Source of the DNA: Saccharolobus solfataricus
GTDB lineage: Archaea > Thermoproteota > Thermoprotei_A > Sulfolobales > Sulfolobaceae
DNA: 32,000 nucleotides
Assembly (NCBI RefSeq): GCF_900079115.1
Contig: NZ_LT549890.1
Location: 1,140,001-1,172,000, forward strand
Reading direction: 5' to 3'
The notes below the pieces were generated by a model. That model was not told the DNA's origin. It saw nothing but the letters and a program-made list of their open reading frames with translations, and ran no database searches. This document shows positions 1 to 32,000 of the stretch, piece by piece; the first letter of the stretch is position 1; the number at the start of each line of letters is the position of its first letter. Both the position numbers and the translations under genes were made by a program.

Positions 1-548
1 ATCAATTTAGATATTTTATCAGACTTGATCCTCCTAGGAAAATCAAAATATCCATTTTTATAAGCTAAAATTAAAGTTTTGAGTTCATATGGAGTAAGTT
101 CATCCTCAGTTATATCTAATTCATGAAAACTAATAAACTCTACATTCCCTTTTGACTTAAGCTTCTCTCTCAGTTCATTAACGTAACTTTCATATAATAA
201 AACTCGCCAATATTCCTTTCCATCATACTTAAATCCATCTAAGATTATTCCATCTACGGAGTTTATATTATCCATCACACTATTTTTGTATCTCTTTCTG
301 AAATCAAACAGTATTTTCTTATTATCTGTTGTAAGTGAAACTAATGAGTACCCTATGAAACTATTATTTCTTTTTATCTTATTTATTAACTCCTTGTATT
401 TTTTATCCACAACAATTAGAGACCTAATAAAGTTCCTCTCAGTGTCTACGGAAAACCTTAAAGTTTTCACAACGTATTTACCAACTAGATTAGTCCAACA
501 ATTCTCATGTTCTACGGAAAACGTAATCTCCAATAACCTATCACTCAT
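1..548 (-). CDS. HTH_10 (bacterio-opsin-activator-like) transcriptional regulator; 3' end lies outside the window
   Basis: My translation of the minus strand from ATG at 548-546 stays open to position 1 (MSDRLLEITFSVEHENCW...). It ends ...ELTPYELKTLILAYKNGYFDFPRRIKSDKISKL, typical of the HTH_10 domain. It is absent from the ORF track because it runs off the window edge. Divergent from the adh gene. Confidence 0.55.
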   Translation of the reverse strand, partial: MSDRLLEITFSVEHENCWTNLVGKYVVKTLRFSVDTERNFIRSLIVVDKKYKELINKIKRNNSFIGYSLVSLTTDNKKILFDFRKRYKNSVMDNINSVDGIILDGFKYDGKEYWRVLLYESYVNELREKLKSKGNVEFISFHELDITEDELTPYELKTLILAYKNGYFDFPRRIKSDKISKL

Positions 549-731
549 ACATTTTTACCTATAATACTATTTTCGATTAGAATTTTTAAGCTTTATGAAA
601 ATTCTCCTTATCTCAAACTATTGAATCAAGCAAAAATGTTCATAGTGAATCAAGTTGCTATCTAAAAACATTTATAGTGTAATTATTGATATTTTAATTA
701 ATTTATTCATCTAATTTACTTTATTTTTCAT

Positions 732-746
732 ATCGAACATGTTAGA
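732..746. promoter_or_regulatory. Candidate operator box ATCGAACATGTTAGA (core GAACATGTTA, 735-744) of the adh promoter
   Basis: Matches the boxes at 7875-7889 and 10107-10121. Once ISC1078 plus one TA is removed, the core lies 40 nt upstream of the adh ATG (1865). Confidence 0.45.
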
Positions 747-759
747 GAAATCCATTTTA

Positions 760-1837
760 TACTTCGTCAGACTTTAAAGGGCAAGAAAACTTCACTCAGT
801 ATTGACGTCCAAGGTTCACCGCACCTCTTCACACTATACGTAAGGTCATTTACTCTCTTGGATATGGAGCGTAGGAACCTCGTTGCATCCCACATTAAGG
901 TCTCGAAGTCCGTGTAAATCTTCGAGTAGAGCCTTTTCTTGAGGACTGCCCACGGCCCCTCCGCCGGACTCTTATCCGGAGAGTAAGGCGGCAGATAAAC
1001 AAACTCCACCCCATTTTCCTCAAGGAATTCCCTCACTTCATTACCGTGTATTCTAGCATTATCCATCACTATCACGGTCTTCTCGTCCTTTATTACCTTC
1101 CTCAAGTAGAGTATAATATCTTTTGAGTTCAGCGAGGGCTTCTTGTATGTCGAATAGGAGAAAGTTATTCCCTCTTTACTAATCGTTATCCCGCCTACTA
1201 CTGCAAACCTCTTCCTCTTAGGGTTGACCTTTATCCCTCCTCCGACCTTCATCCAGCCTTTACCCTTGTTTATGTAGGACACGTACGACTCATCGAAGAT
1301 GTGTACCTTGTACCCTTCTCTTATTTTTTTAAAAAGCTTCTCCCCTTGTTCCTTCACCCACCTTTCTACAGCGTTATCGTCTCTAACGTAAGTTCTCTTT
1401 CCTTTCTTGTACTTGAAGCCTAACTTCTTGAGGACTGGGCTTAAACTCCTCGGGTTGTACTTTATCCCAAATTCCTTGTCAAGTATATACGCTATGAGCT
1501 TCAAGGTCCAGAAATCGTAGTTCAAGCCGAAATCTCTTGGGCTCTTTTCTAAGATTCGGACGAGCTTTTCCTCGTCCTTCAGTTTCGTGGGTCCCTTCCT
1601 CGGCTTAGCGCTCAGGTCACCTTTCCTCAACCACTTGTACACGGTAAAGATGGAGACGTCATACTTCTTGGCAACGTCCTTTATACTCATCCCGTTCCTC
1701 ACATCTTTTACAGCGTTAATCCTCCTCTCTTCCTCTTGTTTCTTGTTGAGCCTTATACCGTGCATTCTGGATTTCGGCATAACAATTTAGTATTACTCAT
1801 GAAATATAAATCTTGCTCTTTAAAGTCTGACGAAGTA
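760..1837 (-). mobile_element. IS630/Tc1-family insertion sequence, 1078 bp (ISC1078-like)
   Basis: Perfect terminal inverted repeats: TACTTCGTCAGACTTTAAAG at 760-779 and its reverse complement at 1818-1837. TA dinucleotides flank both ends (758-759, 1838-1839). One DDE transposase ORF inside. Confidence 0.85.
767..1780 (-). CDS. IS630-family DDE transposase
   Basis: 337 aa. N-terminal HTH (SIKDVAKKYDVSIFTVYKWLRKG) and DDE-type motifs (HIFDESYV, VMDNARIHGN). Lies between the IS terminal repeats. Confidence 0.9.
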   Translation of the reverse strand: MPKSRMHGIRLNKKQEEERRINAVKDVRNGMSIKDVAKKYDVSIFTVYKWLRKGDLSAKPRKGPTKLKDEEKLVRILEKSPRDFGLNYDFWTLKLIAYILDKEFGIKYNPRSLSPVLKKLGFKYKKGKRTYVRDDNAVERWVKEQGEKLFKKIREGYKVHIFDESYVSYINKGKGWMKVGGGIKVNPKRKRFAVVGGITISKEGITFSYSTYKKPSLNSKDIILYLRKVIKDEKTVIVMDNARIHGNEVREFLEENGVEFVYLPPYSPDKSPAEGPWAVLKKRLYSKIYTDFETLMWDATRFLRSISKRVNDLTYSVKRCGEPWTSILSEVFLPFKV

Positions 1838-1861
1838 TAGTAGAGTAAGATAAAATTTCTT

Positions 1862-2950
1862 TTGATGAAGGCAGCTAGATTAGTGGAGTTTCAAAAACCT
1901 CTTAAAATAGAGGATCTAGATGTTCCTAAAGTGGGAAAAGGAGATGTACTTCTGAAAGTGATAAGCTGTGGAATATGCAGATCAGATTGGCATCTATGGC
2001 GTGGAGATCCTGCTTTGGTAGCATACATGCAGTGGAGTGGTGGTAAGTTACCAATAACTCAAGGTCACGAGGTTTATGGAGAAATTGTAGAGGTTGGAGA
2101 GAGTGTAACTAGATTAAATAAGGGAGATAAAGTAGTTATGCCTGCTTCTTCTACCGGAGATAATAGGACATGCAAATACTGTATGGAAGGAGATTCAAAT
2201 GTTTGTGAACACTTAGTAATAGCTGGTTATGGAATTAATGGATGCTTTGCCGAGTACATGCTAATCCCAGAGAGGTCAGTAATTGATCTAGTTAAAGTAC
2301 CAGATGGAATAAAGTCAGAGTGGGCTGCTCTAAGTTCTTGTGGTTTTGGAACTTCATGGAATGCGTTTACAATGAAGACTAATTTAAAGCCCAGTGACAT
2401 AGTGGTCATAATCGGAGCAGGTGGAATGGGTTTGAGTGGTATAGCAATAGCTAACGCTCTTGGAGCTAAAGTGATAGCTATAGACGTTAACGAACGATCT
2501 TTAGAGAAAGCTAAGATGTTAGGTAGCGTTGAGACTTATAGACACTCTGGTAAGTCTGAGGAATTGAATAAAATAGTAGAGGATATTATGAAGAAGTATG
2601 GTTCAGTGGACGTAATATATGATACTACCGGAATTCCAGAGGCTGTCATTCCATTTTTGCCTCTCCTTAAAGTACATGGAACATTGCTATTAGCGGGGCT
2701 TATGATGAAGGGGAAAGAGATTTTTCCATTGCCAGCAGATTTAGTAGTAGCAAGGGAAATCAGAATACAAGGAGTATTAATGTTACCAGCTCAAAAATTC
2801 GATACAATATTTAAATTAATGAAGGAAGGAAAGATTAACCTAGATCCGGTTATTTACAAGACTATAAGCATCTATGATGTCAATGATGCCTACAAGGAAA
2901 TGAGCGAGTACAAAAATGCAGGAAGAATTATTATTAATAAGTTTAGTTAA
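1862..2950 (+). CDS. Zn-dependent alcohol dehydrogenase (MDR superfamily); likely ATG at 1865
   Basis: 362 aa with CGICRSDWH, GHEVYGEIVEVG and a GAGGMG Rossmann motif. Confidence 0.85.
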   Translation: MMKAARLVEFQKPLKIEDLDVPKVGKGDVLLKVISCGICRSDWHLWRGDPALVAYMQWSGGKLPITQGHEVYGEIVEVGESVTRLNKGDKVVMPASSTGDNRTCKYCMEGDSNVCEHLVIAGYGINGCFAEYMLIPERSVIDLVKVPDGIKSEWAALSSCGFGTSWNAFTMKTNLKPSDIVVIIGAGGMGLSGIAIANALGAKVIAIDVNERSLEKAKMLGSVETYRHSGKSEELNKIVEDIMKKYGSVDVIYDTTGIPEAVIPFLPLLKVHGTLLLAGLMMKGKEIFPLPADLVVAREIRIQGVLMLPAQKFDTIFKLMKEGKINLDPVIYKTISIYDVNDAYKEMSEYKNAGRIIINKFS

Positions 2951-2973
2951 TTTTTCTCTTTTTTCCTAATTAT

Positions 2974-2985
2974 AAAACAAGTTTT
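2974..2985. promoter_or_regulatory. Candidate operator box AAAACAAGTTTT upstream of the disrupted ADC-family gene
   Basis: Core AAACAAGTTT at 2975-2984 ends 37 nt before the ATG at 3022. Same core as at 5308 and 7294. Confidence 0.45.
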
Positions 2986-3126
2986 AGAAAGGTTTATTAA
3001 GACAAGGAGAGAAAAAACAATATGGAAGAAATACGTCCTTACTATAATACATTTAGTTTACCAATAACTAAATCTGGCAAGTCGCAAATAGTTCCACCTC
3101 CACCATGGATATATGCAATAGAAATG

Positions 3127-4565
3127 CAGTGGTGTTTCACCAATTTTACTCAAAATGATACAATTTCTATGGAAGAGAAAAATATCAGAGCGGAGTTAGA
3201 AAAATCGGCTTATTTCAACACAAGAAGCAAAAAATTTTCATATTTGTTGAAGAAACTAACAGAAAACGAGTTTATATATAAAGAGTAATACCATTTGTCT
3301 AGTATTATCAATAGAGGAAAGTAGGTGGAAGGACGAGATGAACAAGAAAAGGTTAAAGCGAGGGACTCCATAACTCCGTTATGCAAACCATACAAGTATC
3401 CAAAACGGAGCTGAAGTCCCTCGCTATAACTTTAGCAACAAACAATATTAACGTTATCTCTCAAGATCTAGACCCGGAAATAGTGAAAGCAGCACCATCC
3501 TTGCTAACCGGAAACAGAGGAAAATACTACTTGAAGGTAGTAAGACGAGGCGAGAAAGTAATTAGTAAAGGTCAGAGAACCTTCAAGTTCTACCCAATCT
3601 ACAGAGAAGTAAAGGGAGAGATCAACGTAGTCGCTGTAGATGAGACCGGATTAACCGTGGGAGAAAAGGAACAAGAAAAAGCAGAGGGCTTTCTACTCTA
3701 CAACTGGAAGAGAAAAGGAGTAAAGATGAGATCCTTGGACCTCGTATATCCCTTAAGGTTACCCCTCCTAGTGGAGGTAGCAGATTTGAGAAGCGACAGT
3801 CCATCACAGTTCCTACTCAGGAGCGTGAGGGAAGTAAGCCAATACATGGAAATAGATTACGTTGTAGCTGACGCCGGATTCTTGAACCTAGGGGTCATCA
3901 AGGAAATGCCCGTGAAGACCATTGTGAGAGGGAAGTCGAACTTGAAGGGATTCAAGGAACTATCTAACGTTCCATTAGTTGAGAAGAGATACGAGGTTAA
4001 GGACAAGGTTTACGTTGCGTATAGGGTCTTGAAATTTGAAGGGCTTTATTATTACGATGTGGTTTACGTTAAGGGAAAGCCGAGGCACTTTATGTTCGTG
4101 ACGAACTTCGAGGGAGATCCCTATGAACTGGCTGAACTCTATAGGTTGAGGTGGCAGGTTGAGGAGGGTTTCAAGGTTAGGAAGGCAAGGATAAGGTATG
4201 TTAGGAAGTTGAGTAATAAGATCTTCTTGTTCCTCTATTACACGGTTCTGGATTCTGCGTGGAATCTAGTGAATCATCTTCTCTTTAACTTCAAGTCCAC
4301 GTGTAAGAAGGTTTTGTCCTTCGATTCATTCGTCAAGCTTCTCTAACTTTCTCGGTGTTCAGAGGAGACTATGCACGTCGTTTTCACCACGTGAGAAAAA
4401 TTCAGAATTCTCCTCTTATTATTAGAATTGTACGCTATATTTTTTGCAAATTATTTTAACATGTTATGTTTCATAATAATTTTATTGTTTTTCTCTATAT
4501 CAATCTCTTTTTGAAAGGACTAATATTATATCTTTCAAATGAAATAATTTGGTGAAACACCACTG
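3127..4565 (+). mobile_element. IS4-type insertion sequence, 1439 bp (ISC1439-like)
   Basis: Terminal inverted repeats CAGTGGTGTTTCACCAA (3127-3143) and TTGGTGAAACACCACTG (4549-4565). Perfect 9-bp target duplication ATAGAAATG at 3118-3126 and 4566-4574. Confidence 0.85.
3381..4346 (+). CDS. DDE transposase of the ISC1439-like element
   Basis: 321 aa inside the IS. Motifs DYVVADAGF and YRLRWQVEEGFKVRK (IS4/IS5-type YREK region). Confidence 0.85.
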   Translation: MQTIQVSKTELKSLAITLATNNINVISQDLDPEIVKAAPSLLTGNRGKYYLKVVRRGEKVISKGQRTFKFYPIYREVKGEINVVAVDETGLTVGEKEQEKAEGFLLYNWKRKGVKMRSLDLVYPLRLPLLVEVADLRSDSPSQFLLRSVREVSQYMEIDYVVADAGFLNLGVIKEMPVKTIVRGKSNLKGFKELSNVPLVEKRYEVKDKVYVAYRVLKFEGLYYYDVVYVKGKPRHFMFVTNFEGDPYELAELYRLRWQVEEGFKVRKARIRYVRKLSNKIFLFLYYTVLDSAWNLVNHLLFNFKSTCKKVLSFDSFVKLL

Positions 4566-5300
4566 ATAGAAATGATAGGAGTAAAAGCCTATTTTGATCC
4601 CGTTAAAGTTCTAGATTTAGTGCCTCCTCCGTTGGAAATAGTGGATGGTGAAGGATTTGTATACATTGCTAAGATTTTCACGGTAAGTGGAAATAGATGG
4701 GAGATGTTATACGAAGATCCTGAAGAGACTAAGTATATGGAGGCTGCAATAGCCCTAAAGGTCAAATATAATGATAATATTTTCACCTATTTCCCGTTCA
4801 TGTGGGTTGATAAAGACCTACCGCTACTTCGTGGGTGGCTGCTAGGCTATCCTAAAAAACTAGCTTACATATCGATCTCAGAATTTCATAAACTTCTAGA
4901 TGGTTACAGCGGTCCTTCTAGTGGGGTAAGGATGGGAGGATATGCATTAAGGAATGGTAAGGAGATAATAAGAGTGAAAATAACGCTAAAAGAAAAAGTA
5001 TCGCAATATCCAATACCCTTTGGTCCTATAGTACAATTCAGGAGATTCCCAGCTGTCCAAGATGGTACAGATGTTTACGAGCTAGGACAAATAATCTCTT
5101 CAGATTTTAGAGTCGGCGAGGTGTGGAGAGGTGAAGGGGAGGTGATATTAAATGGTTCAGTGAATGAGGAGTTGGAAGTTTTGAAGATAAATAGGATTGA
5201 GGGAGGATATTACTTCAATTGGTCATTTAAGCAGTTAGGCACAAAAATTCTAACTAAAGTTCCAAATAATTATTAAGTGGTATTTTTAAGTGAGATAGGA

Positions 5301-5317
5301 AAACTTGAAACAAGTTT
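5301..5317. promoter_or_regulatory. Inverted repeat AAACTTG-AAA-CAAGTTT containing operator core AAACAAGTTT
   Basis: Perfect 7-bp arms at 5301-5307 and 5311-5317. The core at 5308-5317 ends 40 nt before the ATG at 5358. Confidence 0.45.
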
Positions 5318-5357
5318 AATGGAGTGCTTATTTAGTAGGTTAAAAGTAAAAGTACCT

Positions 5358-6170
5358 ATGACAAAAAATAACTCCGATTTCACTTTACCCCCAACGAATA
5401 GTGGTAAATCCCAAATTGTATTCCAACCACCATGGTATTATGGTGTAACCTACATTGGGGCTCATGTAAAGTTCACTAAGGAATCTGCAGAAAAGGTAAT
5501 TCCGGGATTCCTATCAACTGACGGTGAAGGTTGGGTTTACATTGCCGAATTTATTTCTACCTCAGAAGACAATTGGGACTATATGTATCAAGACCCAGAT
5601 TTAGTACAGTATATGGAGGGAGCTATTGGGTTAAAGGTCAATTTTGAAGGAAAGAATTACTTATATTTCCCATTCATGTGGGTTGATAAAGATTGGGCAT
5701 TGGTAAGGGGTTGGTTAGATGGCTATCCAAAGAAAATAGCTAAAATAGCCATGACTAAATTACATCCATTACTTCCCAAGTACAATAAACCAGAAAGTGG
5801 ACTTAGATTAGGAGGATATGTTGTAAGGGGAGGAGGTGTAATGTTTAGAATGCAAGTTGAATTAGAGGGGAGGACTGATTCACTGCCCCTTAAGAGCTTC
5901 GGACCATTCTTAAATATAAGGAGGTTCCCAAGTAGAGGTGAGGGTGAAGTTGATCTTTACGAAATAGTAAGTAGAGTTAGGGATGAGAGCAAGTACGGAG
6001 AAATATGGAAGGGAAAAGCTAATGTGGAGCTAGGCGGATACGTTAACGATGAAGTTAGCTTGCTTGAAGTTGAGAGAACGATTGGAGGTTACTACTATAC
6101 CTTATACTTCAAAGTAACTACCACTCAACTAATAAGCAAGAAAATCGAAGAAACCATCTCTCTAAAATAA
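5358..6170 (+). CDS. Acetoacetate decarboxylase (ADC)-family protein, intact tandem paralog
   Basis: Start chosen at M28 of ORF 5277-6170, by alignment with the paralog N-terminus ([21 protein letters not shown] vs YNTFSLPITKSGKSQIV) and by box spacing. [23 protein letters not shown] resembles the conserved ADC-family region. Confidence 0.7.
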
Positions 6171-6231
6171 ATAAAGAATGCTATACATAAACCTATACAT
6201 AAACATAAAAAAGTAATAATGTTTATTATTA

Positions 6232-7239
6232 TTAGATTTTTGCGCCTAATTTCTGTCTGACTATCTCTTTTAATTCGTCACTAACTCTATTTGCAGGTAT
6301 AGGGCTACCATGCCAAAATGCCTCTTTAACATGTCCCCAATAATATAACCATCTGTTTTCATCCTCCTTAGTATCCCACACTATTGGCTCCCAATCCGGT
6401 ACAACATTAAGGTAACCACCATGCAATAATTCAATTACGTTACCGCCAGGCTCCTTTACATAAAGTGAGTGGCTATCAGTTATACCGTGCCTTAAAGGAC
6501 CCCCTACAATTTCTAAACCGTAATCAGTGTAAAAATCAGCAGCCTTAAGTATGTCGTCCGCATAATCCACATTAAACGTAACATGGTTTAGTCTGGCTGG
6601 AACTCCGGAAGGATCTAGGCTAACCGCCAAGTCATGTGCTGTACCATTAACTGCCATCCAATATGCAATCCTTTTGTCACCTTCTTTTAATATTTCATTT
6701 ACTTTAAATGTGAGCCTCTTCAGTAACTCTACGGTCTTAGCAAGAGATTCATCATTATAGGCGAAGATAAATATATGGGACAAATCCTTAGCTTGAACTC
6801 CTTTAGTAGGTTTTTTCATAGGTCTAGCCTTATATCCCGATCTAAGTTCACCTGAAGCTCTCCATATCTTCATTTCCCATACCAGTTTACCAATTTGACC
6901 ACTTGGTAAGATAAATTTATACCCTTTCCCTACACCCATATCTGGCTCTCCTTCATCCCACCCTAATCCTAATCCATTAGAGTTTACTATATTTATAGAA
7001 TCAATTAGATCTTTTTCACTATAAGTTCTCCATACAATCTCCTTGACTCCAGCGGTATCAGATTCAGTAACCTTTAAACTATATGCGTACCAATCTTCCC
7101 ACCCTCTTAGGTATACCGATCTATCCTTCCTTCCAACTTCATGTAATCCCAAAATGTCCTTGAAAAACCATAATGTATCATCAATTTTAGGCGTTAGAAT
7201 TTCTACGCTAGCTAATTGGGAAAGTAACTTATTTACCAT
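6232..7239 (-). CDS. Extradiol ring-cleavage dioxygenase (catechol 2,3-dioxygenase-like, two-domain VOC fold)
   Basis: 335 aa. Metal-ligand contexts LNHVTFNV and HGITDSHSLYVKEPGGNVIEL. Two glyoxalase-like halves. Confidence 0.8.
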   Translation of the reverse strand: MVNKLLSQLASVEILTPKIDDTLWFFKDILGLHEVGRKDRSVYLRGWEDWYAYSLKVTESDTAGVKEIVWRTYSEKDLIDSINIVNSNGLGLGWDEGEPDMGVGKGYKFILPSGQIGKLVWEMKIWRASGELRSGYKARPMKKPTKGVQAKDLSHIFIFAYNDESLAKTVELLKRLTFKVNEILKEGDKRIAYWMAVNGTAHDLAVSLDPSGVPARLNHVTFNVDYADDILKAADFYTDYGLEIVGGPLRHGITDSHSLYVKEPGGNVIELLHGGYLNVVPDWEPIVWDTKEDENRWLYYWGHVKEAFWHGSPIPANRVSDELKEIVRQKLGAKI

Positions 7240-7293
7240 TTCTCACACTCTCCTTATTTTCATTTCTCTTCTACGACATTAAAAAATCTACTC

Positions 7294-7303
7294 AAACAAG
7301 TTT
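7294..7303. promoter_or_regulatory. Candidate operator core AAACAAGTTT in the divergent dioxygenase/DUF336 intergenic region
   Basis: Lies 39 nt before the ATG at 7343 (plus-strand gene) and 54 nt from the minus-strand ATG at 7239. Confidence 0.45.
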
Positions 7304-7342
7304 TATGTATGGCTTAATTCCACCTTTACTTAAACAGCATTT

Positions 7343-7762
7343 ATGAACATATTAAATAAGTTAGGCATATCAGATGAATTAGCGGATATGTTAATAAATG
7401 AGGCAGTAAGGAAGGCTAAAGAGTTAGGAGTAAACGTTTCAATAGCAATAGTAGATGAAGGAGGAGAATTGAAGGCTTTTAAGAGGATGGACGGTGCACC
7501 AATCTTGACCATACAAATAGCCATAGATAAATCGTGGACTGCTGTAAGTTTTGGTATACCGACCCATGAATGGTACAATATACTTAAAGACAACCCCTCG
7601 CTGGCAATGGGATTTCCTAAAATACCTAGGTTAATAATCTTTGGTGGAGGATTTCCTATAATCTATAAAGAGCAAGTAATAGGAGGAATAGGAGTATCTG
7701 GTGCGTCTGCAGAACAAGATATGGAAATTGCCAAGAGTGCGCTTAAAAGATTGGAATCATAA
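7343..7762 (+). CDS. GlcG/HbpS-like (DUF336) putative heme/cofactor-binding protein
   Basis: 139 aa. GGGFPI...GGIGVSGASAEQDMEIA is typical of DUF336. Confidence 0.7.
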   Translation: MNILNKLGISDELADMLINEAVRKAKELGVNVSIAIVDEGGELKAFKRMDGAPILTIQIAIDKSWTAVSFGIPTHEWYNILKDNPSLAMGFPKIPRLIIFGGGFPIIYKEQVIGGIGVSGASAEQDMEIAKSALKRLES

Positions 7763-7874
7763 TTTTGTAAAATATTAGATAAACTATTTGATGAAGATAT
7801 AAAATGTACAAGAATGGTTTAAACTTTATCTTCCTTTTTTTAAATATAGACTTTTAAGTTCAAAATCTCCATGC

Positions 7875-7889
7875 ATCAAACTTGTTAGA
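7875..7889. promoter_or_regulatory. Candidate operator box ATCAAACTTGTTAGA followed by a TATA-like CTTAATATAG (7895-7904)
   Basis: Identical 15-mer at 10107-10121. Shared upstream TTCAAAATCT (7859-7868 vs 10077-10086). Core ends 40 nt before the ATG at 7928. Confidence 0.5.
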
Positions 7890-7927
7890 TTAAGCTTAAT
7901 ATAGCTTTCAACGGTTCATGAATGTAG

Positions 7928-9142
<1,215 letters not shown>

Positions 9143-9167
9143 GTGGGATTTAAAGTTACTTCTTTTT

Positions 9168-9180
9168 TCGAACATGTTTA
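9168..9180. promoter_or_regulatory. Degenerate operator box TCGAACATGTTTA upstream of the alpha N-terminal-half gene
   Basis: Core GAACATGTTT at 9170-9179 ends 38 nt before the ATG at 9218. Same variant core as at 735. Confidence 0.4.
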
Positions 9181-9217
9181 AGAATTATTTTTAAATGAGG
9201 ATTATACATGTTTACTT

Positions 9218-10024
9218 ATGAAACCAGTTCCTGTAGAGCCTAGACTACCATCAAGAGACGAGTATTATGATTTAGCGAACAAGTTAGAGTGGACGCCAAA
9301 ATATGTAAAAGAAGAAGAGCTATTTCCGGTAGATATGAGTGGAATACCGAATTTACCAATAGATGTATGGACTGAGCTATATGATGCCCCCTATAAGGTG
9401 ACATATAGGGAGTATGTAAAGAATCAAAAGGAGAAGGATCAAAGACTTTTCTCTGTAAGAGAGGCTGGAGTAAGGGCAGAGCTAGTAAAGAAATTAGATA
9501 AGACTTATCATCAAGGTTCCTTCTGTTTCCACATAACTGCAGTTCCTATACCAGAATATACTGCGGCTATAGCTGAAGCAAGAATGGCAAGGTTTGGGAA
9601 AGCTGGTGAATGGAGAAACTTATCCACATTTGGTTCTATGGATGAGGTAAGGCATGCGCAATTGCAAATCCTACTGTCTCATGATAATATACAAGCTAGT
9701 CCTAAGTTCGCTTTCGCGCATAAGATGTTCTGGGTTGACGGCTGGTTACCAATAGCTGCTAGATCGTTCTTTGACGATACTATAACTGGGACTAATGCAA
9801 TAGAATTTGCTTTATTAACGACCTTTGCATTTGAGACTGGATTTACTAATTTACAATTTGTAGCATATGCCGCTATGGCAAATAAAACTAATGACTTCGT
9901 GTTCTCCTCAGCAACTCAAAGTATACAAACTGATGAGGCTAGGCATGCGCAAATAGGGCACCCAGTTCTAAAGGCTTTTGTTGACGTAACAAAGGTAAAT
10001 GAAGAGATGGAAAAGAAAATTTAA
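9218..10024 (+). CDS. Multicomponent diiron monooxygenase alpha subunit, N-terminal half carrying the diiron ligands
   Basis: 268 aa with both EXXH motifs (MDEVRHAQL and TDEARHAQI) plus FAFETGFTN. Ends about 20 aa after the second motif. Confidence 0.85.
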   Translation: MKPVPVEPRLPSRDEYYDLANKLEWTPKYVKEEELFPVDMSGIPNLPIDVWTELYDAPYKVTYREYVKNQKEKDQRLFSVREAGVRAELVKKLDKTYHQGSFCFHITAVPIPEYTAAIAEARMARFGKAGEWRNLSTFGSMDEVRHAQLQILLSHDNIQASPKFAFAHKMFWVDGWLPIAARSFFDDTITGTNAIEFALLTTFAFETGFTNLQFVAYAAMANKTNDFVFSSATQSIQTDEARHAQIGHPVLKAFVDVTKVNEEMEKKI

Positions 10025-10106
10025 TTTGTTTTTTTAAAATTTTTCCCTATTTATACTTTACTCTTCTTAGTAAGAATTCAAAATCTATAAACTGATAAAC
10101 ACATCT

Positions 10107-10121
10107 ATCAAACTTGTTAGA
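10107..10121. promoter_or_regulatory. Candidate operator box ATCAAACTTGTTAGA plus A/T-rich TATA-like stretch, inside the spacer that splits the alpha subunit
   Basis: 15/15 identical to 7875-7889. Core ends 38 nt before the ATG at 10158. Confidence 0.5.
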
Positions 10122-10157
10122 ACAATTCTTAAAAAGTATAAAAAAGATTATACGACG

Positions 10158-11090
10158 ATGAGTAGAGAAGGAAGTTTAGGCCAAACTAAAGGAGAAGTCA
10201 AGCAAGTATTATCAAACATTTCGGAGGGATTAATGAAAAATTATAGAAATACTGTTGAATTTGCTGCTAGGATGAGAGAAAAAGGCCCGGCATATAAAGA
10301 GGCAGGAGAATATTTGGTAGCGAAAGGATTCTGGCTCTCCGTTAGGCTAATAGGAGCCTTAACCGGAGTTTCAATGGATTACCTCACTCCTCTAGACGCT
10401 AGAATAATGTCATACAAGGAGTTTATGACAGAATGGGTAGGTGCGCAGTTAAAGAGATTATTAGAAGATTATGGAATAAGATTACCTTGGTATTGGAAAT
10501 GGTTTGAGTTAGAGTTAGACCATTGGCATCATGACTTTATTATAGGATTATATACGTGGAGAAGGACTCTAAATGTTTCATTTAGAGGTCCTACGCCTGA
10601 TGAGAGAAAATGGTTAAACGAGAAATATCCACATTGGGAGATGTTTTTCGGTAGAGTTTGGGACTTGTATATAAAGAAGATTATTGATGGCCAAATACCG
10701 TTACCATTAACTGCAGTACATTTATGTGCGGTTTGTCAAGTACCGATACAAGCTCCAGCTAATGGAAAGTACTTGAGGATCTACTTAAAAGAGTATAAGG
10801 GAAAAATGTATACGTTTGATAGTCCCGCTTGCTTATGGATATTTGAACAAGAGCCAGAAAGATATGCTGGGAGAAGGACTTACACACAAAGAGTTCTTGA
10901 GGGTATGATACAGTTTACTGAAGAGGCATACAAGGATCCGAAGAGGCTACTAGATGAGGTGATATGGAATATGGGACAAACAGAGGAAGGGGAAGCTGGT
11001 CTAGACCCTACTGACGGTGCATATGCATTATTATATAGAGAGAAAGATCCAGATTTCTTTAATAGAATAAAGAAGTATACGGAGGCGTAA
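10158..11090 (+). CDS. Multicomponent diiron monooxygenase alpha subunit, C-terminal half
   Basis: 310 aa. WLSVRLIGALTGVSMDYLTPLDARIMSYKEFMTEWV, PWYWKWF, HHDF and TPDERKWLNEKYPHW resemble the region after the second EXXH in TouA/TmoA as I recall those sequences. Confidence 0.8.
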   Translation: MSREGSLGQTKGEVKQVLSNISEGLMKNYRNTVEFAARMREKGPAYKEAGEYLVAKGFWLSVRLIGALTGVSMDYLTPLDARIMSYKEFMTEWVGAQLKRLLEDYGIRLPWYWKWFELELDHWHHDFIIGLYTWRRTLNVSFRGPTPDERKWLNEKYPHWEMFFGRVWDLYIKKIIDGQIPLPLTAVHLCAVCQVPIQAPANGKYLRIYLKEYKGKMYTFDSPACLWIFEQEPERYAGRRTYTQRVLEGMIQFTEEAYKDPKRLLDEVIWNMGQTEEGEAGLDPTDGAYALLYREKDPDFFNRIKKYTEA

Positions 11091-11095
11091 AACAA

Positions 11096-11530
11096 ATGAG
11101 TATAGAAGCGGTACCCATAGTGTTTGTTCCAGAAGAAGGTACAGTATGGTTACCAGCTGTGCTTCCAACAAACATTGCAGTAAAAGAAGCTGTTGAAATG
11201 TTAAAGAGTTTAACAGTCAATGTGTTAGTATGGGAAAAGAAAGGGAAAGAGTTAAGGTTAGTAAATTACTTTACTGGTCAAGTCTTAGACCCTAATGCCA
11301 AAGTTAGAGACGTAATAAAGCCATATGACGTTTTCTGGTTAATCTGGTGGCCTCCTAGAGAAGAGTTCTGGAAGCCAGAAAATCAGAATGATGAAATATT
11401 TAGGATTATAAAGGAGACCGAAGATGCAGTAAAGTCAGCCCCAAGATCTCCTTCAGTACTATTTGCAGATGAGATTGAGAAATATAGTATCGTTAGAAGA
11501 TTGGAAAGGGAGGGTAAACTAAGAGCGTGA
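11096..11530 (+). CDS. Small monooxygenase-operon protein, possibly a TmoB/gamma-like subunit
   Basis: 144 aa. Occupies the position that tmoB holds in TMO-type operons and starts 5 nt after the preceding stop. No motif I can name. Confidence 0.4.
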   Translation: MSIEAVPIVFVPEEGTVWLPAVLPTNIAVKEAVEMLKSLTVNVLVWEKKGKELRLVNYFTGQVLDPNAKVRDVIKPYDVFWLIWWPPREEFWKPENQNDEIFRIIKETEDAVKSAPRSPSVLFADEIEKYSIVRRLEREGKLRA

Positions 11531-11534
11531 GATT

Positions 11535-11939
11535 ATGAATTACCCTGGAGAATTTCATAAATTACTAACTCTAGACGACATTTATGAAGGAGAGGCTAAG
11601 CTAGTAGAGGTTAATAGATATGAAATTCTAGTAGTAAATATAAAGGGAGAGATTAAGGCATATTATGCTAGATGTGCCCATGCATTAGGTTTAATAGAAT
11701 CAAACTCTTTCGATGGTGAGGAGAAAATAATATGCCCAGTACATCTATGGGAGTATAACGCGAGGACAGGCGAAAGTATAAATCCAGTTGGTAGTTCTCT
11801 CTTTCCTTTAGATGTGAAGGTTGAAGGTAGTGATATTTTTGTTAAAGTTCCATCTGTTCCCATATCCGAATTCAAGGTTAAATGGTTTGGTATGTATAGG
11901 CAAAGGGGTGTGATAAATGAGTTTGGAGTTAACTCTTGA
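11535..11939 (+). CDS. Rieske-type [2Fe-2S] ferredoxin component
   Basis: 134 aa with CAH...17 residues...CPVH (CxH/CxxH Rieske ligands). Confidence 0.85.
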   Translation: MNYPGEFHKLLTLDDIYEGEAKLVEVNRYEILVVNIKGEIKAYYARCAHALGLIESNSFDGEEKIICPVHLWEYNARTGESINPVGSSLFPLDVKVEGSDIFVKVPSVPISEFKVKWFGMYRQRGVINEFGVNS

Positions 11940-12264
11940 AACAATTTTAGATAAATATCAAATAATGGATTTAAGTAAATTACCACAAAATATGGTAGGG
12001 CCAGTGCTCATGAAAGACGAGTTCAGCTATGCTGTAGTTGAGGCTTTAGCGCGCGATAATCCAAATACTTTCAAAGGAGTTCTTGATAGGGGTTCTTACA
12101 TAAGAGTAGTGGGTGAAAGGGAACTTATCTTAAACAAGACTACGCTAGAGGAAGTGATAGGTATGGACGTTAGATTTCCTGGAGAGGTTGAGGTAAGGAT
12201 GAGCGCATTTGCAGGAAAGATAATTGTTAGAGGGGATTATATAAAATGGCATTTAGACTTGTGA
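11917..12264 (+). CDS. Monooxygenase effector/coupling protein (MmoB/DmpM family); alternative start ATG 11965
   Basis: About 100 aa, cofactor-less. VGPVLMKDEFSYAVVEALARDNP...RMSAFAGKIIV fits the family pattern. The longest ORF overlaps the Rieske gene by 23 nt. Confidence 0.7.
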   Translation: MSLELTLETILDKYQIMDLSKLPQNMVGPVLMKDEFSYAVVEALARDNPNTFKGVLDRGSYIRVVGERELILNKTTLEEVIGMDVRFPGEVEVRMSAFAGKIIVRGDYIKWHLDL

Positions 12265-12275
12265 GGTGAAAGGAT

Positions 12276-13406
12276 ATGACTAGATTAGAGGATTTGGAAT
12301 GGTATAAAAGGTATAAACAAATGTTCGGAGCATTCAAAAGCGGTCCAGAAGGGGATCCGTTTTTCAGAGATTATGAGTATAGGGGATACAAGAAAGTTTG
12401 GTCAACGTGGCCAATGTTGGAGAAAAAGTTAGGAAGAAAAAAACCATCAGAATACCAAGTAGTTACTTATGCATTATCATACTGGGCCGATCCAAGATCC
12501 CCTACTTATATCTACGATAAAGGGCCATTTGAACTAGGGACAGAACACATAACCCAAAAATGGTATAAACACTTTAGAGACAACTCACCGTTCATTAAAC
12601 CATTATTCGAAAGAGGTGAATGGCATGATTATGAAGACCCATACAAATTGACATATTGGACTTATAACTCCATGGCGGACGATAATGAAACTTTCTTAGA
12701 TAAGATTTACGAGGAGATTGTAAATACTAAATATGATTGGAACCTAAATGAAGAGGTACTGGAATTATACAAGAACGTTTATGACCCATTAAGATACGTA
12801 TTCCATATTATGCAAATGGAGTCAATGTATCTAGCTACTATGGCTCCTACAAGTTCTATAGCTAACGTATTTATTTTCATGGGAATGGACCATTTAAGGA
12901 GAGTCCAAAGAATTTCACAAAGGGTAAAGATGCTCGATATTGTATATCCAAGTCTAGGATTTGGAAAGGAAACAAGGAAGGTATTTGAGGAGAGTCCAAT
13001 ATTTCAGCCAACAAGAGAAGTATTGGAGAAAATGTTAGTTACGTATGATGTAGGAGAAGCCTTAGTAGCGTTTAACTTAGCAGTCAAATTCGTATTAGAT
13101 GAACTGATACTCCAACATCTAACTCAACCATTCAGTAAGTTAGGAGACGAGATGATAAAGCACATTCACTTATCGTTCTATAACGATACGTTAAGACATA
13201 GACATCAAGCTCAAGAGCTGTTCAAATACGCATTCAGTAAGGAGCCAAGTTTAAAGGATGTTATTAAACCTTGGGTGAAAGATTGGCAAGAGATGGGATT
13301 TAAGGCTACAGAAGGGTTTAGAGATGTGCTTAAAGGAGAATATGATAATGCTATAAGGCAGATTAGGAAGGCTCATAGTGAATATCTTGGAGGAATAGGA
13401 CTATGA
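12276..13406 (+). CDS. Multicomponent monooxygenase beta subunit
   Basis: 376 aa, ferritin-like helical protein without EXXH ligands, at the tmoE/touE position of the operon. Confidence 0.7.
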   Translation: MTRLEDLEWYKRYKQMFGAFKSGPEGDPFFRDYEYRGYKKVWSTWPMLEKKLGRKKPSEYQVVTYALSYWADPRSPTYIYDKGPFELGTEHITQKWYKHFRDNSPFIKPLFERGEWHDYEDPYKLTYWTYNSMADDNETFLDKIYEEIVNTKYDWNLNEEVLELYKNVYDPLRYVFHIMQMESMYLATMAPTSSIANVFIFMGMDHLRRVQRISQRVKMLDIVYPSLGFGKETRKVFEESPIFQPTREVLEKMLVTYDVGEALVAFNLAVKFVLDELILQHLTQPFSKLGDEMIKHIHLSFYNDTLRHRHQAQELFKYAFSKEPSLKDVIKPWVKDWQEMGFKATEGFRDVLKGEYDNAIRQIRKAHSEYLGGIGL

Positions 13407-13864
13407 AGGAGAAGGTTGTAGAAATTTTGAGGCAAATTTACGATCCAGAAATTCCAATAAATATATATGACTTAGGACTAGTAAGAGAGATAAGAATTGA
13501 AGGCAAAAGAATTTTTGTTAGATTGATTTTCACTGCAAATAAGGGATGTACGCTGGCAGATCTTGTAGCAGTTCAAGTTAAGTATAAACTAATGAAGGTA
13601 TTTCCAGACTATAACGTGGAGGTCAAGAGTGATTTCAATGAAGAATGGAATATAGGCTATGCAACAGAAACGGGCAGGCTGATGTTAGAGGAAATATATG
13701 GAAAGGATGCAGTGGAGGTATTAGTTAATAAGACCAAAATAGAGGAATTAGTATCAACAAATAAAGTCAAGTTAGAGAATTTCGATCCACGTGAATATAT
13801 GAGAAAAGCAGTGGAGGAGAGATATAAAAAATTTAGAGAATGGTATGACAAACACAAAATATAG
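13403..13864 (+). CDS. DUF59 (MIP18/PaaD/SufT-like) metal-cluster assembly family protein; last codon and stop supplied by the IS
   Basis: 153 aa with IYDPEIPINIYDLGLV. Overlaps the beta gene by 4 nt. The IS110-type arm begins at 13860, so ...ata tag comes from the insertion. Confidence 0.7.
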   Translation: MKEKVVEILRQIYDPEIPINIYDLGLVREIRIEGKRIFVRLIFTANKGCTLADLVAVQVKYKLMKVFPDYNVEVKSDFNEEWNIGYATETGRLMLEEIYGKDAVEVLVNKTKIEELVSTNKVKLENFDPREYMRKAVEERYKKFREWYDKHKI

Positions 13865-14855
13865 TCTTTTTCTTAATAGGCACTACATGCTCCGCCTCTA
13901 ACAAACCTACTGGGACAACGAGTCTAGCACATCACCCACATCAACATCTTGAACGTTAACGTCCTTCCCCCTAGGTGCCCTAAAACTCTTCTTAACATCG
14001 CCCTTGTAAACACCATCCTTTATAACGTGATAACAAATACAAGCAAGCTTCCCACCAAGAGCACAAGTTTAGTAGCACTCTTCCACTTGGAGACAAGCCT
14101 ATCGTAATACTCCTTAAAACGCTCAGACTTCCTAGCAACCCTAGCAACCAAGAAAAAAGCCCTACGCAAATACTTATTACCCATACCAGAGTGAGACTCG
14201 CTCTCACCACTCTGCTTAGTTCTGGGAGCAAAACCAGCATAAACCCTAGCCTTAGAACTGGAAAAACGAGAAACATCACCGAACTCAGCGTAAATGGTTG
14301 CAGCACTAATCAAACCAACTCCCGGCTCAACTCGACCACAGGCTGAGGAATCTTAGAAATTATCATGTCCTCAACTTCCTTAACCATAGCCTCCAAGCTC
14401 TTCAGTAAGTCTACCAGCTGCTTCAAAGCTAGCTTCTCAGCATCATTCAAACTTCTCCCTAACTTCTCCTTCAACTCGTCCCTTTCCTCCTTGCTCAACC
14501 CTTCTCCCCTACTTAACTTCTCCAGCAACGCCATTCCCCTCTTATCAAAGGGCTCTATCTTGTATCCCGCCATTTCTAGAAACTTCCTTATCTCGTTCTT
14601 TACTTGCGTTATCTTCCTCATCAAACTCTCCCTATACCTCGTTAACTCCCTCAATTCCCTTATTTCCCCGGTCGGTATGTATGACCCCTTAACTGCTCCC
14701 AGGATGAAGGCTTTTGCCAGTCTTTGCGCGTCTAGCTTGTCGGTCTTCTTTCCGAATACTTCCTTCAAGTGTAAGGGATTTATTACTGTTACCTTATATC
14801 CCTTTTCTGTTAGTTCTTCGTGTAGGTAGAAGAAGTACGGTCCGGTTGACTCCAT
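13860..14855 (-). mobile_element. 5'-truncated IS110-family element copy (left arm of the palindromic composite)
   Basis: Reverse complement of 15904-16865, plus 34 extra nt at the inner end (14822-14855). I found one mismatch (13925 vs 16800). Confidence 0.75.
13908..14855 (-). pseudogene. IS110-family transposase, N-terminally truncated and frameshifted
   Basis: ESTGPYFFY..., then the PGVGLISAATIYAEFGD and GNKYLRRAFF motifs fall in different frames (ORFs 14310-14885, 14020-14313, then a third frame). The first 10 codons of ORF 14310-14885 are read-through from the ISC1048 end. Confidence 0.7.
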
Positions 14856-15903
14856 TAGTATTTCCGGAAAGTTCTTAGACTTCAATTTTATCTAATCCTA
14901 GGTATGTTATTGCATTAAGATTAAATCTATACTTATTTTCTTCAAAGAACTGTTTAATACAGTTTTTAACGTCTTCTATCGTATAGAATATTTTATTGCT
15001 CATGTAGTTCTTGAGGGACTTGAAGACCGCCTCAGCCATATTAAGCTCAGGCGAGTAAGGAGGAGTAAACACGGGATGAATACCCTTCCTGCGACAAACC
15101 TCAAGCGTACCCTTAGTCTTGTGAGGAGAGTAATTATCCATGACCATGTAAACCCTACCACTACCCACACGCCTCTTAAAGTACCTCAAGAAATACTTAA
15201 CGGATTCAGAGTTAGGCCTTTTAGCAAGAGAAACCACTACTTCGCCGGTCCAAGCGTTTATAGCTAGAATAACATAGATTGAGGAAAAACCTATATTGAC
15301 GCGCATTACGGGCTTACTGCCAACCTTAGCTAGAACCTTCTTAATTGACGTGCTAATTACTGTCCTACACTCGTCTAGAAAGAACAGTGCCTTTCTTTCC
15401 AATTTCTTTATTTTTTTAAAATCTTCCCACTTGTCCTTTTCTGCTTGGATGTTGGTAGGTCTGGGTTTTACTAGGTTGTATCCTAGTTCGTGGACTAGTT
15501 CGTATAGTCTGGATTTCTTGTATTCTATTCCTTGTTCTTGTAGTGCTATCTTGAGTGTTTTCATTGTCCAATATTCTTGTTGTATTCCGTATTTTTGGGG
15601 CTTATCTTCCAGAATTTGTTTTATCTTTTCCTCTTCTACTTTTCTGGGTCTTCCTGATCTGGGCTTGTCCTTTAGTCCATCAAGACCTTCTTTCTTGTAC
15701 TTGCCAATCCACAATTTTATCGTGGAATAGCCCTTGTTAAGCATTTTCGAAACTTCTTTCTCCGATTTACCATCAACTACGTGCAGCTTCACTGCAAGAA
15801 TCCTCTCCTTAATTCTCGCGTTCTTCTCTTCCTTATAAGCTTGAACCAAATCTTGCATAGTTCAATCTGGTAATACTAATCTATAAACTTTTCGGAAACA
15901 CTA
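14856..15903 (-). mobile_element. IS630-family insertion sequence (ISC1048-like): 1048 bp including both flanking TA, 1044 bp without
   Basis: Imperfect terminal repeats: GTATTTCCGGAAAGTTCTTAGAC at 14858-14880 and CTATAAACTTTTCGGAAACAC at 15881-15901. TA at 14856-14857 and 15902-15903. Confidence 0.85.
14875..15858 (-). CDS. IS630-family DDE transposase
   Basis: 327 aa. HTH region, GRPRK, FFLDECRT and VMDNYSPHKT motifs. Confidence 0.9.
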   Translation of the reverse strand: MQDLVQAYKEEKNARIKERILAVKLHVVDGKSEKEVSKMLNKGYSTIKLWIGKYKKEGLDGLKDKPRSGRPRKVEEEKIKQILEDKPQKYGIQQEYWTMKTLKIALQEQGIEYKKSRLYELVHELGYNLVKPRPTNIQAEKDKWEDFKKIKKLERKALFFLDECRTVISTSIKKVLAKVGSKPVMRVNIGFSSIYVILAINAWTGEVVVSLAKRPNSESVKYFLRYFKRRVGSGRVYMVMDNYSPHKTKGTLEVCRRKGIHPVFTPPYSPELNMAEAVFKSLKNYMSNKIFYTIEDVKNCIKQFFEENKYRFNLNAITYLGLDKIEV

Positions 15904-16865
15904 ACGAAGAACTAACAGAAAAGGGATATAAGGTAACAGTAATAAATCCCTTACACTTGAAGGAAGTATTCGGAAAGAAGACCGACAAGCTAGACGCGCA
16001 AAGACTGGCAAAAGCCTTCATCCTGGGAGCAGTTAAGGGGTCATACATACCGACCGGGGAAATAAGGGAATTGAGGGAGTTAACGAGGTATAGGGAGAGT
16101 TTGATGAGGAAGATAACGCAAGTAAAGAACGAGATAAGGAAGTTTCTAGAAATGGCGGGATACAAGATAGAGCCCTTTGATAAGAGGGGAATGGCGTTGC
16201 TGGAGAAGTTAAGTAGGGGAGAAGGGTTGAGCAAGGAGGAAAGGGACGAGTTGAAGGAGAAGTTAGGGAGAAGTTTGAATGATGCTGAGAAGCTAGCTTT
16301 GAAGCAGCTGGTAGACTTACTGAAGAGCTTGGAGGCTATGGTTAAGGAAGTTGAGGACATGATAATTTCTAAGATTCCTCAGCCTGTGGTCGAGTTGAGC
16401 CGGGAGTTGGTTTGATTAGTGCTGCAACCATTTACGCTGAGTTCGGTGATGTTTCTCGTTTTTCCAGTTCTAAGGCTAGGGTTTATGCTGGTTTTGCTCC
16501 CAGAACTAAGCAGAGTGGTGAGAGCGAGTCTCACTCTGGTATGGGTAATAAGTATTTGCGTAGGGCTTTTTTCTTGGTTGCTAGGGTTGCTAGGAAGTCT
16601 GAGCGTTTTAAGGAGTATTACGATAGGCTTGTCTCCAAGTGGAAGAGTGCTACTAAACTTGTGCTCTTGGTGGGAAGCTTGCTTGTATTTGTTATCACGT
16701 TATAAAGGATGGTGTTTACAAGGGCGATGTTAAGAAGAGTTTTAGGGCACCTAGGGGGAAGGACGTTAACGTTCAAGATGTTGATGTGGGTGATGTGCTG
16801 GACTCGTTGTCCCAGTAGGTTTGTTAGAGGCGGAGCATGTAGTGCCTATTAAGAAAAAGACTATA
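15904..16865 (+). mobile_element. 5'-truncated IS110-family element copy (right arm of the palindromic composite)
   Basis: 962 bp, inverted near-identical copy of 13860-14821. Carries the same frameshifted transposase remnants (ORFs 15957-16415, 16412-16705; third frame stops at 16815-16817). Confidence 0.75.
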
Positions 16866-17127
16866 ATCTATAAATTTTATTAAATAGGGGAATTCTCTAT
16901 ATAGAGTATAGCCTGGCTCAGATTCTCAGAGACACCTTTTACTTAAAGTATAAATTTATAACTTAATGTCGACACTATGTTTTTCCTTAGGTCTTAAGTT
17001 AGGCTAATTAGGATAAATTCTACTAGTTAAAAGTTATTCATATGTTCTCTCTGAGAAAAAATTGGAGTAACCTAACAAGCATTAAATATACGAAAATTTT
17101 ATATACGTATATCTCGTATACATATAT

Positions 17128-17352
17128 ATGTCAGACGTAATAAGCGTAAGAGTGAAGAAAGAGCTAAAGAAGAAGGCAGAGGAGTTAGGAATTAACGTTA
17201 GGGAAGTTGTAGAAAAAGCTTTAGAGGAAGCCATAAGGGAGAAGGAGAAGGAAGAGCTTAAGGATATGACTATGAAAATTAAGGAACTAATGAGGGACGT
17301 AAGTGAATATGATTGGGTAAGTACTGTTAGGGAGAGTAGGGATGAAAGATAA
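17128..17352 (+). CDS. vapB: VapB-type antitoxin (ribbon-helix-helix)
   Basis: 74 aa. ISVRVKKELKKKAEELGINVREVVEKALEEAI fits an RHH fold. Overlaps the downstream PIN gene by 11 nt. Confidence 0.7.
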   Translation: MSDVISVRVKKELKKKAEELGINVREVVEKALEEAIREKEKEELKDMTMKIKELMRDVSEYDWVSTVRESRDER

Positions 17353-17734
17353 GGAATTCTTGCTCGATGCCTCAGCTTTGTATTCACTTTTAGATTACGT
17401 GGATAAGGTAGATGTTAAGAAAATTCATGTACTTACCCTAACTTTTTATGAGGTAGGTAATGTCATATGGAAGGAGTATTATATACATAAAAAGGTTAAA
17501 GATCCTATAACCCTTTCGAGGCTTTTCTATAAATTAATGCGAAAATTTAACGTAATAGAGGATTCGCCTCTTGAGGGGGTAATGAGAATTGCCATAGAAA
17601 GGGGTTTAACTTACTATAACGCATCTTATGCGTATGTTGCTGAATCTTTAGGGCTTATCCTAGTGTCTAACGATAAAGAGTTGATAAGAAAGGCTAACGC
17701 TATTTCGTTAAAGGATTTGATAAAAAGTATGTGA
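17342..17734 (+). CDS. vapC: PIN-domain toxin VapC
   Basis: 130 aa with acidic PIN residues in LLDASAL, YEVGN and SNDKEL. Confidence 0.8.
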   Translation: MKDKEFLLDASALYSLLDYVDKVDVKKIHVLTLTFYEVGNVIWKEYYIHKKVKDPITLSRLFYKLMRKFNVIEDSPLEGVMRIAIERGLTYYNASYAYVAESLGLILVSNDKELIRKANAISLKDLIKSM

Positions 17735-17981
17735 AAAAAGTAAATTATTTGTATGTTGATATTTTTGGAGTTTTTAGGTTCTCTTTAGTAAGGTGTACAT
17801 ATGGGCGATTCATGTTTCCATTGCGAATTCATTTTATTTCAAATATTGTTACGAAATTAACTTAATGAACAGCAGTTATGTGATTTTAAGGGGATTTTAA
17901 GATTTTCATCAGATTCCTCATTTCATCTAAATTATTTTTAACGAAATTCTTCAATCCTTAAGTTCTCAACGTTCTAACCAC

Positions 17982-18166
17982 GGAGTTGAAGGGCTCTCGC
18001 AAACTCAGTCTTGACCTTGTTGATCCCTTGATTTTCGCCCTTCTTCATATTTTTCATTTTATGACCTCGATGATTAAAAACTTCCTCGGTAGTATTGAAT
18101 CCCTAGTAGTACAAAGGGAAAACTTGATAACTGCTGTAGGATAAGATGACTGCATGAGAACACTCC
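17982..18166. mobile_element. Possible 185-bp MITE sharing a terminus with the element at 29797-30138
   Basis: The right end ATAAGATGACTGCATGAGAACACTCC (18141-18166) is identical to 30112-30137. The left end GGAGTTGAAGGGCTCTCGCAAACTCAGTCTTGA is only a degenerate inverted match. Confidence 0.3.
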
Positions 18167-18657
18167 ACTTAGCATTTTACGTATTTTTCCTTCTCTTAAA
18201 CAGTTTCTTAATCCCACCCAAAGACTGATAAATATTTTTTATCAGCCTTGATATCCTATTGGCACCTAACTTCAAACCAAGGGAGTACTTGAACGAGAGG
18301 ACCAAGAACAAGGAGAGGACCTTCAAGGTCACAAAACCCTTACCCAAGTGAGGAAAGAACCCTTCTCCAACCCCAACGCCTTTAACTCCCTAATCAAAAC
18401 CTCAATATCCCAACGACTCTCTCATGAAGTTATTATGTCCTCTGAAGTATCATTTACATTAGTAGAGAAGAAGTACCTCTTACCCAAACCCTTATAATCA
18501 TCTACTACAAGTAACTTTATGGGAACACCTAGATACTCAACTAGGTATTCCCCTTGGGGGAACTCGCCAACGGGCACGAGTCTACCACCCTCGGTGACTC
18601 GCGCGCTGGACTTGAGTTCCCCCACAGTATCCTTTAAGAGAGTTTTGGAATTAACGT

Positions 18658-20016
18658 CAGTATGGGAATCTCATTTTTTGCGTAAAAAACGAGATGAATG
18701 GAATACAGAAAAAGTTGAGAGGATGAGAATTTCTGTAGAAAAGTTTGTATATACGAGGGCGGACTTGAACATATGAAACATGAGAATACAACTAAACCGG
18801 CGAAGTTCAACCGGGACTTCGCCAGGTCCGCCCTCAAGATAATTTACTCGATCCTCACTAAAATACTTTTCCTTGAGGAACTCCTCAGTGCCTTGCTTAA
18901 GGCGAGTGGGAGCTACTTGAGCAGGTTGGGGAAAGATGGGAGAAGAGCGTTGAGAAAATTGAACGCGGTTCAAGTTGAGGACGTGAGGGATGCGTTGAGG
19001 AAGATGGGGAGGATGACGTTAAGGGGAGTCAGGGACAGGAGGGTAGCGGTGGACTTCCATGCCATACCTCAATACCACGCTAACAAGAGTTTCTTGAGTA
19101 GGATAAAGCCAACTAAGGGGACGTCGTGGGGACTGGTTCAAGCTGCGATCTTCCTCCTGGGGAGGACGAGGAGCTTCTTGGACGTGATCCCAGTGACCGT
19201 GAAGAACGTAGCTGAAGGTTTCAAGGCGGTGATGGAGGTAATCGTGAAGGAGTTGGAGGAGGACAAGCTGAGGCTCGTCATGGTCTTCGCGGACAGGGAG
19301 TTCGCGGTGAACGAAGTGATTAGATACCTCTTGGAGTTGGGCTTGGACTTCGTCATATCTGCCAAAGCCCAGATGTACAAGAAGTACAAGGGGATGTTGC
19401 AAGATGTGGATGTGAGTTTTGGCGGAGTTAGATACACTGGCTTTCTCTGCGTGAGACATGGAACCGGAGCTTACCTCATTATCCTGAGGAAGGAAGACGG
19501 CAAGATTATTGCCTTCCTCGTGAGGAGGGAGATCGACCTTCACGATGCCATAGTCCTTGCCGAGATGTACAGGGAGAGGTGGGGGATAGAGAACGCCTTC
19601 CGCTCCCTTGAGGAGTTCAGGATCAGGACTAGGACTTGTGACGTGAGGAAGGAACTGGTTCTCGTTCTGCTTTCCTATCTTCTCTTGAATGTCTGGTTCT
19701 TGATCCGTTCTTGGAGGAAGGTAAAGTTGTGGGAGTTCTCGGTCTCCCTCTCGAATCTCCTCGATCGGGAGGTAAGAGTGGAACAGGGACGTGTGTTCCG
19801 TGAAGTGAAGACGTCATTCCCCTAGACTCCAGCTAACCCTATGCACCTCCTTCCAGCTACGTGAAATTAATTCTATATATTTATATTCTTCTGTTCAAAG
19901 CTGACTTATTAACTGTCATTTTCATAAAATATATGCAGTTATATTTGAATAAAACTGGTGCGGTTCAATCTTACATATATTATCATTTATATCAGAAAAA
20001 TGAGATTCCCATACTG
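18658..20016 (+). mobile_element. IS4-type insertion sequence, 1359 bp (ISC1359-like), nested in another transposase gene
   Basis: Terminal repeats CAGTATGGGAATCTCATTTTT (18658-18678) and its complement (19996-20016). Flanked by ACGT on both sides (18654-18657, 20017-20020). Confidence 0.8.
18773..19825 (+). CDS. DDE transposase of the ISC1359-like element
   Basis: 350 aa with VAVDFHAIP, VFADREFA and YRERWGIENAFRSLEEF. Visibly GC-richer than host genes. Confidence 0.85.
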   Translation: MKHENTTKPAKFNRDFARSALKIIYSILTKILFLEELLSALLKASGSYLSRLGKDGRRALRKLNAVQVEDVRDALRKMGRMTLRGVRDRRVAVDFHAIPQYHANKSFLSRIKPTKGTSWGLVQAAIFLLGRTRSFLDVIPVTVKNVAEGFKAVMEVIVKELEEDKLRLVMVFADREFAVNEVIRYLLELGLDFVISAKAQMYKKYKGMLQDVDVSFGGVRYTGFLCVRHGTGAYLIILRKEDGKIIAFLVRREIDLHDAIVLAEMYRERWGIENAFRSLEEFRIRTRTCDVRKELVLVLLSYLLLNVWFLIRSWRKVKLWEFSVSLSNLLDREVRVEQGRVFREVKTSFP

Positions 20017-20803
20017 ACGTACCAAGAATCAAAAACCTTGCATACAACACTAAACTCCTTCTCGAGCACTGGCAAAATTTCCAAGTATTCTTGTATTTTG
20101 GTCTTGAACTCAACTTCCTCTCCCCTCTCCCTTAACACCTCAACAACCTTTTGTGGTATATACGGTATTATTGTTACTACGTAGGCCTCGTTTGTCCTCA
20201 AGTCTTTTACTGTTATTAGTAAAAGTTGTATTGCCGGCTCGTATCTCTTGTGTTCTCTGCAGTAAAAGACTTGTGCTCCGTTTCTTGATACCGGTATCGC
20301 TCTCGCGTATTCTTTGTGGTCGTGTGTGTCGTCTATTATTAGTAGTACCGGGTGGTCTTTTACTATTTCCTTTACTGCTTTGATCAAGTTTACGTTTGCC
20401 AATTTGTCAAGGTTTTTTAGTACTGTCTCGTAGTCCATACCTATTACCTGGGCTATCTCGGTTGCCGTCCCGCCCATTACTCCTCCAAGTACCAGTTTTG
20501 CTAACGTGTCTTTTCTCACGTCGGTCATGGGGTCGGCTAGTAGCTGGATTGTCTCTTTAAGTGCGTGGTAATACTGTTGTATTGCCGGGATTTTATTCAC
20601 ACGATACTTTATTTGGTTAATTTTTAAAAGTTTTTAAGGTCTCCTCAAACTGCAAGGATTTTCCTATAAATGCTATCCACTATATCTTCAGTTTAATCAC
20701 AAGAAATATGGTTATTAATCATTAATAGTCTGAAATATATAATATTTTACTTAGGCTAACTAGACAAACTCAATTAATTTTAAGTTTTAATTTATCTCGA
20801 GAT

Positions 20804-20823
20804 AAACGAGATCCCCATACTAG
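20804..20823. repeat. Solo ISC1359-like terminal repeat remnant
   Basis: AAACGAGATCCCCATACTAG resembles the right end AAATGAGATTCCCATACTGA of the IS at 19998-20017. I found no partner repeat. Confidence 0.3.
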
Positions 20824-20862
20824 CATACAAATACTCCCATTATTATCATTTCGTGTTCACAT

Positions 20863-21033
20863 GTGGTAATATCCTCTTCCTCACCTTAAATCCTTTTCAA
20901 TTGAATTTCTTTGAACATAATCAGTTTAATTATTTTTACAAACTCAATATTAGCCAAGGAGAGTCATTTCTTGTAAAAAGATTTTTGGTCTATCGTCGCG
21001 CAAGGAGACCTCTACTCCTTTAACCCCACAAAG
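20863..21033 (+). repeat. Left arm of the imperfect inverted repeat bracketing the HEPN-MNT pair (includes mini-element L0, 20970-21033)
   Basis: Aligns by eye, roughly 70-75 percent with small indels, to the reverse complement of 21888-22066. An example is CTTCCTCACCTTAAATC in both arms. Confidence 0.6.
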
Positions 21034-21375
21034 TTAGACTTCTTTATATACGTCAAGAAATTTAGAATACCAAGATACATATTCTTCTTCATTAATCACG
21101 TGAATTTCAAAGGGATTTGGATTGCCTATAGCTTTATTAACCTCATGGTATATTTTCAACCTATCGAATTCATTGCTTACATTAGTTATTATTAAAACGT
21201 CAATATCACTATCAGGTCTGAAATTTCCCCTTATGTAGCTACCAAATAAAATAATCTTAGTACTTGGATCAATATTCTTAACAACTTCTTTAATTCTATC
21301 TAGGTAGAAATTTAAATTTTTTATGTAATTATCTCTCAATCTCTTATTCTCCTCAAGGACCTCGATTATAGACAT
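21034..21375 (-). CDS. Minimal nucleotidyltransferase (MNT) of a HEPN-MNT pair
   Basis: 113 aa. LFGSYIRGNFRPDSDIDVLI is the GSx10-SDxD nucleotidyltransferase signature. Confidence 0.85.
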   Translation of the reverse strand: MSIIEVLEENKRLRDNYIKNLNFYLDRIKEVVKNIDPSTKIILFGSYIRGNFRPDSDIDVLIITNVSNEFDRLKIYHEVNKAIGNPNPFEIHVINEEEYVSWYSKFLDVYKEV

Positions 21376-21719
21376 CCTAGACCCCTCATCATATTCTCTA
21401 CAAAGTTTAAAGCTTTTTCAGCACTCTCCTTTGAGAAAGTATAAGGTAAGTAGCGAGAAGAGATATAAGATTGTACTAAAAAATCCAGCATTAGCTCATC
21501 AATTTCTACCTTCTCAAATCTCCCTAGACTATTGATTAGTACCTTTAAATCATGAGTTTTAGGATAATCACCTAAATGAATATATAATTTATATTTAACG
21601 CAAAGTTGCAGTGCTTGTTCTGAATGAAATACCGATAAATTCCAAATTCCTTCCTCAAAATCTCTCCTTGCATCGTGCAAGAAATTTTTAGCGTTGTTGA
21701 GAAGAAAGCTCATAAGCAA
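21366..21719 (-). CDS. HEPN-domain protein partner of the MNT
   Basis: 117 aa, helical. Overlaps the MNT gene by 10 nt. Size, order and the KTHDL...SSRY regions fit a HEPN domain. Confidence 0.75.
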   Translation of the reverse strand: MLMSFLLNNAKNFLHDARRDFEEGIWNLSVFHSEQALQLCVKYKLYIHLGDYPKTHDLKVLINSLGRFEKVEIDELMLDFLVQSYISSRYLPYTFSKESAEKALNFVENMMRGLGCL

Positions 21720-21887
21720 TTACTCATGTTGCTCGATTTAAATTTATTGAAACTATATGAGGTAAAGTGTTCTTATGTCGTTATCCTATTCGATAATTAG
21801 TAGAAAAATTATATCATCATAGGAGTTTTTCTTAATTATCCGTTTTTAAATGTAGTAGCGTGATTAGAAGTAAGACTGAAAAAGGTT

Positions 21888-22066
21888 TATCTTAATGGGG
21901 GTTAAGGGGGCGGAAGACTCCATCCGTGACGGTAGACCCAAAATCGTTTTACAAAAATAATCCTGTTTGAGTAATATCAGATTCTGGAAAAATAATAGAA
22001 ATTATAGCTTTGTTAAGAATTCAACGACTGAAGAAAGATTTAAGGTGAGGAAGCCGGTATTATCAC
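21888..22066 (-). repeat. Right arm of the inverted repeat bracketing the HEPN-MNT pair (includes mini-element L1, 21891-21955)
   Basis: See the left arm. Homology resumes beyond the SM1-like MITE at 22146-22158, which suggests the MITE inserted into this arm. Confidence 0.6.
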
Positions 22067-22145
22067 TAGTATTTTGGAAAAGTTCTTAGACTATGATCTA
22101 GTGGTATATCCTTTGCCTAAAGCTATAGACTTTCTGAAGGCACTA
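22067..22145 (+). mobile_element. 79-bp MITE with ISC1048-like ends (SM1-like), copy A
   Basis: The element runs from TAGTATTTTGGAAAAGTTCTTAGAC to CTATAGACTTTCTGAAGGCACTA. Both ends mirror the ISC1048 termini at 14856 and 15903. Identical to copy C. Confidence 0.8.
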
Positions 22146-22408
22146 GTGTATCTCTGCTAATTAGTAGCCTTCATATAGTTAATTTCATAACAATCTTTGA
22201 AATAAAGTGAGTTCGCAATGAATATTTGAATCTCTCTTTCTTTGTTTCTATAATATTATATTTCTCTCATCTTATTTTTATTCAGTTATTTGCACTTAGG
22301 GCACTTCTGGAGAATAGTACTGAAGGAGAATGAAAAGTATTCATTAATCTATCTAATGTATAATATCTTAGATGGTATATCTTTTGCCATATTATAAGAA
22401 ACTTTTTA

Positions 22409-22861
22409 ATGAAGAATAAAAACTTATTTCCCATGTTATCGGTGAGCGAAGTAAATGAATTGCTTAAACAAGAAGAAATTTTCAATTTTATAGGGATTGA
22501 ATTTGAAAAACTTGAAAAGGGCTACTCTAGGCTAAAGTTCAATTTTAATGAGAAATTAACTAGAATAGGTGGAATTTTACATGGTGGAGTAGTATTTTCA
22601 GCAGTAGATTATGCAGGGAGTTACGCAGTGAGAACTTTAGATAAAGTAAAAGATGGGGTTACTGCAGAACTAAAAATAAACTTTTTAAAACCAATGAAGG
22701 AGGGACCTTTTACAGTCGAGGCAAGGGTTATAAGTGAGGGAAAAAGATTGGTTGTAGTTGATATATCAGCATATGACGGTAACAGTAATCTATGTGCAAA
22801 GGCTTTGGGAACGTGGGTAGTCTATAGGGAAACTAACTCTGAAACTCAATTATCCTCTTAG
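22409..22861 (+). CDS. PaaI/YbgC-type hotdog-fold thioesterase
   Basis: 150 aa with GGILHGGVVFSAVDYAG. Confidence 0.75.
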   Translation: MKNKNLFPMLSVSEVNELLKQEEIFNFIGIEFEKLEKGYSRLKFNFNEKLTRIGGILHGGVVFSAVDYAGSYAVRTLDKVKDGVTAELKINFLKPMKEGPFTVEARVISEGKRLVVVDISAYDGNSNLCAKALGTWVVYRETNSETQLSS

Positions 22862-23642
22862 CTATCTTATAATGCACGTAATCAACTAACTTATCGTCTA
22901 ACCTTATAGCTCCTCTACCCTCCCTCTTCCCCTTTTCATAAGCCTCTATAACCTTTTTAGCCCACTCAATTTCCTCCTTACTCGGTGAGAACACCTCATT
23001 TGAAATATCAATCTGAGAGGGATGAATAACTTGCTTACCCACATAACCCAGCTTCTTTGCTTCTTCGCATTCCTTCCTAAAACCATCTAGGTTTTTCAAA
23101 TCGAAATAAACCTTATCTATAGCGTCAACGTCATAAGTCCTAGCGACGCTGACAATTAAAGTCTTTACGTACACGTTCTTCTCATAAAAATTGTAGTCCC
23201 CGCCAAGGGACAATGAAAGATCGGCTGCTCCATAACTTACGGCAACAACGCCTTCCGACCTAACTATATCCTCAATCTTAACTAAACCCTTTGCAGTTTC
23301 TATCAATGGTATTAAGGATTTCCCAGTTGCCTTGTAGAGAAATGAAAGGTCGTTCTCAGCCTTTGGTAAGACAATACACGTGATTTTATCCTCCCTTGCG
23401 ATTGTAGAAATGTCCTTATATGAGTCAAGCAATTGTAGGGAATTCACTCTTACGCATAACTCCCTCTTCCCCCAATCCAGTTCCTTCACGAGTTTAATTA
23501 GCGATTCCCTTGCTCTCTCTTTATCCTCAGGAGGTACTGCATCTTCAAGATCGAAAATTATTGAATCAGCCTTTAGTTCAACCGATTTCCTTATCATCTT
23601 TTCGGAAGTTGCAGGGACGTATAACTGAGATCTCCTTATCAT
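22833..23642 (-). CDS. CitE / HpcH-HpaI family (citryl- or malyl-CoA lyase beta-like)
   Basis: 269 aa. RSQLYVPATSEKMIRKS...ADSIIFDLEDAV is the CitE N-terminal signature. Confidence 0.75.
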   Translation of the reverse strand: MIRRSQLYVPATSEKMIRKSVELKADSIIFDLEDAVPPEDKERARESLIKLVKELDWGKRELCVRVNSLQLLDSYKDISTIAREDKITCIVLPKAENDLSFLYKATGKSLIPLIETAKGLVKIEDIVRSEGVVAVSYGAADLSLSLGGDYNFYEKNVYVKTLIVSVARTYDVDAIDKVYFDLKNLDGFRKECEEAKKLGYVGKQVIHPSQIDISNEVFSPSKEEIEWAKKVIEAYEKGKREGRGAIRLDDKLVDYVHYKIAKRIIEFQS

Positions 23643-23672
23643 AAGTTAATAATGGAGGTTGAGCATAAAATC

Positions 23673-24311
23673 TTATCTAAACATTACTGGCAGTATATTT
23701 TGCTTTACATAATCTAAAACTTTCTCCTCATGCATTCGCATCATGTCATAAGCCAAATCTGGACTGCGATTCTTTATGGCTATTACTATACTTTCATGTT
23801 CCCTAAACTCCTCATCTCTTCTCTGAAAGCTGGTAAACAAGGTTATCCTAACAATTTTTAGCTTCAATCTAATACTATCCAAAATATCCACAATGTATTT
23901 ATTATGTGATGCCTCAGCTATTGCCCTATGTAAGTTACCGTTTAAATTAGCTAAGGTTAATGGATCAGCATTTGCTGACCCTCTTATCTCGTTTAAAACA
24001 TTTATGATCTTGTTAATCTCATCTTGGCTAGCTCTTATTGCGGCTAGTTTAGCTGATAGGGATTCTAAGTTTATTCTAACCTCGTAGAGTTGAAGAATAT
24101 CACTTTCTGTTAACGGTATTACAGTGAACGATTTACCGTTCTTTACTATTACTCCCTCCTTTTCTAACCTAGCTAAGGCTTCCCTAATTGGGGTTCTACT
24201 AATCTTAAGTAATGACGCAAGCTCCTCTTCTTTCAAAGTATTGCCGGGTTTGTATTTGCCGGTAATTATGTATTCCAGAATTTTCTCGTAAGCTATTTGT
24301 GATAGTGACAT
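23673..24311 (-). CDS. GntR-family (FadR-type C-terminal domain) transcriptional regulator
   Basis: 212 aa. Winged HTH LKEEELASLLKISRTPIREALARLEKEGVI followed by a helical effector domain. Confidence 0.85.
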   Translation of the reverse strand: MSLSQIAYEKILEYIITGKYKPGNTLKEEELASLLKISRTPIREALARLEKEGVIVKNGKSFTVIPLTESDILQLYEVRINLESLSAKLAAIRASQDEINKIINVLNEIRGSANADPLTLANLNGNLHRAIAEASHNKYIVDILDSIRLKLKIVRITLFTSFQRRDEEFREHESIVIAIKNRSPDLAYDMMRMHEEKVLDYVKQNILPVMFR

Positions 24312-24495
24312 ATGAAATGTTTCTATAGTAAACTTATAAGTGTTACCAATTGAGTCACTTTAAGTATACATGAAAGAAATATTTTTACTGAATAGTAAAT
24401 ACGAATTGTATGAGCATAAATTGCTAAAGAGTCTAGTAGTAAAATTTTTAAAAAAAAAACTAACTATATGGATAAATAGAATAAGGGGAGAACGT

Positions 24496-24574
24496 TAGTG
24501 CTTTCAGAAAGTTTATAGCTTTAGGCAAAGGATATACCACTAGATCATAGTCTAAGAACTTTTCCAAAATACTA
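24496..24574 (-). mobile_element. 79-bp SM1-like MITE, copy B (inverted relative to A and C)
   Basis: The reverse complement differs from copy A at 2 positions. Confidence 0.8.
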
Positions 24575-24784
24575 GTGATGGTTCTTTCATTTAGTATCGT
24601 TAATATGATATTACTTCACGCTAATCACTAATTAGTCTTTTGAAATGTAGAGTCAACTATTCTAAAAACTTTTACAGAAATAAATTGAAAGCTCAAAGAA
24701 GACATGAATCCCCTTATGGATTTTCTCTACTTATGTTTTTCCGTAAGTTATTACTCCTCTTGAAAAATAATCCGCTTAGATATT

Positions 24785-24860
24785 TTTGTAAAATGAATTT
24801 GGAGTCTACCAACTATGCTTGACGAGAAATTGCTAAGGAAAATAAAAGACCTTGATTAAG
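24785..24860 (-). repeat. Mini-element L2 (diverged paralog of the termini of the structured RNA at 30299-30611)
   Basis: TTTGTAAAATGAATTTGGAGTCTACC resembles 30299-30322 TTTGTAAGATGATTTTGGATCTAC. It ends CCTTGATTAAG versus CCTCCATTAAG. Confidence 0.4.
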
Positions 24861-25136
24861 TTCTTCATACATAGGATTTTCGATTTAGTATCAATTAGAC
24901 ATGACTATTAACCACTATTTAAATTGCATTAGATAAGTAACTTGACACAAGCTACAACTAGGGTTATATTGCAATATGAGGTAAAAGCTAATGATTTTTC
25001 CTACGTCAAAAAGAGATAGTTATCCAATTCGGAGTTTAATATTAAAGTAAGGGTAAAACAATTAACTTTCTTTGTATTAATTCTATAAACTTTTCGCCCA
25101 AAAATTTAAATACTCTAAATTCGATAAGGAATTGAT

Positions 25137-26447
25137 ATGCTTAAGGACGATATCCTAAAATTACTAAAGGAGGATGCGGAGTTTAGAAAACAAGTAGAGG
25201 AAATATTAGGTATTTCATTTATAAATGTGACTCTAGCCGACTTAAAGGATATATTGAAAGGGTTATTAGCATCAATGGATAAACTAAAGAGTTCTGTAGA
25301 TCAGCTGGTTGATGCTCAAAGAAGGGCGGAAGAAAGAATAGCGAAGCTTGAAAATGCAGTGGAGCAACTGGTTGAGGCGCAAAAGAGGACTGATGAGAGA
25401 ATAACTAAATTGGAGGAGTCTACGAAGAAGTTGGAGCAAGCTGTACAAGAGCTTATTGAGGCTCAGAAAAAACATGATGAGAGAATAACTAAATTGGAGG
25501 AGTCTACGAAGAAGTTGGAGCAAGCTGTACAAGAGCTTATTGAGGCTCAGAAAAAACATGATGAGAGAATAACTAAATTGGAGGAGTCTACGAAGAAGTT
25601 GGAGCAAGCTGTACAAGAGCTTATTGAGGCTCAGAAAAAACATGATGAGAGAATAACTAAATTGGAGGAGTCTACGAAGAAGTTGGAGCAAGCTGTACAA
25701 GAGCTTATTGAGGCTCAGAAAAAACATGATGAGAGAATAACTAAATTGGAGGAGTCTACGAAGAAGTTGGAGCAAGCTGTACAAGAGCTTATTGAGGCTC
25801 AGAAAAAACATGATGAGAGAATAACTAAATTGGAGGAGTCTATACAGAAATTGGTTGATGCTCAAAGAAGGGCGGAAGAAAGAATAGCGAAGCTTGAAAA
25901 TGCAGTGGAGCAACTGGTTGAGGCGCAAAAGAGGACTGATGAGAGAATAACTAAATTGGAGGAGGTTACTATGAAATTAGTTGAATCTCAATTAGGTATG
26001 CAAAATGAGATTAGAGAGTTAAGGAAAGCTTTAGGAAGTATGGGTAAAAGGTGGGGAAGGGATTTTGAAAAGCTAATAATTGAAATAGTCGACGAGTTAG
26101 CTAAGCAAGAAGGACTAGATTTAAAGTACGTTAATAAGTTCACTTACAAGGATGATAATGGATTATTTGGTCTTAAAGGTGTTGAATATGATGTTGATCT
26201 CTTGATAAAGGACACTAAAGTGTATTTGATAGAGATTAAGTCCTATGTAGAGAAAGATGATGTGAACTGGGCTGCACATAAATTCAATGTGATAGAAAAG
26301 GCTTTAGGTCTAAAGAATACTATCAAAATGATATTTGCAGTTGATGCTACAAATTTAGCAACAAAGAAGGGTGAAGAGTTGGGAATTAAAGTCGTATACG
26401 GAAGTCAATCCGAGGAGGAAGAGAAAGGAGAAGTAAAGGTAGGTTGA
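25137..26447 (+). CDS. Coiled-coil protein with a C-terminal PD-(D/E)XK nuclease-like domain
   Basis: 436 aa. About 270 aa of heptad-rich repeats (…ERITKLEES…), then ...GVEYDVDLLIKDTKVYLIEIKS..., which fits a D...(D/E)xK restriction-endonuclease-like core. Confidence 0.65.
   Translation: MLKDDILKLLKEDAEFRKQVEEILGISFINVTLADLKDILKGLLASMDKLKSSVDQLVDAQRRAEERIAKLENAVEQLVEAQKRTDERITKLEESTKKLEQAVQELIEAQKKHDERITKLEESTKKLEQAVQELIEAQKKHDERITKLEESTKKLEQAVQELIEAQKKHDERITKLEESTKKLEQAVQELIEAQKKHDERITKLEESTKKLEQAVQELIEAQKKHDERITKLEESIQKLVDAQRRAEERIAKLENAVEQLVEAQKRTDERITKLEEVTMKLVESQLGMQNEIRELRKALGSMGKRWGRDFEKLIIEIVDELAKQEGLDLKYVNKFTYKDDNGLFGLKGVEYDVDLLIKDTKVYLIEIKSYVEKDDVNWAAHKFNVIEKALGLKNTIKMIFAVDATNLATKKGEELGIKVVYGSQSEEEEKGEVKVG
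25391..25842 (+). repeat. Perfect 84-bp tandem repeat, 5.4 copies, inside the coiled-coil gene
   Basis: Period 84 nt (28 aa, LEESTKKLEQAVQELIEAQKKHDERITK) starting at 25391. The sixth unit breaks at 25843. Flanked by a roughly 113-bp direct repeat (25306-25418 and 25852-25964). Confidence 0.9.
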
Positions 26448-26964
26448 GCTTTTACTCTTGCCCTATCTATCTCTGAGAGATGCGGTATAACTTAATTTTC
26501 ATGCAAAATATCGTTAGGGCTAAGTTTTTTATATCGTATACGACCCGATTACCTTAAATGCTAGTCTTCTAGGCTATTCACTAGGTGATGAGAATACAAG
26601 ACTTAAAGCGATTACAACCAAAATTTTAGCTTAATTGAGAAAAATTGAGACCGTTTAATGTAAATATTATCGCTCTATATGTAGTAATAGAGAAGCTTTC
26701 ATTAACATTTTGGTTCAATATTGCTGAATAGAGGGAGTGTGGCAACAATTTTAGTAATTTAGTATAAATCGTATATAAAGTCTTCATTTATCCTCAATTC
26801 AGCATATGGTTCAGATGTTGATAAAGAGAAGGTCTCACAAATGTTAAATCCTTTTTCTCCAAAACTTTGATACATAATGAAAGTATTTAATGAAAGTGAC
26901 TTGAAGGAATTTAAACTAAGTTTCAAATGAATGAAATCGTTGTCTACACTCTCTTGCAATTCCC

Positions 26965-28101
26965 TTATGTTATTTTCCTCATTAGCTTATTCTCTAAATC
27001 ACTGAAATGTAATATTCTGAGCCTATTTTTATAACTGTATTTTTCTATATTTCTCTCTACAACTTCAAGGTTTTCTGGAGGAGATATGTAACCATCTTTG
27101 AATTTAGGCAAGGAATAAAATAGATCATTAGGAAAATCCGCAATTGTATACTCTACCATCTCTATTTGACTCTTTACTAGTCCGATATTTAACGTGTATA
27201 TTAAAGATATGGGGGAAGCGTCTGGTCTATCGTGAGGCAAGACTCTCACCTTATACTTAGATGCCAGATCTAATATTTCGAGAAATTTTGTAACCCCTCC
27301 AACCTTAGCAATATCTGGTTGTAGATATGTTATGCCGCTTTCAATTAATTTCTTAAAACCGTATAAAGAATACTCGTTCTCCCCAGCAGCTATTGGTATA
27401 GGAGAAAACTCAGTAAGCTTAGAGAGTAGATCATAATCATTAGGAGGCCATAACGGTTCCTCAATCCATTCAATTTCATATTTATGAACCTTATCTACGA
27501 ACTCCTTAGCCACATCTAGATTATCAAAAGGAGAATTAAGGTCAATCGCTATTTTAACTTCCTTGTAATTCTCTCTTATAGCTTTTACCGCAGCTAAAAC
27601 AGTTGAAGGAGATTGATGAAGTTTAACCAGATCAAAACCTCTTTCTAAAGATTTTCTCGTAGCAATCAAAACATCATCAATTTTACCAAACCTGGGAAAG
27701 CTAGCGTATACTTTCACTGAATCTCTGATTTTATCTCCAATTAATTTATACAATTCTACATTACTTTTTCTAGCTTTTAAACTCCATAATGCCATTTCCA
27801 CTGCACTTATGGCCCCAGAAACCACTCCGCAATTTCCAGCACTAAAAAGAATTTTCTCTAAAATAGTCCTAACGTCTATGGGTTCGCTTAATTCTACTCT
27901 AGATAAAAGTGGTATTGCAATGTCATTTATAATCGAGAGGTAAGAGTTTATAATTCCACTTCCCGCTACTAATGCCTCCCCCCAACCGTAATCTTTTTCA
28001 TCTTCCACTTTAACGTAGAGCTGCACATCCCACGCATCCTTCCAATCAGAGGGAGGTTCAGTATTAAAGGGGATGGATAAAGAAAAAGGCTTAACTTTCA
28101 T
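26965..28101 (-). CDS. Enolase-superfamily enzyme (mandelate racemase/muconate lactonizing or acid-sugar dehydratase type)
   Basis: 378 aa with metal-ligand contexts KIAIDLN, IEEPLWP, AAGENE and KVGGVTKFLEI. Confidence 0.75.
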   Translation of the reverse strand: MKVKPFSLSIPFNTEPPSDWKDAWDVQLYVKVEDEKDYGWGEALVAGSGIINSYLSIINDIAIPLLSRVELSEPIDVRTILEKILFSAGNCGVVSGAISAVEMALWSLKARKSNVELYKLIGDKIRDSVKVYASFPRFGKIDDVLIATRKSLERGFDLVKLHQSPSTVLAAVKAIRENYKEVKIAIDLNSPFDNLDVAKEFVDKVHKYEIEWIEEPLWPPNDYDLLSKLTEFSPIPIAAGENEYSLYGFKKLIESGITYLQPDIAKVGGVTKFLEILDLASKYKVRVLPHDRPDASPISLIYTLNIGLVKSQIEMVEYTIADFPNDLFYSLPKFKDGYISPPENLEVVERNIEKYSYKNRLRILHFSDLENKLMRKIT

Positions 28102-28103
28102 CT

Positions 28104-29267
28104 TTAAGCACTTATGTAAAGCTTTATTGGAGAGAACTCCTCATGTTGTAATATCTCCGCTGAAGTTAACCTACCGTTGGCAACCCTAATCGTATAGTTG
28201 AATATTCTTTCCCCTGCTTCTTTTAAGCTAACCTTCAATTGAAGTAAATCAGAAACGTCAACGTCAATATGCTCACTCATTGTTGCAATAGTCTTTGGAT
28301 TTGCGGAAATTTTTACTACAGGAATTATCGGATGACCAACTACATTCCCTTGCCCAGTTGTAAACAAGTGAAGTACTGAACCCTTAGCGGCAAACAGCGT
28401 AACTGCCTCAGCAGCAGCAGACGAAGTATTAACGAAACACAGTCTAGATGATCCCTTCCCTAATGGATCCAAATAGTCTAACACACAAGTAATTGGTTTA
28501 GTGCCTAATTTTTGAATATTCCCTAGAGCCTTTTCCTCTATAGTCGATAATCCTCCCTTAATGTTTCCCTCAGTTGGTTGTGAGCCTAATAGGTCGACTC
28601 CTTGACTCTCAATGAAAGCAACGTATTCGTTATAAATCCTCATGAACTTATCCCTCAAAACCGGATCTTGTATCCTACTGGCTACAATGTCTTCAGCACC
28701 AGTTAACTCTGAGGTCTCTCCAAACATCACTGTTGAACCGTAATCTATCAATTTATCCACAGCATAACCGGTTGCTGGGTTTGACGCTAAACCAGATGTT
28801 GTATCGCTCTCGCCACACTTAATGCTTAAAACTAAAGATGATAGGTCCACTTCAGTCCTCTGCTTCTCACTAGCCTCTTGGACGAACTCCTTTGCCTTTC
28901 TGCTAGCTTTCTCTATTACTTTCAAATCACCATTTCCCTCAACTGGGAAGACCTCAACTGGCTTACCAGTCTCAGCTATCTTATCAGCTACCTTATTTGC
29001 CCAGTTTTCCTCAATTCCTATAACTATTGCAGCAGCTACGTTTGGATTTGCACCAGTACCAGATAATACGTGAAAGAGTAAGTCTAAATCCTTACCAAAC
29101 TGTAATCTACCGTAGGGATGGGGAATAGCTACCGTACCCCTAATTAATTTCGATACCCCTATTGAAGCGGAATTTGATAAATCATCTACTGGTATTACAG
29201 CTACGTAATTCCTAACTCCTACACTACCGTTTTCCCTAATGTAACCCCTTATTATTGGTTTTTCCAT
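28104..29267 (-). CDS. UxaA-family (altronate/galactarate-type) dehydratase, large catalytic subunit
   Basis: 387 aa. GYIRENGSVGVRNYVAVIP and downstream regions are typical of UxaA. The SAF domain is encoded separately upstream. Confidence 0.75.
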   Translation of the reverse strand: MEKPIIRGYIRENGSVGVRNYVAVIPVDDLSNSASIGVSKLIRGTVAIPHPYGRLQFGKDLDLLFHVLSGTGANPNVAAAIVIGIEENWANKVADKIAETGKPVEVFPVEGNGDLKVIEKASRKAKEFVQEASEKQRTEVDLSSLVLSIKCGESDTTSGLASNPATGYAVDKLIDYGSTVMFGETSELTGAEDIVASRIQDPVLRDKFMRIYNEYVAFIESQGVDLLGSQPTEGNIKGGLSTIEEKALGNIQKLGTKPITCVLDYLDPLGKGSSRLCFVNTSSAAAEAVTLFAAKGSVLHLFTTGQGNVVGHPIIPVVKISANPKTIATMSEHIDVDVSDLLQLKVSLKEAGERIFNYTIRVANGRLTSAEILQHEEFSPIKLYISA

Positions 29268-29551
29268 TTACCCCACCTGTTAGATCTTATATTGTGTACG
29301 TGCACATGTTCTCCTACTTTAATATCCTTTATAGCAGACCCTATTGGTCTACCATACTTTATTACAATATCGCTTTGTCTAATATCCTTTAATGCTATTT
29401 TATGACCTAAGGGTATATCGCTAATCGCCTTAATTTTAGGTCCCTGTGTCATGTCCTCGATATAAATTCCCTCAACCTCTTGTCCAGTTTTAATGTCAGC
29501 TATGGCAACTCCTACATTATCATTTTTGTTGTGGATAAGAAAATATGGCAT
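29252..29551 (-). CDS. SAF-domain small subunit of the UxaA-family dehydratase
   Basis: 99 aa. NDNVGVAIADIKTGQEV...GHKIALKDI...GEHVHVHN. Overlaps the large subunit gene by 16 nt. Confidence 0.7.
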   Translation of the reverse strand: MPYFLIHNKNDNVGVAIADIKTGQEVEGIYIEDMTQGPKIKAISDIPLGHKIALKDIRQSDIVIKYGRPIGSAIKDIKVGEHVHVHNIRSNRWGKWKNQ

Positions 29552-29643
29552 GATTTATATTAAGCAATAAGCCATATATACTTAACTGTATACAGAAACG
29601 ATCTTTTCAGCCAATCTTAATAGGGTATAATGAAATATTTCGT

Positions 29644-29722
29644 TAGTATTTTGGAAAAGTTCTTAGACTATGATCTAGTGGTATATCCTTTGCCTAAAGC
29701 TATAGACTTTCTGAAGGCACTA
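29644..29722 (+). mobile_element. 79-bp SM1-like MITE, copy C
   Basis: Identical to copy A over 79 bp. Confidence 0.8.
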
Positions 29723-29796
29723 GTGTATAAAGAAAGGACGCTGAAAGGTAGCTGGCTAAAATGTTTATTGTAGAAGAATTTACTTACAAGAAAGTC

Positions 29797-30138
29797 GGGA
29801 GTGTTCTCAAACAGTCATGAAATTCAAAAAACGTTTGTAAAAATATTGGAATAGTATGGAAAAACGCTCGTTTAACGTTTAAGATATAGAAATTTGAACA
29901 AAGACATTATTTTAGAAAAGGGTTTATGTGCAAGGGTTTACGAGGTTCATTCTAGTACTACCACAAAAAGATTTCATAACCCTCCCACATAAACCCTTTT
30001 CAAAGGCCGTTTTTCACGTTCTAATTCCTTAGCTACATCTCGATCGAAACGACTAATTGTGAAAATTTCTAGTCTGATTTAATTTTACTATATGATATCG
30101 AATAAGATGACTGCATGAGAACACTCCCGTTAATTGAG
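29797..30138. mobile_element. 342-bp MITE-like element with roughly 22-bp terminal inverted repeats
   Basis: GGGAGTGTTCTCAAACAGTCAT at 29797-29818 versus ATGACTGCATGAGAACACTCCC at 30117-30138. No ORF. Contains a perfect 16-bp inverted repeat (29915-29930 and 29986-30001). Confidence 0.5.
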
Positions 30139-30298
30139 TATGAACATATATTAAAAATGACATTAAATTCAAAGAAATCCAATTTTATTTATATTATCAG
30201 ATACATATAATTAAATTTTAGATTATTAATAATAAGAAAAACAGAGTAAATTTTCTTATGTTTGAAGAAATAATATAATACTCCTAACTAAATTTATA

Positions 30299-30611
30299 TT
30301 TGTAAGATGATTTTGGATCTACTGTTATGGACGGAGCATCCTCACCTCGCGATGAGGATTTCCTGCTTCTCAGAGAAAACCTCGATCCCCTTACCCATAG
30401 CGGAGGTTACATCGAACTGAGCTGCAATGCCCCTTATGGAAGAGGGGTTATGGAGGGTTTGCTCTCCACAAGCATTAAGGGCAGTCCCACGACCCAGCTC
30501 CTTCAGCCAAGGTCAGATTCGTTATTTATTACTTCTTGGTAATAAACTTTTCTATAAGGGGACTATCCATCCTTACGGAAGGGGACATTCGCCCCCTTAA
30601 CCTCCATTAAG
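30299..30611 (-). ncRNA. Roughly 313-nt structured non-coding RNA; candidate RNase P RNA
   Basis: GC-rich island in AT-rich DNA with no credible ORF. Minus-strand reading gives GGAUAGUCC..UUAUAG (30560-30568), GAGAGCAAACC (30456-30466), GGGUAAGGGG (30387-30396) and ACAGUAGAUCC (30315-30325). These resemble RNase P conserved regions as I recall E. coli M1 RNA. Also a 9-bp stem with GCGA tetraloop (30338-30359) and several other hairpins. I could not identify a canonical P4 3' strand. Confidence 0.45.
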
Positions 30612-30744
30612 TTAAAGAGTTTATGGCTATTTTATGGATTGAATTTCTTGATGGATATGGTTTTAAGATAAGGGCTAAGAGACTTATTGAGGCCATATCA
30701 ATCCATGATGAGTTGTTAGATCAGCTACAAAAATTAATAAGGGT

Positions 30745-31296
30745 TTACCCGAAGTTAACCTCTTTACCCTTTATCTCATCTTCGCAAATCTCTTCTGCCA
30801 TCCTTTCCACGTTATCAAAGTACTTTACCTTTACAATCTTCCTATCATCAATGTAGTCTGGGAACGATTTAGCGAAATAGTCGGTACTAAGACCAGTATT
30901 AGTCAACGCGTATATTGGTTTCCCCATTGCATAAGCCATCATTATCTCTATTTCAGTCCCCACACCACCTCCCAAGGATACTAATAAATCACCGGATCTA
31001 ACTAGGATTACGGATCTGCACCTAAATTCACAACCGGACTTAATGCAAATTACTTCCCTAGGAATTTCTATGTTTTCTTTCTCTATTGGCAATATTAAAA
31101 CTGTTTTTATATTCTCTCTTAAGGCCTCATCAACTACAACTCTCATTAGTCCCCAATATCCACCCAGTAAAAGTATTGGATTGCATGGTTTAATCGACCT
31201 TACGAATTTCCTTGCCTTTTCAGCTAACTCATGGTTAGATTCTTCGCTATGGGCAGCTATGGAAATAATCATGAGTATAATGAATCCTTTCTCCAT
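30745..31296 (-). CDS. LOG/TIGR00725-like Rossmann-fold (SLOG) protein
   Basis: 183 aa with LLLGGYWGLMRVV and SLGGGVGTEIEIMMAYAMGKPIYAL, the PGGxGTxxE-like motif of the LOG/lysine-decarboxylase-like family. Confidence 0.65.
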   Translation of the reverse strand: MEKGFIILMIISIAAHSEESNHELAEKARKFVRSIKPCNPILLLGGYWGLMRVVVDEALRENIKTVLILPIEKENIEIPREVICIKSGCEFRCRSVILVRSGDLLVSLGGGVGTEIEIMMAYAMGKPIYALTNTGLSTDYFAKSFPDYIDDRKIVKVKYFDNVERMAEEICEDEIKGKEVNFG

Positions 31297-31301
31297 TTTT
31301 A

Positions 31302-31838
31302 TTAGTATCTCTTAAACCTAATAACTATCAGAGTGATAATATCAATAACTATTAAGATTACACCTAGAACTTCCGCTATTTCCTTATACTGAAGTATATC
31401 AACCTTATGGATTGTTATTTCGAGGTCAATAGGGTAAGTAGTGTTTTTTGTCGTTACTATCTCTTGATATTTCTCTATTTTTTGATATTCGTAAACGTAT
31501 ACTATATCGTTTGATTTATTAACAACAGTAGCGTTTACCACTTTTGTTAAAGTTATGGGAAACGTTTCGTTATATATTGAAAACTCCCATTTACCAGGGG
31601 TTAATTTAAAATATGAAGGTAATTTCACAATTTTCGTATACCCGTTATGAATAATCTGAACGTAGATCGTAACGTTACTATCATTCTCAAAAAGTCTAGC
31701 CGTAACATAAGCGATCTTAGGAACTGCAATGGAATAGGGGTTTGAAATACTTATTAATGATTGAATTGGCGAATTAATAGATAACACAGATAAAACTAAC
31801 AAGGAGAAACCTATAGTGGTGAGTAAACCAAATCTCAT
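31302..31838 (-). CDS. Membrane-anchored extracellular protein of unknown function
   Basis: 178 aa. N-terminal hydrophobic signal/anchor, C-terminal TM helix (VLGVILIVIDIITLIVI), and several N-x-S/T sequons. Starts 4 nt after the upstream gene's stop; its own stop is 5 nt upstream of the LOG-like gene's start. Confidence 0.5.
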   Translation of the reverse strand: MRFGLLTTIGFSLLVLSVLSINSPIQSLISISNPYSIAVPKIAYVTARLFENDSNVTIYVQIIHNGYTKIVKLPSYFKLTPGKWEFSIYNETFPITLTKVVNATVVNKSNDIVYVYEYQKIEKYQEIVTTKNTTYPIDLEITIHKVDILQYKEIAEVLGVILIVIDIITLIVIRFKRY

Positions 31839-31842
31839 TTCA

Positions 31843-32000
31843 TCACACCTCTATCCTCTTGAACTTTAGTGCTGATATGGCGAATAATATCAATGATATC
31901 ACAGCCTCAGTATAAATTCCTACATTCAAATAAGGTACTCGTTTTTCGCTTACTGCTTCATAAATTAAAAACACATACGGGTTCGAAATAGTCGCTATGG
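31843..32000 (-). CDS. 3' end of an upstream gene (hydrophobic C-terminus); the rest lies outside the window
   Basis: Minus-strand frame is open from 32000 to the TGA at 31845-31843 (...VISLILFAISALKFKRIEV). Confidence 0.3.
   Translation of the reverse strand, partial: IATISNPYVFLIYEAVSEKRVPYLNVGIYTEAVISLILFAISALKFKRIEV

Follow-up and report, generated by a model that had tools for sequence, protein, structure and literature searches.

The alpha subunit of a putative aromatic diiron monooxygenase in Saccharolobus solfataricus is encoded by two separate genes that are very probably transcribed separately

The window (the whole 32,000 nt stretch of Saccharolobus solfataricus DNA that was analysed) includes, on the forward strand, a set of genes related to those for bacterial multicomponent monooxygenases. 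A gene for a ferredoxin-NAD(+) reductase (7928–9142; Pfam Pyr_redox_2 and Reductase_C, TodA-like) is followed by two ORFs, here called alphaN (9218–10024, 268 aa) and alphaC (10158–11090, 310 aa), that lie in different frames and are separated by a spacer of 133 nt (10025–10157). The product of alphaN corresponds to the N-terminal half of a hydroxylase alpha subunit, the four-helix-bundle part, and that of alphaC to the C-terminal half, with the rest of the TouA/TmoA fold, whereas the bacterial alpha subunits are encoded by one gene of ~500 codons. A downstream operon (11096–13864, forward strand), with an order common to relatives, runs from orf144 (11096–11530), which had no Pfam match but occupies the expected place of TmoB and is annotated as TmoB in strain P2, through genes for a Rieske ferredoxin (11535–11939; Rieske, E 2.4e-11), an MmoB/DmpM effector (11917–12264; MmoB_DmpM, E 5.7e-23) and a beta subunit (12276–13406; Phenol_Hydrox, E 8.1e-64) to one for a FeS_assembly_P protein (13403–13864; Pfam).

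Diiron motifs in the alpha subunit, a homologous beta subunit, a Rieske ferredoxin and an MmoB/DmpM effector are all present, as in the four-component group 2 bacterial multicomponent monooxygenases ToMO (TouA-F, Pseudomonas sp. OX1, PDB 1T0Q) and T4MO (TmoA-F, P. mendocina KR1, PDB 3DHG). The single alpha polypeptide of ~500 aa that characterises group 2 is replaced by the 268 and 310 aa products, a trait of the whole clade, and the reductase, with its Pyr_redox_2 and Reductase_C domains, is TodA-like and not of the TmoF/TouF type, which combines a plant-type [2Fe-2S] and a flavin domain. The locus is a putative aromatic (phenol/toluene) diiron monooxygenase cluster of the Sso1225–Sso1234 type. 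Gene set, gene order and split are all equal to those of the phenol-induced cluster Sso1225–Sso1234 of strain P2, and the locus is either that cluster or a strain variant of it. In P2, all of the cluster genes are induced by phenol (PMC7820114).

The Pfam Phenol_Hydrox profile matches residues 25–256 of alphaN (E 7.5e-67), and the aligned span of this protein is TouA 5–254 and TmoA 5–257. Residues 47–254 of alphaC align with TouA 251–462, and a YHS domain was identified by Pfam at residues 197–239, so the two halves jointly cover TouA 5–462 (E 1e-68 and 1e-46). All six diiron ligands are in alphaN, in two E...EXXH motifs (E113 with E143-x-x-H146, and E206 with E240-x-x-H243) that align with TouA E104/E134/H137/E197/E231/H234, and the active-site Thr (T210) was also found by comparison with ToMO and T4MO. 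The alphaN tail, which stops 25 residues past H243, overlaps the beginning of the alphaC core in alignments to one-piece proteins, both covering the same few residues at approximately TmoA 252–257. Searches of the S. solfataricus genome found no second alphaN-like gene and no other alpha gene.

These findings agree with a preliminary description of the same DNA in the exact coordinates of the two ORFs, their different frames and the 133-bp spacer, and in the location of all diiron ligand motifs in the first ORF; the alignment to TouA/TmoA that it had proposed is the one given above. It had also placed the stop ~20 residues past the second EXXH and given the second ORF ~38 extra N-terminal residues; the early stop and the extension both hold, but the figures are 25 residues after H243 and 43–46 residues, respectively. 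The fission site would be a surface loop just past helix F, which carries the second EXXH, with the N-half contributing the diiron four-helix bundle and the C-half the other helices plus the YHS domain. The halves would be translated separately, and presumably assemble post-translationally with the beta and small subunits into the hydroxylase.

The N-terminal extension of alphaC (10158–10295; residues 1–46) is without counterpart in one-piece alpha subunits, and HMMER alignments to alphaC begin at residues 42–49. It is retained down to a 49%-identical homologue of 311 aa, which aligns from residue 8, and its dN/dS versus congeners is 0.025–0.117. In an AlphaFold2 model of alphaC (pLDDT 77, pTM 0.77), the extension is predicted to form one long helix (residues 11–40; pLDDT 82–85) paired with a helix at residues 44–76. 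The C-half would additionally have gained a conserved N-terminal helix of ~45 residues. Derivation of the extension from a duplication of helix F was unsupported, as an hhalign comparison with the alphaN profile gave a probability of 1% with 7 columns aligned.

The preliminary description had proposed a comparison with alpha genes of other Sulfolobales, and the split was found to be conserved. The break point is identical in the five relatives searched, each with a pair of 268 aa and ~310 aa, and the same split pair is also present in Acidianus manzaensis, A. brierleyi, Metallosphaera sp. J1 and Pyrobaculum arsenaticum. Two metagenome contigs (L020 and L022) are split at the identical point, and the break point is unchanged in lineages down to 49–59% identity. 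No close relative with a one-piece alpha differing solely by the missing spacer was found in the 41 genomes or the protein databases searched. In a tree, all 13 split C-halves group in a single clade (support 100/100) that lies within the full-length TmoA/TouA-like proteins, in keeping with one fission event. Purifying selection on both halves is strong (dN/dS 0.04–0.08), with values versus congeners of 0.055–0.080 for alphaN and 0.041–0.067 for alphaC. The alpha subunit is encoded by two separate, working genes, and the split is long established in a group of thermophilic archaea; it would have arisen by one ancient gene fission.

The halves are independent genes, and have been inverted, interrupted or permuted in relatives. 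In genome G004, from a congener, alphaN is inverted relative to alphaC such that the two are on opposite strands, in P. arsenaticum a gene for a 361-aa alcohol dehydrogenase (ADH) lies between them, and in A. manzaensis a reductase-alphaN pair is located downstream of the operon that includes orf144 to FeS_assembly_P. Genome G021 carries only an alphaN remnant with stops, and the beta gene of G001 is interrupted by an insertion.

Directly past the alphaN stop, the spacer begins with the T-rich stretch TTTGTTTTTTTAAAATTTTT (10025–10044), which includes runs of seven (10029–10035) and five (10040–10044) T residues. T-runs are found at this place in all Sulfolobaceae copies, even where alphaC does not follow, and the stretch looks like an archaeal oligo-T terminator and may act as one. 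Further along is a palindromic box, TCAAACTTGTTAGA (10108–10121; consensus TCnAACnnGTTnGA), which spans −50 to −37 relative to the alphaC ATG, and then a TATA-like sequence, TTAAAAAG (10129–10136), at −29 to −22; AATTCTTAAAAAGTATAAAAA is kept in the four same-genus genomes. The position of this sequence before the ATG fits a leaderless or near-leaderless mRNA, with a start that would lie close to the alphaC start codon. The core of the spacer box is invariant in three related genomes (G003, G007 and G001) and has one change in G024, while the remaining spacer diverges.

The 15-mer ATCAAACTTGTTAGA, which includes the box, occurs exactly at both 10107–10121 and 7875–7889, the latter in the reductase promoter, and the distance from the end of the box to the ATG is 36 nt in the spacer and 38 nt at the reductase gene. 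With up to two mismatches, the 15-mer has 4 matches versus 0.14 expected (0 of 100 shuffles reached 4), and five perfect-consensus boxes, three of them in the window, were found in the whole genome (3.03 Mb) versus ~1 expected. A second short element, TTCAAAATCT (10077–10086), has an exact copy in the reductase promoter (7859–7868) and is retained with small changes at both promoters in relatives; however, it lies 6 or 20 nt from the 15-mer, depending on the promoter, and taken alone it occurs no more often than chance predicts (6 matches versus 7.9 expected, allowing up to one mismatch). The two promoters thus share TTCAAAATCT and the 15-mer exactly, and an A/T-rich stretch equally far from the ATG, as had been noted previously, and the spacer holds a promoter-like module of box and TATA. 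The predicted RNA fold of the spacer was no better than that of shuffles (z = −0.82), and Rfam gave no match above threshold in the spacer, the sole match being a sub-threshold snoZ7 inside alphaC (24.7 bits versus a gathering score of 43 bits); a structured RNA, an intron or a known RNA family in the spacer was accordingly rejected. A scan for bacterial-type promoters returned 7 sites versus 6.0 expected and a scan for bacterial-type terminators no hairpins, both using bacterial models that are uninformative for an archaeon.

The box was also found at other promoters of the cluster. The copy upstream of alphaN, TCGAACATGTTTAA (9168–9181, forward strand), has one mismatch, lies 36 nt before the ATG and is followed by the TATA-like sequence TTTTTAAA (9188–9195); it is identical in G003, G007 and G001, and G024 has a perfect box at that place. 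The reductase copy, TCAAACTTGTTAGA, is at 7876–7889, before the ATG at 7928. A further copy, TCAAACAAGTTTTA (7292–7305), is in a divergent promoter region, 37 nt before the ATG of an HbpS-like gene (7343) and 52 nt from that of a dioxygenase gene on the minus strand (7239). The copy TCGAACATGTTAGA (733–746) is cut off from an ADH gene (1862–2950) by an insertion element with a transposase ORF (767–1780), but the orthologous ADH promoters of G003, G007 and G001 consist of box, 37 nt and ATG with no insertion. Counting orthologous promoters in relatives, the box is 36–38 nt before at least four other cluster start codons, and in five promoters the end of the box is 36–38 nt and the TATA 22–30 nt before the ATG. 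The box is a motif of the cluster as a whole rather than a duplicate of the reductase promoter.

In at least five cluster promoters, the box would sit just upstream of the BRE/TATA position; for comparison, an archaeal promoter under an upstream activator site is expected to have its TATA box ~26 nt before the start and a conserved dyad immediately upstream of BRE/TATA. It is a probable site for a dimeric regulator, and probably the target of a putative phenol-responsive activator. A gene for an HTH_10 (Bat-type) regulator (3–548, minus strand; Pfam HTH_10, E 1.5e-09) is located at the edge of the window, the full gene extending from −138 to 548 in window coordinates and encoding 228 aa. An ortholog adjoins the cluster wherever the box occurs, whereas G004, which is without the box, encodes only paralogs with 32–34% identity to the HTH_10 protein. 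Judged by its position and by this co-occurrence, seen in a small number of related genomes, the adjacent HTH_10 protein is the best candidate for the box binder. No box with up to one mismatch was found in G004 or in P. arsenaticum. A perfect 24-nt inverted repeat precedes alphaC in P. arsenaticum.

Transcription of the two halves was assessed using published RNA-seq data for strain P2 (Wolf et al. 2021, PMC7820114, supplementary table), which are whole-gene RPKM values with one phenol replicate ~5 times above the others. Mean RPKM on glucose and phenol, respectively, was 59 and 574 for the reductase, 369 and 26848 for alphaN, 9.2 and 3515 for alphaC, and 17.6 and 2868 for the gene after alphaC. 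The transcript level drops across the spacer 40-fold on glucose and 7.6-fold on phenol, a step to which differences in mRNA stability could contribute, leaving alphaC at 2.5% and 13% of the alphaN level, and alphaC tracks the genes downstream of it. Induction by phenol is 73-fold for alphaN and 384-fold for alphaC, ratios that are 5-fold apart. The drop and the unequal ratios fit separate transcription, and together with the conserved spacer elements, the T-runs and the rearranged relatives indicate that the halves are very probably transcribed separately, as the preliminary description had suggested, each probably from its own promoter. The alphaN unit would be driven by its own box and TATA (9168–9195) and end at the oligo-T runs (10025–10044), and the second box and TATA (10108–10136) would start a near-leaderless transcript of alphaC and the downstream genes.

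A pair of ORFs in different frames in place of a single gene of ~500 codons could alternatively represent a broken alpha gene, a nonsense or frameshift pseudogene in decay within a cluster that does not work as a monooxygenase, and genuine decay is seen in relatives, in the alphaN remnant of G021 and the interrupted beta gene of G001. However, the identical break point down to 49–59% identity, the low dN/dS of both halves and of the extension, the strong induction of both genes by phenol in P2, the reported growth of P2 on phenol with this cluster and the lack of another alpha gene in the genome make this extremely unlikely, and the earlier view that the spacer is not a simple nonsense or frameshift lesion stands. 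It is just as improbable that the ORFs are rejoined to one polypeptide through an mRNA intron, programmed frameshifting or readthrough, or protein splicing, even though archaeal mRNA introns are established from work on cbf5 and the alphaN tail and alphaC core meet at approximately TmoA 252–257. The halves are on opposite strands in G004, interrupted by the ADH gene in P. arsenaticum and permuted in A. manzaensis, and splicing would discard the extension, which is conserved and shows purifying selection. The spacer fold and Rfam results also argue against rejoining, and no intein-like sequence is present, as the TouA alignment and the 46-residue helix account for the whole ORFs.

Co-transcription from the alphaN promoter, with the spacer box acting as a roadblock or attenuator-like regulatory site or being non-functional, would suit two adjacent halves on the same strand and is workable in the distant relative L022, where the spacer is 23 nt and includes a Shine-Dalgarno-like GGTGG. 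In S. solfataricus it appears unlikely, as the spacing of box and TATA to the ATG in the spacer equals that in four other cluster promoters, the T7 and T5 runs lie directly past the alphaN stop, and the rise of alphaC from 2.5% to 13% of alphaN, with its 5-fold difference in induction, should not arise from constant read-through; in addition, alphaC-led operons without an upstream alphaN occur in G004 and A. manzaensis. The preliminary description had attributed the split itself to a promoter module inserted or duplicated into a continuous alpha gene, and the identical 15-mer, a 20-mer that is 90% identical and the shared TTCAAAATCT would be consistent with a copy of the reductase promoter. 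However, outside the 14-bp box the two promoters differ, the 10-mer is at a different distance, and the box is also at the ADH, HbpS-like and alphaN promoters. Moreover, G004, P. arsenaticum, L020 and L022 share the split and the alphaC extension without the box, and all split forms belong to one clade, indicating that the fission was earlier than, or at least independent of, this promoter, and an origin by promoter insertion is very unlikely. We consider it highly probable that the locus combines an old fission, separate transcription units and a cluster-wide box, with the spacer promoter added later; this promoter would be a lineage-specific addition to the older split and not its cause.

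Studies by Notomista et al. in 2003 and Izzo et al. in 2005 are reportedly the sources for the P2 cluster Sso1225–Sso1234. The P2 genes Sso1227 and Sso1228 carry the annotations 'TmoA amino end fragment' and 'carboxy end fragment' (PMC7820114, PMC3283564), and S. islandicus strains are listed with 'TmoA alpha beta, B, C, D, E' (PMC3283564), in agreement with the statement in the preliminary description that a split alpha subunit had been mentioned for S. solfataricus. The split itself was already known and annotated in this species, and also mentioned for S. islandicus, and adds little as a discovery. A search for explicit descriptions of it ('SsoMO', or soluble di-iron monooxygenase and Sulfolobus) returned nothing useful, and in the literature searched, the 2003 and 2005 primary papers excepted, no description was found of the spacer promoter, the cluster-wide box, the unequal mRNAs or the rearrangements in other archaea.

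The archaeal enzyme resembles ToMO and T4MO in the alignment of alphaN and alphaC, the ligands and T210, the beta subunit, the Rieske ferredoxin and the MmoB/DmpM protein, and the split clade is nested within their group, but its alpha subunit is two polypeptides, the second with an extra N-terminal helix of ~45 residues, and the cluster has a TodA-type flavoprotein reductase, additional FeS_assembly_P and HbpS-like genes and archaeal promoters. Fission of a multidomain protein is also known in archaea from RNA polymerase subunit A, which is split into A' and A''. In both cases the cut falls in a surface loop of a large subunit and gives two polypeptides that are translated separately, with the split fixed across the lineage, and the alpha halves would assemble as A' and A'' do. 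Unlike the adjacent and co-transcribed RpoA'/A'' genes, the alpha halves would have promoters of their own, and in some lineages they are no longer physically linked.

The useful result is a single, old, selected fission common to Sulfolobales, Pyrobaculum and uncultured relatives. Together with the conserved added helix, the loop after helix F, a natural and tolerated cut site, could inform the design of split diiron monooxygenases. In the phenol-inducible cluster, at least five promoters with box and TATA, one of them in the spacer, and the candidate HTH_10 regulator would make up a compact, testable archaeal regulon, and these promoters might serve as inducible ones in Sulfolobales genetics.

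The mRNA abundance of the two halves of one subunit is strikingly unequal. With a probable promoter and terminator of its own, the catalytic N-half may have come under independent regulation once the gene had split. There is a slight chance that alphaN also acts alone or with another partner as a stand-alone four-helix-bundle diiron protein, a reading suggested by alphaN mRNA levels 8–40 times those of alphaC (369 versus 9 RPKM on glucose, where the alphaN level is already substantial) and by the unlinking of alphaN from the C-half in three lineages, with pairing to the reductase in A. manzaensis. It could handle oxygen or peroxide, act as a sensor, or form a reserve made in advance for the inducible C-half, and the split would then be adaptive, not neutral.

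The two open reading frames at 9218–10024 (alphaN, 268 aa) and 10158–11090 (alphaC, 310 aa) lie in different frames with 133 nt between them (10025–10157) and, as the preliminary description had proposed, are together predicted to make up a single alpha subunit of the TouA/TmoA type. The Phenol_Hydrox domain was found in alphaN (E 7.5e-67), which spans residues 5–254 of TouA, the one-piece alpha subunit of ToMO, and residues 5–257 of TmoA, that of T4MO. All six TouA iron ligands (E113, E143, H146, E206, E240 and H243) are matched in alphaN, and the active-site threonine (T210) is also present. AlphaC, which carries a YHS domain, aligns from residue 47 onward with TouA 251–462, and the junction alignment places the cut in the loop after the helix with the second EXXH.

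The S. solfataricus monooxygenase cluster at this locus has been described before, and the split was already known, in line with the preliminary description: in the annotation of strain P2, Sso1227 is the amino-end fragment of TmoA and Sso1228 its carboxy-end fragment (PMC7820114), and S. islandicus genomes have been described with 'TmoA alpha beta'. The presence of the enzyme in Pyrobaculum arsenaticum had also been noted previously. Descriptions of a promoter inside the spacer, of a shared promoter motif with a candidate regulator, of unequal mRNA levels of the two halves, or of rearranged arrangements of the halves across archaea were not found in the accessible literature.

A match to alphaN was identified in seven of 41 related genomes, counting the source genome, in which only one alphaN-like gene was found; the cluster is therefore without an intact fall-back alpha gene. 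Five genomes besides the source carry an intact alphaN, with an open frame of 273–289 aa and the same end point, and every intact copy has an alphaC partner of ~310 aa. The seventh genome (G021, from another genus of the family) retains only a decayed remnant with three stop codons (L015; coordinates 7763–8461); an FeS_assembly_P gene fragment comes directly after it, the remaining operon having been deleted. In the protein databases, a split alphaN of 263–276 aa was found in Acidianus manzaensis, A. brierleyi, Metallosphaera sp. J1, P. arsenaticum and metagenomes, and split alphaC proteins of 304–312 aa were found down to 49% identity with the N-terminal extension (residues 1–46) retained. 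Relative to the congeners, dN/dS was 0.055–0.080 for alphaN and 0.041–0.067 for alphaC; over codons 1–46 of alphaC it was 0.025–0.117. A maximum-likelihood tree was built from C-halves together with the C-terminal portions of 17 one-piece proteins. In it, all 13 split sequences fell into one clade (100/100) nested inside the TmoA/TouA-like group, which fits a single fission, with the caveat that the extension columns contribute to the definition of this clade. On these comparisons the split is real, old and selected, and the shared end point and low dN/dS of both halves agree with the earlier view that it is not a simple nonsense or frameshift lesion. Truncated alpha-like proteins of 293 and 319 aa (P0024 and P0099; 38–45% identity) are also encoded in the complete genome of the bacterium Pseudonocardia benzenivorans (7.1-Mb contig), and could represent independent fissions, pseudogenes or assembly frameshifts.

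AlphaC was modelled with AlphaFold2 (20-sequence alignment; pLDDT 77, pTM 0.77), and one long helix was predicted at residues 11–40, then a short turn and a helix at 44–76. No similarity between the extension and alphaN was detectable. The extension may help to dock the two chains.

The halves behave like independent genes. In the related genome G004 (79% identity), alphaN is on the opposite strand to alphaC and diverges from it across 393 nt, and in P. arsenaticum a gene for a 361-aa zinc alcohol dehydrogenase (ADH) is located between the halves, an arrangement also found in metagenome contig L021. A. manzaensis carries a reductase and alphaN pair ~3 kb downstream of the orf144-to-FeS_assembly_P operon; the locus covered stops within orf144, so that alphaC was not observed in it. 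The halves are adjacent in the contigs L020 (74-nt spacer) and L022 (23-nt spacer containing GGTGG). Rejoining of the halves by splicing or recoding is ruled out by the inverted, interrupted and permuted arrangements in relatives, and the spacer RNA was unstructured and matched no RNA family.

In P. arsenaticum, the ADH stop codon and the AT-rich gap upstream of alphaC are covered by an inverted repeat whose 24-nt arms match perfectly around a 5-nt loop (TTACTAAATTTTAAGAAAAAAATC / GATTTTTTTCTTAAAATTTAGTAA; L016, CP000660.1; coordinates 7861–7913). This repeat may act as a terminator hairpin or as the operator of another regulator, and a MarR-like gene is located nearby. In the congener G001, the beta-subunit gene is broken by a ~1.28-kb insertion with a 312-aa ORF (L013; coordinates 5308–6585), thus its monooxygenase is probably inactive. 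For strain 98/2, an insertion element within its phenol hydroxylase operon has been reported (PMC3512248).

Runs of T7 and T5 are located directly 3' of the alphaN stop codon, and T-runs are found there in every Sulfolobaceae copy, even where alphaC is not next. The spacer also includes a 14-bp dyad, here called the box (TCAAACTTGTTAGA; consensus TCnAACnnGTTnGA), at -50 to -37 from the alphaC ATG, and a predicted TATA element (TTAAAAAG) at -29 to -22, a geometry expected for the Sulfolobus TATA of a leaderless or near-leaderless mRNA. Box and TATA are kept in four congeners and in one other genus, whereas the remaining spacer diverges and varies in length.

According to the preliminary description, the spacer repeats the reductase promoter, a promoter module having been inserted or duplicated into the alpha gene. 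The resemblance held in part, as the 15-mer ATCAAACTTGTTAGA is exact at 7875–7889 and 10107–10121, far above chance, and TTCAAAATCT, which alone is not significant, is exact in both promoters; however, the spacing between these elements differs and the box is found cluster-wide. The perfect consensus occurs at five sites in the 3.03-Mb genome, three of them inside the 32-kb window, one-mismatch copies lie 36–37 nt upstream of the alphaN and HbpS-like start codons, and the box is retained in the orthologous ADH, HbpS-like, reductase, alphaN and alphaC promoters of relatives. It is absent from G004 and P. arsenaticum, both of which carry the identical split. This distribution indicates that the predicted spacer promoter would be one of a regulon-type set rather than a duplicated reductase promoter, and that it cannot have split the gene.

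An insertion element encoding a DDE_3/IS630-type transposase (767–1780) separates a box copy at 733–746 and a TATA-like stretch from the ADH gene (1862–2950), and in G003, G007 and G001 the ADH promoter is uninterrupted (box, 37 nt, ATG). An AAAATCT element, kept in relatives, lies at 7279–7291, 7859–7868 and 10077–10086, just upstream of the box in the HbpS-like/dioxygenase, reductase and alphaC promoters; in the divergent promoter, when read on the other strand, it falls within the dioxygenase TATA-like stretch GATTTTTTAA.

The gene for a 228-aa Bat-type HTH_10 protein lies at the left edge of the window, and an orthologue adjoins the cluster in every box-bearing genome, with 90–92% identity in three congeners, 62% in G024, where its gene is divergent from alphaN, and 53% in A. 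manzaensis. Only HTH_10 paralogues (32–34%) were found in G004, which is without the box. The HTH_10 protein is thus a candidate box regulator, though co-occurrence among a few related genomes is not proof, and an activator is favoured by the position of the box upstream of BRE/TATA and by the phenol induction of the genes.

Published RNA-seq data for strain P2 (Wolf et al. 2021, PMC7820114, supplementary table) give mean RPKM values on glucose and phenol of 59 and 574 for the reductase gene (Sso1225), 369 and 26848 for alphaN (Sso1227), 9.2 and 3515 for alphaC (Sso1228) and 17.6 and 2868 for the next gene (Sso1229), with fold changes on phenol of 9.7, 73 and 384 for Sso1225, Sso1227 and Sso1228. 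AlphaN mRNA far exceeds that of both neighbours, and the alphaC level tracks the genes downstream. The excess of alphaN over alphaC mRNA is 40-fold on glucose and 7.6-fold on phenol, and the alphaC/alphaN ratio shifts from 2.5% to 13% upon induction, therefore constant read-through cannot explain the pattern. The pattern is evidence, albeit indirect, for a separate inducible start within the spacer, the data being whole-gene values from another strain with noisy replicates and open to effects of mRNA stability. No comment on the imbalance was found in the portions of the source paper text searched (PMC7820114). With the box and TATA in the spacer and the T-runs, the P2 pattern makes the proposed separate transcription of the halves probable; overall, separate genes are supported, with separate transcripts probable, and promoter insertion as the cause of the split is unsupported.

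A reverse-oriented TATA (TTATAGATTTT) in the spacer could start antisense transcription running into alphaN. At 10221–10300, within the alphaC coding region, Rfam snoZ7 gave a weak C/D-box snoRNA-like match that scored 24.7 bits, below the gathering score of 43 (E 0.037), and is most likely due to chance.

Follow-up and report, generated by a model that had tools for sequence, protein, structure and literature searches.

The window, the whole 32,000-nt stretch of Saccharolobus solfataricus DNA analysed here, contains a two-gene HEPN-MNT locus bracketed by inverted repeats. HEPN-MNT two-gene modules are type VII HepT-MntA toxin-antitoxin systems. The genes and the sequence upstream of them are arranged as follows.

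21034..21375, minus strand: MNT (minimal nucleotidyltransferase) gene, 113 aa (PF01909, E = 4e-15)
21366..21719, minus strand: HEPN-domain gene, 117 aa from a TTG start or 115 aa from an ATG at 21713 (PF05168, E = 5e-28)
21720..21773, minus strand: upstream region kept in S. shibatae B12; homology to the orthologue ends here
21774..21890, no strand: 117-nt spacer with no S. shibatae counterpart and no IS homology, by alignment

The PF05168 and PF01909 matches uphold the HEPN-MNT identity that an earlier reading of the letters without database searches (the sequence-only reading) had given to the pair. The two genes overlap by 10 nt, and the MNT translation carries the G-S...D-x-D motif (G-S-x(9-13)-D-x-D) as FGSYIRGNFRPDSDID. 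In both respects the pair resembles HepT-MntA. It differs in its HEPN protein (PF05168): on direct reading, the R-x(4-6)-H RNase motif is absent from the 117-aa translation, from which HEPN RNase toxin activity is not evident. Exact copies of the MNT protein are present in four complete S. solfataricus genomes, and the window matches strain P2 (AE006641.1) at around 1.06-1.09 Mb. The upstream region at 21720..21773 presumably holds the native promoter of the pair.

The inverted repeat around the pair is real. When the left arm (20863-21033) was aligned with the right arm (21888-22066) in inverted orientation, 132 of 184 columns were identical (72%). The local score of 107 lies far above those of dinucleotide shuffles (18.6 ± 2.8, maximum 32, n = 300). 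An independent repeat search recovered a 60-nt block at 78% and a 33-nt block at 85% between the arms, and the longest run common to both is 17 nt. These data agree with the sequence-only reading, which had described arms of about 175 bp that are some 70-75% alike. Their placement was also correct. The left arm ends at 21033, next to the MNT stop codon (21034-21036), and the right arm begins 169 nt upstream of position 21719, the HEPN start, where about 170 nt had been estimated. The MITE insertion proposed for the outer end of the right arm proved to be an 80-bp repeat with three copies in the window. We name SM1 and SMN1, here and below, by size and host only, from secondary sources (PMC3718332, PMC10969869).

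22067..22146, no strand: 80-bp MITE, SM1-like by size, at the right-arm break point (repeat copies)

The right arm had been thought to continue at 22146-22158, past the MITE. This sequence is not arm. The IS homology of the right arm, described below, ends at 22066, alignment found no right-arm continuation beyond the 80-bp MITE, and 22147-22185 is common to the flank of another MITE copy (24457-24495). It is the left arm, not the right, that runs further out, by about 22 nt to approximately 20841.

Relatives of the arms were sought with the 17-mer common to both, CTTCCTCACCTTAAATC, which we scanned in representative genomes, viral contigs and metagenomes. The representative genomes gave one true relative, the archaeal MAG contig L011, which is an IS copy. 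The metagenomes gave one true match, L111, an intact IS with a 364-aa transposase, and the viral contigs gave no related match to the 17-mer. The remaining matches were mostly chance, in unrelated bacteria. A second arm motif, ATTTTGGGTCTACCGT, led to the IMG/VR contig L058, where it occurs twice, inverted and about 1.2 kb apart, bounding an intact 349-aa transposase. Arm-like sequence fills the gap between the left terminus of this element and its transposase start codon. The L058-type transposase belongs to the ISH3 family (NCBIfam NF033541, E = 4e-89; DUF4322 and DDE_Tnp_1), and the P2 annotation names ORF1 of the family 'transposon ISC1160'. For the P2 copy of ISC1160 in L064, the terminal repeats ACGGAAGACCCAAAATC and GATTTTGGGTCTACCGT lie at a distance of 1165 bp, and ORF1 begins about 230 nt inside the left terminus. 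The same terminal repeat as in the arms is found at both ends of the elements in L064, L058 and L011. The intact elements in L058, L111 and L064 start with ACGGTAGACCCAAAATC and from there follow the arms colinearly as far as the ORF start. A TnpB pseudogene beside the arm-like sequence in L011 had suggested that an arm might be the left end of an IS200/IS605 TnpB element. This candidate was dropped because L058, L111 and L064 have the same sequence as the left end of intact ISH3 elements; L011 holds the same ISH3-type IS, and TnpB is incidental there.

Judged from these alignments, each arm consists of the opening 140-160 nt of an IS of the ISC1160 family (ISH3), from the terminal repeat to the start of the transposase ORF.

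20841..20996, minus strand: left arm proper, IS left-end relic (alignment to L058 and L064; terminus scan; identity matrix)
21929..22066, plus strand: right arm proper, IS left-end relic (69-88% to other IS left ends)

The terminal repeat of the left arm lies at 20996-20980 (ACGATAGACCAAAAATC, two mismatches to ACGGTAGACCCAAAATC), and its body goes leftwards to a palindrome and a vestigial ATG at about 20841. From the terminus through ATGGTAA this arm aligns with the intact L058 element, and it covers positions 6-30 and 111-179 of ISC1160 in L064. The right arm has the 17-nt terminal repeat ACGGTAGACCCAAAATC at 21929-21945. Its body goes rightwards and is cut off at the centre of the palindrome (..GGTATTATCAC). 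In intact copies the palindrome, GGTGAGGAAG..GGTATTATCAC followed by GTG.., spans the transposase start; the outer ends of the arms are internal IS sequence broken at that palindrome. The arms are thus like ISC1160 of S. solfataricus P2 in their 17-nt terminal repeat, in a left end colinear up to ORF1 (DUF4322) and in the palindrome at the ORF start. They differ from it in length, as just about 140-160 nt remain, which include a single terminus but no transposase, and in sequence: they are only 63-69% identical to the canonical P2 copy and nearer to IS copies in other archaea (76-88%). Partial ISC1160 copies are already known from S. solfataricus P2, and the arms are a feature of this kind.

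With tblastn of the ISH3 transposase and ORF1, no transposase remnant was detected near either arm. With up to 3 mismatches tolerated in the 17-mer, a scan for termini found only those at 20980-20996 and 21929-21945 in or near the arms, and both face inward. With one terminus per arm and no transposase, the arms are relics, neither complete IS copies nor MITEs. We did consider that each arm might be a complete ISC1160-derived MITE, comprising a left end and a short right end, that had inserted independently. The genome is rich in MITEs (SM1-SM4, PMC10969869), and the arms are about 175 bp long, similar in extent and free of ORFs. However, each arm has a single ISC1160-type terminus at the above threshold, the 17-mer of the arms has, among the representative genomes scanned, no other match in Sulfolobales except an IS copy, and the right arm is 88% identical to an intact IS left end up to its break, with no right-end sequence attached. 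We therefore regard independent MITE insertions as very improbable. As to target-site duplications, the flanks of complete copies resemble extensions of the terminal repeat, with no direct repeat seen, and the relics are one-ended.

The polarity of the termini also bears on the central proposal of the sequence-only reading, in which the gene pair is a non-autonomous cassette mobilised in trans, with the ~175-bp arms as its terminal inverted repeats. A long and significant inverted repeat does bracket a two-gene module, as such a cassette would require. However, the termini that a transposase would recognise are at the inner ends of the arms and point inward, and the outer ends are broken internal IS sequence. 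If a DDE transposase acted on this pair of termini, the element so delimited would be all of the DNA but the gene pair. The arms are also incomplete and divergent. No arm copies were found on Sulfolobus plasmids. The scans of representative genomes, viral contigs and metagenomes revealed no second arm-flanked unit, although the representative-genome scan missed even the window's own two sites; the scanned collection seems to lack or mask the source genome, and the absence of arm copies holds outside the P2 chromosome. The only true relatives in the 17-mer scans were the IS copies in L011 and L111. Homologous gene pairs never carry the arms either, as described below. On all these grounds, a transposable HEPN-MNT cassette is scarcely credible.

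Each arm was compared with five IS left ends over approximately 135 nt. For the right arm, identity is 88% to the L111 left end, with the final 30 nt identical, 79% to L011, 76% to L058, 74% to the left arm and 69% to canonical P2 ISC1160. Identity between the left arm and any other left end is 63-74%. Because the right arm is closer to L111 than to the left arm, the arms represent separate lineages and not a duplicated pair. The gene pair is 92% identical between S. solfataricus and S. shibatae, while the arms are 74% identical to each other. The arms must therefore go back to two different members of the family, and neither was copied from the other in place.

The surroundings of the left arm hold a further, complete member of the ISH3 family.

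18654..20020, plus strand: complete ISH3-family IS with a 350-aa transposase and perfect 25-nt terminal repeats, separate from the arms

This IS is nested in an ISC1217 copy directly left of the left arm, and IS110- and IS630-type genes lie further left. Three 80-bp MITE copies and four ISC1160-type termini are present in the region. In a region so dense in IS, two relics of the same family around a small gene pair are not surprising.

Each of the two inward-facing termini abuts a short unit of similar length, and a related sequence is found some 8 kb further right in the window.

20997..21033, no strand: 37-nt unit abutting the left-arm IS terminus (about 11 nt of repeat extension plus SMN1-like 3'-end sequence)
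21891..21928, no strand: 38-nt unit abutting the right-arm IS terminus, reverse complement CACGGATGGAGTCTTCCGCCCCCTTAACCCCCATTAAG, equal to the last 38 nt of SMN1-like elements
30309..30614, plus strand: solo ISC1160-type terminus and SMN1-like non-coding element (terminus scan; homology to pARN4 and NC_006425)

The sequence-only reading had seen in each arm an inner 65-nt mini-element matching the ends of a structured RNA at 30299-30611. This does not stand as one unit. The inner 65 nt are composed of the 17-nt terminal repeat, about 11 nt and about 27 nt. Their first 17-28 nt are the IS terminal repeat, and only the last ~27-38 nt match the 3' end of the element at 30299-30611. The stretch of about 11 nt (xAxGGRNGRRG) follows the repeat at 8/8 family termini inspected, which include left and right ends from several genomes; it probably belongs to the IS end. 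The stretch of about 27 nt is of the same type as the SMN1-like 3' end (..CACGGAWGGRGWCTTYCGCCCCCTTAACCCCCAT). The sequence at 30299-30611 itself is not a structured RNA: it has no Rfam family and resolves into a solo IS terminus (30309-30325, where the first 17 nt of the mini-element map) and an SMN1-like element from about 30326. A structured RNA or tRNA origin of the arms was likewise rejected, with no gathering-level Rfam match, chance E-values and no tRNAs. Folds of the arms and of 30299-30611 are only modestly better than those of shuffles.

SMN1 is a 320-bp non-autonomous element of S. islandicus (PMC3718332). The SMN1-like element at 30326-30614 is 76.5% identical to the plasmid copies in pARN4 and NC_006425, from 30325 on and over 88% of the query, and the S. 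shibatae copy is 84% identical to that in pARN4. The 38-nt units beside the arms equal the 3' end of such elements. The SMN1- and SM1-like elements here neighbour IS relics and are no part of any cassette. In L064 (P2), the canonical ISC1160 copy shows the 38-nt junction at its right end too, with 31/38 positions identical to the right-arm unit. Because the junction occurs at another genomic ISC1160 copy, it is not specific to the HEPN-MNT pair. It is a recurrent feature of the IS family, and the recurrence of an ISC1160 terminus next to an SMN1-like 3' end may reflect target preference.

Homologues of the HEPN protein, 95-68% identical, were found in S. shibatae B12, three MAGs, JGI hot-spring contigs, S. 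tokodaii and Acidianus. We compared four homologue loci together with their flanks. Nucleotide homology at these loci is limited to the genes and their immediate flanks, and the loci sit in differing neighbourhoods. The sequence-only reading had asked whether other HEPN-MNT pairs are framed by the same repeats. Arms were found in none of five distinct contexts (S. shibatae at 92%, four others at 74-79%), and the homologous loci examined have no ISC1160 termini. The closest match, by blastn, is that of window 21773-21028 to positions 5943-6685 of L030 (S. shibatae B12), a 746-bp segment at 92% identity. This homology extends from 54 nt upstream of HEPN to 6 nt past the MNT stop codon, and its boundary at 21028 falls inside the 37-nt unit at 20997..21033.

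The comparison of S. solfataricus CP160827 (L003) with S. shibatae (L030), the one outgroup used, suggests that the locus has been rearranged. Two markers are common to both and lie on the same side of the pair: a block encoding YHS and an Rdx-pyridine nucleotide oxidoreductase, and an ISC1217 5'-end fragment (86 nt, 78%, window 20591-20675) that is itself IS-derived. Both markers match in minus orientation, whereas the 746-bp segment with the gene pair matches in plus, which means that the DNA between the arms has the opposite orientation to its neighbours. On the HEPN-distal side, we found no marker shared by S. solfataricus and S. shibatae. An attempt to rebuild this far side from the PIG-L gene, which follows the pair in S. 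shibatae, was dropped because the gene has no orthologue in S. solfataricus, while in S. caldissimus PIG-L is present without such a pair.

Recombination at the right arm is seen more directly. In the Logan contig L005, and in four similar places, the right arm is joined at GGTGAGGA to other IS sequence. In L005 the arm portion is identical to the P2 right arm at 120/123 positions, and the rest matches canonical ISC1160, including ORF1, at 263/276. This fusion shows that homologous recombination occurs between the right-arm relic and other IS copies.

These observations could be taken to mean that the arms are kept as recombination sites of an invertible switch that flips the toxin-antitoxin segment. 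The segment is indeed inverted relative to its neighbours when compared with S. shibatae, and in some samples the right arm has recombined with another ISC1160 copy. However, the gene pair has the same orientation in all four complete S. solfataricus genomes and in six assembled contigs, the arms are only 72-74% identical with 17 nt as their longest common run, and there is no recombinase gene next to the segment. Flipping would carry the promoter region along with the genes and so would not switch expression. A maintained switch is, in our view, highly improbable.

A decayed composite transposon would also account for inverted IS copies around a gene pair. In Tn5 and Tn10, inverted IS elements flank a small cargo with their inside ends toward it. 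By analogy, two complete, inverted ISC1160-family copies would once have brought the HEPN-MNT pair and later kept only their inside ends. The geometry of such a remnant, with left ends facing the cargo, is what we observe, and the right arm is joined to ISC1160 ORF1 sequence in L005. Unlike Tn5 and Tn10, however, the HEPN-MNT locus has divergent arms with no intact outside ends and no transposase. Its cargo appears to be resident, with no second location: the pair has the same neighbours (the ISC1217-end fragment and the YHS block) as in S. shibatae, where it is not bordered by ISC1160 sequence, and so was not delivered. The arms differ as lineages although the genes are well conserved between the species. 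The body of L005 is canonical ISC1160 fused to a non-canonical left end, which makes it a recombinant and not an original copy, and no other locus with the order IS, pair, IS was found in the representative-genome and metagenome scans or at the homologous loci. Delivery by a composite transposon is accordingly very unlikely.

The sequence-only reading had offered a recombination-delimited module as an alternative to a cassette. This part has some support, from the inversion relative to S. shibatae B12 and from the recombination of the right arm with ISC1160 at the palindrome. There is moderate support for the view that the repeats mark recombination points; IS-associated rearrangement points of this kind are ordinary in this genome. 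IS-mediated inversions and genome shuffling reportedly occur in Sulfolobus. The present locus is similar in that a segment between inverted IS copies is flipped relative to its neighbours, with relics as recombination points. It differs in that the segment is very small (~0.9 kb), the flanking copies are old and diverged, and the event is not reconstructable.

Taken together, these data make it very likely that the arms are dead fragments of two different ISC1160-family (ISH3) IS in opposite orientation, flanking a resident HEPN-MNT pair. Each arm retains just the left terminal repeat and approximately 120-145 nt up to the transposase start. Each relic breaks off at or just past the palindrome that, in intact elements, overlaps the transposase start codon, with the 80-bp MITE now at the right break. 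Both IS termini point at the gene pair, and the pair therefore lies outside both relics, in flanking DNA. It follows that the ISC1160 transposase could not move the pair. With one terminus and no transposase each, neither relic can move itself. The IS copies may have mediated or simply marked a rearrangement, for which we infer, as the simplest form, an inversion of approximately 0.75-0.9 kb after the split from S. shibatae.

One observation runs counter to two independent IS relics: they break off at almost one and the same position within the IS, and a 38-nt unit of one kind borders each of them. A putative hot spot for deletion or insertion at the palindrome, together with a putative target preference of the IS, would explain this coincidence of independent insertions. 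The inward-facing ISC1160 left ends could instead be the last traces of an archaeal composite transposon that carried the HEPN-MNT pair, or of a unit that flipped it by IS-driven inversion, with ISC1160 targeting a site 38 nt from the SMN1-like 3' end. Such targeting would explain the junction common to both relics and the canonical copy. We consider this combination unlikely.

The interpretation of the arms as IS relics is mainly a correction. With its striking 175-bp inverted repeat, the defence-type gene pair has the look of a novel mobile cassette, yet the repeat resolves to relics of a catalogued IS in an archaeal genome that ranks among the most IS-rich. It shows that the transposase-recognised terminus and its polarity should be located before inverted repeats are called the ends of a cassette. 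The region also offers a minor case, open to dating, in which inversion and recombination between Saccharolobus strains are associated with IS.

The 80-bp MITE at the right break resembles SM1-type MITEs in its size and in its three copies within the window. A second copy, at 29644-29723, is identical to it, and a third, at 24496-24574, is 97% identical. Copies at 86-89% identity are present in S. tokodaii loci.

The last ~38 nt of SMN1-like elements (non-coding elements named by size and host) are joined at one same position to three ISC1160-family termini. Two of these belong to the left and right arms, the relic ISC1160-family left ends beside the HEPN-MNT pair, and the third to a canonical ISC1160 copy from strain P2 (L064).

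Junctions of ISC1160-family termini with SMN1-like 3' ends
20997-21033 (window), left-arm terminus
21891-21928 (window), right-arm terminus
3921-3975 (L064), right end of the canonical P2 ISC1160 copy

A fourth ISC1160-family terminus stands alone and adjoins a complete SMN1-like element at the latter's 5' end (junction region, window 30309-30340), which it meets at the similar motif YAYGGANGGRG. That all four termini lie at SMN1-like ends suggests either that the IS has a target preference or that the ISC1160 end is longer than annotated.

In ISC1160-family elements, the transposase start codon is overlapped by a palindrome, GGTGAGGAAG..TATCAC|GTG..CTTCCCCACC.

Copies of the palindrome
22040-22066 (window), right arm
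1455-1480, minus strand (L111), metagenomic contig with an intact ISC1160-family IS
about 260-285 (L005), Logan contig in which the right arm is fused to canonical ISC1160

Three features coincide with this palindrome: the point at which the right arm is cut off, the insertion site of the MITE and the recombination junction of L005. The palindrome may act in translational control and may also be a fragile site. Some sequenced samples show a right arm that lacks the 80-bp MITE and runs on into canonical ISC1160 ORF1 (L005 1-399, from Logan SRR4096252, and four similar places besides). L005 is a chimeric IS left end, and the join to ORF1 implies a strain-specific rearrangement at that point. When genome contigs were scanned, the window's own two exact matches were not among the results. 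The source genome or this stretch seems to be masked in, or absent from, the scanned collection, and claims of absence within S. solfataricus are therefore limited.

To the left of the left arm, a complete 1367-bp ISH3-family IS (18654-20020) with perfect 25-nt terminal repeats and a 350-aa transposase splits an ISC1217 copy (about 18150-20760). A relic (20791-20826) resembling the terminus of this ISH3-family IS directly adjoins the left arm. Beyond the ISC1217 copy, strain CP160827 (L003 12994-15005) carries the YHS/oxidoreductase block, as does S. shibatae, whereas P2 (locus L002) and two other strains carry a PIN/CcdA pair and IS110/IS630 elements instead. Here the IS cluster differs between strains by a rearrangement. 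In S. shibatae B12, a second, unrelated HEPN-MNT pair (L030 4827-5571) directly precedes the orthologous pair. The unrelated pair has an SMN1-like element (L030 3948-4245) ~0.6 kb upstream, and the distance from that element to the orthologous pair is roughly 1.7 kb.

The 80-bp MITE (SM1-like) is present in three copies within 32 kb.

Copies of the MITE in the window
22067-22146
24496-24574
29644-29723

Two of the three share ~39 nt of additional flank (22147-22185 and 24457-24495). S. tokodaii carries a further copy (L041 5495-5578, 86-89%) ~400 nt upstream of a HEPN homologue. Separately, a 63-nt inverted repeat (84% identity) occupies two intergenic regions (22170-22232 and 17807-17869). 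Finally, window 25137-26447 encodes a coiled-coil protein carrying DUF3782 plus a PD-(D/E)XK domain, called at 324, 408, 436 or 464 aa across strains, which suggests repeat-length variation.
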